This document shows positions 1 to 64,000 of a DNA stretch of 64,000 nucleotides, one piece after another. Within the stretch, counting starts at the first letter, position 1, and each line of letters starts with the position of its first letter. This stretch comes from Akkermansiaceae bacterium. Its GTDB lineage: Bacteria; Verrucomicrobiota; Verrucomicrobiia; Verrucomicrobiales; Akkermansiaceae. Both the position numbers and the translations under genes were made by a program. Location of the stretch: assembly GCA_045106535.1 (NCBI GenBank), contig JBGCEU010000024.1, positions 1,438 to 65,437 of the forward strand, given 5' to 3'. The notes under the pieces were generated by a model. That model saw only the letters and a list, made by a program, of their open reading frames with translations. It did no database searches and was not told where the DNA came from.

Positions 1-7498: not shown

Positions 7499-8862
7499 TC
7501 GCGATCAAGCAGACCTTTGAGCAGTCCCTTCGCTTTGTCTTCGAGAAGTTTTTTGCCCGCATCTTTTGCCGATTCAGCTAAATCAGGAATTGGTCCTGAT
7601 AGCCGGATTTTTGGATCAGAGAACTCCTCTGTCGATTGAATTGGCAATACCAGCCGATTGGTTCGATATAGCTTATCTGTGATACTATTGACAACAGCCG
7701 GGCGCACCTCCTTGGGCAGATAGCTAATCCCCTTTTCCATCGTTCCTAGGAATTTACCACTAGCGGATTCTGATGCCAGAAGCTCACCTTGGATTTCGTG
7801 TAAGTCGGTACCGAAATCAAGCCAGGAACCATCAATTACGGCGAGTTCCCAGTCACCGACCCAAATGGAGAGCGGCTTGCGCACCTTTATCTTACCTTTA
7901 TGATAGTGCGCGGCGATTGCCTCACTGCGGCCGAACGTAGCCCGCTCGGGCAGCTTGGCTACTTTGACTCCAACTTTTTCTAACATACCCAGCATGCTCC
8001 ATGCTTTATTGATAAATGGAACACGGGTATTTAACCATGAGTCGCGGGAAATACTAAAATCGCCTTCAATATCCGGTTCTGCTTCACCAGTTTGCGGATT
8101 GAAAATCCTCGCAGATGCATCACCGGTGAGAAACATTTCACCGTATGGCCAGCCGCCAACGGAATCAGCACGCACATCCACAGATAAGCTAAGGTGCGCC
8201 GCATCGGTCTCTTGGAGCCGATTCGGGTCAACTCGTATCTCCGAAAGCTCAGCAGTTAAATTTGAGCACATGAGCTTGATATCCATCTCTTCTAATAAAA
8301 TATTCACGCGTGAGTGCTCTATTTTCAAGCTGCCCAGAGTTGCCACAAAATCAGCCTGCTCAAATGCGTTAAAACCATTTCCAGAGCCTTTACCTTCCGT
8401 GCCTTTATTTTCTGATGCCCCACCATCCTTTGGCTTGGAAAACAGCTCTTCTATTGAAGTGCTCCCGTCTTCACGGTAGGTCGTCGTTATATCTGCCCCG
8501 CTGACCGTGATACTTTTCACGTTCACCTGCTTAGTCAGCAGCGCGAGCAGGCTTACCTTGAGGTCGACACGCTCAATTTCGAGACTCGCATCTTTTTCAG
8601 CCTCAGTAGATCTGGGTGAGAGAGTGACATTCGAGAGAGTAATTCTAGCAGGAAAACTAAATACCGAAACCGACACATCCCCTATTTCCACATCGCTATT
8701 AATAGAAGCCTCAATTTCCTCGACCAAAAACTTCTCGGTAATAATCGCTTTTACTGTGATACCAGCTGCAACAAATAGCAGTAGTAGAGCGCCTACACTT
8801 ATGGCTACGAATCGCAGTAGTTTCTTTTTTTTCAGCTCCTTTTGCCTGCGCTTCCCTCGCAT
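7495..8862 (-). CDS. AsmA-family membrane-anchored protein
   Basis: N-terminal transmembrane anchor followed by VEIGDVSVSVFSFPARITLSNVTL...VDLKVSLLALLTKQVNVKSITV, an AsmA N-terminal pattern. Confidence 0.7.
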   Translation of the reverse strand: MRGKRRQKELKKKKLLRFVAISVGALLLLFVAAGITVKAIITEKFLVEEIEASINSDVEIGDVSVSVFSFPARITLSNVTLSPRSTEAEKDASLEIERVDLKVSLLALLTKQVNVKSITVSGADITTTYREDGSTSIEELFSKPKDGGASENKGTEGKGSGNGFNAFEQADFVATLGSLKIEHSRVNILLEEMDIKLMCSNLTAELSEIRVDPNRLQETDAAHLSLSVDVRADSVGGWPYGEMFLTGDASARIFNPQTGEAEPDIEGDFSISRDSWLNTRVPFINKAWSMLGMLEKVGVKVAKLPERATFGRSEAIAAHYHKGKIKVRKPLSIWVGDWELAVIDGSWLDFGTDLHEIQGELLASESASGKFLGTMEKGISYLPKEVRPAVVNSITDKLYRTNRLVLPIQSTEEFSDPKIRLSGPIPDLAESAKDAGKKLLEDKAKGLLKGLLDRD

Positions 8863-8947
8863 GGAACTTAGTTTAGCAAGTGATCTGCTGCACTGAACAG
8901 CTTAATCGGGTCTTGCAAAGCTGACGTGTGTCGAGCTAACTAAATCC

Positions 8948-9319
8948 ATGTTCTTGACGATTACAAGTGGCCTGTGCCTAGTCATTCTTGGCCTTGGAGG
9001 ATTTTTTGGCTGGGAACGTATGGGAGCAGAGGGCAGCCCTGCCGAAATGTTAATGCCCGTCTTCTTTGGCGGCGCACTCATCATCTGCGTAGCATTTGCG
9101 CGAAAACACTTTCGTCACGGTCTCTACGGTGGAATGATTATCGCCCTTCTTGGTATTGTGTCAGCTGTTGTGAGACTTTATCAATACGAAGGTCTACAGA
9201 GTTTCCAGCTACCTAAAACCCACATCATTCTGGCCATGGGAGCTATCTGCATCATGCAGATGTTAATCTCATGGCGAGAGGTTCAGAAAGACAGGAACGA
9301 TGTTGCGCCACCGATCTAG
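8948..9319 (+). CDS. Small integral membrane protein (4 transmembrane segments), unknown function
   Basis: Four hydrophobic segments; TTGCAA-like -35 box upstream. Confidence 0.7.
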   Translation: MFLTITSGLCLVILGLGGFFGWERMGAEGSPAEMLMPVFFGGALIICVAFARKHFRHGLYGGMIIALLGIVSAVVRLYQYEGLQSFQLPKTHIILAMGAICIMQMLISWREVQKDRNDVAPPI

Positions 9320-9337
9320 CAGCGTCGATTTCCCTGA

Positions 9338-11155
9338 TTATTTCTGGATAACGACGCGGGTGCCCACTGGAGTCAGTGAGAAGAGCTTTTTGGCCGCGCT
9401 GTATGGCATACGGATACATCCGTGTGATGCTGGGTAGCCAGGGCAGTTCCCCGAGTGGAATCCAAAAGCACTGCAGCTAAGCCGTTGAAAAAACGGCATA
9501 CTTGAGCCGTAAATCGTTGACCTGTGTGATCGGTGCTTATCGGTAATGACAAAAACACCCGTGGGGGTTCGAAAGCCACGTTTTCCAGTGGAAACCCTAC
9601 TGCTATAGACAACCTCCCCCTTGGCATTATAGAGGCGAACACGCTGTTCAGAGAGATCAAGAACGGCGTGCATTTTCTCATTTTCAGGATCTTGCCCTAA
9701 TATGACCTGCATTGACTTCACATCAGCACGGCGTGATGCAAAGTTCACTGGGTATAAACGATGCTTACCCGAGTAAACGTATTTTTTAGCACCGTGATCA
9801 AGTAGCGACGCGATGATTGAAACATCACCATTGTTCGCGGCCATCATGAGTGGCGAAAGCCTTCGCTCATTCTTGAGAAACCACTGCATCGATTCTTTTT
9901 CCGTTAGTTTCAGAAAATCCTTTGAGGCTGGTCGGGCAAAATACACATTGGGATCAGCTCCATGCTCAAGCAGTAGTCTAACCATTTCGACATTCCGCAT
10001 GGCCACTGCCATGTGGAGTGGACGCTGCTTTTCCCTACCAAGCCCTTCTGGGTTTGCACCATGACGAAGCAATAAATCTGCCAGTGATTCCTTAGATTCC
10101 CTGACGCACGCAGCAATCAAACTATCGGATTGCGATCCCTGCCATGCCGCTAGCGAATACCCATGATCGAACAATAATCTCAGAGTTTCAGTGTCTTCAT
10201 TTTCGATTACTCGTTCAAGCAATCTACTGCCATCCGTCCCCCGAGACAGCAGCATTGCCAGCATGACGTTGTCTTTTCTTTTATAAGCCACATCCGCTAA
10301 GTTACCGACTTCATCGACAGAGCTATTCACATCAGCACCGTAGTTAATTAATTCTACTGACTCTTTAAGCATGCCCCTTTTGACCGCTTCTGCGAGGAGG
10401 TGTTTGTCATTTTTTACGGGAACGGATGGGTCTGCCCCTGCGGTAAATAGCTGCTTAAGCATTTCTGCTCTATCGTGAGAACCTGATAGATGCATCGCAA
10501 GCCAAAGCGGTGTCACACCATTGTCATCGCGAGTATTTACATCAGATCCTGCTCTCACCAGAGCTACGACACATTCCTTGAGCCCATTTTCTGTTGCTAC
10601 ATGTAATGCCGTTCTCCCCTCTTTTCCCTCTGCACTAACATCCGCCCCATTTTCCAAGAGCAATGCCATTGTCTCCAAATCTTTGAATTTAACAGCTTTA
10701 AACAACAGAGGGTTACCGTCATGACCAATTTCGTCAGGCGGGATGCCACCTTTAATCAAACAAACAAACATCTTCTGGTTTCCAGAGTCTATGGCTAGCT
10801 CCAGAGGTCCCTTGCCTGTGCCCGATCGAGCATCTTTGTTCAAGTCGTAGTTAAGCAACATACGGGCACACTGCACGTTACCTGTTCTAACCGCATAGAG
10901 CAGCGGTGTATCACCACTTTTGCTTCTCACCTCCGTGTATGCACCTTCAGCTAAAAGCTTCGCCACTGTGCGATTATCACCTATTTGAACAGCTTCTAAC
11001 AATGCTTGCCCAGAAGCTCCACGGTCAGGAGCATTATCTGACTCCTGACAGGCAGAAATGAAAACGCACACAACGAGCATGCATACCTGCATGCCCCGTA
11101 GGCTTACTTTTCTTCTCCGTCGATTGAACACCCGATGAGTGTAGCCTGAGGACAA
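9338..11155 (-). CDS. Ankyrin-repeat protein fused to a C-terminal L,D-transpeptidase (YkuD) domain
   Basis: Multiple ankyrin motifs (GDTPLLYAV, GRTALHVA, GVTPLWLA, QRPLHMAV, SPLMMAA) and C-terminal VSTGKRGFRTPTGVF...GFHSG...SHGCIRMP; possible lipobox ISAC. Confidence 0.88.
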   Translation of the reverse strand: MSSGYTHRVFNRRRRKVSLRGMQVCMLVVCVFISACQESDNAPDRGASGQALLEAVQIGDNRTVAKLLAEGAYTEVRSKSGDTPLLYAVRTGNVQCARMLLNYDLNKDARSGTGKGPLELAIDSGNQKMFVCLIKGGIPPDEIGHDGNPLLFKAVKFKDLETMALLLENGADVSAEGKEGRTALHVATENGLKECVVALVRAGSDVNTRDDNGVTPLWLAMHLSGSHDRAEMLKQLFTAGADPSVPVKNDKHLLAEAVKRGMLKESVELINYGADVNSSVDEVGNLADVAYKRKDNVMLAMLLSRGTDGSRLLERVIENEDTETLRLLFDHGYSLAAWQGSQSDSLIAACVRESKESLADLLLRHGANPEGLGREKQRPLHMAVAMRNVEMVRLLLEHGADPNVYFARPASKDFLKLTEKESMQWFLKNERRLSPLMMAANNGDVSIIASLLDHGAKKYVYSGKHRLYPVNFASRRADVKSMQVILGQDPENEKMHAVLDLSEQRVRLYNAKGEVVYSSRVSTGKRGFRTPTGVFVITDKHRSHRSTIYGSSMPFFQRLSCSAFGFHSGNCPGYPASHGCIRMPYSAAKKLFSLTPVGTRVVIQK

Positions 11156-11290
11156 TGAACTGTAAACTGAACGAAATTCAACACCACGCCCACACCCATA
11201 GTACGGAGACTGACGAACTCATGACTAAGAAGTCTTAAAAATCACACAATGCTTACGACTTAACGTTTTTGATCTCCTAAAGCAGAATCT

Positions 11291-11869
11291 TTACAAGAAA
11301 CTCTCCCATGCTTCCAGCACGGATCCTTTTCTCCGGTAGCCATAGAGAGGCCTCCATCTAGGAGCTTTCGGAGGGTTTGAAGGGTGCATATTTACCTCAT
11401 GAGGCAACTTGTTAGCTTTGCGATTGTTGCAGCGAAAACATGAAGTCACGATATTATCCCAGCGTGTCTTACCGCCTTTGTCGCGAGGGATGACATGATC
11501 AAGGTTCAAGTCCGATTCGCAAAACACGCGCTCACAGTACTGGCAAGTATGGTGGTCACGAAGGAAAACATTATGTCGAGTAAACTTTACCTCTTTCGTC
11601 GGCAACCGATCATAAATCGCAAGCACGATCACCTTGGGTATCCGTATGGCAAAATTGACAGAACGGATTGCCTCTTCTGCCAATGATGATGCCGATGCCT
11701 CGACCCATGACCCAAAATCATGCGTTTGATATTTCATTTCACCTTCAGCCTCCACCACTTGTGCGTGACCAAGACAAAGGAGCTTCACAGCCCTTCTAAC
11801 AGAACAGGTCTGAATGGGCTGCCAGAGCTTATTAAGGACTAGAACGTTTATACTCAGTGTATTTACCAT
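11291..11869 (-). CDS. HNH endonuclease (McrA-like, stand-alone)
   Basis: FTRHNVFLRDHHTCQYC...LNLDHVIPRDKGGKTRWDNIVTSCFRCNNRKAN. Confidence 0.92.
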   Translation of the reverse strand: MVNTLSINVLVLNKLWQPIQTCSVRRAVKLLCLGHAQVVEAEGEMKYQTHDFGSWVEASASSLAEEAIRSVNFAIRIPKVIVLAIYDRLPTKEVKFTRHNVFLRDHHTCQYCERVFCESDLNLDHVIPRDKGGKTRWDNIVTSCFRCNNRKANKLPHEVNMHPSNPPKAPRWRPLYGYRRKGSVLEAWESFL

Positions 11870-11999
11870 TATTTATTGTGAGGAAGATTGCGAACCGCAT
11901 ACCATGACGCTGAATAGGATTCAAGCCGTAAAACTACAGATTTCTTAAGAATCAGCTCCTCTATTTTCGTCTGGTTTGTAAATCGTGGCTTGTTATTTC

Positions 12000-13475
12000 A
12001 TGCACATGACCGCCTACAACAAGTTGTGTGAAAAGATGAGAGAAATTTCCTTGATAGGAAATGCTGCAGGAGTGCTTGGCTGGGATCAGGAAACTTACAT
12101 GCCACGCGGCGGTGTAGATTATCGCGCCAAGCAGCTAGCATGGCTTTCTGGAAAAACGCACGAGCTTGGAACCTCTGATGATTTCCGCAAGGTACTTGAG
12201 TCTGCTGAAAATGAAGCCAGTGACTCTGTCCAGTCCGCAAATTTACGTGAGATCAGGCATCATTTCGACAGATCAACAAAGCTGCCCAAAGATTTGGTAG
12301 AAAAAGCCTCTGAAGCATCATCACTTGCAAAGTCAGCATGGGCTGAAGCTCGTAAAGAATCGGATTTCTCAATTTTTGAGCCACACTTGAAAACCCAACT
12401 GAATGTTGCCCGAGAAAAGGCTGAGCTCTGGGGCTACGATGATGAACTTTACGACGCACTGCTATGCGGATACGAGCGAGGGTCTAACACAGCCGATGTC
12501 GCACATATTTTTGATAGCGTGTCTGAGGAGCTTGCCGACACAGCGCAAGCTGCCGTCGACAAGGCTTCTAACACGCCAAAAAATTTACTGGATGGTCATT
12601 ATCCCATCGAAAAACAGCAACTGCTAAATCGTGAAATCGCCGAGGACATGGGATTTGATTTCGACAAGGGAAGAATCGACACAACGACGCACCCATTCTG
12701 CACAGGCCTGGGACCATGTGACACGCGATTGACGACTCGTTACCTAGAAAACAACTTCGCATCGTCGATGTTTGGTGTTCTACACGAAGCAGGCCATGGA
12801 CTCTATAATCAGGGATTACTCGAAGATCAGCATGGCTTGCCGGCTGGCAAAGCGGTTTCCCTAGGCATCCATGAGTCACAATCACGCCTCTGGGAAAACC
12901 ATATCGGAAGATCACGCGCCTTCTGGAAAAAATGGCTACCACGGGCGCAGGCGATATTTCCAAATCTGGGTAAGTTAGATCTCGATGTTTTTTTGGCCGC
13001 GATAAACCGCGCCGAGAAATCATTCATACGCGTTGAAGCTGATGAAGCCACCTACGACCTGCATATCATGCTCAGATTTAGCTTGGAGAGAAAAATGCTT
13101 AATCAAGAAATTGAAGTTAAAGACATACCTGCTGCATGGAACGAGGGCTTTGCTAAACTCTTTGGCATGACACCACCTGACGATACCAATGGTTGTCTGC
13201 AGGATATCCACTGGTCAATGGGTGGGTTAGGATACTTCTCAACCTACACGCTAGGTAACTTTAACGCAGCACAGCTCTACCATGCTGCAATGCAAGATGG
13301 AAAGGTAGCTGAGGCCAGTGACTCCGCAAACTACATACCAATGTTGGATTGGATGCGTAAGTCCATTCACGAGAGAGGCAGCACGCTTCTACCGCAGGAT
13401 CTCATGAAAGAAGCCACAGGTGAAGAAACGAACACACGCTACCATCTTGATCACTTGAAGCGTAGGTTTCTGTAG
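12000..13475 (+). CDS. Carboxypeptidase, M32 family
   Basis: HEAGH, HESQSRLWEN, HPFC, IRVEADE and GCLQDIHWS motifs; ATG at 12000 or 12006 preferred over GTG 11985. Confidence 0.95.
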   Translation: MHMTAYNKLCEKMREISLIGNAAGVLGWDQETYMPRGGVDYRAKQLAWLSGKTHELGTSDDFRKVLESAENEASDSVQSANLREIRHHFDRSTKLPKDLVEKASEASSLAKSAWAEARKESDFSIFEPHLKTQLNVAREKAELWGYDDELYDALLCGYERGSNTADVAHIFDSVSEELADTAQAAVDKASNTPKNLLDGHYPIEKQQLLNREIAEDMGFDFDKGRIDTTTHPFCTGLGPCDTRLTTRYLENNFASSMFGVLHEAGHGLYNQGLLEDQHGLPAGKAVSLGIHESQSRLWENHIGRSRAFWKKWLPRAQAIFPNLGKLDLDVFLAAINRAEKSFIRVEADEATYDLHIMLRFSLERKMLNQEIEVKDIPAAWNEGFAKLFGMTPPDDTNGCLQDIHWSMGGLGYFSTYTLGNFNAAQLYHAAMQDGKVAEASDSANYIPMLDWMRKSIHERGSTLLPQDLMKEATGEETNTRYHLDHLKRRFL

Positions 13476-13524
13476 GCCAGCTATAGAAAAAATAGCTAGA
13501 ATCGGAAATAAGGGGGCTAGTTAC

Positions 13525-13836
13525 TCAGTGCCCGGGACAGCTGCTGTCCGTCGGTGAGTCAGCAGCTTCCTCAATCCTCTCCACGAGTCCGCTTTCGGTG
13601 AGATACTGCTCTACCTCGTCACCCGAAACATCTGCAAGCATGTGTCCATTCACGGAGACACAGGGACTGAGTGGCTGCCCGCTTTTTTGTTCCATTTCCC
13701 AGCGAAATGCAGGGTTACTAATGATGTCTTTTTCGGTAAATTCGAGGTTGTATTTACGCATGATGGATCGCACGCCTTCACTCCATCCACAGAAGGTTTT
13801 CAGGTAGCATGTAATATCGAGTTCGTTTTCGCTCAT
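13525..13836 (-). CDS. Glutaredoxin-like protein (monothiol CGWS)
   Basis: YLKTFCGWSEGV...KDI...MEQKSGQPLSPCV.VNG, a thioredoxin-fold pattern. Confidence 0.8.
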   Translation of the reverse strand: MSENELDITCYLKTFCGWSEGVRSIMRKYNLEFTEKDIISNPAFRWEMEQKSGQPLSPCVSVNGHMLADVSGDEVEQYLTESGLVERIEEAADSPTDSSCPGH

Positions 13837-13899
13837 AGTCAGTAGTTGTGTTCCGCCAGTAAGTGACCATAATATGTTTACATTTCAACCGAATTTCTT

Positions 13900-14169
13900 G
13901 TGAATCAGCCTACCAAGAGCACCATAATCTCCGCCAATGGAAAATGCCTTTCCCAGCCACCCGAAGATTTAGATGAGCTGGAAATACTTATCGATGGAAA
14001 ACAGATGGCTAACGGGTGTCACGAAACATCCCTACTTGGTGGAGAGGGTGATCATTTACCTGAATCGATACAGTACCGCCTGATAGCATTCGAGCCACAA
14101 CAGGATGGCACCTGTGTGGCTCGGTATGTAAGGGTGAATGCAGACGAAAAACGATCAGCCAATGATTAG
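13900..14169 (+). CDS. Hypothetical protein (uncertain)
   Basis: 89-aa GTG ORF filling the gap between two minus-strand genes; no recognisable motif. Confidence 0.35.
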   Translation: MNQPTKSTIISANGKCLSQPPEDLDELEILIDGKQMANGCHETSLLGGEGDHLPESIQYRLIAFEPQQDGTCVARYVRVNADEKRSAND

Positions 14170-16211
14170 ACGACCGCTGCCGAAGCAGGGTGCTGATAGA
14201 CACTGTTGAGAATTTCACGGCATTCTGAGACACTGTATTTGGAAACTACTGTTGCAAGCACGGCATCGCCATACCCCTTACGGAGTAGGTTCATGTCCTC
14301 ACCCCAGTCACCACAATTATTTGACGCCATCACACGATGCAACCCTAGCAACTTAGAGAAAGAATCTAGATCTTTGGCACATGCCTGGTGGATCAATTTC
14401 AGGTAATCGGCGTTCGCCATATCACGAGCTACAACCACCGCTCTGGGAGTCTGACCCTCTGGGACATTTTGATATTTAGTGATTAGCTGCTCAAAGAACG
14501 GCGTACCGTCCTCGGGTGCGAGAGCAACTAGCTGGGTGCGCCCATCGAGTTCCTTAGGCTGCTCCGGCTCAGGCTGACTCTGGGTAACAAGCTTTTGAGC
14601 AGAAGTATGCACACCCGGCCTGTCTAGTGGGCTCGGAGTCGTATCAGCCACAGCTTTTGAAACAGCCTCTTCCGCTGCTGGTGCAGGCACCTGCTGAACT
14701 GGCACAGGCACAGGTGGAGGACTAGGAACCTCGGCAATAGCCGCATGCTGCTGCTCAGATTGCGCATCTTGCGTTTTGAATTCTTCGACTTCCACCACAG
14801 GCTCCGGCTGACGGCCCTCTGGCTCATTCTCATCAAGCAAATCAATGCCATCCTCTGTAATCTCTGATTTTTTCTTGCAGAAACGGCTCACCAAAGAAGA
14901 CAAAGCTCCTACGACACCATTTTCCCGAGGTTTCTCCTCCTCTTTAGCGGACGATTCATACTCTGCCATCGCATCAGCCACGTAATCATCGAGGTCATCA
15001 CCTATTGGCTGAGCAGCATCTATCTGGAAAACATTATCAGGCTCTTCGGTATCAACTTTCTCTGCGATTGCTCTGATATCCTCTGCATCCACAGTCTCAA
15101 ATGACTCGATCACCTCGTCTTTGTGCTCATGGGCATCATCATAGCTTTTGAAAAAAGCAGGCTGGGCAACAGCGGATGTCTCTTCCTTAGGCACCTCAGC
15201 AGCGAATACCTCACGAGCCGTGGATTCAGTGACTGCTGCAGTCTCAACTTTAAGTTCTGGAAGTGATTCGGCTTGGGGCGGTTCAATAACTTCGTTGTTA
15301 ACTACTTTTTCGACCTTGGTTTCTATCGCCTGCTCAACCTCTGCAATCTTGCTTAATTCTTCAAAAGTGTCCGTTGTATCGTCCTGACCACTGAGATCAT
15401 TCTCAGCTAATTTAGCCTCAGCTTTTTTATTAGGATCAAATGTTGCCCTACCCTCCTGCACTTTCCATGTCGGGAGTTCACGCTTGGGACCCTCCTGAGA
15501 TACAGGTTCTGGTTCGGACTCTTCAACCGTCTTGGTAGCAGTTTCTGTGTTTGTCTCTGCTTCAGGCTCGTCCTTGAACTCGGGCTTCGTCTCTGATTTT
15601 TTAGTATTAGCCTTAGTTTCCTGCTTATTCACTTGTGACATGAGAGCACGAATCGGCACCGGCTGAGTCAGTCCGTTTAGTAACTCCGCGTGGACATCTT
15701 CCGGCTGATCGTCGTTTTCATTCTCCTCATCCATCTGCGGTCCATCCCACGGGAAATCCTCTCCCATTACCTCATCCACCCATGGAAGCGATTCGACATC
15801 GGCATTCAACAGAGAAATTTCAAACCGCTCATCAATGAGGCTAGCATCAAGAGCCAGAGCAGCTCCGTAGCACCGAATCGCCTGCAGGGGCATATCCGAT
15901 TTCACGAAGAGTTTAGCCAACAATAGGTTTTCTTCTGGACTGCCGAGATTTTTTTCGATCACGGTATTGATGAGCCTCATCGCCCGTGTTGGTTGACCTT
16001 TAGCTACGATTTTTGTTGAAAAAACTATGTCCTCACCCGTCGGTGGAATTTCAGGAGCACTCCAGATCATTTGCGAGGCATCGCGATAGTAGCGAGCATC
16101 GAATAACACTTTAGCGACTTTTTTACGCATCGCCCAGTCATCGGGTGCCTGATCAACTAGCTTAATCAGAAGCTCATGGGCGCCGTCTAGCCCAGTTAGT
16201 GTACTTGTCAT
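14166..16211 (-). CDS. Hypothetical protein: N-terminal TPR-like helices, long acidic low-complexity linker, C-terminal globular region
   Basis: 681-aa ORF with an E/P/A/D-rich centre; TTGACA-N18-CATACT promoter-like sequence upstream. Confidence 0.8.
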   Translation of the reverse strand: MTSTLTGLDGAHELLIKLVDQAPDDWAMRKKVAKVLFDARYYRDASQMIWSAPEIPPTGEDIVFSTKIVAKGQPTRAMRLINTVIEKNLGSPEENLLLAKLFVKSDMPLQAIRCYGAALALDASLIDERFEISLLNADVESLPWVDEVMGEDFPWDGPQMDEENENDDQPEDVHAELLNGLTQPVPIRALMSQVNKQETKANTKKSETKPEFKDEPEAETNTETATKTVEESEPEPVSQEGPKRELPTWKVQEGRATFDPNKKAEAKLAENDLSGQDDTTDTFEELSKIAEVEQAIETKVEKVVNNEVIEPPQAESLPELKVETAAVTESTAREVFAAEVPKEETSAVAQPAFFKSYDDAHEHKDEVIESFETVDAEDIRAIAEKVDTEEPDNVFQIDAAQPIGDDLDDYVADAMAEYESSAKEEEKPRENGVVGALSSLVSRFCKKKSEITEDGIDLLDENEPEGRQPEPVVEVEEFKTQDAQSEQQHAAIAEVPSPPPVPVPVQQVPAPAAEEAVSKAVADTTPSPLDRPGVHTSAQKLVTQSQPEPEQPKELDGRTQLVALAPEDGTPFFEQLITKYQNVPEGQTPRAVVVARDMANADYLKLIHQACAKDLDSFSKLLGLHRVMASNNCGDWGEDMNLLRKGYGDAVLATVVSKYSVSECREILNSVYQHPASAAVV

Positions 16212-16238
16212 AATGTGTAAGGGTGATAGTGATGCCGA

Positions 16239-16268
16239 TAGTATGGCTTCATATCTGACTATTTGTCA
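16239..16268 (-). promoter_or_regulatory. Sigma70-type promoter for the 14166-16211 gene
   Basis: Minus strand reads TTGACA-aatagtcagatatgaagc-CATACT, about 28 nt upstream of the ATG. Confidence 0.5.
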
Positions 16269-16475
16269 AACTTGAAGATCATATTCCCAATAATTTAAAT
16301 AAATATAGAGTTAAATTTTAAAAACATTACTGTTCCGGCTAAATTCCTAATATTTGTACAAAATTTTTACAGAAATCAGTGATTCCGACACTTTTTTCCT
16401 CACATTCTGAGCAAACATTTTATCGGCACAGAAAAAAGATCGTCAGTCCTGCCTATCTTGTGGTTCTTTTGAGTC

Positions 16476-17852
16476 GTGCAGAGCAATACCGATACCGTCA
16501 TTCTGGGAGCTGGCATCAGTGGGCTATGCGTTGCTCATGTGTTAAATAAAGAACACAAATCATTGTTGGTCCTCGAATCATCTAACCAGGTTGGAGGAGC
16601 GATCCAAAGTAGCCAAGCAGATGGCTACCTCGCAGAGCACGGACCTAATAGCATCCTTGTTAAAGACAAGCGTGTAGCGACTCTACTGGATGATGTTGGA
16701 TTAAACGTCACAGAGACTCTACCCGCGAGGGAGGAAGCTAAAAAGCGCTACATCGTCCACAATGGAGAACCGCATGCGATGCCCGCAGGCCCATTTGGCA
16801 TGCTGAAAACTCCCTTGTTTTCCTTTGGCGGCAAATTACGTTTTGCGCTCGAGCCCTTTACCGGTCGATACCAAGGTCGCGAAAAAGGTCTGGGTGAGGA
16901 AAGCTTTGCTGATTTTGTTAGACGTCGGCTCGGCCCGGATATGCTCGCAAGTGCAGCCGGTCCGTTTGTCAGCGGCATTTATGCCGGTGACCCGGAAAAA
17001 CTGTCTGTCCGGCACGCATTTCCACGCTTGTGGAATCTGGAAGAGCGCTACCGATCATTTATTCTCGGAGCACTCGCTCTTCAGTTTGGAGGAGGAAATA
17101 ATCCTCACCGCCTAGCACCCAGTCAGATGCTTTCCTTCAACTCTGGTATGCATGCGATGCCAAAGGCAATCGCCGACCACCTATCGGATGATATCTTGAA
17201 ACTCGATTGCAAGATCGACGATATCCAAAAAACCGATACCGGATGGCGTGTTTGCTGGAGCAATTCTAACGGCCAACACGAAACGGAATGCCGAAATCTC
17301 GTTAGCACCGCACCGCACCATCGACTTGGTGAGATCCCCCTGCCCGACTCAGTTTCTAAGGATCTCGCTCCTGTCGTTTCTCTAGACTCCCCGCCAGTGA
17401 CTAGCCTCGTTCTTGGATTTAGGAGAGAAGACATAACTCACCCGTTAGATGGTTTTGGCATGCTGATCAAGCAATCGGAGAACAGCCCTCTGTTAGGCGT
17501 CCTCTTCTCCTCAAGCATGTTTGATGGCCGTGCTCCGGAAGGACATGTCACCCTCACCTGCATGATGGGTGGAACGATTCACCCAGAATTCGCGGAGAAT
17601 TCTGACGAAACCGTTCTCGCTGAACTGAAGCGCCTGTTAGGCGTCGATGGCAAACCCACTTTCAGACATAAGACCTCCTGGTCTAAGGCAATTCCGCAGT
17701 ATGGACTCGGCTATCAAAGCGTGCTTGATGCTCTGGAAAATGTGGAAAAAGAGCATTCAGGCCTGCACTTTGCCGGCAACTACCGAGGCGGCATATCCGT
17801 TGGTGACTGCATCGTGAATGGCTTGGAACTAGGAAAAAGGATCTCTACCTAA
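16476..17852 (+). CDS. hemY: Protoporphyrinogen/coproporphyrinogen oxidase (HemY type)
   Basis: GAGISGL FAD motif, EHGPNS, PFVSGIYAGDP, IPQY and AGNYRGGISVGDCI. Confidence 0.93.
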   Translation: MQSNTDTVILGAGISGLCVAHVLNKEHKSLLVLESSNQVGGAIQSSQADGYLAEHGPNSILVKDKRVATLLDDVGLNVTETLPAREEAKKRYIVHNGEPHAMPAGPFGMLKTPLFSFGGKLRFALEPFTGRYQGREKGLGEESFADFVRRRLGPDMLASAAGPFVSGIYAGDPEKLSVRHAFPRLWNLEERYRSFILGALALQFGGGNNPHRLAPSQMLSFNSGMHAMPKAIADHLSDDILKLDCKIDDIQKTDTGWRVCWSNSNGQHETECRNLVSTAPHHRLGEIPLPDSVSKDLAPVVSLDSPPVTSLVLGFRREDITHPLDGFGMLIKQSENSPLLGVLFSSSMFDGRAPEGHVTLTCMMGGTIHPEFAENSDETVLAELKRLLGVDGKPTFRHKTSWSKAIPQYGLGYQSVLDALENVEKEHSGLHFAGNYRGGISVGDCIVNGLELGKRIST

Positions 17853-17885
17853 CAGCAATCCAAAAAATCACCATACCTAATCCCC

Positions 17886-19694
17886 ATGATCACTCTGGCA
17901 AGTATTGAGCTACAAACGATCGACTGGTGTTTTATCATCGGATTTCTAGTTATCGCGCTTGTCATTGGCTATGCTGTATCAAAAAAAGCAGGTTCCAGTT
18001 CATCTGAGTTTTTCCTCTCTGGCCGTGGTATGCCATGGTGGTTGTTAGGATTCTCGATGGTTGCGACTACTTTTTCAACCGACACCCCAAACCTTGTTGC
18101 GGGGCTTGTTCGGGAAAAAGGAGTTGCAGGAAACTGGGCGTGGTGGGCATTTCTCGTAACTGGAATCGTTACTGTCTTCTTTTTTGCTAAACTATGGAGG
18201 CGCTCTGGTGTTCTAACCGATCTGGAGCTCTACAAGATCCGCTACAGCGGTAAGTCGGCAAGTTTTCTCAGAGGTTTCCGCGCTATCTACCTTGGCGTTA
18301 TCATCAACGTTTTCATCATGGCTTCGGTCTCCTTGGCCGCGATCAAAATCGGTGAAACCATGCTGGGGTGGAACCAATATCAGTCGGTCGGGATCGCGAT
18401 GGTCGTCACGGTGATCTTCTCATCGATGGGTGGATTTAAGGGCGTCATCATCACCGATTTTGTTCTCTTCATCATGTCGATGGTAGGATCATTCGGTGCC
18501 GCCTACTTTGCAGTGAACCACGAAGCTGTGGGAGGCTTAAGTAAATTGATCACCCACGAGAACGTGGTCGGCAAGCTATCGATGTATGCCGAAGCTGGAT
18601 CGACCAGTACAGGATTTGCTGCGGTCGGCGGACTTCTGCTCATGCCCTTACTCGTACAGTGGTGGAGTTCATGGTATCCGGGCGCGGAACCAGGTGGCGG
18701 TGGCTACATTGCACAGCGGATGTTAGCGGCCAAAGATGAAGATAATGCCGTGGGATCAGTTTTCTTTTTCCAAGTGGCACACTACGCCATCCGTCCATGG
18801 CCATGGATTCTTGTGGCCTTGGCTTCTCTCGTTATTTACCCCACCGTAGCCGACATCCAGACGGCTTTCCCCAACGCGAATAATGTTGCTGAAGACAGTG
18901 GATACTCGGCGATGCTTGTATTCCTGCCAGCAGGTTGGCTTGGGCTGGTTCTTACTTCATTGATTGCAGCCTACATGTCTACAATCTCAACCCACCTTAA
19001 CTGGGGTGCTTCCTACGTGGTGAATGACTTTTGGAAAGAGTATGTGGAAAAGAACGCCTCTGAAAGACGCCTGGTATGGATCGGGCGTATCGCCACCGTC
19101 ATTATGATGGCGCTTGCTGCGCTGGTTGCCTTTAATCTAACATCTGCAAGTCAGACATTTAATTTACTTGTCAGCCTTGGCGCTGGAACTGGCGGAGTGC
19201 TGCTTGCCCGCTGGTTCTGGTGGCGTGTCAACGCGATTTCAGAAATTGTCGCCATCATTTCCGCTACCATCGTGGCCTTATTCTTCAGCTTTGCCTCAGC
19301 CGGGCAAGAAATGTCAAGCAATGCGGGTCACTGGAGCATTCCACTTCAAGTGGCTATCGTGACTACCGCATGGCTGATCGCCACATTCGTTACCAAGCCA
19401 ACTGATCACAAAATCTTGAAAAAATTCGTGGAACAAACCAATCCAGGCGGAGCTGGATGGCGTGCTGTGCGTGAAGAAGCTATGCGCCAGGGAGAATCCA
19501 TTGATGTACAGGCAAAACCTGTCAACTTTCCGATTGCCTTCCTAGCGACGGTGGCTGGCTGCATGATGGTCTATGGAATGCTTTTCTCCGCTGGCTATTT
19601 CCTATTTGGCGAGAGCACGCTTGGATTTATCTGGTCCGGAGTTGCCGTGGTTTCTGCGATAGTCGTCAAGACCTCATGGCGAAAGCTCAGCTAA
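17886..19694 (+). CDS. Sodium:solute symporter (SSS) family transporter
   Basis: FFLSGRGMPWWLLGFSMVATTFSTDT, GGYIAQRMLAAKDE, AAYMSTISTHLNWGASY; many transmembrane segments. Confidence 0.93.
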   Translation: MITLASIELQTIDWCFIIGFLVIALVIGYAVSKKAGSSSSEFFLSGRGMPWWLLGFSMVATTFSTDTPNLVAGLVREKGVAGNWAWWAFLVTGIVTVFFFAKLWRRSGVLTDLELYKIRYSGKSASFLRGFRAIYLGVIINVFIMASVSLAAIKIGETMLGWNQYQSVGIAMVVTVIFSSMGGFKGVIITDFVLFIMSMVGSFGAAYFAVNHEAVGGLSKLITHENVVGKLSMYAEAGSTSTGFAAVGGLLLMPLLVQWWSSWYPGAEPGGGGYIAQRMLAAKDEDNAVGSVFFFQVAHYAIRPWPWILVALASLVIYPTVADIQTAFPNANNVAEDSGYSAMLVFLPAGWLGLVLTSLIAAYMSTISTHLNWGASYVVNDFWKEYVEKNASERRLVWIGRIATVIMMALAALVAFNLTSASQTFNLLVSLGAGTGGVLLARWFWWRVNAISEIVAIISATIVALFFSFASAGQEMSSNAGHWSIPLQVAIVTTAWLIATFVTKPTDHKILKKFVEQTNPGGAGWRAVREEAMRQGESIDVQAKPVNFPIAFLATVAGCMMVYGMLFSAGYFLFGESTLGFIWSGVAVVSAIVVKTSWRKLS

Positions 19695-19709
19695 CTACTC
19701 AACAGAGAC

Positions 19710-19852
19710 AAAAAGGCCCCGGGAGCTTGGAGGCATCCCGGGGCATTTGGATATTTCAGTTCCTTACACGCTGATGTTTGGAAATCTGACAACTGCAACT
19801 GTTGTGTTCACCCTTAGTTTGTGTGATTGAACCCCGAAGATTACGGCGTTCA
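19710..19852 (-). ncRNA. Candidate sRNA A (ECF-promoter, GGGUGAA family)
   Basis: Promoter at 19858-19888, 5' hairpin at 19828-19852, GGGTGAAC at 19806-19813, GCAGTTGTCAG at 19786-19796 and terminator at 19711-19745, all matching unit B. Confidence 0.6.
19711..19745 (-). terminator. Intrinsic terminator of candidate sRNA A
   Basis: Minus strand GCCCCGGGA-TGCCTCCAAGC-TCCCGGGGC-CTTTT. Confidence 0.8.
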
Positions 19853-19857
19853 GGATA

Positions 19858-19888
19858 CATAGACCCCCCACTTTAGTATCCGTTCAAA
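19858..19888 (-). promoter_or_regulatory. ECF-type promoter (copy A)
   Basis: Minus strand TTTGAAC-G-gatactaaagtgggg-GGTCTATG; same spacing as the copies at 23144 and 23462. Confidence 0.75.
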
Positions 19889-19994
19889 GAAAATTAGGAT
19901 TTCCTTTCTTTTCGTGTCTAATGATAGTCTTAACGACTCGATAACCCTTTGTTTCCAAGCAATTTCGCGAATCCCTCCGCTTGAAAAAAATACA

Positions 19995-20768
19995 TCAGGG
20001 CTTCAATAATTGGATAATACCCGACACGGGACGGTGATCAGACGCCACTTTTTCCGCGATCACTTTGCTTGTGCTCCCCTTTTGCTGAAGATTACGCGTC
20101 ATGATGTAATCGATTTCGCTAGTCGGCTCACTCGCTGGAATAGTTAGCGATAAACCAACTTTAGGGAGGATATGCCATGATTCTTTAATCATTTTCATCG
20201 TCCGCGAGTCAGGTTTCGCGTTGAAATCGCCTGCCACGATCAATGGATGCTTACGCGGATGAAGCGCGCCGTTCATTGCCATCGCCTGAAGCATACGAGC
20301 TTCTCTATCCTTGTGGTGAAAGTGGATGCTCGCGAATGAGATGAAGGCTCCATCAATCTCTATCAGAACCTCCAGCACAACTCTCGCCTCACCTGGACCG
20401 GGAAGCTTATGCACCGTAGATTTTTTGATTGGAAACTTGGAGAGCACAGCATTTCCATACTGACCTCCGTCCAGGTCGATCGTTTTACCGAACGCGTGAT
20501 GCATACCTAGCAGTTCGGCGAGTTTTTTAGCCTGATCGATATTTCCGCTACGCGGCACATTGATATCGACCTCTTGTAAGGCAACCAGATCCGGCTTCTC
20601 TTTACGGATCACGTCCGCGATACGTTTGAGATCAAGCTTCCCATCCATGCCCTTGCCGTGATGGATATTGTAGGAAACGACTTTCAGTTCTTTGGCTTGG
20701 AGAGATGTCATCATCAAAAGCAATATGCACAGAATACGCATGGCTACAGAGTATGGGATGAACCGCAA
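19995..20768 (-). CDS. Endonuclease/exonuclease/phosphatase-family secreted protein
   Basis: SYNIHHG, DLVALQEVD, YGNAVLSKFP, GDFNA, IDYI and SDHRPV; start may be MRILC at 20741. Confidence 0.92.
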   Translation of the reverse strand: MRFIPYSVAMRILCILLLMMTSLQAKELKVVSYNIHHGKGMDGKLDLKRIADVIRKEKPDLVALQEVDINVPRSGNIDQAKKLAELLGMHHAFGKTIDLDGGQYGNAVLSKFPIKKSTVHKLPGPGEARVVLEVLIEIDGAFISFASIHFHHKDREARMLQAMAMNGALHPRKHPLIVAGDFNAKPDSRTMKMIKESWHILPKVGLSLTIPASEPTSEIDYIMTRNLQQKGSTSKVIAEKVASDHRPVSGIIQLLKP

Positions 20769-20811
20769 ATGTCTTGCGAATTCTGCCTGAGACGACTAAA
20801 TCCGCGCAGAC

Positions 20812-21663
20812 ATGGCAGGATTTTTTAAGAAGTTACTCAACAAGGTCACCAATACAGCGGAGATCGACTGGGACGAACTCGAGGCCGACCTTATCGGCGC
20901 TGATCTGGGTGCGCGCACGACGATGGCGATTATCGATGACCTGCAAGACATGGGGCGCAAGATCTCCGGTGAGGACGTGGTGGATGTTTGCAAACAGCAC
21001 ATCGCCAAGATCCTGAAAGACGCACCCCCTGCCCTGACTCCACGCAGCGATGGAAAACCGGTCGTCATCCTCGTGGTCGGGGTGAACGGAACTGGAAAAA
21101 CTACCTCATCGGCGAAACTAGCCAATCTGCTCAAGAATCAAGGTCACTCAGTCATGCTTGCCGCCGCTGACACCTTCCGTGCAGCAGCCGTTGAGCAGCT
21201 CGCCACCTGGGGTGAGCGACTGGACATCCCAGTGGTCAAGGGTGCACACAATGCCGACCCTTCATCGGTTTGCTACACGGCTCATCAGCAAGCCATTACC
21301 AACGGCACACAGTTTCTTATATGCGATACTGCCGGACGGATTCACACCCGCCACAACCTGATGCAAGAGCTTGGAAAAATCGAACGAACCATCAGCAAAC
21401 AGGACGAAAATGCTCCGCACGTAAAGCTGCTAGTCGTGGACGCGACCACTGGTGGCAATGCACTCGCTCAGGCTAAGGAATTTAACAAAGCCATCGAACT
21501 CGACGGCCTGATCGTCACCAAGATGGATGGATCAGGAAAAGGAGGCGTCGCAGTGCTCATTCAGCAAGAGCTGGACATCCCGACTCATTTCATCGGCCTC
21601 GGCGAAGAACCTGAGCAGTTTCAGAAATTTGAGAAAGAGGATTTCGTGAACGGCATCTTCTAA
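20812..21663 (+). CDS. ftsY: Signal recognition particle receptor FtsY (NG domain only)
   Basis: GVNGTGKTTS, AADTFRAAA, DTAGR, DATTGGNA, TKMDGSGKGG. Confidence 0.96.
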   Translation: MAGFFKKLLNKVTNTAEIDWDELEADLIGADLGARTTMAIIDDLQDMGRKISGEDVVDVCKQHIAKILKDAPPALTPRSDGKPVVILVVGVNGTGKTTSSAKLANLLKNQGHSVMLAAADTFRAAAVEQLATWGERLDIPVVKGAHNADPSSVCYTAHQQAITNGTQFLICDTAGRIHTRHNLMQELGKIERTISKQDENAPHVKLLVVDATTGGNALAQAKEFNKAIELDGLIVTKMDGSGKGGVAVLIQQELDIPTHFIGLGEEPEQFQKFEKEDFVNGIF

Positions 21664-21668
21664 GGAGT

Positions 21669-21771
21669 GGGGACACTCTTGTCCCCGGCTCACTGTCGTG
21701 CGAGTAGTGCCGTAGAAACGGTTTTCAACCGTTTTGCCGAACCGGCAAGAGCTTGAAAAGCTCTTCTACGG
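21669..21771. repeat. REP-like composite: one hairpin plus an inverted GTAG-type REP doublet
   Basis: GGGGACA-CTCT-TGTCCCC (21669-21686); CCGTAGAA-ACGG-TTTTCAA-CCGT-TT (21710-21734) and an inverted CCGTAGAA-GAGC-TTTTCAA-GCTC-TT (21747-21771), with spacer hairpin GCCG-AAC-CGGC. Confidence 0.75.
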
Positions 21772-21798
21772 TGGAGGCCGTATAGCACGGGGCTGTCC

Positions 21799-23049
21799 CT
21801 AAAAATTCATCCGCCCAATGTCCGTGCGTTTCTGGGCACCATCGAAGCTGACTTTTTCTAACTCAGCATAAGCGGCATCAACCGCTGAGATCCGGTCTTC
21901 CCCACCAGCCACCACGGCAAGCACTCTACCGCCGTTTGTTTCCCAGTCGCCGTTTTCATTACGGCGGGTTCCTGCGTGATAGACACGGGCGTTAGAAACT
22001 TCATCAAGTCCGGAAATCACATCACCGCTGCGTGAACTAGCGGGGTACCCTGTACTGGCGAGTATCAGGCAGACACTCCAGCCTTCGTCGAAACTGAGCA
22101 GCTCAGGTTTCATCTCGCCTTTGGCCGCAGCGAGACAGAATGATGCGATGTCACCTTTTACTAACGGCATGACGGCCTGGCACTCGGGATCGCCAAAGCG
22201 GCAGTTATACTCGATAATTTTTGGGCCGTCTGGCGTCATCATCAGACCGAAGTAAAGGTAACCGCGATAGGGTAGCCCATCCTTGATTAAGCCGTCTACT
22301 GTCGGCTGCACGATTGTTTTTTCAATCGTCGCTAGCGTTTCGGCATCGATTAGCTGCCTGCTCGCCACCGCACCCATGCCACCTGTGTTAGGGCCTTCAT
22401 CGTTATCACCGATGCGTTTGTAATCGCGAGCCGGTGTGAAAATCAAATACTTGTCATCACAGACAGCCGCGAAAATAGATACCTCTGGACCAGTCAGGCA
22501 TTCTTCGACTAGCAGCCGACCTTCTCCAAACTTGCGCTCAACCAGCACCTCGTTAAGAAATTCCTCGGCGCTCGTCTCGTCCTCGCAGACAGCAACACCT
22601 TTTCCAGCAGCCAGACCATCGAACTTTAGCACTGTAGGATATTTCCCAGAAATCGCCGTCCGTGCTTCGTCGATGTCCGCGCATCCTGTCGCCGCTCCAG
22701 TCGGAATTCCGTGCTTGAGCATGAATTCCTTGGCAAACTCCTTGCTCGCCTCAAGCTGCGCCGACTGCTTATGTGGCCCCCAGCATGGAATTCCTGCTTT
22801 TTCACACAGGTTGGCGAGTCCTTCATCCTTCACCAGATAGCTTTCCTCACCTGCGACACAGAGATCGATTTCATTCTCACTCATCCAGTCAATCAAACTG
22901 TGCAATCCATCCACCTCAACGCTCTGTGCCAATGCTGAAATGGCATCACTTCCGGGAAAACAGTAAATTTCTGTCTCCACGGGAGATTCGTCCAATGCGG
23001 TGATCAATGCGTGCTCACGCCCTCCTTTTCCTACTACGAGAATTTTCAT
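21799..23049 (-). CDS. purD: Phosphoribosylamine--glycine ligase
   Basis: MKILVVGKGGREHA, LEASKEFAK, DGLAAGKGV, DYKRIGDNDEGPNTGGMGA, EYNCRFGDPE, TNGGRVL. Confidence 0.97.
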   Translation of the reverse strand: MKILVVGKGGREHALITALDESPVETEIYCFPGSDAISALAQSVEVDGLHSLIDWMSENEIDLCVAGEESYLVKDEGLANLCEKAGIPCWGPHKQSAQLEASKEFAKEFMLKHGIPTGAATGCADIDEARTAISGKYPTVLKFDGLAAGKGVAVCEDETSAEEFLNEVLVERKFGEGRLLVEECLTGPEVSIFAAVCDDKYLIFTPARDYKRIGDNDEGPNTGGMGAVASRQLIDAETLATIEKTIVQPTVDGLIKDGLPYRGYLYFGLMMTPDGPKIIEYNCRFGDPECQAVMPLVKGDIASFCLAAAKGEMKPELLSFDEGWSVCLILASTGYPASSRSGDVISGLDEVSNARVYHAGTRRNENGDWETNGGRVLAVVAGGEDRISAVDAAYAELEKVSFDGAQKRTDIGRMNF

Positions 23050-23143
23050 CGCCGCTAATGAAGCGAACCAAGAGCCCGCTAGCAAGCTGTTTGCGCAAGG
23101 AAATACAGCATTCCCAAGGAATCTGAAATTTTTTTACGGAAAG

Positions 23144-23174
23144 TTTGAACGTCTATGAACATTGACGGTCTATG
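23144..23174 (+). promoter_or_regulatory. ECF-type promoter (copy B)
   Basis: TTTGAAC-G-tctatgaacattgac-GGTCTATG. Confidence 0.75.
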
Positions 23175-23180
23175 TTTTCT

Positions 23181-23380
23181 GAATGACGCGAGTTGTGTCG
23201 CATCATTCGGGTGAACTAAAGCAGTTGTCAGCTTCTCGCGAAGTGATGTTGTCAGCGTCACTGAGCAAAACAATCAGCCGGACTAGGTTCCCTCCCAAAG
23301 TAACCCCCTCCAGCCTACGATTAAACACCAGGAAGTTGATTCAAAAAGCCCCAGGAGTCCTCCAACTCCTGGGGCTTTTA
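23181..23380 (+). ncRNA. Candidate sRNA B
   Basis: 5' hairpin at 23181-23208, GGGTGAAC at 23209-23216, GCAGTTGTCAG at 23221-23231, C-rich CCTCC motifs, terminator at 23348-23380. Confidence 0.62.
23343..23380 (+). terminator. Intrinsic (possibly bidirectional) terminator of candidate sRNA B
   Basis: AAAAA-GCCCCAGGAGT-CCTCCA-ACTCCTGGGGC-TTTT. Confidence 0.85.
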
Positions 23381-23461
23381 CGTTTTTACAGCTCTCGTTT
23401 CAGTGCAGAATCCCTTTAGATTCATTGATTTTCTCACAAATCGAAAAAAAACACGAAAAAC

Positions 23462-23492
23462 TTTGAACATACTCTCGAGTCGAGGGTCTATG
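23462..23492 (+). promoter_or_regulatory. ECF-type promoter (copy C)
   Basis: TTTGAAC-A-tactctcgagtcgag-GGTCTATG. Confidence 0.75.
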
Positions 23493-23495
23493 GCT

Positions 23496-23652
23496 AACGT
23501 GGGACGCAATGCGCACCACATTTCATGTAAGGGTGAAATCATAGTTTCATGCTCTAGCCCGAGTTCAAAGAGTCCCCTCTCGAGAACACAAGGCAGAGTA
23601 AGATTCAAAAATCGGCTCCAAGGAGATTCCTGTCTCTCCTTGGGGTTTTTTT
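23496..23652 (+). ncRNA. Candidate sRNA C
   Basis: 5' hairpin GTGG..CGC-AAT-GCG..CCAC, AAGGGTGAA at 23529-23537, terminator at 23615-23652. Confidence 0.58.
23615..23652 (+). terminator. Intrinsic terminator of candidate sRNA C
   Basis: CCAAGGAGA (23618-23626) pairs with TCTCCTTGG (23635-23643), followed by GG and a run of 7 T. Confidence 0.85.
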
Positions 23653-23746
23653 GTATCCAGATATCAGATGATGAGGTCGTCATAGGGCTGATTACTGCCA
23701 CTAGGCGTGAAACGATCATTTTTGCCTGAAATACTAGGCTTTAGGG

Positions 23747-23775
23747 TTGCTACATCGCATTTCTCTCACTAGATT
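23747..23775 (+). promoter_or_regulatory. Sigma70-type promoter for the ppiD-like gene
   Basis: TTGCTA-N17-TAGATT. Confidence 0.5.
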
Positions 23776-23826
23776 CCCGCGCCTGTCCGCATCGCCGTGG
23801 CAGCAAACCATACCCATTTTTCTATC

Positions 23827-25563
23827 ATGATTGAAAGCATGCGCAAATACACTGGTCTTATGATCGTCGTTTTCATCCTGCTCGGTGCAGGGTTCCTATT
23901 CACTATGAACGACATCGGCACCGGTAGTGGCTCGGGTGGTGGAAGTGGCCCAGCTGTTCTTGAAGTGTACGGCCAGTCGATTGACGAGCAGGAGTATTAC
24001 CGCCGAGGTGATCGCACCTTGCAGCTTGCAAGCGAACTCGGATTACATAACTACGTTAACTTCCTGATCATTCCAGATATTCAGCAGCTAATGCAAGCGA
24101 ATCAGCTCATGCGTATGGGATATCCCAATTATTATGTCACAATGAGCCGTAACATCGGCCAGCAAGATCTTAACCGGTTCATTGCTAACCGCATGACCTT
24201 GCAACGCTCAATGGGAGAAATGGGTCTCTACGCGAGCGAGGAAGAAGTGACCGATTTCCTCAAAACATCTCCGCGTTTTGCTCCGACTGGCCAGTACGAT
24301 GCTGGCGAGTATGCATCATTTGTCGACAAACGTCTTGGTCGCCTCGGAATGACTGAAAAACACCTTCGTGAGGTTGTTCGCGAAAGCCTCTGCCTTAGCA
24401 AGCTCATTCAACTCGTTGGATCAGGTCTGACAGCCCCTCGCTCGTCTGTGAAGGATCAATTGGAAGCGAGAAGCCAAACTGTAACCCTCGCTCGTGTGGT
24501 GTTGAATCGTGACGATTTTGTAGAAAAAGAAGACCCGACTGAGGAAGAAATCAAAACCTACTGGGAAGCACATAAAGACGCTTACAAAACCGAAGAGCAA
24601 CGCCGCATTGCATACATCCTCCTTGACGTTCCCAAAGACGAAACCAAGGATGACAAAAAAGATGACAAGGCTGCTGAGGGCACCGTTGAGAGCGATGCTG
24701 AAAAAGATCGTAAGGCTGCCGAAGATGCAGCGAAAAAAACTGCTGAAGAAGAAAAGAAGAAAGCTCGCACTGCGGTAATGCGCAAAATCGAAGCTGTATC
24801 TGACTCCATTATTCAGAAGATCAACGACAAACAAGAGCTCAAGCTTGAGGAAATTGTAAAACAACACGGAGAAGCGTTAGTCAGAACTGAGCTGTTCACT
24901 CGTTCCGCTCCGCCAGAAAAACTCAAAGGGCTAGTCATGAGAGGTGGCACTTCACGAGGCAAAAGTCTGACTGAAGAAATCTTCACCATGCCCATGACCT
25001 CAGACAAGTATGACCTTGTTTCCAAACCCCTGCCCGTCGGTGAAAACGCTTGGATTATTTTCCGGCTTGATGAAGTTATCGAGCCTGTGCTGCTTGACTA
25101 CACAGCGGCACGCGGCAAGGCACGCGCTAATCTCATTGGAGAAAATGCCACCGAGAAAGTGAAAGCTGCTGCTGACGAAGCCAGAGAAAAAATTTCCGCT
25201 GCTTTAGTAGAGGGTAAGAGTTTTGATGATGCCGCCAAAGAGCTTGCTCTAACACCAGTACAGGTTGGCCCTTACTCCTTTGACGGCATACCTCCAAAAA
25301 ACGAGCCTAGCCATCGCCAGCTGCACCAAACAGCTCAAGGCCTGAACCCCGGACAAGTATCAGAGGCAATCCACGAGAACGATCGTTCTGTTATTATTTT
25401 TGTAGAAAAGCGTGAAATCGAAGATACAGAAGAAAACAAGAATAGAATCGACTCCATGGTAACTGGCTCAAAGGGAGAATTCATGGTTCGTACATTTTTG
25501 AACTGGCGTAACACCCAGTTCAACGAAGCCAAACTCAGCGGACCTTTCACTGAAAAGAAATAG
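23827..25563 (+). CDS. SurA N-terminal domain / PpiD-like periplasmic chaperone
   Basis: MIESMRKYTGLMIVVFILL membrane anchor, SEEEV..FL, PTEEEIKTYWEAHKDAYKTEEQRRIAYI; PpiD-like layout. Confidence 0.75.
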   Translation: MIESMRKYTGLMIVVFILLGAGFLFTMNDIGTGSGSGGGSGPAVLEVYGQSIDEQEYYRRGDRTLQLASELGLHNYVNFLIIPDIQQLMQANQLMRMGYPNYYVTMSRNIGQQDLNRFIANRMTLQRSMGEMGLYASEEEVTDFLKTSPRFAPTGQYDAGEYASFVDKRLGRLGMTEKHLREVVRESLCLSKLIQLVGSGLTAPRSSVKDQLEARSQTVTLARVVLNRDDFVEKEDPTEEEIKTYWEAHKDAYKTEEQRRIAYILLDVPKDETKDDKKDDKAAEGTVESDAEKDRKAAEDAAKKTAEEEKKKARTAVMRKIEAVSDSIIQKINDKQELKLEEIVKQHGEALVRTELFTRSAPPEKLKGLVMRGGTSRGKSLTEEIFTMPMTSDKYDLVSKPLPVGENAWIIFRLDEVIEPVLLDYTAARGKARANLIGENATEKVKAAADEAREKISAALVEGKSFDDAAKELALTPVQVGPYSFDGIPPKNEPSHRQLHQTAQGLNPGQVSEAIHENDRSVIIFVEKREIEDTEENKNRIDSMVTGSKGEFMVRTFLNWRNTQFNEAKLSGPFTEKK

Positions 25564-25608
25564 AATAGGTACACATTTTGTTGCCTTTCACCCCTCTGTC
25601 TAACTGAC

Positions 25609-27162
25609 ATGTTTTATATTACCACCGCCATTGATTATCCGAATGGTGCGCCTCATATCGGTCATGCTTATGAGAAAATTCTCACCGATGTTATCACACG
25701 CTATCGCCGACTCGCAGGTGATGACGCTTATTTTCTAACTGGTGTTGATCAACATGGTCAGAAAATGCAACAGACGGCGGAAAACGAAGGCGTCAATGTC
25801 GCCACACTCGCCAAACGCAATACGAAAAAATTTATCTCACTCTGGGAAAAACTTGGAGTGCAGTATGACGGTTGGGCAGAAACCACAGCAGACCTGCACA
25901 AGCAATGTGTGCAAAACATCCTGACCAAGCTGCACGACGAAGGACAGCTCTACAAAAAAGCCTACAAGGGATTTTATTCCGTTAGACAAGAACAGTATCT
26001 CACAGAAAAAGATAAAAACGAGCAAGGCGAGTTTGGCTCCGAGTGGGGCGAAGTTGTAGAACTAGAGGAAGAGAACTGGTATTTCAAACTTTCCGATCAC
26101 GCATCCTGGCTCAAGGAAGTCGTGACTTCGGGTGAATTTGGTATTACTCCTGAATTCCGCCGAAATGAAGTGCTTAATGCCATTGAACGCGCTGCCGAAA
26201 CAGACCTCTGTATTTCCAGACCCAAGGAGCGGCTTCACTGGGGTATCGAACTCCCCTTTGACACGGATTTTGTTACCTATGTCTGGTTTGATGCACTGAT
26301 CAACTACATTTCCTTTGCTGGCTACGAAGCCGCTGAAGGCCTTCCTAATTTCGATCAGCTCTGGCCAGCCAATCTTCATGTCATTGGAAAAGACATCCTC
26401 GTACCGGCGCATTCTATCTACTGGCCGTGCATGCTCCACGCAATGGGCTTTACCAACGAGCAGATGCCTACCTTGTTAGTTCATGGCTTCCTCAATATCC
26501 GAGGCGAAAAAATGTCGAGTAGCCTTGGCAACATCGTCGACCCAGACTCCCTAGCTGAGCAATTTGGCGCCGAGACCCTCCGCTACTATCTCGTCCGCGG
26601 TGTCGTCATCGGTAAGGATGCCGACTTCGATGTCCAGCGCCTCGTGATGCTATATAATAGCGAACTCGCTAACGACCTCGGTAATCTCTGTAACCGTGCA
26701 CTGAGTATGAGCAAACGATCTCTCGGCAGTATCATGGAAGTGAGTGAACACGACGATGACGATAGTGCCGCACTTCGCCAATCGCTCGCTGATGCCACTG
26801 AGGCATACACTGCCGCCATGGACATCTACGATACATCCTCGGCACTTAGCGCACTTAACAAGCACGTCAGCTTCTGCAACGGCTACGCCGAACGCAACAG
26901 ACCATGGGAACTTGCGAAAGATGAGACCAAACGCGCCCAACTTGCCACCGTGCTTTATCACATGGTAGAAAGCTGCGCCCATATTAGCGTGCTTCTGTCC
27001 CCCGTCACACCCGAAGCATGTGCGAAAATTCAGAATCAGCTCAAGCTTCCTGAATTAGCGGAGAAAAAAATCACTGACCTCACTTGGGGGCTGATTCCTG
27101 CTGATCATGAAATCGGCAAGCCAAAACCCGTGTTTCCTCGGATCCAGATGGAAGATCAATGA
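25609..27162 (+). CDS. metG: Methionine--tRNA ligase (short form)
   Basis: FYITTAIDYPNGAPHIGHAYE, YVWFDALINY, IGKDI, KMSSSLGN, LANDLGNL..R. Confidence 0.97.
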   Translation: MFYITTAIDYPNGAPHIGHAYEKILTDVITRYRRLAGDDAYFLTGVDQHGQKMQQTAENEGVNVATLAKRNTKKFISLWEKLGVQYDGWAETTADLHKQCVQNILTKLHDEGQLYKKAYKGFYSVRQEQYLTEKDKNEQGEFGSEWGEVVELEEENWYFKLSDHASWLKEVVTSGEFGITPEFRRNEVLNAIERAAETDLCISRPKERLHWGIELPFDTDFVTYVWFDALINYISFAGYEAAEGLPNFDQLWPANLHVIGKDILVPAHSIYWPCMLHAMGFTNEQMPTLLVHGFLNIRGEKMSSSLGNIVDPDSLAEQFGAETLRYYLVRGVVIGKDADFDVQRLVMLYNSELANDLGNLCNRALSMSKRSLGSIMEVSEHDDDDSAALRQSLADATEAYTAAMDIYDTSSALSALNKHVSFCNGYAERNRPWELAKDETKRAQLATVLYHMVESCAHISVLLSPVTPEACAKIQNQLKLPELAEKKITDLTWGLIPADHEIGKPKPVFPRIQMEDQ

Positions 27163-27232
27163 TCTATCGTATTCAGGCAGAAAACTACCAATTCTGTTAG
27201 CTGATTATTCTGGAGCCTTCGGATTCCAAGTC

Positions 27233-27967
27233 TCAGATACCCCACGTTGCGTTGCGGCCTCTGGTATCAATGTGAATGAATGTTTTGTACAAGCCTATGC
27301 CCCCTTTGAAGTATCCTGCTTTTCGTAGTTGATTAGCCATGTCAAAAGCCTGCCGTGGTGAACAGTCGAAAACTAGGTCGAGCGCGCGATTTTGCATGTG
27401 TAGCGAGTATTTCGAAGCACCGGGGCACTTCGCATTATACGCAGGTGATCGGTAAGCGGACACGATGTAGCGCAAAGGTGTATTAAGTCGTTGCCGGATT
27501 TCATTGGCTACCCTGAGAGTTGGCACGATGTTTTGCCAAAGACCTGAGGGAGGAATTCCGCTCTGAACCCCCTGCCTTTTTTTGAAGTGTGGTCGCAGAA
27601 TCTCGCCAGAACTCAGATACTTCATAGGATGAGCATTTAGAAATTCTCGGTATGCCCGCACATCGGCAGCGCTGGGTATGCTGCTATTTGTTGTCTCAGG
27701 TGATTTGCGGTTGGCCTGTGCTTTGCTAACAAGATTGCCAAATAACGAAAGAAGACTGCGTCGTTTCAAATACGAAACACCCAATCCGCCAACTAGCAAT
27801 ACACCTCCTCCGACGACAAATGAACGTCGCTTCATACCGCTCTGTTCAGACTGATCTTGGATCACATCTTTCCGATCAGCAGCATCAAGCTCATTCATCA
27901 TAGGTATCAACGTATCTAACTCATCATTTCTTTCACAACTACCATTCCAAAAATAATGGTGGCTCAA
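27233..27967 (-). CDS. Peptidase M15 (D-Ala-D-Ala carboxypeptidase / YcbK-like), possible Tat substrate
   Basis: SAYRSPAYN...S.HM...ALDL...GIGLYKTFIHIDTRG; KRRSFVVGGG twin-arginine-like motif; true start may be 27835 or about 27900. Confidence 0.85.
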   Translation of the reverse strand: MSHHYFWNGSCERNDELDTLIPMMNELDAADRKDVIQDQSEQSGMKRRSFVVGGGVLLVGGLGVSYLKRRSLLSLFGNLVSKAQANRKSPETTNSSIPSAADVRAYREFLNAHPMKYLSSGEILRPHFKKRQGVQSGIPPSGLWQNIVPTLRVANEIRQRLNTPLRYIVSAYRSPAYNAKCPGASKYSLHMQNRALDLVFDCSPRQAFDMANQLRKAGYFKGGIGLYKTFIHIDTRGRNATWGI

Positions 27968-28036
27968 GGCTACTGTCCTAATTCGCCATCAGAATCCCCA
28001 CACACACCTTCAAGATGCAGCGACCTTGCTTCCACC

Positions 28037-29383
28037 TTATTTAGCTTCGCTAGATCGCGGCATCAGCACGTCCTCACCCTCGGATTTAGCGATAGCGACA
28101 GCTGCACAAGAATCGCCAAAGACGTTTACTGCCGTTCGACTCATATCTAACAATCGGTCTACTGAAAGTAGGGCTGTGACAGCAATGCCAGCATTGGGAA
28201 TCCCAGAACTGTTCAATATCAGCAGAATTGCCACAAGGCTTGCCGACGGGACTCCTGCCACACCGATGCTGGTTAGTAAGGCTGTGATAACTACTGCAAA
28301 CTGGGCTCCAAGAGAAAGCTCGATGCCCATGAATTGGGCAACAAACATCACAGCAACACACTCATAGAGCGCTGTGCCGTCCATGTTTACTGTGGCTCCA
28401 AGCGGCAAAGTGAAACTCGAAACCTTTTTGGACACACCCGCATTTTTCTGCACACAATGCATAGTTTCAGGTAATGTAGCAGCTGAAGATGCCGTAGAAA
28501 ATGCAGTTATCATTGCCATACGCATAGCTTTGAAATGAGCCAGCGGGCTTACTTTCACGACCAACTTCAGAATCAGAGGCATAATAACGCAGAGATGAAT
28601 AGCGAGTGCAAGTAGCACAGTCACAAAGTATTTCCCAAGACTCTTGAAGAGCTCTTCAAAGCCAATGTGGAAAATCGTAGGTAGCATCAATCCAAACACT
28701 CCAATAGGGGCAAATACCATTACCCACTGCGTGACGCGAATCATCACATCATTGATAGCCTGCACACTTCCCAATAGCGGCTGCATGGAATCACGTGGGA
28801 AGCGGGTCATCGCGATGGCGAAAAGAATAGAAAAGAAAATCAATCCCAGCAGCTGCCCGTTCGACGAAGCCGCTTTAAAAATGTTTTCAGGAATCATCTT
28901 GTTAAACAGATCGGCATAATCACCAGGCTTTACATCTGATGCCGTATCAACTTTGGTCTTTTGTGAACTGCTCGCGCTATCTGCCATCTGCTCGATTTTT
29001 TCACGTAGCTCGACGTTGGGCTTACCATCCACAAGACCAGGTTGGATTGTGTTAACTAGCGTGAGTCCGACAAGAACAGCAAGTAGACTGGTCAGCATGT
29101 AAAACCCGAGAGTTTTTCCGCCCAGTCGACCAAAGCCTTTTATACCTCCCAAGGAAGCAATGCCCGATATGATCGCACTTACGACAAGCGGCACAATAAT
29201 CATCTTCAGTGCCTGAATGAACAGATTGCCGATAAACTCGCTGACATGAACGGCGCCGTTGATAAAACGCTCTGCTGAACTATTATCGGCAACTGTTTCC
29301 GTAATATTTCTGAATACGACAGCCGTGCCTGTGGCTAGAATCAGGGCAATCAGAATCTGCCAGTGGGGTGCTACTTTCTTCAT
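28037..29383 (-). CDS. Dicarboxylate/amino acid:cation symporter (DAACS, GltP family)
   Basis: LKMIIVPLV, AFSTASSAATLP, LPLGATVNMDGTALYE, DRLLDMSRTAVNVFGD. Confidence 0.95.
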   Translation of the reverse strand: MKKVAPHWQILIALILATGTAVVFRNITETVADNSSAERFINGAVHVSEFIGNLFIQALKMIIVPLVVSAIISGIASLGGIKGFGRLGGKTLGFYMLTSLLAVLVGLTLVNTIQPGLVDGKPNVELREKIEQMADSASSSQKTKVDTASDVKPGDYADLFNKMIPENIFKAASSNGQLLGLIFFSILFAIAMTRFPRDSMQPLLGSVQAINDVMIRVTQWVMVFAPIGVFGLMLPTIFHIGFEELFKSLGKYFVTVLLALAIHLCVIMPLILKLVVKVSPLAHFKAMRMAMITAFSTASSAATLPETMHCVQKNAGVSKKVSSFTLPLGATVNMDGTALYECVAVMFVAQFMGIELSLGAQFAVVITALLTSIGVAGVPSASLVAILLILNSSGIPNAGIAVTALLSVDRLLDMSRTAVNVFGDSCAAVAIAKSEGEDVLMPRSSEAK

Positions 29384-29453
29384 ACGGGCGCAACCCTAAT
29401 GCAAGCCGGTTGCAGAGGAAAGCTCCCAATCAATGAATAACAGGTATGCTCGG

Positions 29454-31367
29454 TCAGGATTTTTTTGAGACCTCTAGCAAAAAAACAATTCGTTGCCTTC
29501 CCGGCCCAAGCATACGGGATGTTTTTAGCGCCTGCTGAGGATTCGTCTTCTTTGCTGCAGCGCGCGCAACGTGATCCTCTGCTTTAACCCGGACTTTTTC
29601 TGCGGTGATAGACTCGATTGATCGCTGCGCAGCCGGGATATCGTCATTGGCGGCGAGCGCTCGTGCCAGATTACCAAAAGCGCTGTCACGGCGGCGTTGA
29701 TCGGATATCGATTCCGCCAATGTTAGGGAATACCACCGATCATTACTTTCTGCATAAACAAGTGCCATATTGGCATGGACACGATCACGTGTGGGCTTGG
29801 ATTTGATTGCTGGAACCGATCTTTTTGCATTCTCTAGCAAAGTCATTGCTTGGCGCTCATCACCCTCACGGAGTCGGTATCGCGCCATGGAAACCATCGC
29901 CAGAGCTTTCTCATCTGAGCCAGAAATATTCTGCATCGTATTGAATGCATCGTGGTGATCGCCGTCAGCTGCAGCTGCCTGCGCTATAGCGCTGTAGGCT
30001 TTGTCACGCTCTCGCTCTGACTCAATTCTCACAGCGACATTTCGTGCACGTGCAGAGTCACCAATGTAAGCAGTAGTTGCTGATACATTTCGTAGCCCAC
30101 GATCACGTACTTTCTCTACCGGTATTGAGGAAACACTGACAAGCGCCGCGCTTAAGTCTCCAGATCTAGCCTGCTCTATGGAAATACCTTCAATAGCATA
30201 AGATTTCTCTGCCTCACTACGGATCCGACCAGCAACAAGTAAGCTATCCATGAAACGCCTGTGTTGAGCAAGCTCCAGAGAAAGTTCACGGAGGACTGTA
30301 TCCTCAATGGAACTATTGCCTATATTTTTTAGTATTTGAAGTCCTCCACTAAGATCGCCTGATCTAGCACGCAATCTTGCTAACGATGCATTTGCTTGAT
30401 CTTGAATCCTGTTATCACGTATTTGTGTTAATGCTTGCTCAGCCCCTGCAAAATCTTTGATCGCGGCTCGCTTCATCGCAATACGCTTGTATGCATCATC
30501 TTTTTTTCGTTGGTTGGTAATCAAACCAACCGTCTGTATCGCCTGAGTTATACCCTCAATTGCCGCTTCACTCTCTGCAATGGCCACTAATGCTACGTCT
30601 CTTCCTGAGGCGTCTATGATTCGGGATACTAGGTTTTTAGCTATTTCCATATCCCCCACTCTAGCGGACCATGCCGACACCTCACCCATCGCACGCTCAC
30701 GCTCACGCATCGTAGGTATATTTTGTAATGCATTCATCGCTGCAGATGTTTGCTTCATTGATAACATGGCCTTAACGACTTCCCTGACCGATGCCGACGA
30801 TTCCTTAGGGTTGTCAGGATCTATTGCAAGCTTCTCGGCAACCACGAGCACTTCGCGTGCTAACTCCTTGTCACCTGTTCTGTAATATTCACGCGCTACT
30901 GCGATCAAATTTTTCCAAGGCTCGGAACTTTTTAATGCAAGGCCATAAGCTTCACCTAACAAACGGCCACTCAACGAAACGGGGCTGGCTGCGGCTTTTT
31001 TACTATCAGGTCTAATAATAGGACGAGGTATAGGGGATTTGGCTACAGATCGATTCGCTCTAATAGCAGCAGAGGCATAAATAGATTTGTTCTCATTGCG
31101 CTCCTGCGTAATCGACCTTTCATCATTATCCAATGCCATGGCATGTCTGTCGGCTGGTATCGGCAAATCGACAGATTTAACAAAATTGTCATCCCCCCGC
31201 CTCAGTTCACCGCTATCTCTCTGAGCTGACCTAATTTCTCCTTCCTGCAGACTATCTTCCTCCCAATAAAACATACTTATTGCACCCAAATAGATAGCCC
31301 AAAGCGAGACTCCAAGAAGCAAACCAGGTAAAAAAAAATTTCTGTATGAGATATGCAAGGGATTCAT
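29454..31367 (-). CDS. Membrane-anchored TPR-like helical repeat protein
   Basis: N-terminal transmembrane segment, then at least 11 repeats of about 33 aa (RD.A...IA...A..GD...A......I). Confidence 0.8.
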   Translation of the reverse strand: MNPLHISYRNFFLPGLLLGVSLWAIYLGAISMFYWEEDSLQEGEIRSAQRDSGELRRGDDNFVKSVDLPIPADRHAMALDNDERSITQERNENKSIYASAAIRANRSVAKSPIPRPIIRPDSKKAAASPVSLSGRLLGEAYGLALKSSEPWKNLIAVAREYYRTGDKELAREVLVVAEKLAIDPDNPKESSASVREVVKAMLSMKQTSAAMNALQNIPTMRERERAMGEVSAWSARVGDMEIAKNLVSRIIDASGRDVALVAIAESEAAIEGITQAIQTVGLITNQRKKDDAYKRIAMKRAAIKDFAGAEQALTQIRDNRIQDQANASLARLRARSGDLSGGLQILKNIGNSSIEDTVLRELSLELAQHRRFMDSLLVAGRIRSEAEKSYAIEGISIEQARSGDLSAALVSVSSIPVEKVRDRGLRNVSATTAYIGDSARARNVAVRIESERERDKAYSAIAQAAAADGDHHDAFNTMQNISGSDEKALAMVSMARYRLREGDERQAMTLLENAKRSVPAIKSKPTRDRVHANMALVYAESNDRWYSLTLAESISDQRRRDSAFGNLARALAANDDIPAAQRSIESITAEKVRVKAEDHVARAAAKKTNPQQALKTSRMLGPGRQRIVFLLEVSKKS

Positions 31368-31440
31368 AGCAGTAGCAGATACATGGGGATTTCGCCATTT
31401 CTTTCACATATTCAAAATATATCAGAAATTCGGACAATCC

Positions 31441-31469
31441 TTGCGCATCGGCAATAGGCGAGCTAAACA
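31441..31469 (+). promoter_or_regulatory. Sigma70-type promoter, likely leaderless gltX mRNA
   Basis: TTGCGC-N17-TAAACA, then 6 nt to the GTG start. Confidence 0.5.
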
Positions 31470-31475
31470 CCGCTC

Positions 31476-32801
31476 GTGAATAACAATCAAGTCCGCACTC
31501 GTTTTGCTCCATCGCCAACCGGCTATCTTCACGTTGGAGGAGCTCGCACAGCAATGTTTAACTGGCTGTTTGCTCGTAAACATGAGGGGTCATTTATCCT
31601 TCGTGTCGAAGACACAGACGAGGCAAGAAACACAGAAGATGCTCGGCAAGCCATATTCGATGGCATGCAGTGGCTTGGACTCGACTGGGATGAAGGCCCT
31701 AACGCGGACGGATCTAGCAGTGGGCAGCTCGGCCCATATTTCCAAAGCCAGAGGCAAGATATCTACGGCCAGTGGTTCGACAAACTGGTTCAAGCTGACA
31801 GAGTCTATGAAGACGATGGTGCATGGCGCTTCCGTTTTGAACGCAAACCCATTACGGTAAACGATCTAATTTGTGGAGATGTGACTATCGACTATCGCGA
31901 AGAATCGAACACTCCTGACATGGTCGTGAAAAGATCCGACGGCTCATATGTTTTTCACTTTGTCAACGTGGTCGATGACATTGAGATGCAAATCAGCCAC
32001 GTAATCCGAGGGGAGGATCACCTGATGAACACACCCAAGCACCTGCAATTATTTGAGGCATTCGGTGTAACGCCACCTCAATTTGGCCATATTCCGTTGA
32101 TTCTGAACATGGATAGCTCAAAGATGAGTAAAAGGGATACGGGCGCAGCAATAGGAGGGTACAGTGATGCTGGCTACTTACCTCATGCTGTGTTTAACTT
32201 TCTCGCATTGTTAGGGTGGTCACCAAAGGACGAAAGCGAGATTATGAACTTAGATGACATTTGCGAAAAATTCTCTCTCGATGGGGTGAACCGCTCACCC
32301 GCCAAATTTGATACTGAAAAATGCTCTTGGGTCAATCAGCAGCATATCATGGCTATGAAACCGGAGGCGTTTGCCGCTGCCGCTCTGCCTTACGTGGAGA
32401 AGTCGGGCATTTCAAAATCAGGTGACTATTTAAAAATTGCCGCATCTGTTCAGGAAAAAGTTAGACTACTATCGGAAGTCCCTGCTGCTATCGCATTCTA
32501 TCTCAATCCAGAATTCCCCTATGATGATACCGTCCTAGATAAGGTTAAAAACAACACACACGCCAAAGACCTGCTAGAAAAGCTAGCTGCGACCTTTGAA
32601 AATCTCGACTCTTGGAAAGATGCGAAAGAAGCAATTGGATCAACAGCCAAAGCCAATGACGCTAAGCCCGGTCAATTGATGTTCCCTACTCGTTTTGCAC
32701 TCAGTGGGCAAGCGGGCGGCCCCGATTTAGGAATGATTTTGGAAATTCTCGGCCGCGACGAATGTGTCAGGCGAATACGAAGGGCTGTTTGCATTCTCTA
32801 A
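31476..32801 (+). CDS. gltX: Glutamate--tRNA ligase
   Basis: RTRFAPSPTGYLHVGGAR, LRVEDTD, HVIRGEDH, KMSKR. Confidence 0.97.
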   Translation: MNNNQVRTRFAPSPTGYLHVGGARTAMFNWLFARKHEGSFILRVEDTDEARNTEDARQAIFDGMQWLGLDWDEGPNADGSSSGQLGPYFQSQRQDIYGQWFDKLVQADRVYEDDGAWRFRFERKPITVNDLICGDVTIDYREESNTPDMVVKRSDGSYVFHFVNVVDDIEMQISHVIRGEDHLMNTPKHLQLFEAFGVTPPQFGHIPLILNMDSSKMSKRDTGAAIGGYSDAGYLPHAVFNFLALLGWSPKDESEIMNLDDICEKFSLDGVNRSPAKFDTEKCSWVNQQHIMAMKPEAFAAAALPYVEKSGISKSGDYLKIAASVQEKVRLLSEVPAAIAFYLNPEFPYDDTVLDKVKNNTHAKDLLEKLAATFENLDSWKDAKEAIGSTAKANDAKPGQLMFPTRFALSGQAGGPDLGMILEILGRDECVRRIRRAVCIL

Positions 32802-32823
32802 ATCTCTAGCTTATAGACACATC

Positions 32824-33747
32824 ATGAAAGAGGTTTATCACTTAGCAGATCTGGACAGTCGCGAGAAACTGGATGCCGGCGCTGACAAGCCTGCTAAGCT
32901 AGCCGTGATCGGGCACCCGGTCGCACATTCGGCGTCACCACAGATGCACCAAGCAGCACTCGACGCCCAAGATATTGACGTCCGCTACATTCGCATCGAT
33001 CTGGAACCGGAGAGTGTTGGCGAGGCTTTTGCTCGAATGCAGGAGCTGGGATTTATAGGTTGCAATGTGACTGTCCCGCACAAGCTTGAGGCGATGGATA
33101 ACTGCGCCGTTTTGAGCCCAGATGCCAAAGCGTTGCAGGCTGTCAACACCGTCATTTTTGGTGATGAGGTAATGGGGCACAACACGGATGCGGGTGGATT
33201 TGTCAAAGCTATACGTGAGGAATTTGGGATCGATCTAGGAGATCTTCGAGTAATGATCGTAGGTGCCGGAGGTGGGGCAGGCCGCGCAGTTACCACTCAG
33301 TGTGCACGCAGTGGCTGCGAACGCATCTGGATGGTCAATCGCACACTTGAAAAAACGCTCTCACTCAGAGACGAGCTCAAGACACTCATTAAGCATGGTG
33401 AGAAATTGGAAGGGCCAGGTGACAGGCTCGAATGCATGACACCTGATGACCCTGGTTTGGCTGAAGCTGCAGGACACGTTGATCTCATTATCAACGCAAC
33501 TTCCCTTGGTCTCAAACAGTTCGATCCCTTACCGCTGCCTGAGGAGTGTATCCAGCCCCACCACCTAGTCTATGACATGATCTACAATCCAGCCCTAACA
33601 CCGCTGTTAAAGCATGCTCGATCAGCTGGTGCACGTACTGGAAATGGTTTGTCGATGCTACTACACCAAGGCGTCCTCTCATACGAATGCTGGTTCCCTG
33701 ATCCAGGTAGCCCTCTGGAGCATATGAGACACGGGCTAGCGAGTTGA
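32824..33747 (+). CDS. aroE: Shikimate dehydrogenase
   Basis: GHPVAHSASPQMH, NVTVPHK, AVNT, HNTD, GAGGGAGRA, INATSLG, DMIYNP; ATG at 32824. Confidence 0.93.
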   Translation: MKEVYHLADLDSREKLDAGADKPAKLAVIGHPVAHSASPQMHQAALDAQDIDVRYIRIDLEPESVGEAFARMQELGFIGCNVTVPHKLEAMDNCAVLSPDAKALQAVNTVIFGDEVMGHNTDAGGFVKAIREEFGIDLGDLRVMIVGAGGGAGRAVTTQCARSGCERIWMVNRTLEKTLSLRDELKTLIKHGEKLEGPGDRLECMTPDDPGLAEAAGHVDLIINATSLGLKQFDPLPLPEECIQPHHLVYDMIYNPALTPLLKHARSAGARTGNGLSMLLHQGVLSYECWFPDPGSPLEHMRHGLAS

Positions 33748-34962
33748 ATCCAGTCCACCCCCATCAGCAACCTGCTCGATACCATACCAGTGAGTATCAA
33801 TGATATCCAGCAGCTCCAAGGTACTAGGAGCTGAGCCATTTTTATTGAGCTTCATCCTGACGCGCACGCGATGGTATCCTGGTGGATCAAATTCTCCGAT
33901 AGGAAAACCATAAGCATCATTTGCGCCCTCCTCATGTTCCAAGAGCTCTTCTATTTTCTTACCCAAAGGGCTGCCCACTTTGATTAAAACTGGAGATGAT
34001 GCCAATCCAGCATACTCATTTTTGATATACATACCAGGTTTGTAAAAAACGACACTAATTTCTTTTTGGACAAGGTCTTTGTTAGAATCTCTTACACGCA
34101 TGTAGAGTCTGAATTCGCCCTCATCACCATCGGCTCCAGCTTGAAAGAGAGACCATGATATGGGATCGTAACGAACCAGCGACAACCAGTCTATCTTCCA
34201 TTCATTTTCAGAATTCACAAAAATCACCTCAAATTTTTCTCCAAGGCTATTACTACAAACAGCGCCGATGACCTGCTGGTCTTCAAACTTTAACATATCA
34301 GCCCATATCACTTTGATAATGCTACGAGTGGAGGAAAAGCTCGGATTATTACGGTAGTGTCGTGTCATCACACCGGATAACTTTGAACCTTCATAAACAT
34401 ACTGAGCCTTAGCCGCTGCGGAAGGTGAGTTCAAGAAACTCGTCATCACAGCCTCACACTCAGGCACTGCCGATTGAATAATCATGCGCTTCTTACGGAG
34501 CTCATATGCCTTGCGCTTATTCTCACGATCTTCCTCAAGTTCTAGCTGTGCTATATTATCGTCCTCATCAGCAGAAAAATGTTTTACAAGGAATATGGTG
34601 GCAATCATCATCAATACCCAGACACCTATGAAAACGAAGAGTTTTTTATTCTTCTTTTCCTTCCGCTTGGTGCGTTTGACCCGCCCCCGACTATTATTGC
34701 CTTGAGCCTCAAGAGTTGCTTCATAAATATCACGCGAATCTTGACTGACACCATGAAGATCTGAAGCAGAAGAGATCGACTGAAGGTTCTGTTTAGCAGC
34801 TAGAGAAACCGCAGCACGGTCTTGCTCTGTGCCAGCTAGAAACTTACCTGTAGGTGGGTTTTCGCATACGGGGCATCGTTGTTCACGAAGGGAAACTACT
34901 GCCGACTCAAAGAGTGTGCCGCATTCGAGACAATGATAATGTCCTGATTCAATTTTAGCCAT
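33736..34962 (-). CDS. Hypothetical membrane protein with N-terminal zinc ribbon
   Basis: CLECG-x11-CPVC, basic stretch, one transmembrane segment, then an extracytoplasmic domain. Confidence 0.8.
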   Translation of the reverse strand: MAKIESGHYHCLECGTLFESAVVSLREQRCPVCENPPTGKFLAGTEQDRAAVSLAAKQNLQSISSASDLHGVSQDSRDIYEATLEAQGNNSRGRVKRTKRKEKKNKKLFVFIGVWVLMMIATIFLVKHFSADEDDNIAQLELEEDRENKRKAYELRKKRMIIQSAVPECEAVMTSFLNSPSAAAKAQYVYEGSKLSGVMTRHYRNNPSFSSTRSIIKVIWADMLKFEDQQVIGAVCSNSLGEKFEVIFVNSENEWKIDWLSLVRYDPISWSLFQAGADGDEGEFRLYMRVRDSNKDLVQKEISVVFYKPGMYIKNEYAGLASSPVLIKVGSPLGKKIEELLEHEEGANDAYGFPIGEFDPPGYHRVRVRMKLNKNGSAPSTLELLDIIDTHWYGIEQVADGGGLDSTR

Positions 34963-34969
34963 GTTATTG

Positions 34970-36388
34970 TCAGGGTGTCACCCACTCTGGTTGAACCAAT
35001 TCCAACAAGTCTAGCTGGGAAGGCAAGGCATCTTTTTCAGACCTTCGCACACGTAGAATCACAGGGTGGTCTTTTTTTAAGCTCACAACAAATCTGCCAT
35101 GATCCAGCAATCGCCTCAATTCCTGATCTAGTGGTGAATCGCGAGCTACATATCCCCACATATATGTGAGCCGGTCGGGTGATCTCAACATGAATGCAGA
35201 ATGGTCGCCTTCATTGTATGGCCCGATATAATGTTCATTTCGTCTAGTGAGTAAGCAACGCATATCGACTGGATCTGAGTAGAGCTGTTCGGGAAAGTCT
35301 GGCATTGGTGATTTTTCTGTGAGTTCTTCCACTTCAGACTTATTCGGATTTGCAACCGAGTTTGGTCTTGATTTTCTTGAAGCTATTTCATGATCCAACT
35401 TGATTTGATCAATTTGCAACTGCCTCTTAGTCAGCTTGCTCTTCATATCTTTCATGGAAATTTTCGACCAACCTACCGTAGCGTGCCAATCTAACTTGAT
35501 GGAATCGTTTTCCGTATCACGCACAAAGAAAGCTCGCATGGGCATGAATTCAGCATCTCTACCTTTGAGTAACAAATAGGCCAACCCGCCAGTGTCAGAG
35601 ATAGACCATTTACAATGTTCGTCATCGACTGCTCGAGGCTCGAATACCACAGGCCAAGAGTCAGCATTTTCGAGGTATGCCTCAGGGTCGCGCACCAGTT
35701 TACTCCGAGCTTTGATATTATTGGCTGCGATATATTGCCCAAGTAATTCGATAGCTTGTTTCCTTAATTTAACATCGTTATCGCGAAACCATTTCTGAGG
35801 ACTCTCTGCAAAAAGGTCTTCTCTGAGATCAAGTGGTTCAACACCTGGATTCAGCGTTTCTATGGAATCACCATCTTGATAGGTTTTCAGCAATAATGCC
35901 CCGACCAGTATCACAGCAGCACAGCCACCAGCAATCGTTATCCACCACCCAGTGGTTATTTTACCTCCCCATTTTTCCTCTTCCTTGATCGCATCGTCGG
36001 TACGCTTTTCCAGCTTATCAAATTTAGCTTTATCAACTTTGATACGATCATCACCCGGCGAGCTCAAACTCTCCAATCGAACAACATCTTCTTCCGAATC
36101 TTTTACTAATTCAGGCTCTTCAGGCTCGATTGGCTCGATTGGCTCGATTGGCTCGATCACCCTTGGCTGCACGGATATTTCGCGGGGTTCAGCTCCCTTC
36201 TCGTCAGATTTGGCAACTCCACTCACAATGAGCTTAGCATCACCGTGATCAATCACTTTACCGCTATCTGTCTCAGCCGTAGTAGCGAGCCTATCCTGCT
36301 TCTTAATTTCAGAAACATCTTTATCCTCACCTGAGGACTTCTTCTTTTTCTTTTTTTTACTCATGCACGTGCGTGCCTGAGAATTCAT
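34970..36388 (-). CDS. Hypothetical membrane protein, probable distant paralogue of 33736-34962
   Basis: Poly-K N-terminus, acidic linker, one transmembrane segment, and KLDW motif and C-terminal pattern shared with the neighbour. Confidence 0.8.
   Translation of the reverse strand: MNSQARTCMSKKKKKKKSSGEDKDVSEIKKQDRLATTAETDSGKVIDHGDAKLIVSGVAKSDEKGAEPREISVQPRVIEPIEPIEPIEPEEPELVKDSEEDVVRLESLSSPGDDRIKVDKAKFDKLEKRTDDAIKEEEKWGGKITTGWWITIAGGCAAVILVGALLLKTYQDGDSIETLNPGVEPLDLREDLFAESPQKWFRDNDVKLRKQAIELLGQYIAANNIKARSKLVRDPEAYLENADSWPVVFEPRAVDDEHCKWSISDTGGLAYLLLKGRDAEFMPMRAFFVRDTENDSIKLDWHATVGWSKISMKDMKSKLTKRQLQIDQIKLDHEIASRKSRPNSVANPNKSEVEELTEKSPMPDFPEQLYSDPVDMRCLLTRRNEHYIGPYNEGDHSAFMLRSPDRLTYMWGYVARDSPLDQELRRLLDHGRFVVSLKKDHPVILRVRRSEKDALPSQLDLLELVQPEWVTP
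36123..36158. repeat. 9-bp tandem repeat (GGCTCGATT)x4, encoding (IEP)4
   Basis: Three exact GGCTCGATT units and one GGCTCGATC. Confidence 0.9.
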
Positions 36389-36460
36389 AAAAACCGTCTA
36401 GGTGACAAGCTTACCTTTCATCCATTTATACTTATTCGATGATTTATACCAATAGAACGC

Positions 36461-37285
36461 TCACGATTGGCGCTCAAAACCTCTGCGGCTAGTATCCCGA
36501 TTACCTCCTCCAGGCTTCTTCTTATGGTCACGACTCCGCATAGGTGTCCGTGCTTTCCTGATTTCGTCGGGAGTCAGTTGTTTATCTTTGTTCAAATCAA
36601 TACGCTCGAATGCCTTCTTTCGGCGATCTTCATTCACACGATTCATAAAAGGCATGGATGAGTATTCCGTGAAGCTTAGTCCCCCACTCTTGTCTTCATC
36701 ATATTTTTCAAAACCAATCGTGGGACGAATACGGTGAGCAGCTTTCATGAGCTCGCTTTTTTCGAGTTCTTTGTTTTTATTACGATCCATTTTGCGAAAC
36801 ATTCGGTCTAAATGTTCCTGAGGTGTATTTTTAAAAACGGGGGACTTGGCAAGCTCCTCTCTATTGAGACCACCGCTCTTATCGCTATCGAGTCGCTGAA
36901 AGCTCTTCGCTAACTGACCCATTCTGGGAGGAGCAACGGGATGTAATTCTCGATGATGTAGTTTCCCATCCTTATTCTTGTCGAGGAAGGAGAAAATACG
37001 TTCACGCTTCGCAGAATCCAACCGTGCGAGGCGTTTCATTTGCGCAAATTCTTCAGGCGATAAAAATCCGTCCTGGTTTACATCAGCATCCCGGAAAGCC
37101 CGCTGATTATCATGATCTCGTCCAGCACGATCAGGCTTTTTTTTACCGCCACGCTTATCGAATGATTCTGACTCAGGATTTTGAGATACAACGTCATTTT
37201 TTGGCACAGCTAGAGCTGTTGCGAGCATAGTAAACATCAGCAGCACAGACAAAGTGATAGGAAACAATATGTAACGGGGAATCAT
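36461..37285 (-). CDS. Secreted multi-EF-hand protein
   Basis: Signal peptide; loops DVNQDGFLSPEE, DKNKDGKLHHRE, DSDKSGGLNREE, DRNKNKELEKSE, DEDKSGGLSFTE, DLNKDKQLTPDE. Confidence 0.9.
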   Translation of the reverse strand: MIPRYILFPITLSVLLMFTMLATALAVPKNDVVSQNPESESFDKRGGKKKPDRAGRDHDNQRAFRDADVNQDGFLSPEEFAQMKRLARLDSAKRERIFSFLDKNKDGKLHHRELHPVAPPRMGQLAKSFQRLDSDKSGGLNREELAKSPVFKNTPQEHLDRMFRKMDRNKNKELEKSELMKAAHRIRPTIGFEKYDEDKSGGLSFTEYSSMPFMNRVNEDRRKKAFERIDLNKDKQLTPDEIRKARTPMRSRDHKKKPGGGNRDTSRRGFERQS

Positions 37286-37470
37286 ATATGAAGCTAAGTT
37301 GGTGATCGAAAACTAGTAAAAATCCGTGCAAAAGCCAGCAAAAGAAGAATTTGTTCGGTTCAGTTGATATCAATGGAAGCATCAATTCAACCCCACAAAT
37401 TTAGTTTAGTTGTGACTTTAGAGGTCTTTTTTTCTTTGTAATACAAGGGATAGTGTTTACCTCAGCAGCG

Positions 37471-38367
37471 ATGCACATTCAAGATATCATGAGCGGGGAG
37501 AGCCCAACGTTTTCCTTCGAATTCTTTCCCCCGAAGTCATCAGAGTCAGCCGACAGGCTCTACGAAACAATCCGAGACCTAGAAAGTTGCAACCCATCTT
37601 TCGTAAGCGTGACTTATGGTGCAGGCGGCTCGACGCGAGAGCTAACTCACGATCTAGTGGTGAAAATCAAAGAAACCACAGACACCCCGCCGATACCTCA
37701 TCTCACATGTGTAGCGCATTCCAAGGATGAAATTACTTCCACACTAGAGCGCTATGCGAGTGTGGGCATTTCAAATATATTAGCACTGAGAGGAGACCCG
37801 CCCGCCCACATGATAGATTATGACCGCTCTGGGGACGCGTTTGGCTATGCTGCGAATCTGGTGACACATATTCGTCAGTTCAATGAGGCCGATAAACATC
37901 CCGATAAAAGAGGATTTGGAATTGGTGTGGCAGCATTTCCTGAAGGGCATCCAGACACACCAAATCGTCTTTTAGAAATGGACTATTTGAAGGCCAAAGT
38001 AGACGCAGGTGCCGACTACATCTGCACGCAATTATTTTTTGATAATCATGATTTTTTTGATTTCAGAGACCGATGCCATTTGGCTGGAATTAACATTCCA
38101 ATCATCGCGGGAATCATGCCAATCACCTCGGCGAGTGGAATCAAACGTATGGCCGAGTTGGCCGCTGGCGCTCGCTTCCCAGCTAAGCTATTGAGAGCCC
38201 TTAATCGAGCTGGCGAGAATTCAGAGGCAGTGAAACGCGTGGGCATTCAGCACGCAGCAGAACAATGTGCAGGACTACTAGATAATGGAGTGAATGGAAT
38301 TCATTTTTACACACTCAACCAAAGCCGAGCAACCCGCGAAGTATACGCCTCGCTTGGTCTAAGTTAG
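37471..38367 (+). CDS. metF: 5,10-methylenetetrahydrofolate reductase
   Basis: FSFEFFPPK, FVSVTYGAGGST, PHLTC, LALRGD, KVDAGADYICTQLFFD, GIHFYTLN. Confidence 0.96.
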   Translation: MHIQDIMSGESPTFSFEFFPPKSSESADRLYETIRDLESCNPSFVSVTYGAGGSTRELTHDLVVKIKETTDTPPIPHLTCVAHSKDEITSTLERYASVGISNILALRGDPPAHMIDYDRSGDAFGYAANLVTHIRQFNEADKHPDKRGFGIGVAAFPEGHPDTPNRLLEMDYLKAKVDAGADYICTQLFFDNHDFFDFRDRCHLAGINIPIIAGIMPITSASGIKRMAELAAGARFPAKLLRALNRAGENSEAVKRVGIQHAAEQCAGLLDNGVNGIHFYTLNQSRATREVYASLGLS

Positions 38368-39971
38368 AGGCGATTTTTACCGAGTATGTAAAATTCTTGT
38401 GCCTGTTTGAGAGTCAATGATTGTAAGCGACCCTCAAGAGGAACGCCAACCCTGATTCGGCCTTCGTTCTCGTCGACAGGATATTTCAATTTCAGTTTTT
38501 CGGCCTTATCAAAAGCATCACGTTTGAGGCTTAAGTTAATATTCCCGCCAAATCTTTGCACCTTACTTTCGGTTAGAATACCTGCCGTGATCACGTTCTT
38601 AATTTGATCTGAGCCAGCTTCATTGCCTTGAACCACTTTACCTACTCCTTTAGCTGCATCATCCAGGCCAGCCTCCTGAGATCCCTTAAGCAACTCGTCG
38701 CTTTCGAACTTCCATTTATTTTCAATCACATCTGCTACCATCTCAATATCTTTGATATTGAGAGCATTTGCAATTTCCTGATTCGTAGGTGGCCTAACAA
38801 CAAACTCACCTCCCTTGAGGTGCAATAATGTTCCTGCCTGGATATCAATATCTTTAATATTTACCAAGTCCCCTGCTGTGCGGAGATTAAAACCACCTTT
38901 GTTAAAGGAAACCTTGCGGTAGCTATTATAAAGATCAACGACACTGAGAGCCGATAATAGTGGCAAACGATCTCTCAGAACCATCACATCGCCCTCTCCC
39001 ATGAAAAAGTTAACATCCAGAACTATTCCCTCCTGGCTGTTAGTTGAACCGCCTATCGTGCCTTCACCAGAAATTGTTCCTTCCAGCCATTCGTCATATC
39101 TCACTGGAATAAGGGCTTTCAAGGGCATTGATGTAAGCTTTAACTCGCCTTTTGCCTGAGGCTGAGCTCCCGATCCTATCTTTAACTGAAATGTTACCGT
39201 TCCCAGTCCACTATGTAAAATGGCTTCCTTAACATGAACACCCTGTTGGTCACAGACGATAGCAAGACTTTCAATTTCCAAGTTTTTGAGCCAGTTCTGT
39301 GAAAAAGTCCCACCTCTAAATTGGATGTTCCACGCACCTTCATCCCTAACAACACTCATTGAGCTATTAGAGATGGAACCTCGATTAGTTTCCGAGTAAC
39401 CCCACTCGATACTAGCTCGATCTACCATCAGCCGCTCAAAATCGAACCCCTCTAACTCAGCAAATAAACTTGCGAACGATTTTGCTGCAGCATCATCATC
39501 ACTTTCTCCAGCTTTAACCTTGAGAATCAACTGGTCGACATTGACTGTTTCCGTCGACCATTTACCAATTATTCCATCAGTGAGCCCCATATTGACTCGA
39601 GCTACCCGAGCAGACATCTCATGGAAAAAGGAACTACTACTACCTTCTGCTTTGATAGTGGAGATGGTGATCATATCACGAGATTTGCGAATCACACCGA
39701 CCTCACAGCTTTCAGCTGCGAGAGATTTTTCAATAGCGGTAGCTACATTTGACTGGAAACCCTCTGTTTCAACCCGTTTGACAAGATAAAGCCAGATCAG
39801 CAGACAACATATTACGACTACTACCGAAAGACGGATGAGAAGGCGCAAAAACCTTGCTGCTATACTTTGTCCGTCGGCCGCATGACGAAGCTGGAACCAG
39901 AATCCCTGACGGGACACCCATTCGTTCATCTGCTCATTAAAAGCAGCGCGCTTCTCCTCTCTTGCGTTCAT
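38364..39971 (-). CDS. Hypothetical membrane-anchored beta-rich (AsmA-like) protein
   Basis: N-terminal transmembrane segment followed by long beta-strand-patterned sequence. Confidence 0.65.
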   Translation of the reverse strand: MNAREEKRAAFNEQMNEWVSRQGFWFQLRHAADGQSIAARFLRLLIRLSVVVVICCLLIWLYLVKRVETEGFQSNVATAIEKSLAAESCEVGVIRKSRDMITISTIKAEGSSSSFFHEMSARVARVNMGLTDGIIGKWSTETVNVDQLILKVKAGESDDDAAAKSFASLFAELEGFDFERLMVDRASIEWGYSETNRGSISNSSMSVVRDEGAWNIQFRGGTFSQNWLKNLEIESLAIVCDQQGVHVKEAILHSGLGTVTFQLKIGSGAQPQAKGELKLTSMPLKALIPVRYDEWLEGTISGEGTIGGSTNSQEGIVLDVNFFMGEGDVMVLRDRLPLLSALSVVDLYNSYRKVSFNKGGFNLRTAGDLVNIKDIDIQAGTLLHLKGGEFVVRPPTNQEIANALNIKDIEMVADVIENKWKFESDELLKGSQEAGLDDAAKGVGKVVQGNEAGSDQIKNVITAGILTESKVQRFGGNINLSLKRDAFDKAEKLKLKYPVDENEGRIRVGVPLEGRLQSLTLKQAQEFYILGKNRL

Positions 39972-40052
39972 TGATGTTGTTAGTTGCCCTCCTTGACAGA
40001 AATATTGAAGGACATCGAAGCTACTCTGACGGATGAAAAAATGAACTATGCA

Positions 40053-40517
40053 TTAATCACAGCCGCAGCCACCACCACAGCAGCCACCGGATGATTCTTC
40101 CATATCCTCAGGCTGAGGCACACGACCAAGCTCCATGGTCATTCCCACATACTTGGTTACAGTCTGCTGGAGTGTTTGCAGGGTTTGCTGGGCGTCCATG
40201 AAATCGCGGGCTACCTCATTCTCAAGCAAGCCATCACGAGCCTCCTCGAAATTTTTGATTTCGGTATCGGAAAGTTCTACTCCTGCTTGTTGCTTTTGAT
40301 GCAGTTCTTCACCTTTTTCGTGAACCGACTGATACTGTAGCTTGGAGGAGTCGTCTTCAAGAAATCTCTCTACCTGACCCTGAAGGGCAACGAATTCGAT
40401 GTCTTGAGAGATGGCATCGCAGAGTTCGCGTGTCTTCTGCATTACGTTTGAGTCTTTTTCAATCATGCTCATGCTCTGCGTGTATCTTCCCTGATGCTTT
40501 TTGGCAACCTCTGACAT
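40053..40517 (-). CDS. YlbF/YmcA-family helical protein with Cys-rich C-terminal tail
   Basis: Coiled-coil Q/E-rich body (ELHQKQQAGVELSDTEI...LLENEVARDFMDAQ) ending GGCCGGGCGCD; start may be 40469. Confidence 0.75.
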   Translation of the reverse strand: MSEVAKKHQGRYTQSMSMIEKDSNVMQKTRELCDAISQDIEFVALQGQVERFLEDDSSKLQYQSVHEKGEELHQKQQAGVELSDTEIKNFEEARDGLLENEVARDFMDAQQTLQTLQQTVTKYVGMTMELGRVPQPEDMEESSGGCCGGGCGCD

Positions 40518-40602
40518 CGTCTTTTTCTTGTTTGATGAGCAAAAAAGACAGTTTATGCTTTGAGCATCGTTTCCTGTAAAATCTTCTCGCTAATAACTTA
40601 TC

Positions 40603-41868
40603 ATGAAAACCACTCCTATAATTCTAGCAACAGCATGGATTGCCACACTCGTTGCGGCATTCACTATTGGCTCAAAACTGAATCCATCTGAGGATGATAA
40701 AGTAGCTGATCGCTCCGAAAACCGTGAGGCTGGCCGCTCGTCACTTCGATCTGCTTCACGTGATCGAGAACCCTCCGCTGGATCGCGCTCAGGAGGATCG
40801 GGTGATCGCGATAAATCCACTTCTGGCAACGAACCTGAGATCAAGGAAATTATGAACTCTCAGAATCCGTTGGCGCGCACGCAGGCGCTCATTGACCTAA
40901 TCAATCGTCTCGGACCGGACGAATTTGAGCAAACCGTAGCTGATTTTCGCGGCATGGGTATCACCCGCGAGCGGATGAGTGAATATGCTATGCTTCTCCA
41001 TGCTTGGGGGAAAACTGATCCACTTGCGGCGCTTGAGTATGCTAAGGAAAACACAGGCACACCCTTTGCCCGTCAAACTATCTTGGCTAGCTGGGCGGAA
41101 GATAGTCCAGATTCGGCTATCAGCTGGGCGAACAGTAATCACGAGGGAGAAGGTGCTAACCCGTGGCTCATCGGCGTGATCCGCGGCATTGCATCGAGCA
41201 ATCCGGAAAAAGCCTCTGAAATCATGGCAACTCTTCCCTACAGCCGTGAGCGTGGTGATGCCCTGTCTTCTATTGTTCCTCATATCGCCAAGCTTGGAAA
41301 AGACAAAGCTAATGAGTGGCTGAACACTCTGGAAGATGAGCGCTTGCGTGCAGGAGGTGCCGCTTACCTCGCTGACATCATGGCAAAGAGCAACCCCGCA
41401 GAAGCCGCTGAGTGGGTCTTAAACCTCAGAGACGAGGAAGCCATAACTCGCGCTGCGGGAAGCGTCGCCGATGAATGGGCCGAAGTCGACCTCGACGCCG
41501 CAATTTCGTGGACAGATTCCTTACCAGAAAAAGCCAAGACAAGCGCAGCTCGTCAAGTCATTGGCCACTATGCGAGTGAAGACCCAGCCAAAGCCTCGGC
41601 ATGGCTTTCCACTATGTCCGACCAAGAAGGCTACCAAGACGTGGTGAGCAGCTACATCTGGAACACGGCGAGAGAAAACCCCGAAATGTCCCTGTCCAAA
41701 GTTGCCGAAATAAGCGACGAAAGATCGAGACTCCGCTATTACAGCAGGATATACGATCGCTGGCAGCAGCGTGATACAGATTCCGCACAAGCTTGGCTAC
41801 AGAACAGCCAGCTATCAGAGGAAGTGAAAAAAAGCATCCAGAGCCGCAGGGAACGCGGTCGCCGATAG
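40603..41868 (+). CDS. Hypothetical secreted or membrane-anchored helical-repeat protein
   Basis: Signal/anchor segment, S/R-rich linker and repeated DP..A..WA..L motifs. Confidence 0.8.
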   Translation: MKTTPIILATAWIATLVAAFTIGSKLNPSEDDKVADRSENREAGRSSLRSASRDREPSAGSRSGGSGDRDKSTSGNEPEIKEIMNSQNPLARTQALIDLINRLGPDEFEQTVADFRGMGITRERMSEYAMLLHAWGKTDPLAALEYAKENTGTPFARQTILASWAEDSPDSAISWANSNHEGEGANPWLIGVIRGIASSNPEKASEIMATLPYSRERGDALSSIVPHIAKLGKDKANEWLNTLEDERLRAGGAAYLADIMAKSNPAEAAEWVLNLRDEEAITRAAGSVADEWAEVDLDAAISWTDSLPEKAKTSAARQVIGHYASEDPAKASAWLSTMSDQEGYQDVVSSYIWNTARENPEMSLSKVAEISDERSRLRYYSRIYDRWQQRDTDSAQAWLQNSQLSEEVKKSIQSRRERGRR

Positions 41869-41877
41869 GTATGCTAT

Positions 41878-42222
41878 TTACTGCTGCTCTGGGTTAAGAC
41901 GACGACTAGCAGCCACAAGATACGCTTCGACTGCCTTCTCATCGGCTTTTGATAGCCCTGCATTCCATGCCATTCCCGGCACAATCGTGTGCCACTCATC
42001 AACACGCATGTCTTTCGGCATTTTACGCTCATGGCATTGCGCGCATTGAGTTTGGTATAACGAATACCCACGGCCAAGTTTCTCAATAGAAGTGTGCGAA
42101 GTTTTTGCCATCGAGCTGTCTGGAAGAGGTGCCGTAACATTCTCGGACTTGTTCGCACAAGATGCCGCCAGCCAGACTCCCAGACCCAACAAACCCGATA
42201 GCAAGATTACTTTTTTGTCCAT
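41878..42222 (-). CDS. Small monohaem cytochrome c lipoprotein
   Basis: Lipobox LAASC, CAQCH haem motif, downstream PGM axial-ligand candidate. Confidence 0.8.
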   Translation of the reverse strand: MDKKVILLSGLLGLGVWLAASCANKSENVTAPLPDSSMAKTSHTSIEKLGRGYSLYQTQCAQCHERKMPKDMRVDEWHTIVPGMAWNAGLSKADEKAVEAYLVAASRRLNPEQQ

Positions 42223-42302
42223 AATCTCCTTATACAGGAAAAGTTTATTGAGTCCAATCGTTAAATCCTAGCCAATCCTCTCAAATGCAGAGCAAAATGT
42301 GC

Positions 42303-42320
42303 TTGTGAAAAATTTCACAA
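42303..42320. promoter_or_regulatory. Perfect palindromic operator (Rex-type TTGTGAA-N4-TTCACAA; also matches CRP TGTGA-N6-TCACA)
   Basis: TTGTGAAAAATTTCACAA, 51 nt upstream of the nuoD ATG and in the divergent region shared with the cytochrome c gene. Confidence 0.75.
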
Positions 42321-42371
42321 AGTCCTTGCTCATCGCGGCGAGATACGGCAGGTAAGCGGTGGCGTAATCTC

Positions 42372-43628
42372 ATGAATAAGACGGAATACCAAGCACCCGA
42401 CACAGCGGCGAAGACACAGGCCGGGCTCGACGAAGACTATCAAGCGGAGGCAGAGGACATTCTCGGAGAGAAAATGGTGCTGAATATGGGGCCGTCCCAC
42501 CCCGCTACCCACGGGGTACTGCGCCTTGTTCTTGAACTGGACGGGGAAATCGTCACTAAGTGCGATCCCGACGTTGGCTACCTGCACCGTGGTGATGAAA
42601 AGATCGCGGAAAACATGCACTACAACCAGTTCGTGCCATACACTGATCGACTCGACTACCTAGCACCGCTGGCAAATAACGTCGCCTACGCCTGCGCGGT
42701 TGAGAAGCTGATGGGCTGGGAGCTGCCGCCACGTGGCCAGGCAGTTCGTGTGCTCTGCTGCGAGCTTTCCCGCATTGCCTCACACATGCTCGGCGTGGGT
42801 GTCTGTGCCATGGATGTGGGTGCAATGACCGTGTTCCTCTACACATTTACCGAGAGGGAAAAAATTTACAACCTATGCGAGCAGCTCACAGGCGCGCGCT
42901 TCACGACATCTTACACTCGGGTAGGCGGACAAATCCGCGACCTGCCCGATGGATTCATCGGACGCGTGGAAAAATTCCTCGAGGAGTGCGAGACAAGCAT
43001 CGACGAGATTTCCAAGCTACTCGATCGGAATAAACTCTACTTAAACCGTATGATCGACGTCGGCACCATCACCGCCGAGGATGCTATTTCCTGGGGTATG
43101 ACAGGCCCTTGTTTACGTGGCTCTGGTATTAACCGTGATCTTCGCAAAGACAATCCCTACCTCGGATACGAGCAGTATGACTTCGACATCCCAGTCGGCG
43201 AGAATGGCGATTCCTACGACCGCTATCTCGTCCGCATGGAGGAAATGCGCCAGTCGATCCGCATCATCCGCCAGCTCATTGCCACCCTGCCGGACGGGCC
43301 GGTCAACATAGCCGACTCCAAGAATCTGCTCCCAGCCAAGGAAAAGGTCATGACCAGCATGGAGGAGCTGATCCACCACTTTATCATCGCCACACAGGGT
43401 ATCGACGCTCCCGAGGGAGAAGTCTATTTCGCTGCTGAAAACCCGAAAGGCGAACTCGGATTCTACATCAATTCCAAAGGCGGCGGTGTCCCGCATCGCA
43501 TGAAAATCCGCTCCCCGTCCTTCGTGAATCTCTCCATTCTCGCTAAACTTATTCCCGGACACATGGTCTCCGATGTCCCCGCCATTCTCGGCTCTCTTGA
43601 CTTCGTCATGGGAGAATGCGACCGATAA
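42372..43628 (+). CDS. nuoD: NADH-quinone oxidoreductase subunit D
   Basis: LNMGPSHPATHGVLRL, GYLHRG.EK, DRLDY, ENPKGELG, GSLDFVMGECDR. Confidence 0.97.
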   Translation: MNKTEYQAPDTAAKTQAGLDEDYQAEAEDILGEKMVLNMGPSHPATHGVLRLVLELDGEIVTKCDPDVGYLHRGDEKIAENMHYNQFVPYTDRLDYLAPLANNVAYACAVEKLMGWELPPRGQAVRVLCCELSRIASHMLGVGVCAMDVGAMTVFLYTFTEREKIYNLCEQLTGARFTTSYTRVGGQIRDLPDGFIGRVEKFLEECETSIDEISKLLDRNKLYLNRMIDVGTITAEDAISWGMTGPCLRGSGINRDLRKDNPYLGYEQYDFDIPVGENGDSYDRYLVRMEEMRQSIRIIRQLIATLPDGPVNIADSKNLLPAKEKVMTSMEELIHHFIIATQGIDAPEGEVYFAAENPKGELGFYINSKGGGVPHRMKIRSPSFVNLSILAKLIPGHMVSDVPAILGSLDFVMGECDR

Positions 43629-43640
43629 ATTCTTAAAAAA

Positions 43641-44171
43641 ATGGAAACTAACACTACATTTCCACCTTTTGCCGTCTCGCCTGAAATCGAGGCGGAGGCC
43701 GACGAACGCATCAGCCACTACCCGGACGACCAAAGACGCTCCGCAGTTTTACCCCTGCTGCACATCGTCCAGCACAAGTTTGGCTTCATCAATCCCGAAG
43801 CCACTGAATGGGTCGCGCAGAAGCTCGATCTCAAAGCCATGCAGGTATACGAGGTCGTCTCCTTCTACCCAGGTTTCCGCGAACACGCCCCCGGCAAGTT
43901 CCACTTCCGCATCTGCCGCACGCTTTCATGTGCCATGGCAGGCTCTGCCGAGCTGATGGATCGCATTTGCGAACTCACCGGGATCGACCGATCTAACAGT
44001 GACTCTCACCACAATCCGATTGCCGTTTCGCCTTGCGGAAAATGGTCAGTCGAATTCGCCGAGTGCCTTGCCTCCTGCGGCACCGGCCCAGTCTGCATGG
44101 TCAACGATGATTTCCACGAAGCCGTGGCATCCGACAAGGCCGAGGAGCTCCTTGCTCAGTATAACGACTAA
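43641..44171 (+). CDS. nuoE: NADH-quinone oxidoreductase subunit E
   Basis: SAVLPLLH, VVSFY, CRTLSC...ECLASCGTGP. Confidence 0.95.
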   Translation: METNTTFPPFAVSPEIEAEADERISHYPDDQRRSAVLPLLHIVQHKFGFINPEATEWVAQKLDLKAMQVYEVVSFYPGFREHAPGKFHFRICRTLSCAMAGSAELMDRICELTGIDRSNSDSHHNPIAVSPCGKWSVEFAECLASCGTGPVCMVNDDFHEAVASDKAEELLAQYND

Positions 44172-44182
44172 TTTTTTCTCCC

Positions 44183-45577
44183 ATGTCAGAAATCACTTAC
44201 CTCCCCGGCAAAGAGCCAGACGCGCGCGAGCACCGTCTTATTTTCAAGAATATTGATCGCAAGGGCTGGGATCCTTCAATCGACTGCTATCTCAACGACG
44301 GCGGATACGATCAGCTGAAAAAGGCGATCAAGATGGAGCCGGGCGACATCACCAATGAGGTCAAGGCATCCGGACTGCGCGGTCGTGGTGGAGCAGGATT
44401 CCCGACAGGTGTAAAGTGGGGCTTCATCCCGCCTAACAACACCAAACCCGTTTACCTTATCTGCAACTGCGATGAGTCCGAGCCTGGCACGTTCAAGGAC
44501 CGATACATCGTGCACCAAGACCCACACCAGCTCATCGAGGGCATGGTAATTTCAGCTTTTGCTGTCGGCGCTCATATCGCTTATATTTACATGCGCGAAG
44601 AATTCCCCGAGGCCGCCATCCTTATGGAAAAGGCGATCGAGGAAGCACGTGAGAAGAATTTCGTCGGATCTAACATCCTTGGCACTGGCTTCGATCTTGA
44701 AATTTACGTCCACCGTGGAGCTGCTGCCTACATTTGCGGTGAGGAAACTGGTTTAATCGAATCCCTCGAGGGCAAACGCCCTTACCCCCGAATCAAACCA
44801 CCTTATTTCCCCGCCGCTCTCGGACTCTACATGGCGCCCACGATCGTCAACAATGTCGAGTCACTATGCCACGTCAAACACATCATCGAGATGGGCGGCG
44901 AGGAGTATGCCAAGCTCGGCACACCTCGAAATACTGGCACACGCATCCTCTGTGTATCAGGCGACGTTAAAAAACCTGGCTACTACGAAGTAGAGGTCGG
45001 AAAAATCACCATGGGCGAGCTGCTCAACGACGTTTGTGGTGGACCACTCGACGGTAGAACGTTCAAAGCCTGCATCCCCGGCGGATCATCCGCGAAAATC
45101 CTCCGCTGCGATGAGACGTTCAAAATAGGAAAAGGCGACGACGCCAAAGAACTTGGTTTTTACGACATCCCGATGGACTTCGATACCATGGCGGCCTGCG
45201 GCTCAATGGCTGGCTCCGGTGGTGTCATCGTCATGGACGATTCACGCAAGATGTCATGGGTGCTCAACAACATCAACCACTTCTACGCACACGAGTCCTG
45301 TGGCCAGTGCACGCCATGCCGAGAAGGCTCCATGTGGATGCGCAAGATTTCCGACCGTATCGTCGATGGCAAAGCCACACCCGAAGACATCCAGACCCTC
45401 GAAGACGTCGCCTATCAGATCGATGGCCGCACCGTCTGTGCCTTCGGTGAAGCCGCTTCATGGCCCGTCGAGGCAATGATTGCCAAATTCCGCGACGAAC
45501 TGACCGAAGAAACATCCGAGGACAACGAATACCTATCCGAGGAAGCAAAACGCCAGCTCAAGTACATCAGCAGCTAG
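44183..45577 (+). CDS. nuoF: NADH-quinone oxidoreductase subunit F
   Basis: SGLRGRGGAGFPTG, NCDESEPGTFKDR, YICGEETGL, ESCGQCTPCREG. Confidence 0.97.
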   Translation: MSEITYLPGKEPDAREHRLIFKNIDRKGWDPSIDCYLNDGGYDQLKKAIKMEPGDITNEVKASGLRGRGGAGFPTGVKWGFIPPNNTKPVYLICNCDESEPGTFKDRYIVHQDPHQLIEGMVISAFAVGAHIAYIYMREEFPEAAILMEKAIEEAREKNFVGSNILGTGFDLEIYVHRGAAAYICGEETGLIESLEGKRPYPRIKPPYFPAALGLYMAPTIVNNVESLCHVKHIIEMGGEEYAKLGTPRNTGTRILCVSGDVKKPGYYEVEVGKITMGELLNDVCGGPLDGRTFKACIPGGSSAKILRCDETFKIGKGDDAKELGFYDIPMDFDTMAACGSMAGSGGVIVMDDSRKMSWVLNNINHFYAHESCGQCTPCREGSMWMRKISDRIVDGKATPEDIQTLEDVAYQIDGRTVCAFGEAASWPVEAMIAKFRDELTEETSEDNEYLSEEAKRQLKYISS

Positions 45578-45585
45578 TTTCTCAG

Positions 45586-45615
45586 ACAGAATTAACAGAA
45601 TTTTTCAGAATTTAC
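45586..45615 (+). repeat. Left arm of a 30-bp perfect inverted repeat flanking the GxxExxY gene
   Basis: ACAGAATTAACAGAATTTTTCAGAATTTAC. Confidence 0.92.
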
Positions 45616-45620
45616 CAAGC

Positions 45621-46037
45621 ATGAGTAAGCCAGAAACGAAGTATGACCTGACAGGCCAAGTGATTGGCTGCGCGATGGTGGTGCACCGTAAACTCAGCCA
45701 TGGTTTTAATGAGAATGTTTATAAAAACTCGCTCGCTATCGAACTCCGGAAAAAAGGGTTCGGGTGTGTGGTGGAGAAAAAAATCAAAGTATTCTACAAA
45801 GGATTCGTGGTCGGTGATTTCTCAGCTGATATCGTTGTCAACGATGTCCTCATTATCGAACTCAAGGCTGTCACCAACCTGCTCCCTGCTCATGAAGCCC
45901 AGCTCGTGAATTACCTCACAGCCACCGACTCAGAAGAGGGATTACTCCTCAACTTCGGTGCCCCAAGCCTCCAATACAAAAAGAAATTTAAAGACTTCAA
46001 ACCCAAATCAACAGAACCGCCAATACTTCAGAGCTAA
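45621..46037 (+). CDS. GxxExxY protein (PD-(D/E)xK-like)
   Basis: HGFNENVY (GxxExxY), ADIVVNDVLIIELKAV, AQLVNYLTAT..EEGLLLNFG. Confidence 0.93.
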   Translation: MSKPETKYDLTGQVIGCAMVVHRKLSHGFNENVYKNSLAIELRKKGFGCVVEKKIKVFYKGFVVGDFSADIVVNDVLIIELKAVTNLLPAHEAQLVNYLTATDSEEGLLLNFGAPSLQYKKKFKDFKPKSTEPPILQS

Positions 46038-46051
46038 CAATAGCAACCCAA

Positions 46052-46081
46052 GTAAATTCTGAAAAATTCTGTTAATTCTGT
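46052..46081 (-). repeat. Right arm of the 30-bp inverted repeat
   Basis: GTAAATTCTGAAAAATTCTGTTAATTCTGT is the exact reverse complement of 45586-45615. Confidence 0.92.
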
Positions 46082-46097
46082 ATAAAAAACGCTTCCC

Positions 46098-47837
46098 ATG
46101 TCCGATTCTGAAACCAAACAACTCCCAAGAGACCTCGCCGCTGAAAAGGGCATGGTCAATGTGCAGATCGATGGCCACTGGATTCAGGTGCCGCGTGGCA
46201 CAAGGATGATCGAGGCTTGCAAGATTGCCGAAAAGGAAGTCCCCCACTACTGCTATCACCCGAAGCTTTCCTCTCCAGGAAACTGCCGGATGTGCCTGGT
46301 GCAGATGGGTATGCCACCTCGTCCAGCTCCGGGGGAAGACCCGAAGTATGGTGACGATGGTTTTCAGGAAATTGGCTGGATGCCCCGCCCCGTCATCGCT
46401 TGCGCAAACACCGTCGGTGAAAACATGGGAATTCGCACCTCCGGTGAGCTTGTCGAAAAATGCCGCGAAGGCGTGATGGAGTTTCTGCTCATCAACCACC
46501 CGCTCGACTGCCCGATCTGCGACCAAGCTGGCGAGTGCCGACTTCAGGAGTTCTCCGTCGAGCACGGCAAAGGCAAATCAAGATTTAAAGAAGACAAGAT
46601 CAAGAAGCCGAAGAATGTCAAAATCGGACCACGTATTCGGTTAGACGACGAGCGCTGCATCATGTGCTCGCGCTGCATCCGCTTTATGGACGAAGTGGCG
46701 GACGATGCCGTGTTAGGATTCTCCGAGCGTGGCACGCACACATCCGTCGGCATCTTCCCCGGCAAAGAACTTACGAACAACTACGGACTCAACACCGTGG
46801 ATCTCTGCCCGGTCGGAGCTCTTACCTCGAATGATTTCCGTTTCCAGATGCGCACGTGGTTCCTCAAGGAAACCGACAGCATCGACACTAACTGCGGCAC
46901 GGGTGCGAACATCACCATCTGGACACGCGGCAACAAAGTATTCCGAATCACCCCGCGTCAGAACGATGAGGTCAACTCATGCTGGATGCCGGACTCACAC
47001 CGTTTGAATTACGTCTGCCCAACGGACGAGGATCGCCTAACAGCTTGCCTTATCAAAGCAGACGGCGTGCATGAAGAAACTTGCTGGGAGAATGCTCTCG
47101 AAGCTGCTGCTGATGCGCTCAAACAATTCGATGCCAGTGAGATTGCGGTAATCGGGTCAGGCCGCCAAACGAACGAGGAACTGTTCATGATGCGCGCCCT
47201 TGCTGCTGAAATCGGCACCGACAAAATTAGTATCGTATCGCGTGTAGAAGATTCAGATGACATGCTCATTTCATCCGACCGTAATCCTAACACCAACGGA
47301 GCGAAACTCGTATTAGGGTTCGATGATCCTACAGGGAATCTCGAATCCATACGCTCAGGCAATATCAAAGCTATCGTTGTTGCAAATGAAGATCTTACCG
47401 AAGCTGCTGGCTTCACCCAGGAAGACTTGGATGCTCTTGAGCTAACCATTTCGCTCAACAGCAGCGCCAACGCCACCGCCCAGGCAAGCGATATCGTATT
47501 TCCTACCGCCTCCCCCGCCGAAAAGCGTGGCAGCATGATCAACGTGAGTGGCCGACTGCAAAAGCTCAACGCCGCCTGCATTCCTCCGGGTGATGCGCGT
47601 GTCGACTGGGAAGCCATCCGCGATCTCATCCTAGCAATCTCCGGTGAAACCGCCAACGAAGCGCCTCAAAGTATCGACCAGCTCTCCGGTATCATCGCCG
47701 AAAGTGTTGATGAGCTAAAAAGCCACACGCTCGCTAAGATTCCCGCCAATGGCATCAGCGTCATCGATACAGGGGTCTCGATCCCTCTGATTGAGCGTGA
47801 AAACCAGCGCAAAGCCAACGGCGAAATCGTCGGCTAA
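46098..47837 (+). CDS. nuoG: NADH-quinone oxidoreductase subunit G (short form)
   Basis: HYCYHPKLSSPGNCRMC, INHPLDCPICDQAGECRLQ, ERCIMCSRCIRF, DLCPVGAL. Confidence 0.96.
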   Translation: MSDSETKQLPRDLAAEKGMVNVQIDGHWIQVPRGTRMIEACKIAEKEVPHYCYHPKLSSPGNCRMCLVQMGMPPRPAPGEDPKYGDDGFQEIGWMPRPVIACANTVGENMGIRTSGELVEKCREGVMEFLLINHPLDCPICDQAGECRLQEFSVEHGKGKSRFKEDKIKKPKNVKIGPRIRLDDERCIMCSRCIRFMDEVADDAVLGFSERGTHTSVGIFPGKELTNNYGLNTVDLCPVGALTSNDFRFQMRTWFLKETDSIDTNCGTGANITIWTRGNKVFRITPRQNDEVNSCWMPDSHRLNYVCPTDEDRLTACLIKADGVHEETCWENALEAAADALKQFDASEIAVIGSGRQTNEELFMMRALAAEIGTDKISIVSRVEDSDDMLISSDRNPNTNGAKLVLGFDDPTGNLESIRSGNIKAIVVANEDLTEAAGFTQEDLDALELTISLNSSANATAQASDIVFPTASPAEKRGSMINVSGRLQKLNAACIPPGDARVDWEAIRDLILAISGETANEAPQSIDQLSGIIAESVDELKSHTLAKIPANGISVIDTGVSIPLIERENQRKANGEIVG

Positions 47838-47884
47838 CACCTCCTTTCCCTCATTTTTCATTCCTTCAATTATTCATTCAGATA

Positions 47885-49009
47885 ATGGATCCATTTCTCA
47901 TCCTCGTCCTCAGCACTGCGGTAAAGATCTTTATCTTTACCTTCGTGTTGACGCTCCCGATCATTGCCTACTCGACCTATGCCGAGCGCCGCGTGTCATC
48001 GATCATTCAGGATCGCGTGGGTCCTAACAGGGTGGGCATTCCGATGACGCTTTTTGGGTTCAAAAAAGACATTCCAATCTCCGGTCTACTCCAGCCGCTA
48101 GCTGATGGTCTAAAAAATCTACTTAAAGAGGATCTAGTGCCCGACCACGTGAGGAAGTTTTTCTTCACTATCGCTCCCGCACTCACTGCTGTTCCAGCTT
48201 TCCTAACTCTATGCGTGATTCCCTTCGGAAGTGAGATCACCATCTTCGGTGAGAGCATAAAGTTAGTCATCGCGGACATCGATGCCGGGCCACTCTTCGT
48301 ATTCGCCATAGCCTCTCTCTCAGTTTACGGTATCACTTTTGCGGGTTGGGCATCGAACAACAAATACTCATTCCTAGGTGGCGTGCGCTCATGCGCCCAA
48401 ATGATTTCCTACGAAATTGCTTTGGGACTATCCGTTATCCCTGTGCTGATGGTCTTTGGTCAGCTGAATCTCTCCGACATCGTCCAGTATCAAGCGGACA
48501 ACGGCTGGCTGCTCTTACCACTCTGGGGCGAGGGCCTGACTACAGAGAGAATGCTGCTGCTCATTCCGCTCTTCATTTCCTTCGTGGTATTTACCACTTC
48601 GATCTTCGCAGAAACAAACCGGATGCCATTTGACCTTCCTGAGTGTGAAACGGAGCTCGTTGGTGGTTATCACACCGAGTATTCCTCGATGAAATTCGCC
48701 CTCTTCTTCCTCGGGGAATATGCCGCCATGATCGTTGGGTCGGCCCTGATCGTCACCCTCTTCTTCGGTGGTTGGTCAATAGGATTTGGTGCTGATGCCG
48801 CCGTTTCAGAAATGGCATTTGGCGGACTGATTCATCTCGGCGTATTTCTCGCCAAAGTCATCGCATTCGTTATCTTCTTCATCTGGGTGCGCTGGACTGT
48901 CCCCCGCTTCCGTTACGACCAGCTCATGAAACTCGGATGGGTCGTCTTTTTCGAACTCGCTCTCGTCAACATCTTCCTCACCGCCGGCATCATGATGCTG
49001 GTTAAGTAA
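47885..49009 (+). CDS. nuoH: NADH-quinone oxidoreductase subunit H
   Basis: ERRV...QDRVGPNRVG, LQPLADGLK, AQMISYE, ETNRMPFDLPECETELVGGYHTEYSS, PRFRYDQLM. Confidence 0.97.
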   Translation: MDPFLILVLSTAVKIFIFTFVLTLPIIAYSTYAERRVSSIIQDRVGPNRVGIPMTLFGFKKDIPISGLLQPLADGLKNLLKEDLVPDHVRKFFFTIAPALTAVPAFLTLCVIPFGSEITIFGESIKLVIADIDAGPLFVFAIASLSVYGITFAGWASNNKYSFLGGVRSCAQMISYEIALGLSVIPVLMVFGQLNLSDIVQYQADNGWLLLPLWGEGLTTERMLLLIPLFISFVVFTTSIFAETNRMPFDLPECETELVGGYHTEYSSMKFALFFLGEYAAMIVGSALIVTLFFGGWSIGFGADAAVSEMAFGGLIHLGVFLAKVIAFVIFFIWVRWTVPRFRYDQLMKLGWVVFFELALVNIFLTAGIMMLVK

Positions 49010-49030
49010 CCTTTTATTGACACCCAACAC

Positions 49031-49600
49031 ATGGCAACGATCAAAGTCACACGCCCAAAGCTCACACTGCTGGAGAAACTCTATCTTCCGGCCGTCATCA
49101 AGGGGCTGTTCATCACATTCAAGCATGCGATTCGATCCATGCTTGGAATGACACCCGGCGCGAAGGAAAACTTCAACTCCTCAGGCTTGGGTATCACCAT
49201 GCAGTATCCCGAGCAAAAGTGGGACGACCAGCTTCCAGAATACTACCGTGGAGTGCCTGCTCTGGTGACTGACGAACAGGAGCGTGAACGCTGTGTTTCC
49301 TGCCAGCTCTGCGAATTTATCTGTCCACCGAAAGCCATCGCCATCATCCCCGGCGAGATCGAGTCTGACGACCCGTGGGCAAAAGTCGAAAAGCGCCCTA
49401 AGGAGTTCGATATCGACATGACCCGCTGCATCTACTGCGGCATGTGCGAGGAAGTTTGCCCTGAACAAGCCATCTATCTCCGACAAGATTATGCCATGAC
49501 CGGCCTGAGTCGTGAAGACATGGTCAACGACAAAAAACGCCTCTACGAAATCGGCGGCGTCCGCACCGGACTGGTCAATAAATGGAACGAAATCAAGTAA
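49031..49600 (+). CDS. nuoI: NADH-quinone oxidoreductase subunit I
   Basis: ITMQYPEQK; CVSCQLCEFICP and CIYCGMCEEVCP. Confidence 0.96.
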   Translation: MATIKVTRPKLTLLEKLYLPAVIKGLFITFKHAIRSMLGMTPGAKENFNSSGLGITMQYPEQKWDDQLPEYYRGVPALVTDEQERERCVSCQLCEFICPPKAIAIIPGEIESDDPWAKVEKRPKEFDIDMTRCIYCGMCEEVCPEQAIYLRQDYAMTGLSREDMVNDKKRLYEIGGVRTGLVNKWNEIK

Positions 49601-49619
49601 CTCTGCCAATCTCGCAATA

Positions 49620-50519
49620 ATGCCCTCACCACTTTTCTATATCTTCGCGGCGATCATGCTGATCGGCGGCACGATGGTTGTATTCATGCGCAACCCGGTT
49701 TCATCGGCGCTATCCATGGTGCTCAGTTTCCTGGGGTTAGCAGCTCTATTTGTTGGGCTAAATGCCTACCTCGTTGGAATCCTTCAGATCCTTGTCTATG
49801 CGGGTGCCATCATGGTTCTGTTTATCTTTATCATCATGCTGTTGGATATTCAGAAGGAGGAAAAAACTAATTTCCGTCCGGCCGCCGTGGCTGCTGGTGT
49901 GGTGATCCCCATGCTTCTGGTGATCCAACTTGCTGGCGTGATCAATAAACAGCCCGATTCTCCCGAGGCACCCAAACTTGAGCTCAAAAAGGCTGCCTCC
50001 AATTTTGACGAAAGCACGATGATTCACAAGCGCCTCAGCGACGAGCGTCTTCCCGACACCCACCTGATAGGCAACAAACTCTACACCGACTACAATTTCC
50101 CGATTCAAATGGTCGCTGTTCTGCTACTCGTAGCCACGATTGGTTGTGTAACGCTTTCCAAGAAAAACGTAGCGGTGGTCTCTAGCCGCCCTGCCCCTTC
50201 TCCAGATCCATCCCCCGAGCCGGAAAAGAAACCTGCTGAAGAGCCAAAGGAGGAAACTACCACCACTACCGACGAAAAACGTGGTCTGATTTACACATCG
50301 GCTCCCGAACAAACTGACGACCTCAAGGTCATTTCCGGAGTCGGCCCTGTGCTTGAAAAGAAACTGAATGATTTCGGCATCTACACCTACAAGCAGGTCG
50401 CCGACTGGAGTGAGCAGAACATTGCCGAATTTGACGAACTCCTTTCCTTTAAAGGCAGAATCACGCGTGAAGACTGGCTCACTCAAGCCGCCGAACTTGA
50501 TGCTAAGAAAAACGCCTAA
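49620..50519 (+). CDS. nuoJ: NADH-quinone oxidoreductase subunit J with C-terminal helix-hairpin-helix-like extension
   Basis: [28 protein letters not shown], then a P/E linker and [31 protein letters not shown]; ATG at 49620. Confidence 0.92.
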
Positions 50520-50539
50520 CACCCCCCCTTTTTCTAACC

Positions 50540-50878
50540 ATGCCATTTGACGCACTTCCAACACCTTCTCTGAACGAGTATCTGATGATTTCAGGACTGC
50601 TCTTTGCCATCGGCTTGGCAGGAGTAATCATCCGCAAGAACATCATCGTCATCTTCATGTGCTTGGAGATGATGCTCGCTGCCGCTTCTCTCACGCTCGT
50701 GGCATTTTCCCGATTTAACGTGAAGGATGGTCTGCCCGACTACGATGGCCAACTGCTTGTCTTCTTCGTGATCACCGTGGCTGCCGCTGAGGTAGCTGTT
50801 GGCTTGGCGATCATCGTATCGCTCTACAGGGCTCGACAGACGATCCACACCGACGAACTCACCACGCTGAAAGGCTGA
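50540..50878 (+). CDS. nuoK: NADH-quinone oxidoreductase subunit K
   Basis: [27 protein letters not shown]. Confidence 0.96.
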
Positions 50879-50908
50879 TTTCCATACGACTTTTTAGACC
50901 TATCTAAC

Positions 50909-52726
50909 ATGAATCCCTGGTTACTACTTCTCATACCCTTCGCTAGCGCGGCTGTGATCCACCTCGGATTGAAGCGCAATGCTCAGGCGTCATCATTACT
51001 CTCAACGATATCCGTTGCGATAACCGCCATCATTGCATTCTCGCTGTTAGGCTCCACAGGCGCTGACGCTTTCACATGGATTCAAGCTGGAAACTTCAAA
51101 CTGGAAATCGGCTATCAGCTCGACAAGCTTGCCACAGGTATGATGATCGTGGTGACTGGCATCGGTTTGCTGGTGCATGTTTTCTCGCTCGGCTACATGA
51201 AAGACGACGAAGCGAAGGCGCGCTACTTCGGCTGTCTGTCGCTATTCATGTTTTCAATGACAGGCATCGTGCTGGCATCGAACTTTGCGATGATGTTCAT
51301 CTTCTGGGAGCTAGTTGGTCTTTCGTCCTACTTGCTCATCGGTCACTGGTATCAGAAAGACACTGCTGCCGACGCCGCCAAAAAAGCATTTCTCGTCAAC
51401 CGCATCGGCGATTTCGGCTTCATGATCGGCATCTTGATGCTCTGGGGGATTACCGGAACTGTAGTCTTTTCCGAAATGAGCGGAGCGGAGGGGCTAAACT
51501 CCATGGTAGGAACTACCGTTCTGGGCATTACGGCTCTCTGTATCTTTGCGGGTGCGGCAGGTAAATCAGCCCAACTTCCACTCCATGTCTGGCTGCCCGA
51601 TGCCATGGAGGGACCAACACCAGTTTCGGCTCTTATTCACGCAGCTACGATGGTTGCAGCGGGTGTCTACATGATGGCTCGCTTCTTTTTCTCCATCACA
51701 CCGGAAGGCATGGAAGTAAGTGATATACTCCCTGCCTTTTCCTACACAATAATCGCATGGATTGGAGGCATCACCTCACTCGTTGCAGCGCTGATGGCAA
51801 CCCAGCAGAACGACATCAAAAAAATCCTCGCCTACTCTACACTATCTCAGCTCGGCTACATGGTCATGGCGGTTGGTCTGTTGGAACCCGAGACCGGCAT
51901 GTTCCATTTATATACCCATGCATGGTTTAAAGCTCTGCTATTCTTGGGATCGGCCTGTATTATTTTTGCCTGCCACCATGAGCAAAATATTTGGAAAATG
52001 GGTGGCCTGCTCAAGAAAATGCCGCTCACTGCTGGCACATTTGCCGCTGGATATGCAGCCCTCATTGCAGTGCCCTACGTGACCGCCGGCTTTTACTCGA
52101 AAGAGGAAATTCTGACAGCAGCTCACGGTTCACCTCTTTTCTGGGTCGCAGCATTTGTCGCCTTCCTTACCACATTTTATATGACCCGACTCTTTATCGT
52201 CGTATTTCTTGGTAAATCACGTTCGGAAAATGCCGATCATGCCAAAGAGGTTGGGCCAATCATGTTTGTCCCGTTAATCGTTCTAGCCGCTCTCGCTATT
52301 ATTGCTGGATTCAAACCTGTCGCGGAACTTCTGAGTGCACAAGACCCGAGGGTTGAAGGCCGCGAACATCCGGCTATCGCATTGATTGTGTCGATTGCCT
52401 CTCTGGTTCTCGGACTCGCTGCAGGTTTCATCCTCTACAAAGGAAAAGACAAAGACCCTGTCAGCATTCCCCTATTCCGCGACAAGTTCTACCTCGACGA
52501 AATCTATCAGAAACTCGTCACCATCTTCCAGGATGCCGTGGCAGCGGTGCTGCATTTCTTTGATGAATTCATCATCGGCGGCTTGCTTGTCGGCGGTGCC
52601 ACTCGCTCCGCTCAAGGTGTCGGAAATATTTTTCGGCGCTTCGCCCAGACCGGCAGCTTAAGCAGCTATGCCTACCTCATGGGGCTGGGTGCTGTGCTCG
52701 TAATTTACTTCACCGTTTTCGCCTAA
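50909..52726 (+). CDS. nuoL: NADH-quinone oxidoreductase subunit L
   Basis: FWELVGLSSYLLIG, NRIGDFG, GKSAQLPLHVWLPDAMEGPTPVSALIHAATMV. Confidence 0.97.
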   Translation: MNPWLLLLIPFASAAVIHLGLKRNAQASSLLSTISVAITAIIAFSLLGSTGADAFTWIQAGNFKLEIGYQLDKLATGMMIVVTGIGLLVHVFSLGYMKDDEAKARYFGCLSLFMFSMTGIVLASNFAMMFIFWELVGLSSYLLIGHWYQKDTAADAAKKAFLVNRIGDFGFMIGILMLWGITGTVVFSEMSGAEGLNSMVGTTVLGITALCIFAGAAGKSAQLPLHVWLPDAMEGPTPVSALIHAATMVAAGVYMMARFFFSITPEGMEVSDILPAFSYTIIAWIGGITSLVAALMATQQNDIKKILAYSTLSQLGYMVMAVGLLEPETGMFHLYTHAWFKALLFLGSACIIFACHHEQNIWKMGGLLKKMPLTAGTFAAGYAALIAVPYVTAGFYSKEEILTAAHGSPLFWVAAFVAFLTTFYMTRLFIVVFLGKSRSENADHAKEVGPIMFVPLIVLAALAIIAGFKPVAELLSAQDPRVEGREHPAIALIVSIASLVLGLAAGFILYKGKDKDPVSIPLFRDKFYLDEIYQKLVTIFQDAVAAVLHFFDEFIIGGLLVGGATRSAQGVGNIFRRFAQTGSLSSYAYLMGLGAVLVIYFTVFA

Positions 52727-52746
52727 ATTCTCTCACCTGACAAACC

Positions 52747-54165
52747 ATGTTACTCGCTCTGATACTCATCCCCCTGCTGGCAGCGGTCGCTATTTTCTTT
52801 GGTGCGCCTGCGAGACTCACAGCACTCGGTGCTGCAGGGCTTAATATTGTCCTGACTGCCATTGCCTTAGCTACCGGAACTTGCAGCTGTGTTAACATTC
52901 CAGTTTTGGAAGATCCGGCAATTAGCTTATCACTTGGCCTCACCGGCATCAGCAGCGTGATGCTTATCCTCTCGGTCATCGTGACCCTTGCCGCCGTTTA
53001 CAGCGGCAAATGCCCCGAGGGTCGTGAAAAACTCTGGTTCGCAAGCACCATGCTGATCGCAGCAGGTGCCATCGGGGCCTTCTTAGCAACCGACGTCTTT
53101 TTCTTTTACGCCTTCCACGAATTAGCTCTGATCCCGACGTTTCTGATGATCGGTATGTTAGGACGAGGCGATCGCAAAGAGGCTGCATGGAAAATCACGA
53201 TCTACCTCGCACTCGGATCGATCGTATTGCTCGCCGGATTGATTCTCGCTATGAGCCAGATGCCTTCGTGGTCGTTTGCCGACCTCGCTGCCGCGCCCAA
53301 GTATCAGAATGAAATCGCGCTGCTGTTGATCATCGGATTCGGCACGCTGGTTTCCCTCTTTCCCTTTCACAGCTGGGCAGCACCCGCCTACGCGAGCGCC
53401 CCTGCTCCAGTCGCCATGCTCCACGCAGGTGTGCTGAAAAAATTCGGTCTATACGGCCTGTTAGTTGTCGGGATGAAAGTCGCTCCCGACGGCATGGCAC
53501 ACTGGCTGCCATGGATCTGTGTTCTACTTCTCGGAAATATTATTTGGGTGGGACTGGTCACGCTGAACCAGAAACGCATCGACCTGATGCTCGGCAACTC
53601 ATCCGTGATGCATATGGGCTACATCTTCCTAGCGATCGCCGCGCTTGCCGCGAACGGCAACAATGAGATCGCCGAACCCGCCGCCGTGCTACTGATGTTT
53701 GCTCACGGCATTTCCATCGCACTACTTTTCTCACTGACTTCCGTGATCGAGCGCAAAACGGGAACACTGGAAATCGCCCAGCTTGGTGGTCTTGCCAAAA
53801 CGGCTCCTGCCCTCGCCTTCCTTTTCGGACTCGCTGGCATGGCATCGATTGGCCTTCCCGGCCTTGCCAACTTTGCGGGTGAAGTCATGGTCTTTTTTGC
53901 CGGATTTGCCGATTGGAAAGATGCCAATGGTCAGCTCTGCCTAGGCTGGGTTCAGTGGACTACCATCATTGCACTTTGGGGTGTGGTCATTAGTGCCGTC
54001 TACATGCTGCGCGCATTCCGTAACACCTTCCAAGGGTCCCTAGTCAAATCTACTGAAGCAGCTTCCGATATTTCCATCTGCGGAAAAATCCCAGCCTACC
54101 TGCTCGCGGCAACTCTGCTAGTGGTGGGCGTTTACCCACAAATCATTCTGCAATTCCTCAAATAA
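52747..54165 (+). CDS. nuoM: NADH-quinone oxidoreductase subunit M
   Basis: FFYAFHELALIP, FPFHSWAAPAY, MLHAGVLKKFGLYG, GLPGLANFAGE. Confidence 0.95.
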   Translation: MLLALILIPLLAAVAIFFGAPARLTALGAAGLNIVLTAIALATGTCSCVNIPVLEDPAISLSLGLTGISSVMLILSVIVTLAAVYSGKCPEGREKLWFASTMLIAAGAIGAFLATDVFFFYAFHELALIPTFLMIGMLGRGDRKEAAWKITIYLALGSIVLLAGLILAMSQMPSWSFADLAAAPKYQNEIALLLIIGFGTLVSLFPFHSWAAPAYASAPAPVAMLHAGVLKKFGLYGLLVVGMKVAPDGMAHWLPWICVLLLGNIIWVGLVTLNQKRIDLMLGNSSVMHMGYIFLAIAALAANGNNEIAEPAAVLLMFAHGISIALLFSLTSVIERKTGTLEIAQLGGLAKTAPALAFLFGLAGMASIGLPGLANFAGEVMVFFAGFADWKDANGQLCLGWVQWTTIIALWGVVISAVYMLRAFRNTFQGSLVKSTEAASDISICGKIPAYLLAATLLVVGVYPQIILQFLK

Positions 54166-54198
54166 TCCTGAAACCCCCAGGAACCTATCTCTCTCATC

Positions 54199-55623
54199 AT
54201 GCAACCGCATTACATCGAATTTATCACCGTTGGCTTTGGCATCGTTCTGCTAATGCTGGAGGCATTTACAAACGGCAACAAAGCCCGTCTGGGACTCATT
54301 GCCTCTGCTGGTTTGGCAGTGATTCTCGTCCTAGAGCTAACAGCTTGCACCAGTTGCACTGCACCTGCATGGATGGAAAGATTCTATACCTACGATTCTC
54401 CTGCTAGGTATTTCAAGATCATCGCACTGGTCGCCACCATTCTCGTGCTGCTCATGGCTGTGGATATGAAAAAAGTTCTGTCGCGCTACACATCGGGCGA
54501 CGACACAGGCTCCGCACTCGGTGAGTTTTTCTGTCTACCTATCTTTGCGTGTGCTGGTCTCATGTGGATGGCATCCGCCCGCGACCTGGTCTCTATTTTT
54601 GTCGCACTTGAACTGGTAACAATCGCATTCTACGTGATGGTGGCATACATGCGTAGAAACGTCGGCTCTCTTGAAGCCGGCGTAAAATACCTCATCTTGG
54701 GTGCGCTATCTACAGGCTTCTTGGTGTATGGTATCGCATGGGTTTACGGAGCTACCGGAACCATGCAACTTTCCGCTATCGATCTGAGCAGCCCGGAGCT
54801 TAATCAGTCGACCTTGCTGTTTGGTCTCGCCCTCTTACTTATCGCATTCGGCTTCAAAGTAGGTGCTGCACCCATGCAGCTATGGATTCCCGATGTTTAC
54901 CAAGGCGCACCTACTCCGATTACGGCATATCTTTCTGTTGCCTCTAAGGCTGCTGGATTCCTCATCATGATGGTGGTTTTAGCTCCATTCCTAACAGCAG
55001 AATCACCCGTAAAACCACAGCTACAGCTCGTCCTCTTCGTAATGGCTGGAGCCACATTAGTTTATGGTAATTTGGCGGCCATCGGGCAGCTCAACTTCAA
55101 ACGCCTACTCGCCTACTCATCCATCGCCCATGCCGGATTCCTACTCATGGGCGTGGGTTCAGTCGACTTCATCTCAGTTTCCTTTTACCTGGGCACTTAC
55201 TTGATCATGACCTTTGCGGCATTCTTTATCCTCGCGCTGGTTCGTGATCAGGAAAACAGCGACAGCATTGATGCCTTTGACGGCCTTGGAAAAAGGAACC
55301 CACTACTCGCAGCATGTCTAACTGTGGCGATGGCAGCGCTCGCAGGAATACCTCTGACTGCCGGATTCTGGGGTAAGTTTTTCATCTTTGAAGCCGCTAT
55401 CGATGCCGGTGCAAGCTGGTGGCTGCTCGCGGTAGCATTCATGAGTGTTGCCGCCGGATTTTACTATTACCTCAAGGTCGTCAAGGCGATGTATTGGAAT
55501 GCACCACGTGATGAGAAGCCATTGAATGTGCCTGTGATTACCAAATCGGTTCTTGCCGTGCTCACTATCGCGATCCTCGTCTTCGGTATCCTACCGAAGC
55601 CGATTCTGGACATGCTCAAGTAG
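54199..55623 (+). CDS. nuoN: NADH-quinone oxidoreductase subunit N
   Basis: EAGVKYLILGALS, FKVGAAPMQLWIPDVYQGAP, KRLLAYSSIAHAG, AGIPLTAGFWGK. Confidence 0.97.
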   Translation: MQPHYIEFITVGFGIVLLMLEAFTNGNKARLGLIASAGLAVILVLELTACTSCTAPAWMERFYTYDSPARYFKIIALVATILVLLMAVDMKKVLSRYTSGDDTGSALGEFFCLPIFACAGLMWMASARDLVSIFVALELVTIAFYVMVAYMRRNVGSLEAGVKYLILGALSTGFLVYGIAWVYGATGTMQLSAIDLSSPELNQSTLLFGLALLLIAFGFKVGAAPMQLWIPDVYQGAPTPITAYLSVASKAAGFLIMMVVLAPFLTAESPVKPQLQLVLFVMAGATLVYGNLAAIGQLNFKRLLAYSSIAHAGFLLMGVGSVDFISVSFYLGTYLIMTFAAFFILALVRDQENSDSIDAFDGLGKRNPLLAACLTVAMAALAGIPLTAGFWGKFFIFEAAIDAGASWWLLAVAFMSVAAGFYYYLKVVKAMYWNAPRDEKPLNVPVITKSVLAVLTIAILVFGILPKPILDMLK

Positions 55624-55641
55624 TTGATGTAGGTGTGGTGT

Positions 55642-55821
55642 ATGCCACAGTTCATCACCATCATCCTACTCTCTCTGCTGACGGGATTCATCGTCGGAGT
55701 GCTATTCACTGCACTCAAAATGCCATTACCCGCTCCTAACGCCTTGGCGGGAGTCATGGGCATTCTTGGTATTTATCTTGGCCATATTGCCTGGCCTCAC
55801 ATAACCAATATTTTTTCCTAA
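55642..55821 (+). CDS. xapX: XapX-domain (DUF1427) small membrane protein
   Basis: [12 protein letters not shown]...[21 protein letters not shown]. Confidence 0.8.
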
Positions 55822-55822
55822 C

Positions 55823-57136
55823 ATGCTGCCGCAGGAAATCATCCGCAAAAAACGCGATGACGAGCCGCTGAGTGCGGAAGAGTTGCAATTTTTTGCCCAG
55901 GGAATTGCTGATGAGTCGATCAGCGAGGGGCAGATCGCTGCCTTGGGCATGGCTGTCTATTTCCAAGGCATGACTCCTGACGAAGCCGCAGCCCTCACAC
56001 TCGCGATGCGCGACACGGGTGATGTGCTCGACTGGCAACAAGAGAACTTTTCCGGGCCGATCATCGACAAGCATTCCACTGGCGGCGTTGGTGATGGAGT
56101 TTCCCTGATGCTCGGCCCGCTGCTCGCCGCATGTGGAGGTTACGTGCCAATGATTTCCGGTCGAGGACTAGGACATACCGGCGGCACTCTCGACAAACTG
56201 GATGCCATACCGGGATACAATTCCACACCGGATAACGAGCTTTTCCGCAAAACCGTTCGCGACTGTGGAATTGCTATCATCGGACAGACCGGCAACCTCG
56301 CGCCAGCCGACAAACGCTTCTACGCGACGCGCGACATCACTGCGACAGTTGAATCCATCCCACTGATCACAGCATCAATTCTCTCGAAAAAATTCGCCGC
56401 AGGGCTCGACTGCCTATGCATGGACGTAAAAACAGGCAGTGGTGCCTTCATGCCAACCCATGAGGACTCGGTGGCGCTCGCGCAAAGTATTGTCGATATC
56501 GGAAATGCAGCAGGCGTAAAAACAAGTGCGCTAATCACCGACATGAACCAGCCACTCGGGTCATCGGCTGGCAACGCTGTCGAAGTGCGTGAGGCGATTG
56601 ATTTTCTGACCAACGAATCGCAGAACCCACGTCTGCTACAAGTGGTGTTTTCCCTCTGCACAGAGCTGATTCTCCTCGGCGAGCTTGCCGAAAACCCAGC
56701 TGATGCGGCCGCAATGTTAGAAAACGTCTTAGCTAGCGGCAAAGCAGTGGAGCACTTTGAAAAAATGGTTCACTCTCTCGGCGGCCCAGTTGACTTGATT
56801 GAGAAACCTGATGCATACTTAGCCAAAGCAAGTGTAGTGCGGCCGGTTATACTGGATCAGACAGGATACGTGTCATCCATCGACACTCGAAAACTTGGCA
56901 TGGCAGTCGTTGAACTCGGTGGTGGCAGAATGCGTGCCGAAGACAGCATTGACCCAGCTGTAGGACTCAGTGATTTCCTGCCTATTGGAGCTCGAACTGA
57001 AGAACCACTGGCTGTGATCCATGCTCAAACAGAGTCCGATTGGGAACACGCTGCAAAATCAGTTCGTGACGCCTACAGCGTTTCGGATAAAGCACCGGAT
57101 CCGCTACCCGTTATTCACCAGACTATCTCAAATTAA
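55823..57136 (+). CDS. deoA: Thymidine phosphorylase
   Basis: [54 protein letters not shown]. Confidence 0.95.
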
Positions 57137-57140
57137 ATCC

Positions 57141-58358
57141 ATGGCAATTCAACGCGTCATCTGGCTCGTCCTCGATTCCTTGGGCATAGGAACCGCTGAG
57201 GATTCTGAAAAATTTGGCGATGCTGGCGCGGACACGCTTGGACACATTGCCGATCACTTTCTGGCGGAAGGAAAACCCCTCCAGCTTCCGAATTTGGCAT
57301 CTCTCGGCCTACTCCATGCTTACCGCACCAGCACTGGGAACTTCCCTGCTGGGACAGAAGCTCCAAAATCCTTGTTAGGAAACCACGCTTGCGCCAAGGA
57401 AATATCCTCCGGTAAAGACACACCAAGCGGGCACTGGGAAATGGCAGGTGTCCCGGCATTGTGGGACTGGGGCTATTTCCACGCAAAAAAGGATTCCTTC
57501 CCACAACAGATCCTTGATGAAATTGTGAATCGCTCAGGCATCCCGGGGTATCTTGGAAACTGCCATGCGTCGGGAACGGATATCATCAGTCGCTTTGGAG
57601 AAGAACACATGCGCACAGGCAAGCCGATCTTCTACACCTCAGCCGACAGCGTGTTCCAGATCGCGTGCCACGAGGAATCCTTTGGTCTGGAAAATCTCTA
57701 CCAGCTTTGCGAACTCTGCCGCGAAATCCTCAAGCCACTGAATATCGGCCGGGTGATTGCGCGACCATTCCTCAGCACCTCATCCGAGGATTTTCAACGC
57801 ACCGGAAACCGCCACGACTACGCACTTGAGCCACCCAGCGAAACTGTGCTGCAAAAACTCGTCGACACCGGCGGCACTGTCATCGGCCTGGGAAAAATCG
57901 GCGACATTTTCGCGCACACCGGCATGACTGAGGAAGTCCGCGCCTCGGGACACGAAGCATTATGGAAGGAAACGCTCGCCGCCATGGAACGAGCTGAAGA
58001 GAGAAGCATTGTAATGACGAACTTTGTCGATTTTGACGCAGTTTACGGTCACCGCCGCGATCCACTGGGCTACGGTGAAGCACTGGAAGAATTTGATCGC
58101 CAACTACGCGTGTTGTTTGAAAAAATGCGAGCCGACGACCTGCTTATTATCACCGCCGACCACGGTAACGATCCCACCTGGCGAGGAACCGACCACACCC
58201 GCGAACACGTCCCGATTTTACTTTATCAGAAAAACACAATCTCCTCAGACTTGGGCTTCCGCGACACCTTCGCCGACATCGCTCAGACTGTCTCCCTCAT
58301 CTTCAACCTCTCCCCCTTCGAACACGGCGCTGTTCTTGATCTGAATACTCAAAACTAA
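57141..58358 (+). CDS. deoB: Phosphopentomutase
   Basis: [56 protein letters not shown]. Confidence 0.96.
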
Positions 58359-58369
58359 CAAACTCAACC

Positions 58370-59098
58370 ATGACACCTCACATCGAAGCTAAATCCGGCG
58401 ACTTCGCCCCGACCTGCCTACTACCCGGCGACCCTCTGCGCGCCGAGCACATCGCCAAGACGTTCTTATCCGATGTTAGGAAAATCAACACCGTGCGTAA
58501 CATGTTCGCATACACGGGTGATTTCCAAGGCACACCTGTCTCCGTCATGGGCAGTGGCATGGGTATCCCGTCGATTTCGATTTACGCCAAAGAACTGATT
58601 ACTGAGTATGGCGTAAAAAATTTGATCCGCGTTGGCAGTTGTGGTGCTGTTAGTAAAAATGTCAAAGTGCGCGATGTCTTGATCGGCATGGGTGCTTGCA
58701 CCGATTCCTCAGTCAACCGGCAACGATTCCAGGGTCACGACTACGCGGCCATTGCCAGCTATCCCCTGCTAAAAGCACTCAATGACGCCGCCGAGGCCTT
58801 AAACATCCCCGTCACGAACGGCAACATGTTTTCCGCCGACCTCTTCTACACGCCCAATCCGTCGATGTTCGATACGATGGAAAAAATGGACATCCTTGGG
58901 ATCGAAATGGAAGCGGCCGGGCTCTATGGCATTGCCACAGAATACGGAGCCAACGCCGCAGCGATCTGCACGGTGTCCGACCACATCCGCACTGGCGAAG
59001 CGACCACTTCTGAAGAGCGCCAAACAAGCTTTGAAGATATGATGCAAATCGCCCTAGAAGCCGTGCGCCTGATTGACCCTCCCACCACCCTCGCCTGA
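58370..59098 (+). CDS. deoD: Purine nucleoside phosphorylase (DeoD type)
   Basis: [49 protein letters not shown]. Confidence 0.96.
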
Positions 59099-59487
59099 TG
59101 AAACCGGAAGACCTTCTCCAACTTGCCGCAGCCGCTCGAAAAAATGCCTACGCTCCCTACTCGAATTTTTGTGTAGGAGCAGCGCTACTCGCGGAAAACG
59201 GAGAAACATACACTGGCTGCAATGTTGAGAATGCTTCTTACGGACTGACCAATTGCGCCGAGCGCACGGCAGTCTTCAAAGCTGTGTCTGAGGGGGCTGA
59301 AAAATTCATGGCCATTGCCATCGCACTGCCAGATGGTGGCTCACCATGCGGTGCTTGCCGACAGGTATTGAACGAGTTCAACCCAGCGATTAGCATCTAT
59401 ATCGGCGATGAAAATGGTCAACTTCTCCTAGAAACCGATATCCAAACGCTATTACCCAGAGCGTTTGGGCCAGAAAACGTCCGATAA
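59098..59487 (+). CDS. cdd: Cytidine deaminase (homotetrameric type)
   Basis: AYAPYSNFCVGAA, GCNVENASYGLTNCAERTA, SPCGACRQVL. Confidence 0.95.
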   Translation: MKPEDLLQLAAAARKNAYAPYSNFCVGAALLAENGETYTGCNVENASYGLTNCAERTAVFKAVSEGAEKFMAIAIALPDGGSPCGACRQVLNEFNPAISIYIGDENGQLLLETDIQTLLPRAFGPENVR

Positions 59488-59553
59488 CAGGTAACTATTG
59501 CCTTTCACGAAGGCCGAATTTCCCTTATCCCCGTGCAGCGAATCACGATTCTC

Positions 59554-60306
59554 ATGCGCGTATTTTTCATACTTTTCAAAAAAGAATTTAAACAATTTTT
59601 CCTAACCCCCTTCGGTTGGGTGATCTTGGCACTGGTTCTACTCATGCAGGGTTTTTCCATGTCACACGCCATGGAGCTCATGAAGGATAAGCCCCTGACT
59701 GAGAACTTTATTTTTGTTTCTCTTCATTCGCCTAATTTTTGGTTTTATTTTCTGTTTACATTCCCCCTATTGACCATGCGTTTATTTGCTGAGGAGGAAA
59801 AGGCGGGCACTCTCGAAACCCTGATGACCGCCCCGGTAACAACTGCCCAAGTAGTGATCTCCAAGTATTTTGCGTCACTCTGCTTTTATGCGATATTGTG
59901 GCTTCCGATACTGTTATATTTAAAAATATTTACCTGGGTCACAGGTAGTTCTGCTCCTTATGAATCAGGTCACCTGCTCGGCACATATATCATGCTTCTG
60001 TTGATAGGTTCATTCTTCCTTGCTATCGGCTGCCTGGCATCGACTCTAACTTCTAGCCAAATCGTTGCTGGCATTATTACGATTGCAGCTCTTGTAATGC
60101 ACTTTTTCCTAGGTGTAATACCGTATTATCTTGGTGAAGGCTTTAAAGCTGTTTCAGCGTTTCACTACGTTTCCATTCAGGAACATCTCGCTAATGCCGC
60201 ACGTGGACTTCTTGACACACGACCCGTGGTTTACCATCTGAGCATGGCCGCCTTTTTTCTTTTCCTTACCCATATCACTCTTGATTTCCGGCGCTGGAAA
60301 TCCTGA
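59554..60306 (+). CDS. ABC-2 type transporter permease (GldF-like)
   Basis: IFKKEFKQFFLTP.GW-like start, PLLTMRLFAEEEKAGTLETLMTAPV, SKYF. Confidence 0.9.
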   Translation: MRVFFILFKKEFKQFFLTPFGWVILALVLLMQGFSMSHAMELMKDKPLTENFIFVSLHSPNFWFYFLFTFPLLTMRLFAEEEKAGTLETLMTAPVTTAQVVISKYFASLCFYAILWLPILLYLKIFTWVTGSSAPYESGHLLGTYIMLLLIGSFFLAIGCLASTLTSSQIVAGIITIAALVMHFFLGVIPYYLGEGFKAVSAFHYVSIQEHLANAARGLLDTRPVVYHLSMAAFFLFLTHITLDFRRWKS

Positions 60307-60338
60307 CTTTCACACTTTTATCGACCTTTTCCTCAAAC

Positions 60339-61937
60339 ATGCCTGAAAAAGAACCATCAACGGAGTCCCCTCCACGACCAGTGAGTCGCGTAGGCAGGAG
60401 TATCAATGTAGTCATTCAGGTGACTTGCTTTGTCGTTGTTGTGATAGCCGCAAATTACCTTAGCTGTGCGCGTCACGAGCGTTTTGATTTGACCGAACGC
60501 AAAAACTTCACGTTATCAAACACCACGGAACAATATTTAAAAAGCGATGCGCTACAGTCGCGAGAGGCTCCCCTTAAAGTGCTAGCTATCATGCGGCGAA
60601 GCTCTCCGCACTTCACGCGAATTTTCAACCTTCTCGAAGAATATAAGCGCATAGGTGGTGATAAAATCGAACTGGAAGTTATCGATCCAATTTTACAAAC
60701 TGATAGAACACTTGAAATTGAGAACATCTATAAACAGCCATATACCGAGGACATGCTGATCGTCGATGGCCGTAAGATTGAATCCAGCCCAGCCACGACC
60801 GGAGATACTCCACCATCATCTGAAAAGACAAATCCACCCCCAACTGAGACAACCGCTGAAAACCCGGGCACAAATAACCAACAGGAACTCTCAGCGCACG
60901 TACGGGCACAACGAATTTCGAATCTATATTTACAAGACAATCGTGGAAATATCACAGCTTGGCAAGACGAAGACATTATCACGTCTTCAATTATTGGCGC
61001 AATCGAAGGAATCCCCCGCCGGATTTATTTCGCAGCTGACAAAGTGAATCTCGAAGCCGACAAAGGGGGCGATCCCGCTTGGCAAAACCTCGCTGGTCTA
61101 CTCTGGCAACAGAATATCCTGCTCACTCCGCTGCGGCTGGCTGAAACATCCAGTATCCCAGAAGACGCCGAAGGATTTGCGCTCATCGGCCCCCAATACG
61201 ATCTTAACGAGAAGGAAATCAAAGTGTTGTCAGAATACTGGGATAGACAAAAATCTTCGCTACTTATCACACTAGATCCTAGTACTGAACTTCCTAATCT
61301 GAAAATATTTCTCCGAAGCTACGGAATTACACCTCGCAAGGACCGGATCATGACCGTTCAGAACGGAGAAGTGCTTTCCAACGTGAGTGCTGTATTTTCC
61401 CGAGGTTCAGAAATAACAGAATCATTGGGCGGAAAATCAACCGTCTTTGATGGCTCAACATCGAGCTTAGAAGTCGATGAAAATAACGACTCCCTAATCA
61501 ACCGGCGTATAAGACCTCTTTCCCTGATTCAATCCGTTTCCGGATGGTGGGGAGAAACTCGTTTCGATCAGAAGGAAATCAAGTTTAACGAAGAGGAAGA
61601 TGAAGCAACTCCGCTTCACTTAGCAGCGGCGGTACTCAGGGGCAAAGCGACATCAGATGAAACAGCCGACCTCGTATCTAAGATGGTTGTCATAGCCAAC
61701 ACCGATTTTCTAGCCACGAAAAAAACAAGGTCGGAGCAATCGGATTTCATTAAATCCAGTGTTAACTGGCTCGTAGGGCGCGAAAATCTCATAGGTATCG
61801 GCCCTCAGAAACTTCATCGCCACAAAATCACGCTGCTCGACTCGCATGATTCATTTATTCGCCAGCTGATTCTAATATATCTCCCCTTGGCAAGTCTCCT
61901 AACAGCGATGATCATATGGAACGTGCGTCGTAGTTAA
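60339..61937 (+). CDS. GldG-family ABC-associated protein
   Basis: RFDLTERKNFTLS, LLEEY...IELEVIDP, GPQYDL, MVVIANTDFL, NWLVGRE and a C-terminal transmembrane segment. Confidence 0.85.
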   Translation: MPEKEPSTESPPRPVSRVGRSINVVIQVTCFVVVVIAANYLSCARHERFDLTERKNFTLSNTTEQYLKSDALQSREAPLKVLAIMRRSSPHFTRIFNLLEEYKRIGGDKIELEVIDPILQTDRTLEIENIYKQPYTEDMLIVDGRKIESSPATTGDTPPSSEKTNPPPTETTAENPGTNNQQELSAHVRAQRISNLYLQDNRGNITAWQDEDIITSSIIGAIEGIPRRIYFAADKVNLEADKGGDPAWQNLAGLLWQQNILLTPLRLAETSSIPEDAEGFALIGPQYDLNEKEIKVLSEYWDRQKSSLLITLDPSTELPNLKIFLRSYGITPRKDRIMTVQNGEVLSNVSAVFSRGSEITESLGGKSTVFDGSTSSLEVDENNDSLINRRIRPLSLIQSVSGWWGETRFDQKEIKFNEEEDEATPLHLAAAVLRGKATSDETADLVSKMVVIANTDFLATKKTRSEQSDFIKSSVNWLVGRENLIGIGPQKLHRHKITLLDSHDSFIRQLILIYLPLASLLTAMIIWNVRRS

Positions 61938-61973
61938 AAAATTCGGCACAGTCACCAGTATCATCTCTTAACC

Positions 61974-63902
61974 ATGCGATTATCTTCCACAATTACCCTC
62001 ATCGTTCTGGCCGTCTTGCTGGGCGGCCTGGCGGTTGTTCACACTGGAGAAAAATATCGCGATAAGATTTTTGGGTCACCTGCCATTGGTAAAGGAGAAA
62101 AACTGCTCGAGATCAAAGATCTAGATAGGACTAGAACAATTCTACTATCGAACACCAACGGCACTAGCCTGAGGATCAGAGAAAAGGGTAATATTTGGGC
62201 GATTACAGAGCCATGGGAAGATGACAGAGCTGACCCTCTGTATATTAGGACGCTGTTCCAATTTACTGCCAGCTTAACAGTTCAAGATGTTATTGATCGA
62301 GACGACCTAGAGCTAAAAGACTTCGGGCTTAGGAAAGGTCATATTCGTGTTACCATGCTCGACAGCAAATCTGACGAAGTGTGTGATATAATCATCGGTC
62401 GCCAAACAGCATGGAAAATCCCTGCTGATGATGGCAAAACCTCAGAACCAACTATTTTCATTCGATTTGCCGATAAAAACAAAAAAGACAAAATCTACAT
62501 CTGCACGTCCAACAGCACATCTGCAATCCACTCACTATTTGCTGATGACTTTGCCCGGTTCAGAGACCACCATCCCCTCTATTTCAGCCATAAATATTTA
62601 GATAAAATTCGAATTCAAAACGAGGAGACTGAAATCATTATGTCACGTCCAAGCGTTAAGGCTGGATGGATGATTACCAAGCCCAACCTTCTGCGTGTCG
62701 ACCCTGAAGCCAAAATTCTTTTATTCAACAACCTGGCTCAACTTACTGCCCTCAAGGTAGAAGACAGAGCAAGCGTTACCCTGCCGACGGCTACAGACGA
62801 TGTTAATCAAGCACAGGAGATCTCAATTCATTTTGCGGATCAACCAGATGACATAACATTACGAATCTATCCGCCGGCTACTGATGATTCCAATGTCGCG
62901 CTCGCTACGGTTAGTGATCGCCCCAATACGGTTTTTCATCTTCCACTTGTCAAATCAGTTGCAGCTTCGGGCACAACCACGCTGAGTTTTCTACAGACAG
63001 GGGTGAATGAACTTCGCTCCAAAACAATGACCCATTTGAATGGTAGGCAACTGAAGACAATTATTATTCGTCCAGGTGGCCTTCAAGATATCTTACTGCA
63101 ACGCACTAGACAAAGCGAATGGAGAATACTTGGCTCAGACGGCTGGCGACCAGCAAATACGGATACTCTAATTCGACTGGTCACTGCAGTGACACAGGAC
63201 AAAATTCTAAAATTTGTCACTGATGCCGCTACAGAACTGACTCCATATGGCCTCAGCCGACCTATGTTATTGCTGGGGTTCAATAGCTTCAATGGCGGAG
63301 GCATTCGGATGGCAATGGGGCGGGGCCCCAAGGATGGGAAATTATATGCACGCATACTTGGACGCCCAAACATATGGGAGATTAGTAGTGAAACATTTGG
63401 TAAAATAGCACTCTACCCATGGCAGTGGCGAACCTCTCATGTTTGGCACGTTCCAGAGATCGATATCAATAAAATTGTCATCGAGCGAAAAGGAAAGCCA
63501 CAGGTAGAACTCACATACAACCACTTTGCAGATAAGTGGGCTGCTCAAATTGACAACAAAGACAGCACATCATCTCTGAATCCGAACAGAGCAAAATTCT
63601 TCCTAAAGCAGATCACTTCGCTTGAAGCTAGTCGCTGGATTGGCCCCCAGCATCCTAATGCCATGAAAGCTCTCGAAAAACCTAACACTATCGTCAAAAT
63701 CTATGTTAAACGATTTAACGACGAGGGCATGGAAATCGAACCTGCAGTAAAGACTTTGAAAATCGCACACACTGCAGGGGGCTTAATCTATTTTGCAAAA
63801 GTTGGGACTACACCCGCTGGGAAAAATGCGGATCATGAGGCAAGTTATTTCAACCTTTCCCCTGAACTAATATCGAAACTCTACGTCGACTTATTTGAAT
63901 AA
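61974..63902 (+). CDS. DUF4340-domain protein
   Basis: N-terminal anchor and repeated W.I..P....AD / L..(F/Y)GL..P units; typical position after GldG. Confidence 0.8.
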   Translation: MRLSSTITLIVLAVLLGGLAVVHTGEKYRDKIFGSPAIGKGEKLLEIKDLDRTRTILLSNTNGTSLRIREKGNIWAITEPWEDDRADPLYIRTLFQFTASLTVQDVIDRDDLELKDFGLRKGHIRVTMLDSKSDEVCDIIIGRQTAWKIPADDGKTSEPTIFIRFADKNKKDKIYICTSNSTSAIHSLFADDFARFRDHHPLYFSHKYLDKIRIQNEETEIIMSRPSVKAGWMITKPNLLRVDPEAKILLFNNLAQLTALKVEDRASVTLPTATDDVNQAQEISIHFADQPDDITLRIYPPATDDSNVALATVSDRPNTVFHLPLVKSVAASGTTTLSFLQTGVNELRSKTMTHLNGRQLKTIIIRPGGLQDILLQRTRQSEWRILGSDGWRPANTDTLIRLVTAVTQDKILKFVTDAATELTPYGLSRPMLLLGFNSFNGGGIRMAMGRGPKDGKLYARILGRPNIWEISSETFGKIALYPWQWRTSHVWHVPEIDINKIVIERKGKPQVELTYNHFADKWAAQIDNKDSTSSLNPNRAKFFLKQITSLEASRWIGPQHPNAMKALEKPNTIVKIYVKRFNDEGMEIEPAVKTLKIAHTAGGLIYFAKVGTTPAGKNADHEASYFNLSPELISKLYVDLFE

Positions 63903-64000
63903 GTTTGATTCTTATCTCCTCAGCGATGCCTCTATTTGACCCTTCATCTATCCGTGCAGATTTCCCGATTCTTAATCAGGAGATTAACGGAGCACCGCTT

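What the first reader, a model, noticed from the sequence alone, without database searches (positions are those of the whole stretch)
19710..23652. Candidate family of three ECF-sigma-dependent small RNAs sharing promoter, architecture and GGGUGAA core
Seen: three intergenic loci carry TTTGAAC-N16-GGTCTATG with identical spacing (19858-19888 minus, 23144-23174 plus, 23462-23492 plus); I did not spot this motif elsewhere in the window by eye. Each is followed by a 5' hairpin, GGGTGAA 34-44 nt after the -10 box, and a GC-rich intrinsic terminator, giving RNAs of about 140, 200 and 155 nt. No common ORF exists: the GTG in the core gives a 15-aa peptide in A but stops after 2-3 codons in B and C. 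Established: GAAC(-35)/GTCT-TCTA(-10) is the RpoE/ECF promoter type, and sigmaE-dependent sRNAs (MicA, RybB) form the repressive arm of envelope-stress responses in enterobacteria. Inference: a sibling-sRNA arm of an ECF stress regulon in Verrucomicrobiota; I know of no description of it.
Basis: partly seen in the sequence, partly recalled or inferred. Interest (0 to 1): 0.9.

Follow-up and report, generated by a model that had tools for sequence, protein, structure and literature searches.

The report
Sibling small RNAs with ECF-type promoters
Three intergenic loci in this marine Akkermansiaceae genome belong to a conserved, undescribed family of small non-coding RNAs whose promoter matches the one in front of an RpoE-like envelope-stress sigma factor operon, which suggests that verrucomicrobia have an RNA arm of the envelope stress response like the one in E. 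coli.

Summary
TTTGAAC-N16-GGTCTATG occurs exactly three times in the window and nowhere else in the 3.8-Mb genome. Each copy is followed by a 5' hairpin, GGGTGAA and an intrinsic terminator.

The loci are real and conserved. A fourth sibling, D, lies on another contig. Covariance models find the family in about half of sampled genomes of the GTDB family (10-11 of 20 genera), often in 2-5 copies and in tandem. No hit fell outside the family among 201 class-level genomes. Rfam has no match.

- **Architecture:** SL1, an invariant single-stranded CAUGUAAGGGUGAAC(AGC), SL2, then the terminator.
- **Promoter:** TTGAAC and GTC stay fixed while the 17-nt spacer varies. The same TGAAC-N17-GTC lies upstream of a conserved RpoE-like sigma / anti-sigma / DegS-like PDZ operon in 16 of 31 orthologous loci.
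- **Ancestral position:** directly upstream of a ppiD-like chaperone gene, the position sRNA C holds here.
- **Targets:** complementarity to the seed is enriched at translation start regions, including secreted proteins and the sigma mRNA itself.

Sigma dependence and targets are inferred. No usable transcript data were found. Verdict: a new sRNA family of a known regulatory kind.

The parts
19858..19888 (-). Promoter of sRNA A: TTTGAAC-N16-GGTCTATG (ECF-type -35 TTGAAC, -10 GGTCTAT)
   Evidence: Exact match. Orthologous promoters in 7 or more same-genus genomes keep both boxes while the spacer changes. Best PWM score in the genome, 43.4 bits.
19710..19852 (-). sRNA A, about 143 nt: 5' hairpin, UAAGGGUGAAC, GCAGUUGUCAG, AUCAGCGUGUA, terminator with CCUCCAA loop. 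The 5' end is predicted, not mapped.
   Evidence: Model R1 hit 19710-19858, 146 bits, E=8.6e-38. Alignment A2 with orthologues. Fold.
23144..23174 (+). Promoter of sRNA B
   Evidence: Exact match. Orthologues in G003, G007, G010, G014 and G019 keep the boxes. PWM 26.3 bits.
23181..23384 (+). sRNA B, about 204 nt: 5' hairpin, GGGUGAAC, GCAGUUGUCAGC, a second GUUGUCAGCGUCAC, C-rich tracts, terminator 23344-23379 with CCUCCAA loop. The 5' end is predicted.
   Evidence: Only a partial R1 hit at 23311-23375. It is a lengthened, genus-specific variant.
23462..23492 (+). Promoter of sRNA C
   Evidence: Exact match. Orthologues in G019 and G007 have TTCGAAC-N16-GGTCTATG and TTCGAAC-N16-GAGTCTATA. PWM 36.7 bits.
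23499..23654 (+). sRNA C, about 156 nt: 5' hairpin, UUCAUGUAAGGGUGAAAU, terminator 23614-23647. It occupies the ancestral position directly upstream of the ppiD-like gene. The 5' end is predicted.
   Evidence: R1 hit 23492-23651, 21.8 bits, E=0.006. In 15 of 19 distant-genus loci the sRNA lies 75-200 nt upstream of a ppiD-like gene on the same strand.
23827..25563 (+). ppiD-like periplasmic chaperone gene (578 aa, N-terminal membrane anchor), the conserved downstream neighbour of the sRNA. It has its own sigma-70-like promoter candidate, TTGCTA-N17-TAGATT, at about 23746-23774.
Evidence: tblastn synteny. Sequence.
16216..16226 (-). Candidate target site: the mRNA of gene 14166-16211(-) carries UCACCCUUACA at -15 to -5 from its AUG, complementary to UGUAAGGGUGA of sRNAs C and D
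   Evidence: It is one of 18-20 start regions with a complement of 10 nt or more. Prediction only.

Best explanation
A, B and C, together with D on contig C54, are genes for sibling trans-acting small RNAs of one family conserved across non-Akkermansia Akkermansiaceae.

Shown:
- Each gene has a bipartite promoter TTGAAC-N17-GTC(T)(A)(T), a 5' stem-loop that starts 7-9 nt after the -10 box, an invariant unpaired stretch CAUGUAAGGGUGAAC(AGC), a second stem-loop (AGUUGUCAGCUUC paired with GAGGUUGA..ACU) and an intrinsic terminator.

Inferred:
- The promoter is read by the RpoE-like ECF sigma factor encoded at G000 C162:2598-3224(-). That gene is followed by a one-pass anti-sigma factor and a DegS/HtrA-like PDZ protein, and in many genomes it carries the same motif upstream, which would be autoregulation.
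- When envelope stress frees the sigma factor, the sRNAs are made. Without Hfq, they pair through the G-rich seed with the G-poor, Shine-Dalgarno-less start regions of mRNAs for exported or envelope proteins (PEP-CTERM proteins, a secretin, a pseudopilin and lipoproteins).
- They also pair with the sigma factor's own 5' UTR, lowering translation. This would be the non-coding, repressive arm of the response.
- Read-through of the ancestral copy may add sigma-dependent expression of the downstream ppiD-like chaperone.
For: - **Observation:** three exact motifs against 0.08 expected, and unique in the genome.
- **Conservation:** blastn hits in 7 same-genus genomes. R1 finds the family in 49 of 151 family genomes and 11 of 20 genera. 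R2 finds it in 27 of 61. In a class-level sample of 201 genomes it appears only in this family.
- **Promoter:** in 46 distinct promoters, information is concentrated in TTGAACR and GGTCT and is near zero in the spacer. No TAnnnT -10 element is present.
- **Structure:** 33 pairs are 95% paired, 12 of them with compensatory changes, and 0 of 500 shuffles reach this; slid controls give 37-49% paired. The middle region is unpaired and invariant.
- **Sigma link:** TGAAC-N16-18-GTC lies 94-260 nt upstream of the ECF gene in 16 of 31 orthologous loci, against about 0.055 expected per locus (binomial p about 1e-12). The sigma / anti-sigma / PDZ operon is conserved in 31 of 31 and 27 of 31 loci. The best NCBIfam hit of the sigma is RpoE and that of the third gene is DegP/DegS.
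- **Co-occurrence:** sRNA+ECF+ 24, sRNA+ECF- 3, sRNA-ECF+ 17, neither 17; Fisher p=0.0012.
- **PWM scan of the genome:** the top four hits are the four sRNAs, followed among intergenic hits by the ECF operon.
- **Synteny:** the sRNA is next to a ppiD-like gene.
- **Targets:** a complement of 10 nt or more occurs in 18-20 start regions, against 4-5 for shuffled seeds (maximum 7-10), 1-5 in gene interiors and 1-2 antisense. The narrower seed gives 10 against 3.6, reached by 3 of 200 shuffles. The ECF 5' UTRs carry (GU)UCACCC(UUAC) at -20 to -30 in 6 of 31 loci with 8 nt or more, against 0.8 expected (0.3% of shuffles).
- **Translation context:** leaders are G-poor with no SD signal. No Hfq or CsrA was found.
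Against: - No transcript ends were seen. Metatranscriptome contigs cover relatives' copies at depth 2-4 but run into the flanks, promoter included, so they may be DNA or read-through.
- Half of the ECF orthologues show only a sigma-70-like promoter.
- 17 genomes have the sigma factor but no detected sRNA, and 3 have the sRNA without a detected sigma orthologue.
- The co-occurrence and UTR statistics ignore shared ancestry.
- The PWM was trained on sRNA promoters, so the small regulon it finds is partly circular.
- Seeds A and B show no start-region enrichment.
- PEP-CTERM genes as a class are not enriched.
- The signal-peptide share among hits (6 of 10) is not clearly above the crude background of 0.39.
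Confidence: 0.62

Rival explanations
1. The RNA is primarily a cis-acting 5' leader or attenuator of the ppiD-like chaperone gene. The terminator would be a regulated premature stop, and the copies elsewhere (A, B, D) would be duplicated leaders with or without function.
For: In 15 of 19 distant-genus loci, and at copy C in the window, the element lies 75-200 nt upstream of ppiD on the same strand.
Against: Strong terminators with long U-runs are present and no conserved alternative (antiterminator) pairing was seen. A separate conserved sigma-70-like promoter candidate lies between the terminator and ppiD. The best-conserved copies in this genus (A and D) sit at unrelated loci, and A faces the 3' end of a convergent gene. 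The most conserved part is an unpaired stretch, not a structured pocket.
Confidence: 0.12
2. These are real sibling sRNAs, but the conserved bipartite motif is not an ECF promoter. It would be read by another alternative sigma factor, or by sigma-70 with a dedicated activator, and the resemblance to the motif upstream of the RpoE-like operon reflects co-regulation by that other factor.
For: The genome encodes about 27 ECF-type sigma genes, and no experiment links any of them to the motif. Only 16 of 31 ECF orthologues carry the motif.
Against: AAC at -35 and GTC at -10 with a 17-nt gap is the signature of ECF promoters (established knowledge, for example E. coli sigmaE GGAACTT-N16-TCAAA). No TAnnnT element is present. 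Only one of about 27 ECF genes in the genome has the motif upstream, and that gene's presence tracks the sRNA.
Confidence: 0.12
3. The RNAs act mainly by binding and titrating a protein, in the manner of CsrB or 6S, through repeated motifs (GUUGUCAG repeats in B, C-rich or CCUCCAA terminator loops), rather than by pairing with mRNAs.
For: Motifs are repeated within B and its orthologues: GCAGUUGUCAG, GUUGUCAGCGUCA, and in G003 GCAGUUACCCGC twice and GUUAUCAG twice. C-rich loops are conserved in the terminators. The copy number is high.
Against: The ancestral, widespread form has a single copy of each motif. No CsrA or Hfq homologue was found. The seed shows enriched complementarity to start regions.
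Confidence: 0.07
4. The loci encode small proteins, starting at the GUG in GGGUGAA or at the UUG/AUG in GCAG(U/A)UGUCAGC.
For: A UUG or AUG is conserved in GCAGUUGUCAG / GCAGAUGUCAG, and the first codons would read M-S-A in many members.
Against: From GUG the frame runs 15 codons in A, 2 in B and 3 in C. From UUG/AUG the peptides are 10-18 aa or run through the terminator, with no conservation after the third residue. Members differ by indels that are not multiples of three, for example an 8-nt insert in A relative to D. The variable stretch shows compensatory base-pair changes, for example in L164 versus L165.
Confidence: 0.03

Closest known systems
MicA, RybB and MicL, the sigmaE-dependent sRNAs of E. 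coli and Salmonella (for example PMC1804206, PMC5736990)
   Same: They are short non-coding RNAs with an ECF (sigmaE)-type promoter and an intrinsic terminator, and several unrelated or sibling sRNAs belong to one regulon. The sigma factor sits in an operon with a membrane anti-sigma factor, and a DegS-type PDZ protease belongs to the pathway. A conserved seed is predicted to pair at translation start regions of exported-protein mRNAs, with predicted feedback on the sigma system.
   Different: There is no sequence or structure homology (no Rfam hit). No Hfq is present in the genome. Target leaders lack Shine-Dalgarno sequences. The seed lies between two stem-loops rather than at the extreme 5' end as in RybB. 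The siblings arose by duplication of one gene. The phylum is Verrucomicrobiota.
VrrA and MicV of Vibrio cholerae (PMC6694218)
   Same: Two sigmaE-dependent sRNAs share a conserved seed-pairing domain and act redundantly on envelope protein mRNAs. This is the closest analogue of siblings with a shared seed.
   Different: They are Hfq-dependent, gammaproteobacterial and of unrelated sequence. Here there are up to 4-5 copies per genome, often in tandem.
FoxI and FoxJ of Fusobacterium nucleatum (PMC11005410)
   Same: They set the precedent that a sigmaE-type factor has an sRNA arm in a phylum far from Proteobacteria and without Hfq.
   Different: The sequences and phylum are unrelated. FoxJ activates some mRNAs. 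The Fox sRNAs were shown experimentally, whereas the present family is only predicted.
Sibling sRNA families such as Qrr1-5, PrrF1/2 and OmrA/B
   Same: They have multiple paralogous copies, some in tandem, each with its own copy of the same specialised promoter and an identical seed. The B-C tandem here and the tandem pairs in G064, G065, G075, G085 and G094 fit this pattern.
   Different: Their regulators differ (sigma54/LuxO, Fur, OmpR) and their sequences are unrelated.

Membership tests
ECF/sigmaE-dependent envelope-stress sRNAs (functional class) | Promoter of ECF type: AAC-containing -35, GTC-containing -10, spacer about 16-17 nt, no TAnnnT | tested here: met
   TTGAAC-N17-GTCTAT in all four copies and in 46 distinct orthologous promoters. 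Information is concentrated in the two boxes.
ECF/sigmaE-dependent envelope-stress sRNAs (functional class) | The same promoter motif occurs in front of the cognate sigma factor's own operon (autoregulation) | tested here: met
   One of about 27 ECF genes in G000 has TTGAAC-N17-GTCTGC at -135. The motif is present in 16 of 31 orthologous loci. The other 15 show only a sigma-70-like promoter.
ECF/sigmaE-dependent envelope-stress sRNAs (functional class) | Transcript induced by envelope stress or by release or overexpression of the sigma factor | not testable with these tools
   No isolate transcriptomes were reachable.
ECF/sigmaE-dependent envelope-stress sRNAs (functional class) | Non-coding, ends in an intrinsic terminator, discrete gene | tested here: met
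   Terminators found. No conserved ORF.
ECF/sigmaE-dependent envelope-stress sRNAs (functional class) | Seed pairing with mRNAs of outer-membrane or exported proteins | tested here: inconclusive
   Complementarity is enriched at start regions. Candidates include PEP-CTERM proteins, a secretin and a pseudopilin. There is no class-wide enrichment and no experiment.
Enterobacterial Hfq-dependent sRNAs (MicA RF00078, RybB RF00110 and relatives) | Match to the Rfam covariance model | tested here: not met
   No hit at gathering score in the window or in 12 related loci. Only chance-level hits appear at E<10.
Enterobacterial Hfq-dependent sRNAs (MicA RF00078, RybB RF00110 and relatives) | Hfq chaperone present in the organism | tested here: not met
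   tblastn with E. coli Hfq gives a best E of 1.1 in a 94.5%-complete assembly.
RpoE (NCBIfam TIGR02939) for the candidate sigma factor | Score above the curated cut-off of the equivalog model | tested here: not met
   138.4 bits against a cut-off of 236. It is the best-scoring model but below threshold. The ECF superfamily model TIGR02937 is met (114.6 against 42.9).
Cis-regulatory leader or riboswitch | Constant position upstream of one gene class, plus a structured ligand or antiterminator domain supported by covariation | tested here: inconclusive
   The position upstream of ppiD is conserved for the ancestral copy. The siblings lie elsewhere, the conserved core is unpaired and no alternative pairing was found.

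The most novel reading that the evidence does not exclude
The sRNA family couples envelope stress directly to the cell-division and peptidoglycan (dcw) operon. The mraZ-rsmH spacer of this genus (G000 C136:16339-16659) carries, on the mRNA strand, two tandem antisense copies of the whole sRNA core: ACACGCUGAUA, CUGACAAC and GUUCACCC(UUA), plus hairpins whose loops read UUGGAGGGAG, complementary to the CCUCCAA terminator loops of A and B. A target, or an mRNA-embedded sponge, would thus have been created by inverted duplication of the regulator itself. This would give multi-block and loop-loop pairing with every sibling in an organism that lacks both Hfq and Shine-Dalgarno-led initiation.
Probability: 0.25. 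Interest if true: 0.75.

Novelty: new member of a known kind. Interest (0 to 1): 0.62.

Why it matters
As far as the literature searches here show, no regulatory sRNA and no ECF regulon has been described in Verrucomicrobiota, and the family is not in Rfam.

If confirmed, three things follow. First, an envelope-stress sigma factor with a repressive sRNA arm would have arisen or been kept in the PVC group. That adds a third distant lineage after Proteobacteria and Fusobacteria. Second, it would supply a model for Hfq-independent seed pairing on leaders that lack Shine-Dalgarno sequences. Third, it gives concrete handles for experiments in cultivable Luteolibacter, Haloferula, Roseibacillus or Rubritalea strains: a promoter, a candidate sigma / anti-sigma / protease module, a 15-nt seed and a short target list. 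The two covariance models could be turned into an Rfam family.

Tried and rejected
- **Rfam:** searched at gathering and at permissive thresholds on the window and 12 related loci. Nothing was found.
- **Public reads:** DNA holders exist. One marine-sediment metatranscriptome contig covers 19708-19799, and soil and rhizosphere metatranscriptome contigs cover a relative's copy. All are at depth 2-4 and extend into the flanks and the promoter, so they prove no transcript.
- **Small-protein reading:** rejected. Frames differ among siblings and indels are not in threes.
- **Sigma-70 reading of the boxes:** rejected. There is no TAnnnT, and the invariant element is GTC.
- **PEP-CTERM genes as a target class:** not supported (Mann-Whitney p=0.99).
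- **Whole-genome duplex-energy ranking:** gave a noisy list dominated by mis-called starts and was not used.
- **PWM regulon scan:** beyond the sRNAs and the ECF operon it gave a tRNA false positive and one weak Wzz-like candidate.
- **Other GGGTGAA-containing sites:** a TAAGGGTGAATGCAGACG string at window 14129 lies inside a small ORF upstream of the 14166-16211 gene and is probably chance. Other TAAGGGTGAA hits are sense-strand coding sequence or RNase P RNA.
- **A conserved TTGAAC..GGTCTGT locus upstream of cysC in relatives:** it is embedded in a covarying hairpin and is absent from this assembly, so it was not pursued.


Full report
**Observation**

The 31-nt pattern TTTGAAC-N16-GGTCTATG occurs exactly at 19858-19888(-), 23144-23174(+) and 23462-23492(+). 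Allowing two mismatches adds nothing. None of 100 shuffles gives three matches. The three sites are the only exact copies in the 3.8-Mb, 236-contig assembly. Each is followed by a short hairpin, GGGTGAA at 35-45 nt, and a G+C-rich hairpin with a T-run. The surrounding genes are:
- a 602-aa ORF ending at 19694;
- a 257-aa ORF, 19995-20768(-);
- ftsY, 20812-21663;
- purD, 21799-23085(-);
- a ppiD-like gene from 23827.

All three units are therefore intergenic. purD is 84-87% identical to marine Akkermansiaceae / 'Oceaniferula' MAGs.

**More siblings**

Relaxing the pattern finds a fourth unit, D, at C54:17002-17177(-). It has TCGAAC-N17-GTCTAT and the core CAUGUAAGGGUGAAUUGCAGAUGUCAGC...UAUCAGCGUGU, which bridges C (CAUGUAAGGGUGAA) to A and B (GCAGUUGUCAG, AUCAGCGUGU).

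**Conservation**

blastn finds orthologues of A, B, C and D in same-genus genomes. The two boxes are kept while the spacer changes freely.

- Model R1 was built on 13 A- and D-type sequences. It hits 49 of 151 genomes of the GTDB family, in 11 of 20 genera.
- The distant hits all read 5' hairpin, UUUUCAUGUAAGGGUGAACAGCAGUUGUCAGCUUC, variable hairpin, terminator. Nearly all are preceded by TTGAAC-N17-GGTC(T/A/G).
- Model R2 was built on 19 distant sequences. It hits 27 of 61 family genomes, commonly with 2-5 copies and tandem pairs.
- In a class-level sample of 201 genomes from 110 genera, R2 hits only this family. A genus of 2-3-Mb, 99-100%-complete genomes, probably Akkermansia itself, lacks it.
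- Rfam has no match.

**Structure**

On alignment A5 the three-helix model is 95% paired. Twelve pairs show compensatory changes, 0 of 500 shuffles reach this, and slid controls give 37-49% paired. The covariation is strongest in the terminator, present in the inner part of SL1, and weak in SL2, which is mostly invariant.

Between SL1 and SL2 lies an invariant stretch, AUGUAAGGGUGAACAGC, with no supported pairing. A possible 5-bp UUCAU/GUGAA mini-hairpin that would display GUAAGG never varies, so it cannot be judged. This is the anatomy of a seed-bearing trans-acting sRNA.

**No coding potential**

Frames from the GUG differ among siblings (15, 2 and 3 codons). Frames from the conserved UUG/AUG give 10-18-aa peptides that share only M-S-A. 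Members differ by indels that are not multiples of three.

**Promoter and sigma factor**

Forty-six distinct sRNA promoters give a profile with information only in (T-rich)TTGAACR and GGTCT(A)(T). AAC at -35 and GTC at -10, 17 nt apart, with no TAnnnT, is the ECF signature (established knowledge, for example sigmaE).

- Of about 27 ECF-type genes in the genome, only one carries the motif upstream. This is a 208-aa protein at C162:2598-3224(-), with TTGAAC-N17-GTCTGC at -135.
- Its best NCBIfam model is RpoE, below the cut-off. The next gene encodes a one-pass anti-sigma-like protein with no family hit. The third encodes a DegS/DegP-like PDZ protein.
- The three-gene unit is conserved in 31 of 31 (anti-sigma) and 27 of 31 (PDZ protein) orthologous loci.
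- TGAAC-N16-18-GTC lies 94-260 nt upstream of the sigma gene in 16 of 31 loci, against about 0.055 expected per locus. The remainder show a sigma-70-like TTTACA/TTGACA...TAGnnT promoter.
- Across 61 genomes the sRNA is nearly a subset of the sigma orthologue's distribution (24/3/17/17, Fisher p=0.0012, not corrected for phylogeny).
- A PWM scan of the genome ranks the four sRNAs first. Among intergenic hits, after a tRNA false positive, come the ECF operon and a Wzz-like gene.

**Ancestral context**

In 15 of 19 distant-genus loci the sRNA lies 75-200 nt upstream of a ppiD-like chaperone gene on the same strand. A conserved sigma-70-like promoter candidate lies between terminator and ppiD. The chaperone is therefore not dependent on the sRNA promoter, but read-through could add to its expression.

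**Likely mode of action (inferred)**

The genome's leaders are G-poor and show no Shine-Dalgarno signal. No Hfq or CsrA homologue is detectable.

- Complements of 10 nt or more to the seeds of C, D and the family consensus occur in 18-20 translation start regions. This compares with 4-5 for shuffled seeds (maximum 7-10), 1-5 for gene interiors and 1-2 for the antisense strand. Seeds A and B show no excess.
- With CAUG removed from the seed the excess remains: 10 against 3.6, reached by 3 of 200 shuffles.
- Typical sites are (C)CCUUACAUGAAA(A), with the start codon inside the duplex, or CACCCUUACA at -15 to -30.
- Candidate targets include three PEP-CTERM proteins, a secretin, a pseudopilin, lipoproteins, the window gene 14166-16211(-) and the ECF mRNA itself.
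- Orthologous ECF 5' UTRs carry (GU)UCACCC(UUAC) at -20 to -30 in 6 of 31 loci with 8 nt or more, against 0.8 expected. This suggests feedback on the sigma factor.
- PEP-CTERM genes as a class are not enriched.

**An unexpected relative of the family**

The mraZ-rsmH spacer (C136:16339-16659) holds two promoter-less, terminator-less units that are sRNA-like on the strand opposite to the dcw genes. The region is conserved in 25 of 31 genomes of the genus. It is absent or fragmentary in the genomes that lack the sRNAs and the sigma orthologue.

On the mRNA strand it reads ACACGCUGAUA...CUGACAAC...GUUCACCC(UUA), plus hairpins with UUGGAGGGAG loops. It is thus complementary block by block to the siblings, including the CCUCCAA terminator loops of A and B. 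A U.G/C.G alternation at the loop-closing pair fits folding of the mRNA strand. Whether this region is a target, a sponge or a cis-antisense sibling is open.

**Expression data**

Metatranscriptome assemblies contain pieces of A (one 151-nt contig) and of a relative's copy. They are at depth 2-4 and extend into the flanks, once including the promoter. This is not evidence of a discrete transcript.

**Comparison and verdict**

The logic matches the sigmaE sRNAs MicA, RybB and MicL, the Vibrio pair VrrA/MicV with a shared seed, and the Fusobacterium FoxI/FoxJ (PMC1804206, PMC6694218, PMC11005410). There is no sequence homology to any of them, no Hfq, and the targets lack Shine-Dalgarno sequences. 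Literature searches found no description of sRNAs or ECF regulons in Verrucomicrobiota.

I rate the existence of a conserved non-coding sRNA family at about 0.9, dependence on the RpoE-like ECF sigma factor at about 0.7, and seed pairing with envelope-protein and sigma mRNAs at about 0.5. The finding is a new member of a known kind and well worth an experiment.

Noticed in passing
outside the window: G000 contig C136:16339-16659 (locus L208:1140-1460): The mraZ-rsmH spacer holds two tandem units homologous to the sRNA core, in antisense orientation to the dcw genes. They have no ECF promoter and no T-run. Their hairpin loops read UUGGAGGGAG on the mRNA strand, complementary to the CCUCCAA loops of sRNAs A and B. 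The region is conserved in 25 of 31 genomes of the genus.
   Followed up: partly
outside the window: G000 contig C54:17002-17177 (-): A fourth sibling, D, has TCGAAC-N17-GTCTAT. It is the copy closest to the family-wide consensus and is highly conserved in G003, G007, G010, G014 and G019.
   Followed up: yes
outside the window: G000 contig C162:2598-3366 (-): An RpoE-like ECF sigma gene has TTGAAC-N17-GTCTGC at -135 and a TTGACA-type promoter nearer the gene. CACCCUUACA in its 5' UTR is complementary to the sRNA seed. It is followed by an anti-sigma gene and a DegS/HtrA-like PDZ gene.
   Followed up: yes
relatives: L126-L130 (G014, G019, G007, G003, G010): Another conserved TTGAAC-N17-GGTCTGT is embedded in a covarying hairpin followed by a T-run. 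It lies upstream of a conserved leader (..AUCGACCAAGGGCGGUAGCGU..) and, in two of the genomes, cysC. It has no Rfam match and was not found in this assembly.
   Followed up: partly
whole genome G000 (2070 ATG-start ORFs): Positions -25 to -1 before start codons are G-poor (10-21% G) with no Shine-Dalgarno enrichment. Initiation seems SD-independent, as in Bacteroidota.
   Followed up: partly
whole genome G000: tblastn found no Hfq or CsrA homologue (best E about 1) in a 94.5%-complete assembly.
   Followed up: partly
outside the window: G000 contig C122:5740-5777 (-): A weak ECF-type promoter match (TTGAAC-N17-GTCTCA, 14.6 bits) ends 12 nt before the ATG of a Wzz/GumC-like polysaccharide chain-length gene. 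It is a possible protein-coding regulon member or leaderless mRNA.
   Followed up: no
L124 (G003:C19) and the orthologous ECF genes: TTGAAC-N17-GTCTG also occurs inside the ECF coding region (..KLNEAMQELS..), just before region 4. It may be an internal promoter for the anti-sigma gene or a by-product of the protein sequence.
   Followed up: no
window 14119-14160 (+): GTATGTAAGGGTGAATGCAGACGAAAAACGATCAGCC resembles the sRNA core, but it lies inside a short ORF with no promoter or terminator. It is probably chance or a decayed fragment.
   Followed up: partly
window 23746-23774 (+): Between sRNA C and the ppiD-like gene there is a sigma-70-like promoter candidate, TTGCTA-N17-TAGATT, conserved in G007 (..TTTAGGGTTGCTACAT..TCTCTCACTAG..).
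   Followed up: no

What the first reader, a model, noticed from the sequence alone, without database searches (positions are those of the whole stretch)
19711..19813. Units A and B are homologous down to their terminators and display anti-Shine-Dalgarno CCUCC loops
Seen: A (minus) reads GGGTGAAC-acaacagtt-GCAGTTGTCAG..TCAGCGT..GCCCCGGGA-TGCCTCCAAGC-TCCCGGGGC. B reads GGGTGAAC-taaa-GCAGTTGTCAG..TCAGCGT..GCCCCAGGAGT-CCTCCA-ACTCCTGGGGC. The terminator stems show a compensatory change (G-C vs A-T) and keep CCTCCAA in the loop. They lie 3.4 kb apart on opposite strands. Inference: duplicated RNA genes under structural selection, with loop CCUCC available for SD pairing.
Basis: partly seen in the sequence, partly recalled or inferred. 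Interest (0 to 1): 0.62.

Follow-up and report, generated by a model that had tools for sequence, protein, structure and literature searches.

The report
ECF-driven small RNA gene family
Units A and B are two of four copies of a conserved, structured small-RNA gene in a marine verrucomicrobium, each with a stress-sigma-type promoter and its own terminator; the family is not in Rfam or the searched literature, but the proposed 'anti-Shine-Dalgarno loop' function is not supported because this lineage hardly uses Shine-Dalgarno sites.

Summary
Unit A (window about 19887 to 19710, minus strand) and unit B (23145-23379, plus strand) are homologous from promoter to terminator.

- **Copies:** They belong to a four-copy family here, with unit C at 23463-23655 and unit D on another contig.
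- **Distribution:** The family occurs in 39 of 151 Akkermansiaceae genomes and 77 metagenome contigs. It has no Rfam match.
- **Promoter:** Every copy has an ECF-sigma-type promoter, T[TC]GAAC-N16-nGTC.
- **Architecture:** A 5' stem-loop with covariation, a near-invariant box (CA)UGUAAGGGUGAAC, a middle helix (GUUGUCAGCUUC/GAGGUUGAU), and an intrinsic terminator with three compensatory pairs.
- **Likely sigma:** One ECF gene carries the same promoter type and co-occurs with the RNA (37/39 versus 61/112 genomes).

These are duplicated RNA genes under structural selection. The CCUCCAA terminator loop is conserved, but only in the A and B lineages of this genus.

Shine-Dalgarno (SD) motifs are depleted upstream of start codons here and in Verrucomicrobiales generally. 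UUGGAGG is not enriched at start sites.

The better seed candidate is GUAAGGGUG. Its complement CACCCUUAC(A) lies just upstream of start codons of a secretin gene, several genes for proteins with signal-peptide-like N-termini, and the ECF sigma gene itself. That support holds for units C and D, not for A and B. No expression data could be obtained.

The parts
19860..19887 (-). Unit A promoter: -35 TTGAAC (19887-19882), 16-nt spacer, -10 GGTCTA (19865-19860). It is of ECF-sigma type.
   Evidence: TGAAC-N15-17-GGTCTA occurs only three times in the 3.8-Mb genome (units A, B and C), and the reversed control gives none. The promoter is conserved in all orthologues and in 57 of 66 metagenome copies, with a 16-nt spacer in 56 of those 57.
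19828..19852 (-). Unit A 5' stem-loop (UGAACgCCG / CGGgGUUCA). The predicted transcription start lies near 19853.
   Evidence: Fold. The homologous helix covaries across the family.
19806..19817 (-). Unit A version (CUAAGGGUGAAC) of the family's conserved box (CA)UGUAAGGGUGAAC.
   Evidence: The box is near-invariant in other genera and in 77 metagenome contigs.
19757..19805 (-). Unit A middle domain. It holds a small hairpin ACAAC/GUUGU, GCAGUUGUCAG (the 5' arm), TCAGCGUG, and GGAACUG (the 3' arm).
   Evidence: Fold. The homologous helix is 88% paired across 20 family members against 26-54% when slid, with little covariation.
19710..19744 (-). Unit A intrinsic terminator, with CCUCC in the loop at 19733-19729 and a U tract. 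It lies 20 nt past the stop of the convergent SSF transporter gene, so it may terminate both.
23145..23172 (+). Unit B promoter: -35 TTGAAC (23145-23150), 16-nt spacer, -10 GGTCTA (23167-23172).
23178..23216 (+). Unit B 5' stem-loop (GAAUGAcGCGA / UCGCaUCAUUC), followed by its degenerate box UUCGGGUGAAC.
   Evidence: Fold. Compensatory changes relative to other copies are shown.
23221..23340 (+). Unit B middle domain. The helix arms are GUCAGCUUCU (23227-23236) and GGAAGUUGAU (23331-23340). They enclose a B-specific insertion with the hairpin GUGAUG-UUGUCAG-CGUCAC (23243-23261) and two C-rich boxes (23288-23299 and 23304-23313).
   Evidence: The insertion varies in length among B orthologues, whose total unit length runs from 180 to 300 nt.
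23344..23379 (+). Unit B intrinsic terminator, with loop CCUCCA (CCUCC at 23359-23363). Its sequence would allow termination in both directions.
23463..23655 (+). Unit C, a third paralogue in tandem after B and directly upstream of the PpiD/SurA-like gene. It has the same promoter (23463-23490), the box CAUGUAAGGGUGAA (about 23523-23538) presented in a hairpin loop, and a terminator at 23614-23647 whose loop lacks CCUCC.
16216..16226 (-). Candidate target site UCACCCUUACA at -15..-5 of the 681-aa gene (14166-16211, minus strand). It is complementary to the C/D-type box.
   Evidence: This is an inference and was not tested.
23797..25563 (+). PpiD/SurA-like periplasmic chaperone gene downstream of units B and C. 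The same RNA-then-ppiD order is found in other genera.

Best explanation
Units A and B are paralogous genes for a structured small RNA of about 145 nt (A) and 200 nt (B). They belong to a family with four copies in this genome (A, B, C, D) and one to five or more copies in many Akkermansiaceae.

**Transcription.** Each gene is transcribed from an ECF-sigma-type promoter, T[TC]GAAC-N16-nGTC. The most likely sigma factor is the ECF encoded at genome contig C162:3224-2598. That gene sits in an operon with a small membrane protein and a PDZ protein. Each RNA gene ends at its own intrinsic terminator.

**Architecture.** The RNA has four modules:
- a 5' stem-loop;
- a conserved box, (CA)UGUAAGGGUGAAC, predicted unpaired in the canonical form and placed in a hairpin loop in C and D;
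- a middle helix whose arms are the conserved words GUUGUCAGCUUC and GAGGUUGAU;
- a terminator.

**Most likely function.** The family acts in trans as a stress-induced base-pairing regulator, working like the sigma-E-dependent sRNAs MicA, RybB and MicL. The GUAAGGGUG box would pair with CACCCUUAC motifs that lie just upstream of start codons in mRNAs lacking Shine-Dalgarno (SD) sites. Candidate targets are a secretin, several proteins with signal-peptide-like N-termini, and the ECF sigma's own leader, which would give feedback. This happens without Hfq.

**Units A and B specifically.** They are derived copies. Their box is altered, and both acquired a terminator loop CCUCCAA. B also carries extra C-rich boxes. 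The role of these features is unknown, and general SD pairing is unlikely.

**What is shown and what is inferred.**
- Shown: homology, promoter conservation, conserved structure, taxonomic distribution, and co-occurrence with the ECF.
- Inferred: transcription, dependence on the sigma factor, action in trans, and the identity of the targets.
For: **Gene family and structure**
- The strict promoter pattern occurs only at units A, B and C in the whole genome. Unit D has TCGAAC-N17-TGTCTATGT.
- A covariance model finds A at 136 bits, D at 85 bits and B at 40 bits. It also hits 39 of 151 family genomes in 8 of 20 genera.
- 77 metagenome contigs carry the exact 26-nt box. Of 66 unique copies, 57 have T[TC]GAAC-N16-nGTC 34-37 nt upstream.
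- The 5' stem-loop covaries and so does the terminator. The middle helix is 88% paired. Fold z-scores range from -3.3 to -6.8.
- No Rfam family matches.
- Flanking genes lie in mixed orientation, and unit A faces a convergent gene.

**Link to the ECF sigma**
- The C162 ECF has TTTGAAC-N17-GTCTG upstream. Its orthologues in other genera keep aTTGAAC-N17-tGTCt.
- The ECF is present in 37 of 39 RNA-positive genomes against 61 of 112 RNA-negative ones (p = 1.3e-6). Within the genus the split is 11/11 against 0/5 (p = 2.3e-4).
- Of 15 non-coding promoter-motif hits in the genome, 4 are the RNA units and 1 is the ECF gene.

**Seed and targets**
- CACCCTTACA occurs 10 times in the genome. Two are the antisense of units C and D. 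By inspection of the sequence context, 6 of the other 8 lie on the sense strand 4-36 nt upstream of an ATG, and one lies in codons near the start of a lipoprotein gene. My automated start-region filter flags 5 of them.
- CACCCTTA lies in start regions in 16 of 71 cases, against 8.5% for same-composition permutations (p = 3e-4).
- This was replicated in species G014, where 4 of 4 non-self sites are at start regions.
- The secretin site is exact at -15..-5 in four RNA-positive species, although the flanks have diverged.
- The ECF leader keeps CCCUUAC (or, in two species, the CCUUAC core) in 8 of 10 other species of the genus, besides this genome's own exact site.
- The best predicted duplex for unit C is with the ECF leader, at -23.3 kcal/mol.

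**Chaperone**
- No Hfq gene was found.
Against:
- **Modest target statistics.** Duplex counts for the C and D seeds (14-15) exceed the shuffle mean (4.6-6.7) but not the shuffle maximum (16). The seeds of A and B themselves show no excess at all.
- **Weak replication outside the genus.** TIR-located sites were 1 of 3 in G107 and 0 of 2 in G099. The secretin site is missing in three RNA-positive species.
- **An alternative reading of the motif.** CACCCUUA could be a leader or translation element unrelated to the RNA.
- **The ECF is more widespread than the detectable RNA.** It occurs in 98 of 151 genomes, and its promoter spacer is 17 nt rather than 16. This genome has 27 sigma-70-family genes, most of ECF size, so another could be the cognate one.
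- **Synteny with ppiD.** In several genera the canonical copy sits directly upstream of ppiD and in the same orientation, which also fits a leader role.
- **The CCUCCAA loop is unexplained.** Its conservation has no account under this model.
Confidence: 0.6

Rival explanations
1. One reading: the CCUCC terminator loops, and B's C-rich boxes, pair with Shine-Dalgarno sequences of mRNAs to block ribosome binding, as the C-rich sRNAs RsaE/RoxS do.
For: - CCUCCAA is nearly invariant in the loops of 13 of 16 A/B orthologues while the stem covaries.
- B-type copies carry one or two more CC(U)CCAAA boxes.
- The loop is predicted to be unpaired.
Against: - SD motifs are depleted upstream of start codons here, and Verrucomicrobiales globally lack SD sequences (PMC10798248).
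- UUGGAGG, UUUGGGG and related words are not enriched in start regions.
- Duplex scans with the loops and the C-rich boxes give no more strong hits than shuffles.
- The loop is absent from units C and D and from every copy in other genera.
- The loop reads CCUCCAA, whereas the 16S tail reads CCUCCUU (the latter from established knowledge).
Confidence: 0.07
2. The RNA is mainly a cis-acting 5' leader or attenuator. The ECF promoter drives the PpiD/SurA-like chaperone gene, and the structured RNA with its terminator controls read-through. Under this reading B and C are leader duplicates, and A and D are dispersed relics.
For: - In the window, B and C lie upstream of the ppiD-like gene and in the same orientation.
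Against: - Unit A faces a convergent gene, and unit D precedes an unrelated protease gene.
- About half of the copies have a downstream gene on the opposite strand.
- A and D are conserved as orthologues with intact promoter and box, so they are not relics.
- No alternative antiterminator pairing was seen.
- G107 has three tandem copies.
Confidence: 0.12
3. The RNA acts by binding or sequestering a protein rather than by base pairing. The invariant box and the conserved helix arms would be a protein recognition site.
For: - A 34-nt block is near-invariant across genera, which is more than a seed usually needs.
- Both arms of the middle helix are conserved in sequence, with little covariation.
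- The gene is multi-copy.
Against: - No candidate partner protein was identified.
- There are no repeated GGA-type motifs.
- The complement of the box is enriched at start regions.
Confidence: 0.1
4. The units encode small proteins, for example the 78-aa ORF at 23183-23419 that overlaps B.
For: Open frames run through B here and through its orthologue in G029. This comes from my reading of the sequences.
Against: - Neither the 78-aa ORF on B nor the 113-aa antisense ORF has a Pfam match.
- The conserved words fall in different frames in different orthologues. The spacing from GGGTGAAC to GCAGTTGTCAG is 9, 4, 5, 7 or 3 nt.
- Indels are not multiples of three.
- The frames run through the terminators.
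- There is covariation in RNA helices.
Confidence: 0.02
5. The shared hairpin is just a repeated terminator or REP-like element, and the rest of the similarity is chance.
For: Both hairpins sit at the ends of convergent genes and could terminate them as well.
Against: - Only units A and B carry this hairpin in the genome.
- The similarity extends about 150 nt upstream to a shared promoter.
- Orthologues exist across species.
Confidence: 0.02

Closest known systems
Sigma-E (RpoE)-dependent sRNAs of Enterobacteria and Vibrio: MicA, RybB, MicL, VrrA, MicV
   Same: - An ECF-type promoter drives a short stand-alone RNA that ends in an intrinsic terminator.
- A conserved unpaired 5'-proximal region is complementary to translation start regions of envelope-protein mRNAs. 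The candidate here is a secretin.
- The RNAs would form a homeostatic arm of an envelope-stress sigma regulon that also contains periplasmic chaperone and protease genes. Here these are a PDZ protein in the sigma operon and a ppiD-like gene next to the RNA.
   Different: - There is no sequence or Rfam relationship.
- No Hfq gene is present.
- The host lacks SD-based initiation.
- There are four or more sibling copies, and a possible direct site in the sigma gene's own leader.
- None of the regulation has been tested.
FoxI/FoxJ, sigma-E-dependent sRNAs of Fusobacterium nucleatum (PMC11005410, seen; title and abstract only)
   Same: Sigma-E-type sRNAs found in a phylum distant from the Proteobacteria.
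   Different: The sequences are unrelated. FoxI and FoxJ are supported by experiment, whereas this family is supported only by comparative sequence analysis.
C-rich anti-SD sRNAs of Firmicutes (RsaE/RoxS, and the UCCC loops of RNAIII and the Rsa RNAs). This comparison rests on my own knowledge.
   Same: C-rich motifs are exposed in hairpin loops and repeated within one RNA, as in the B copies.
   Different: - The G-rich SD targets those RNAs rely on are depleted in this lineage.
- The motif is lineage-specific rather than the conserved core of the family.
- There is no Rfam match.
Multi-copy sibling sRNAs (Qrr1-5, PrrF1/F2, OmrA/B). This comparison rests on my own knowledge; the PrrF tandem locus appears.
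   Same: - Several paralogues share a promoter type and a conserved core but have divergent remainders.
- Some copies are in tandem: B and C here, and three copies within 2.7 kb in G107.
   Different: The regulators are of a different class, and the sequences are unrelated.

Membership tests
ECF/sigma-E-dependent trans-acting sRNAs (functional class) | A promoter with ECF architecture (-35 GAAC, spacer 16-17, -10 GTC) directly upstream of the RNA | tested here: met
   In one search, 57 of 66 metagenome copies have it, with a 16-nt spacer in 56.
ECF/sigma-E-dependent trans-acting sRNAs (functional class) | Transcription depends on the ECF sigma | not testable with these tools
   Only indirect support is available: a similar autoregulatory-type promoter at the C162 ECF gene and co-occurrence with the RNA.
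ECF/sigma-E-dependent trans-acting sRNAs (functional class) | A discrete stand-alone transcript | not testable with these tools
At the sequence level there is a promoter plus a terminator, and neighbouring genes lie in mixed orientation.
ECF/sigma-E-dependent trans-acting sRNAs (functional class) | A conserved seed complementary to start regions of envelope-protein mRNAs | tested here: inconclusive
   The complement of the box is enriched at start regions (p = 3e-4). This was replicated in G014, and the secretin site is conserved in four species. However, the duplex excess lies within the shuffle range, and the seeds of A and B show none.
ECF/sigma-E-dependent trans-acting sRNAs (functional class) | Hfq dependence, as in the enterobacterial members | tested here: not met
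   No Hfq (PF17209) match in the 94.5%-complete genome.
Any described RNA family (Rfam 15, including MicA, RybB and RsaE) | A covariance-model match at or near the gathering score | tested here: not met
   Searches gave only terminator-like chance hits below the gathering scores.
C-rich anti-SD sRNAs (RsaE/RoxS type) | C-rich motifs exposed in loops | tested here: met
   CCUCC lies in the terminator loops of A and B, and B has C-rich boxes.
C-rich anti-SD sRNAs (RsaE/RoxS type) | Target mRNAs carry G-rich SD sites that the motifs can pair with | tested here: not met
   SD motifs are depleted (PMC10798248). The complements are not enriched, and duplex scans show no excess.
REP-like or repeated terminator elements | Many copies after unrelated genes, without the promoter and core | tested here: not met
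   Searches find only units A and B.
Cis-regulatory leader or attenuator of the ppiD-like gene | Always upstream of the regulated gene and in the same orientation | tested here: not met
   This holds for B and C and for some canonical copies. It does not hold for A, for D, or for about half of the loci.
Small-protein gene | A reading frame conserved among orthologues | tested here: not met
   The spacings between conserved words shift the frame, and there is no Pfam match.

The most novel reading that the evidence does not exclude
Verrucomicrobiales have globally abandoned Shine-Dalgarno initiation. In that setting, the CCUCCAA loops and CC(U)CCAAA boxes newly acquired by the A and B copies might act as mimics of the 16S anti-SD core. 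They would then selectively capture the handful of mRNAs that still carry strong SD-like sites (for example inside the ribosomal-protein operon) or other rare G-rich sites. This would add a second, lineage-specific regulon to an older ECF-driven sRNA whose ancestral seed is GUAAGGGUG. The evidence gives no positive support. There is no enrichment of the complement, but a very small target set is not excluded.
Probability: 0.05. Interest if true: 0.8.

Novelty: new member of a known kind. Interest (0 to 1): 0.52.

Why it matters
I found no described regulatory RNAs for Verrucomicrobia in Rfam or in the literature I searched. This finding gives a concrete, widely distributed candidate:
- It occurs in 8 of 20 sampled Akkermansiaceae genera.
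- It occurs on 77 metagenome contigs whose record names include marine samples; I did not otherwise check their sample origins.
- It has a defined promoter, a defined structure, a probable sigma factor and a short list of testable targets.

If the mechanism holds, it would show the sigma-E/sRNA envelope-homeostasis logic arising independently in a phylum that has neither Hfq nor SD-led translation. It would also bear on a separate question: how a small RNA blocks initiation on mRNAs that lack SD sites.

It also offers a practical annotation rule. The pattern T[TC]GAAC-N16-nGTC followed by CAUGUAAGGGUGAAC marks these genes in assembled genomes, where the region is otherwise called as spurious ORFs.

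Tried and rejected
- **Rfam.** Gathering and E-value scans of the window and of five canonical loci found nothing but terminator look-alikes.
- **purD synteny.** Of 80 purD loci from named genomes, only one (L018) has a unit next to purD. The purD position of unit B is therefore not ancestral.
- **GCAGUUGUCAG as a seed.** Its complement shows no pattern near start codons. It turned out to be the 5' arm of the middle helix.
- **The in-window ECF/anti-sigma pair (2021-3942) as the cognate sigma.** Its upstream region has a different motif (TGAATC...GTATCA), so I rejected it in favour of the C162 ECF.
- **A hit on contig C19.** This 24-nt BLAST hit lacks the promoter, box and terminator of the units, so I treated it as chance.
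- **The anti-SD reading.** I tested it by SD usage, word enrichment and duplex scans, and all were negative.
- **Seeds of units A and B.** They show no excess of predicted start-region duplexes.
- **RNAalifold on mixed A/B/canonical 5' regions.** It gave no structure because MAFFT offset the A rows. I resolved this by naming the helix on sub-alignments.
- **Literature.** Three literature searches found no Verrucomicrobia or Akkermansia sRNA description.
Full report
**1. The observation**

- Unit A (minus strand) has GGGTGAAC at 19813-19806, GCAGTTGTCAG at 19796-19786 and TCAGCGT at 19774-19768. Its GC-rich hairpin spans 19744-19716, with CCTCC in the loop, followed by a T tract.
- Unit B (plus strand) has the same words at 23209-23216, 23221-23231 and 23253-23259. 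Its terminator lies at 23344-23379.

The short words alone are not significant, but the two units align colinearly over their full length at 68% mean column identity.

Both units share TTTGAAC-N16-GGTCTATGT and a 5' hairpin. TGAAC-N15-17-GGTCTA occurs only three times in the whole 3.8-Mb genome, at A, at B and at a third unit C (23463-23655). The reversed control gives zero. A fourth copy, unit D, lies on another contig (C54, about 17177-16999, minus strand).

**2. The organism and the family**

purD-linked loci place the window in the Verrucomicrobiota, family Akkermansiaceae, near Oceaniferula, Persicirhabdus and Rubritalea.
- BLAST finds separate orthologues of A and of B in other species of the same GTDB genus.
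- A covariance model built from A-type copies plus D finds the family in 39 of 151 genomes of the family, in 8 of 20 genera, at 1-4 copies per genome. In the home genome it scores A at 136 bits, D at 85 bits and B at 40 bits.
- The exact 26-nt box TGTAAGGGTGAAYAGCAGTTGTCAGC occurs on 77 metagenome contigs.
- The box was not found in about 130 genomes of about 45 other families of the class. It was also absent from one well-sampled genus of the same family.
- No Rfam family matches the window units or the canonical copies.
- Three literature searches found no description.

**3. Anatomy**

The canonical copy (other genera, and unit D here) has these parts in order:
- a promoter T[TC]GAAC-N16-nGTC;
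- a 5' stem-loop (UGAAAACCGC...GCAGUUUUCA);
- an unpaired, near-invariant stretch (CA)UGUAAGGGUGAACAGC;
- a middle helix formed by two conserved words, GUUGUCAGCUUC and GAGGUUGAUnnAC, around a variable tip;
- an intrinsic terminator.

Units A and B keep all four modules. B carries a long, length-variable insertion inside the middle helix, which includes two C-rich boxes. In units C and D the GUAAGG of the box is predicted to sit in a hexaloop.

Support for the structure:

| Element | Paired | Paired when slid | Compensatory pairs | Shuffles reaching observed |
|---|---|---|---|---|
| 5' stem-loop, 19 sequences | 86.9% | 39-47% | 7 of 12 | 0 of 500 |
| 5' stem-loop, 61 metagenome sequences | 85% | 41-49% | 7 | 0 of 500 |
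| Terminator, 16 A/B orthologues | 95% | 40-62% | 3 | not counted here |
| Middle helix, 20 sequences | 88% | 26-54% | few | not counted here |

- The middle helix covaries little because both arms are conserved in sequence.
- Folds are more stable than shuffles: z = -3.3 (A), -6.2 (B), -4.6 (C), -6.8 (D) and -5.5 (canonical).
- Protein coding is unlikely. The ORFs have no Pfam match, and the conserved words fall in different frames in different orthologues.

**4. Promoter and sigma factor**

Only GAAC and GTC are conserved, with a fixed 16-nt spacer. Of 66 unique metagenome copies, 57 have the motif, and 56 of those have a 16-nt spacer. The motif ends 34-37 nt before the box. From established knowledge of ECF promoters, this is the ECF pattern and not a sigma-70 -10 element.

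The genome has 27 sigma-70-family genes. Only one, at C162:3224-2598, has the same motif upstream (TTTGAAC-N17-GTCTG). Its orthologues in other genera keep aTTGAAC-N17-tGTCt. By Pfam it is an ordinary ECF, followed by a 130-aa membrane protein and a PDZ protein.

Co-occurrence is strong:
- Across the family, 37 of 39 RNA-positive genomes have the orthologue, against 61 of 112 RNA-negative genomes (p = 1.3e-6).
- Within the genus the split is 11 of 11 against 0 of 5 (p = 2.3e-4).

Genome-wide, the motif hits 15 non-coding sites. Four of these are the RNA units and one is the ECF gene. The ECF pair inside the window (2021-3942) has a different upstream motif.

The assignment is an inference, and I put it at about 0.55-0.6.

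**5. The anti-SD idea**

The loop CCUCCAA is nearly invariant in A and B orthologues while the stem covaries, so it is under some constraint. General SD pairing does not fit, for three reasons:
1. GGAG|GAGG occurs in 2.7% of genes at -18..-4, against 5-6% further upstream. This is depletion. A published survey found that Verrucomicrobiales globally lack SD sequences (PMC10798248).
2. UUGGAGG and related words are not enriched in start regions. Duplex scans with the loops or with B's C-rich boxes give no more strong hits than shuffles.
3. Units C and D, and all copies in other genera, have unrelated terminator loops.

The loop is a genus-level novelty of two paralogues and not the core of the family. 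What it does remains unexplained.

**6. A better seed candidate**

- CACCCTTACA occurs 10 times. Two are the antisense of units C and D. By inspection of the sequence context, 6 of the other 8 lie on the sense strand 4-36 nt upstream of an ATG. One more lies in the lipoprotein signal-peptide codons of a gene, and one lies just downstream of the 681-aa gene, with no long ORF after it. My automated start-region filter flags 5 of the 8.
- The sites before start codons belong to the 681-aa gene in the window, a secretin (PF00263), two other genes whose products have signal-peptide-like N-termini, one short or uncertain ORF, and the leader of the C162 ECF gene.
- The 8-mer CACCCTTA lies in start regions in 16 of 71 cases, against 8.5% for same-composition permutations (p = 3e-4). 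The antisense word is not enriched there.
- In another species (G014), 4 of 4 non-self sites are at start regions. In two other genera the counts are 1 of 3 and 0 of 2.
- The secretin site is exact at -15..-5 in four RNA-positive species, although the flanks have diverged. It is absent from three other RNA-positive species and from the RNA-negative species with a usable orthologue.
- The ECF leader keeps CCCUUAC, or in two species the CCUUAC core, in 8 of 10 other species of the genus.
- The best predicted duplex of unit C is with that ECF leader, at -23.3 kcal/mol. The C and D seeds give 14-15 strong duplexes against a shuffle mean of 4.6-6.7 and a shuffle maximum of 16. The seeds of A and B give no excess.

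This supports a MicA/RybB-like mechanism for the canonical box only moderately, at about 0.35-0.4. It says little about A and B, whose box has diverged (CUAAGGGUGAAC and UUCGGGUGAAC). No Hfq gene is present.

**7. Context and rivals**

In genera g28 and g25 the canonical copy sits between a divergent DUF255/yyaL gene and a co-oriented PpiD/SurA-like gene. In the window, B and C precede the ppiD-like gene. A leader or read-through role for ppiD is therefore a real rival for those copies. It cannot explain A (convergent neighbour), D or the mixed orientations elsewhere.

Protein sequestration, small-protein coding and a repeat element are treated under the rival explanations.

**8. Verdict**

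The feature is a new, widely distributed, probably ECF-dependent small-RNA family of Akkermansiaceae that works most like the sigma-E-dependent sRNAs. It is a new member of a known kind.

My confidence, by layer:
- conserved structured RNA gene family: about 0.9;
- ECF-type promoter: about 0.8;
- the C162 ECF as the cognate sigma: about 0.55;
- trans base-pairing through GUAAGGGUG: about 0.35-0.4;
- anti-SD function of the loops: about 0.07.

Noticed in passing
window 23463-23655 (+): Unit C is a third paralogue, in tandem after B and 150 nt upstream of the ppiD-like gene. It keeps CAUGUAAGGGUGAA in a predicted hexaloop hairpin but lacks the GCAGUUGUCAG helix arm and the CCUCC loop. By position it is probably the orthologue of the canonical copy that precedes ppiD in other genera.
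   Followed up: partly
genome contig C54:16999-17177 (-), outside the window: Unit D is the fourth copy and the closest to the canonical form. It lies between purB and a gene for a ClpP-fold protein with a signal-peptide-like N-terminus. Its terminator loop is GGGGUCCCCCCCAG.
   Followed up: partly
genome contig C162:1052-3360 (-), outside the window: This is the candidate cognate ECF operon: sigma (208 aa), a 130-aa membrane protein with no Pfam match, and a 298-aa PDZ protein. The leader also holds a sigma-70-like TTGACA-N17-TATGAT, which would start a second transcript almost exactly at CACCCUUACA.
   Followed up: partly
whole genome: SD motifs are depleted upstream of start codons. Instead, G-poor words such as CTAACA, AACTAA and TAACAA are 4-6 fold enriched at -25..-1. 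This may be a Kozak-like leader preference, as described for Bacteroidia.
   Followed up: no
window 23183-23419 (+) and 23378-23719 (-): The 78-aa and 113-aa ORFs that overlap units B and C have no Pfam match and are most likely spurious. Gene callers may annotate them.
   Followed up: partly
L175, L178, L181 (genome G107, C1:3309351-3312049): Three tandem copies of the RNA gene lie within 2.7 kb in a genus-g25 genome, plus two more copies elsewhere in that genome. Copy number therefore varies widely.
   Followed up: no
L097 (genome G007), B-type orthologue: The variable insertion of this B copy contains a direct duplication of a stretch of about 25 nt (CCGACTGGTAAATATATGTAG occurs twice). This shows that the insertion evolves by local duplication.
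   Followed up: no
conserved box in all canonical copies: The box contains AUGUAA, a start codon followed directly by a stop codon, 5' of an SD-like AAGGGUGA. I did not examine whether this minimal start-stop has any meaning.
   Followed up: no
genome contigs C51:8036(-), C231:1575(+), C228:1197(-), C48:7731(+): These are further non-coding hits of the ECF-type promoter motif, upstream of protein genes, two of which have signal-peptide-like N-termini. They are candidates for the protein-coding part of the regulon.
   Followed up: no
window 14127-14136 (-): A second site, UUCACCCUUACAU, is a 13-nt complement of the C/D box. It lies just downstream of the stop of the 681-aa gene, and no long ORF follows within 80 nt.
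   Followed up: no

What the first reader, a model, noticed from the sequence alone, without database searches (positions are those of the whole stretch)
45586..46081. GxxExxY nuclease-like gene bracketed by a perfect 30-bp inverted repeat, inserted between nuoF and nuoG
Seen: a 496-bp unit with arms ACAGAATTAACAGAATTTTTCAGAATTTAC, each built from three CAGAATT units at 9-10 bp spacing. The left arm ends 5 nt before the ATG. The insert is more AT-rich than nuoF/G, sits cleanly between genes and shows no target-site duplication. Established: GxxExxY proteins are a widespread uncharacterised PD-(D/E)xK-like family, not a known transposase. Inference: a minimal mobile or selfish cassette whose protein recognises its own iterated repeats. 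Alternatively, since both arms are in the nuo mRNA, they could pair to loop out the gene and affect processing of the polycistron.
Basis: partly seen in the sequence, partly recalled or inferred. Interest (0 to 1): 0.75.

Follow-up and report, generated by a model that had tools for sequence, protein, structure and literature searches.

The report
Repeat-framed GxxExxY nuclease cassette in nuo operon
A small nuclease gene framed by two inverted arrays of a phased 7-base repeat sits between nuoF and nuoG; it is one example of a widespread insertable cassette not found described in the searched literature, built like the intervening sequences of 23S rRNA, and its repeat is also scattered through this genome.

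Summary
A perfect 30-bp inverted repeat (39 nt at 92%) brackets a 138-aa GxxExxY/PD-(D/E)xK gene between nuoF and nuoG. Each arm holds three CAGAATT units 9-10 bp apart.

The arms are not private to the cassette. About 22 copies lie in this genome, as gene-less hairpins and as solo arms that point at the start codon of the next gene.

In related genomes the nuoF-nuoG junction is empty, or holds a GxxExxY cassette from either of two clades, a decayed one, a solo arm, or a different cassette. That one is a PF05635 "23S rRNA IVS" four-helix-bundle gene with GTAGCTG arms.

Twenty-five of 30 sampled GxxExxY genes (26 after one ORF correction) have inverted arms of iterated units. The unit sequence follows the protein clade. 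Arms stay 28/29 identical where synonymous sites are saturated. Cassettes are co-oriented with their host operons.

Best reading: a promoterless, repeat-associated nuclease cassette. It resembles REP/RAYT and Ssn/NTS systems in logic and an rRNA IVS in build, and its protein probably reads its own phased repeats. Movement, cleavage and RNase III processing are inferred, not shown. It is a new variant of known kinds, and this scan has flagged the class many times before.

The parts
44183..45577 (+). nuoF (upstream host gene). Its stop codon TAG at 45575-45577 touches the base of the extended stem.
   Evidence: Pfam Complex1_51K 2.7e-47 and NADH_4Fe-4S
45577..45615 (+). Left arm. The perfect part is 45586-45615, with three CAGAATT units at 45587-93, 45596-602 and 45606-12. 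The outer end is TTTCTCAGACAG.
45621..46037 (+). GxxExxY gene, a 138-aa PD-(D/E)xK nuclease fold. It carries the motif GFNENVY (G28-E31-Y34) and the D70 / E80-x-K82 residues.
   Evidence: PF13366 and TIGR04256 matches. Invariant H22 E31 Y34 E41 D70 E80 K82 in 40 homologues. AF2 model pLDDT 89.7; Foldseek hits to lambda exonuclease, Cas4 and Hjc. pN/pS about 0.17 against the G003 orthologue.
46044..46052 (+). Inner right-end motif CAACCCAAG. It also marks the inner border of solo and hairpin copies here and of the 65-bp unit in G023.
46052..46090 (+). Right arm. The perfect part is 46052-46081, with three AATTCTG units followed by TATAAAAAAC. It ends 7 nt before the nuoG ATG.
46098..47837 (+). 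nuoG (downstream host gene)
   Evidence: Pfam Fer4_Nqo3, NADH-G_4Fe-4S_3 and Molybdopterin

Best explanation
This is a roughly 0.5-kb promoterless single-gene cassette. An intact PD-(D/E)xK (GxxExxY) nuclease gene is framed by two inverted arrays of three phased CAGAATT sites, inserted in sense orientation in the nuoF-nuoG spacer and transcribed with the nuo operon. It belongs to a large class of hairpin-bounded cassettes whose cargo is either a GxxExxY nuclease or a PF05635 four-helix-bundle protein. That class has the same build as ORF-bearing 23S rRNA intervening sequences. I propose that the arms are sequence-specific binding or cutting sites for the encoded protein: 7-mers one helical turn apart, with conserved units and free spacers. 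By acting on these sites the protein would maintain and spread the cassette, its ORF-less hairpin derivatives and its solo arms, as in REP/RAYT and Ssn/NTS systems. In the polycistronic RNA the arms can pair into a 30-39 bp duplex. By analogy with IVSs this duplex is a likely RNase III substrate, which would release the cargo mRNA and separate nuoA-F from nuoG-N. Shown here: the anatomy, the dispersed repeat family, site polymorphism, arm-clade covariation, arm sequence constraint, sense orientation and the association of gene with repeat copy number. Inferred: protein-arm recognition, the mobilisation chemistry and RNase III processing.
For: (1) Anatomy and protein family are confirmed.
(2) About 22 arm copies lie on 19 contigs. 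Some are hairpins that keep inner cassette sequence (CCAAGCATGA, AACCCAAG), which marks them as deletion derivatives.
(3) The nuoF-nuoG junction is empty in G014, G017, G004 and others. It is filled by GxxExxY cassettes in G000, G003, G020 and G051, by a pseudogene in G011, by solo arms in G022 and G001, and by a PF05635 cassette in G010, G007 and G023.
(4) The same CAGAATT cassette type sits at nuoG-nuoH in G010 and G023. Related cassettes lie at rplT-pheS and kpsF-efp in metagenomes.
(5) 25 of 30 GxxExxY loci have significant inverted arms, 26 after one ORF correction. All 6 PF05635 genes of this genome show arms of iterated units by eye, 3 of them with z > 6 against shuffles.
(6) The tree shows that arm unit type follows protein clade, and the nuoF-G occupants fall in two clades.
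(7) Between G000 and G003, ORF pS is 0.75 and nuoF pS is 0.60, yet the arms are 28/29 identical. The units are kept at 58% protein identity while the spacers vary. The outer end TTT[AG]GACA is kept in other phyla.
(8) Where the flanking genes are co-directional, 26 cassettes are sense and 2 antisense. No sigma70-like promoter or plus-strand terminator lies inside.
(9) Arm copy number is associated with the cognate gene within the genus: Fisher p=0.005, MWU p=0.002.
(10) A solo arm in rpsG-fusA is unique to G000 among the 29 of 30 congeners whose spacer could be read.
(11) The RNA fold pairs the arms, z=-4.9, and an RNase III gene is present.
(12) Precedents in print: the Coxiella IVS (428 nt, 28-bp stem, RNase III-cut; PMC4990558) and Ssn nucleases flanked by the repeats they cut (PMC11893778).
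Against: No target-site duplication and no recognisable transposase chemistry were found. The PF05635 cassettes have the same build but no nuclease, so the cargo protein need not be the mobilising enzyme. Arm-protein covariation is partly expected from physical linkage alone. G029 has 9 arms but no cognate gene. The G000/G003 cassettes are as diverged as their host genes, so movement is old and slow, and nothing was seen to move between near-identical strains. Solo arms all point at start codons (9 of 9 between co-directional genes), which could mean a host-level role instead. Gene calls in the loci are simple ORF heuristics, and most genomes are draft MAGs.
Confidence: 0.6

Rival explanations
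1. A purely RNA-level element. The arms matter only as a long duplex in the nuo transcript, for RNase III processing, mRNA stabilisation or translational insulation, and the encoded protein has no relation to the repeats.
For: A 30-39 bp stem is predicted. There is strong sense-orientation bias and no internal promoter. The IVS precedent shows RNase III excision (PMC4990558), and an RNase III gene is present.
Against: A stem needs only complementarity, yet the 7-mer units are conserved in sequence while spacers drift. Solo arms without a partner are the commonest form. Arm type tracks protein clade, and copy number tracks the cognate gene.
Confidence: 0.15
2. A domesticated host system. The GxxExxY protein is a sequence-specific factor that acts on a set of CAGAATT sites placed in the 5' leaders of housekeeping genes (pgk, atpD, fusA, aspS, nuoG and others). 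It could act as a regulator, or modulate DNA uptake or recombination as Ssn does. Its own gene would simply be flanked by two such sites.
For: 17 of 22 arms are followed within 6-65 nt by a long ORF's start, and 9 of 9 solo arms between co-directional genes point the A-run at the downstream ATG. The ORF is under purifying selection. The Ssn precedent shows a host phenotype (PMC11893778).
Against: The repeat is absent from most congeners, and the genes next to it mostly differ between G000, G003, G010, G023 and G029. Unrelated arm types pile up in the same spacers. Pseudogenes and remnants are present. G029 keeps arms without the gene.
Confidence: 0.2
3. A chance palindrome or an assembly artefact.
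For: None beyond the genome being a draft MAG.
Against: A perfect 30-bp inverted repeat is far beyond chance. The same architecture is seen in independent assemblies and in orthologous loci.
Confidence: 0.01

Closest known systems
ORF-bearing intervening sequences (IVS) of 23S rRNA (Coxiella burnetii helix-45 IVS; Leptospira IVS)
   Same: An element of about 0.45-0.5 kb with one small ORF between terminal inverted repeats that form a stem of 28 bp or more. It is transcribed as part of a host RNA, is sporadically distributed, and is AT-richer than the host (PMC4990558). The PF05635 IVS protein occupies this very nuoF-nuoG site in three congeners.
   Different: This one sits in an mRNA operon spacer, not an rRNA helix. 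Its cargo is a PD-(D/E)xK nuclease, not the four-helix bundle. Its arms are phased iterated 7-mers that are also dispersed through the genome. RNase III excision is not shown.
REP / RAYT (REPIN) systems
   Same: A single-copy gene is flanked by inverted copies of a short repeat that is also scattered in the genome as singles and doublets, and gene and repeat family co-occur. This genome holds a true RAYT with REP flanks for comparison (contig C202).
   Different: The enzyme is PD-(D/E)xK, not an HUH/Y1 transposase. Each arm is three direct phased 7-mers, not a GTAG-headed palindrome. Copy numbers are tens, not hundreds.
Ssn nucleases and their NTS/SRM repeats (Chenal et al. 2025, PMC11893778)
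   Same: A small nuclease gene is framed on both sides by the dispersed repeat it recognises. Repeat and gene co-occur across genomes, and repeat variants track nuclease variants.
   Different: Ssn is GIY-YIG and its repeat is a hairpin cut as ssDNA. Here the fold is PD-(D/E)xK, the repeats are phased 7-mers, and no activity has been measured.
Heptamer tandem repeats of Xanthomonas (GGGAATC) and cyanobacteria (STRR)
   Same: These are intergenic iterated 7-mers. They are often found as convergent inverted pairs and inside operons, and their function is unknown (PMC4692102).
   Different: No link to a cargo gene was drawn in that paper. Here the repeat spacing is 9-10 nt and the arms frame a gene.

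Membership tests
GxxExxY protein (TIGR04256 / Pfam PF13366 PDDEXK_3) | Profile score above the curated cut-off | tested here: met
   125.5 bits against a cut-off of 22; 132.3 bits against 35
GxxExxY protein (TIGR04256 / Pfam PF13366 PDDEXK_3) | GxxExxY motif plus D...ExK catalytic residues on a PD-(D/E)xK fold | tested here: met
   GFNENVY is present. E31, Y34, D70, E80 and K82 are invariant in 40 homologues. The AF2 model has pLDDT 89.7, and Foldseek hits lambda exonuclease, Cas4 SSO0001 and Hjc.
GxxExxY protein (TIGR04256 / Pfam PF13366 PDDEXK_3) | Nuclease activity | not testable with these tools
   The family function is listed as unknown (PMC3424549). No solved structure was found by sequence.
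23S rRNA intervening sequence (ORF-bearing IVS) | Inserted in an rRNA helix | tested here: not met
   It lies between nuoF and nuoG.
23S rRNA intervening sequence (ORF-bearing IVS) | Terminal inverted repeats forming a long stem around one small ORF | tested here: met
   A 30-39 bp stem and a 138-aa ORF
23S rRNA intervening sequence (ORF-bearing IVS) | ORF of the PF05635 (S23p / four-helix-bundle) family | tested here: not met
   The ORF here is PF13366. PF05635 fills the same site in G010, G007 and G023.
23S rRNA intervening sequence (ORF-bearing IVS) | Excision from the transcript by RNase III | not testable with these tools
An RNase III gene is present.
REP/RAYT (REPIN) system | HUH Y1 (IS200/IS605-like) transposase | tested here: not met
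   The protein is PD-(D/E)xK.
REP/RAYT (REPIN) system | Gene flanked by inverted copies of a repeat that is dispersed as singles and doublets | tested here: met
REP/RAYT (REPIN) system | Each repeat unit is itself an imperfect palindrome | tested here: not met
   The arms are three direct CAGAATT units.
Ssn / NTS repeat-associated nuclease | GIY-YIG nuclease domain | tested here: not met
   PF13366 was the only Pfam match.
Ssn / NTS repeat-associated nuclease | Repeat copy number associated with presence of the cognate gene across genomes | tested here: met
   Fisher p=0.005 and MWU p=0.002 in 31 congeners. The exception is G029.
Classical IS / MITE transposon | Target-site duplication and a recognised transposase | tested here: not met
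   No direct repeat lies outside the arms. The only ORF is a 138-aa nuclease fold.
Homing-endonuclease-type selfish gene | Repeated independent occupation of one conserved site, with empty alleles in relatives | tested here: met
   nuoF-nuoG is occupied by two GxxExxY clades and by a PF05635 cassette, and is empty elsewhere.
Homing-endonuclease-type selfish gene | Cleavage of the empty site by the encoded enzyme | not testable with these tools

The most novel reading that the evidence does not exclude
GxxExxY proteins are sequence-specific readers and cutters of phased 7-mer arrays. Together with their arms they form a minimal autonomous mobile element of a new kind that targets stop/start junctions of housekeeping operons. 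The PF05635 four-helix-bundle cassettes (including the rRNA IVSs) would be a parallel branch. The solo arms left behind would become part of the translation-initiation regions of many essential genes.
Probability: 0.25. Interest if true: 0.8.

Novelty: new variant of a known kind. Interest (0 to 1): 0.6.

Why it matters
PF13366/TIGR04256 is a very large family with no known function; it is listed as "Unknown" in the PD-(D/E)xK census (PMC3424549). This locus gives a concrete, testable substrate: three CAGAATT units one helical turn apart. It also gives cognate and non-cognate arm sets from sister clades, so specificity can be tested by swapping arms. It links three unexplained phenomena: ORF-bearing rRNA intervening sequences, orphan four-helix-bundle and GxxExxY genes wedged inside operons, and iterated heptamer repeats. 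If the protein is a programmable, repeat-specific small nuclease it would also be of practical interest, as the Ssn enzymes are.

Tried and rejected
- Database searches with no result: Rfam had no match in 44000-48000. PADLOC had no defence-system match for either cargo protein. PHROGs matched only Avd of DGRs, for the PF05635 protein. PDB by sequence found nothing.
- Literature: searches on 'four helix bundle' and on STRR were mostly noise. 'GxxExxY' occurs in only 3 papers, and the passages read in two of them do not describe this architecture.
- Arms as a sigma70 promoter: considered and rejected. There is no scan hit, the distance from arm to ATG varies, and arms of sister cassettes have unrelated sequences (GTAGCTG, TCGAATA, CCAGTT, CACGGAT), so they cannot all be promoters.
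- The GCCTGCGGCGC module as an independent target repeat: rejected. It occurs with arms and otherwise only as scattered matches to a shortened core, some visibly inside coding sequence.
- Recent horizontal transfer between G000 and G003: rejected. Synonymous sites of the ORF are as saturated as those of nuoF.
- Automatic detection of inverted repeats failed for one locus because the ORF was mis-called (L038). This was corrected by hand.

Full report
**Observation.**
- Positions 45586-45615 and 46052-46081 are perfectly complementary over 30 nt. Pairing extends to 45577-45615 / 46052-46090, 39 nt at 92%.
- Each arm holds three CAGAATT units spaced 9 and 10 nt. A two-unit pattern is expected 0.06 times in the window and occurs only at these two places.
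- The arms enclose one ORF, 45621-46037 (138 aa), which starts 5 nt after the left arm. It matches PF13366 PDDEXK_3 (1.7e-36) and TIGR04256 GxxExxY (9.7e-39).
- The neighbours are nuoF and nuoG.
- The insert has about 45% GC against 54-55% in the flanks.
- It contains no sigma70-like promoter and no plus-strand terminator. I saw no target-site duplication.

**The protein.** In 40 homologues H22, E31, Y34, E41, D70, E80, K82, Q94, N97 and Y98 are invariant. These include the GxxExxY motif and a D...ExK triad. An AlphaFold2 model (pLDDT 89.7) is a minimal PD-(D/E)xK core. Its nearest solved folds are lambda exonuclease, Cas4 SSO0001, an uncharacterised restriction-endonuclease-like protein and Hjc, at TM about 0.5. 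No solved structure matches by sequence. The published census lists the family's function as unknown (PMC3424549). Against the orthologue in G003, pN is 0.125 and pS is 0.75, so the gene is under purifying selection.

**The arms are a dispersed repeat.** The window's genome (G000, 236 contigs) holds about 22 copies of the arm on 19 contigs.
- Five places are short ORF-less hairpins: C143, C193, C35, C122 and C174. Some of them keep sequence from just inside the cassette ends (CCAAGCATGA, AACCCAAG), so they look like internal-deletion derivatives.
- Most copies are solo arms. 17 of 22 are followed within 6-65 nt by the start codon of a long ORF, including pgk, atpD, fusA, aspS, nuoG, queA, rpe and xthA.
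- All 9 solo arms that lie between co-directional genes point their A-run at the downstream ATG.
- The outer end has two flavours, TCTAAAAAA and TCCAGCGCCGCAGGC. The second occurs with arms and otherwise only as scattered matches to a shortened core, some visibly in coding sequence.

**The site in relatives.** G003 is an Oceaniferula MAG by its record title. Among the 30 genomes of that genus and other families of the order, the nuoF-nuoG junction takes several states:
- empty, 3-40 bp, in G014, G017, G004, G019, G018, G009 and others;
- a GxxExxY cassette with CAGAATT or CAGGATT arms in G000, G003, G020 and G051;
- a decayed GxxExxY gene with arms in G011;
- a solo right arm in G022 and a solo left arm in G001;
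- a different cassette in G010, G007 and G023: a 117-120 aa PF05635 "23S rRNA intervening sequence protein" (7.9e-35) between inverted runs of GTAGCTG.

CAGAATT cassettes also sit between nuoG and nuoH in G010 and G023, and a CAGGATT cassette sits upstream of nuoF in G041. On a protein tree the nuoF-nuoG occupants fall in two clades, interleaved with cassettes from other sites. Counting the PF05635 cassette, the junction has therefore been occupied at least three separate times. In G017 the junction is empty while a cognate cassette sits on another contig.

**Generality.**
- Of 30 GxxExxY loci from 61 relatives, 25 have flanking inverted repeats with z of at least 4.6 against shuffles, or 26 after correcting one mis-called ORF.
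- The arms are built from two to four iterated 7-10-nt units, and the unit differs between loci (CAGAATT, CACGGAT, CACGGAAG, GCGAAT, CATCTGTG, GCAGAG, CAAGAAG, GCTAAG and others).
- The unit type follows the protein clade.
- The six PF05635 genes of this genome all show arms of iterated units by eye. Three of them reach z > 6 against shuffles. One lies between sucC and sucD.
- Homologues in metagenomes lie at rplT-pheS, kpsF-efp and CbiX-DR2241, with CAGAAT/CAAAAT arms.
- The outer end TTT[AG]GACA recurs in Spartobacteria, Bacteroidaceae, Victivallales and KSB1 relatives.
- Where the flanking genes are co-directional, 26 cassettes are in sense and 2 in antisense orientation.

**Constraint on the arms.** Between G000 and G003, synonymous sites are saturated (ORF pS 0.75, nuoF pS 0.60). 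The inner spacers differ, yet the 29-nt arm cores differ at one position. At 58-59% protein identity (G010, G023) the CAGAATT units are unchanged, while the spacers between them vary in sequence and length. Conserved 7-mers at a spacing of one helical turn, with free spacers, are what an array of protein-binding sites looks like. A requirement for RNA pairing alone would tolerate compensatory change.

**Association and turnover.** In the genus, arm counts are 18, 12, 28, 6, 1, 0 and 1 in the seven genomes with a cognate gene (at least 52% identity). Elsewhere the maximum is 9 and most genomes have 0 (Fisher p=0.005, Mann-Whitney p=0.002). G029 has 9 arms and no cognate gene. The genes next to arms mostly differ between G000, G003, G010, G023 and G029, with a few shared sites (nuoE, fabV, one other). 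In rpsG-fusA a solo CAGAATT arm is present only in G000 among the 29 congeners whose spacer could be read. G007 has a solo arm of the GCTACCC type in the same spacer. G023 has amplified a 65-bp unit 28 times: CAACCCAAG, the arm, then TCTAGCGCCGCAGGCATCAACCCAAG.

**Mechanism proposed.**
- *Shown:* cassette anatomy, dispersed derivatives, site polymorphism, recurrent occupation, arm-clade covariation, arm sequence constraint, sense orientation, and association of gene with repeat number.
- *Inferred:* (a) the cassette has no promoter and is read through from the nuo promoter; (b) the encoded nuclease recognises the phased units of its own arms and, by cutting there, maintains or spreads the cassette and its derivatives, as in REP/RAYT and in Ssn/NTS (PMC11893778); (c) in the RNA the arms pair (z=-4.9) into a duplex long enough for RNase III, whose gene is present. 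This would parallel the Coxiella IVS, a 428-nt element with a 28-bp stem and an S23p ORF that is cut by RNase III (PMC4990558).

The PF05635 cassettes lack a nuclease, so the chemistry of movement may be supplied by the host. I found no target-site duplication.

**Rivals.**
- A purely RNA-level role for the arms does not explain the unit conservation, the solo arms or the association with the gene.
- A domesticated regulon would explain the strict orientation of solo arms towards start codons. It does not fit the patchy distribution, the changing target genes, the pseudogenes or the piling-up of unrelated arm types in one spacer.
- The rivals are not exclusive. Solo arms may have been retained because they became part of the downstream gene's initiation region.

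**Comparison and novelty.** The thing works like a repeat-associated nuclease system and is built like an rRNA IVS. It fails defining features of each: it has no HUH or GIY-YIG enzyme, its units are not palindromic, and it is not in rRNA. In the searched library 'GxxExxY' occurs in three papers. The two mentions I read do not describe this architecture, and the third hit was not listed separately and may be the PMC copy of one of them. The heptamer-repeat paper on Xanthomonas and Nostoc does not mention the IVS protein (no text match to 'S23' or 'intervening').

Earlier notes of this scan report the same class in about 160 genomes. One later check there reports 62% of 2,274 PF13366 loci between inverted repeats and names Ssn as the nearest system in print. 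Those are leads, not evidence, but my own sample agrees with them.

I rate this a new variant of known kinds. What this window adds is a hot-spot series with empty, filled, decayed and alternative-cargo states, a clear measure of arm constraint, and the oriented solo arms.

**Limits.** Most genomes are draft MAGs. The flanking genes in loci were called by ORF heuristics. The tree has several weak nodes. No transcript or biochemical data could be obtained.

Noticed in passing
G000 contig C121:1940-2530 (outside the window): A second GxxExxY gene (120 aa) is flanked by inverted arms of CATCTGTG-type units and is followed at once by an ORF-less hairpin of the same units. Its orthologous type in G010 (L107) has the same arm units.
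   Followed up: partly
G000 contig C134:26793-27200 (outside the window): A PF05635 four-helix-bundle gene with CCAGTT-unit inverted arms is wedged exactly between sucC and sucD. Five more PF05635 genes (C48, C8, C113, C191, C219) each have their own unit.
   Followed up: partly
G000 contig C202:12729-13452 and C148:7630-8045 (outside the window): A true RAYT (IS200-like Y1 transposase, 150 aa) lies between 57-nt inverted REP flanks. A decayed second copy is also present, and GTAGAAGAGCTTT... and TATGGAGTGCGGG... REP-like hairpins occur elsewhere in the genome.
   Followed up: partly
G023 loci L116-L141: 28 copies of a sharply bounded 65-bp unit (CAACCCAAG, then a CAGAATT-type arm, then TCTAGCGCCGCAGGCATCAACCCAAG). 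They often lie next to solo arms of other families (TTCGCG..., CCGTG...). The flanking CAACCCAAG on both sides could be a target duplication or part of the element.
   Followed up: partly
L167, L169, L166 (metagenome homologues): The arms overlap the coding sequence. In these loci the N-terminus (MNKMDKM..., MNKINYD...) or the C-terminus (...NSVNFVNSV*) of the GxxExxY protein is encoded by the repeat units themselves.
   Followed up: no
nuo operons of G003, G010, G014, G029, G041: The nuo operon is peppered with these elements: arms upstream of nuoE in G003 and G010 and probably in G029 (start codon context only), and PF05635 genes downstream of nuoG in G003, G014 and G041.
   Followed up: partly
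L200 (G007 rpsG-fusA spacer): A solo GCTACCCAGCTACCC arm (the type that frames the PF05635 cassette) lies upstream of fusA. G000 has a CAGAATT solo arm in the same spacer.
   Followed up: no
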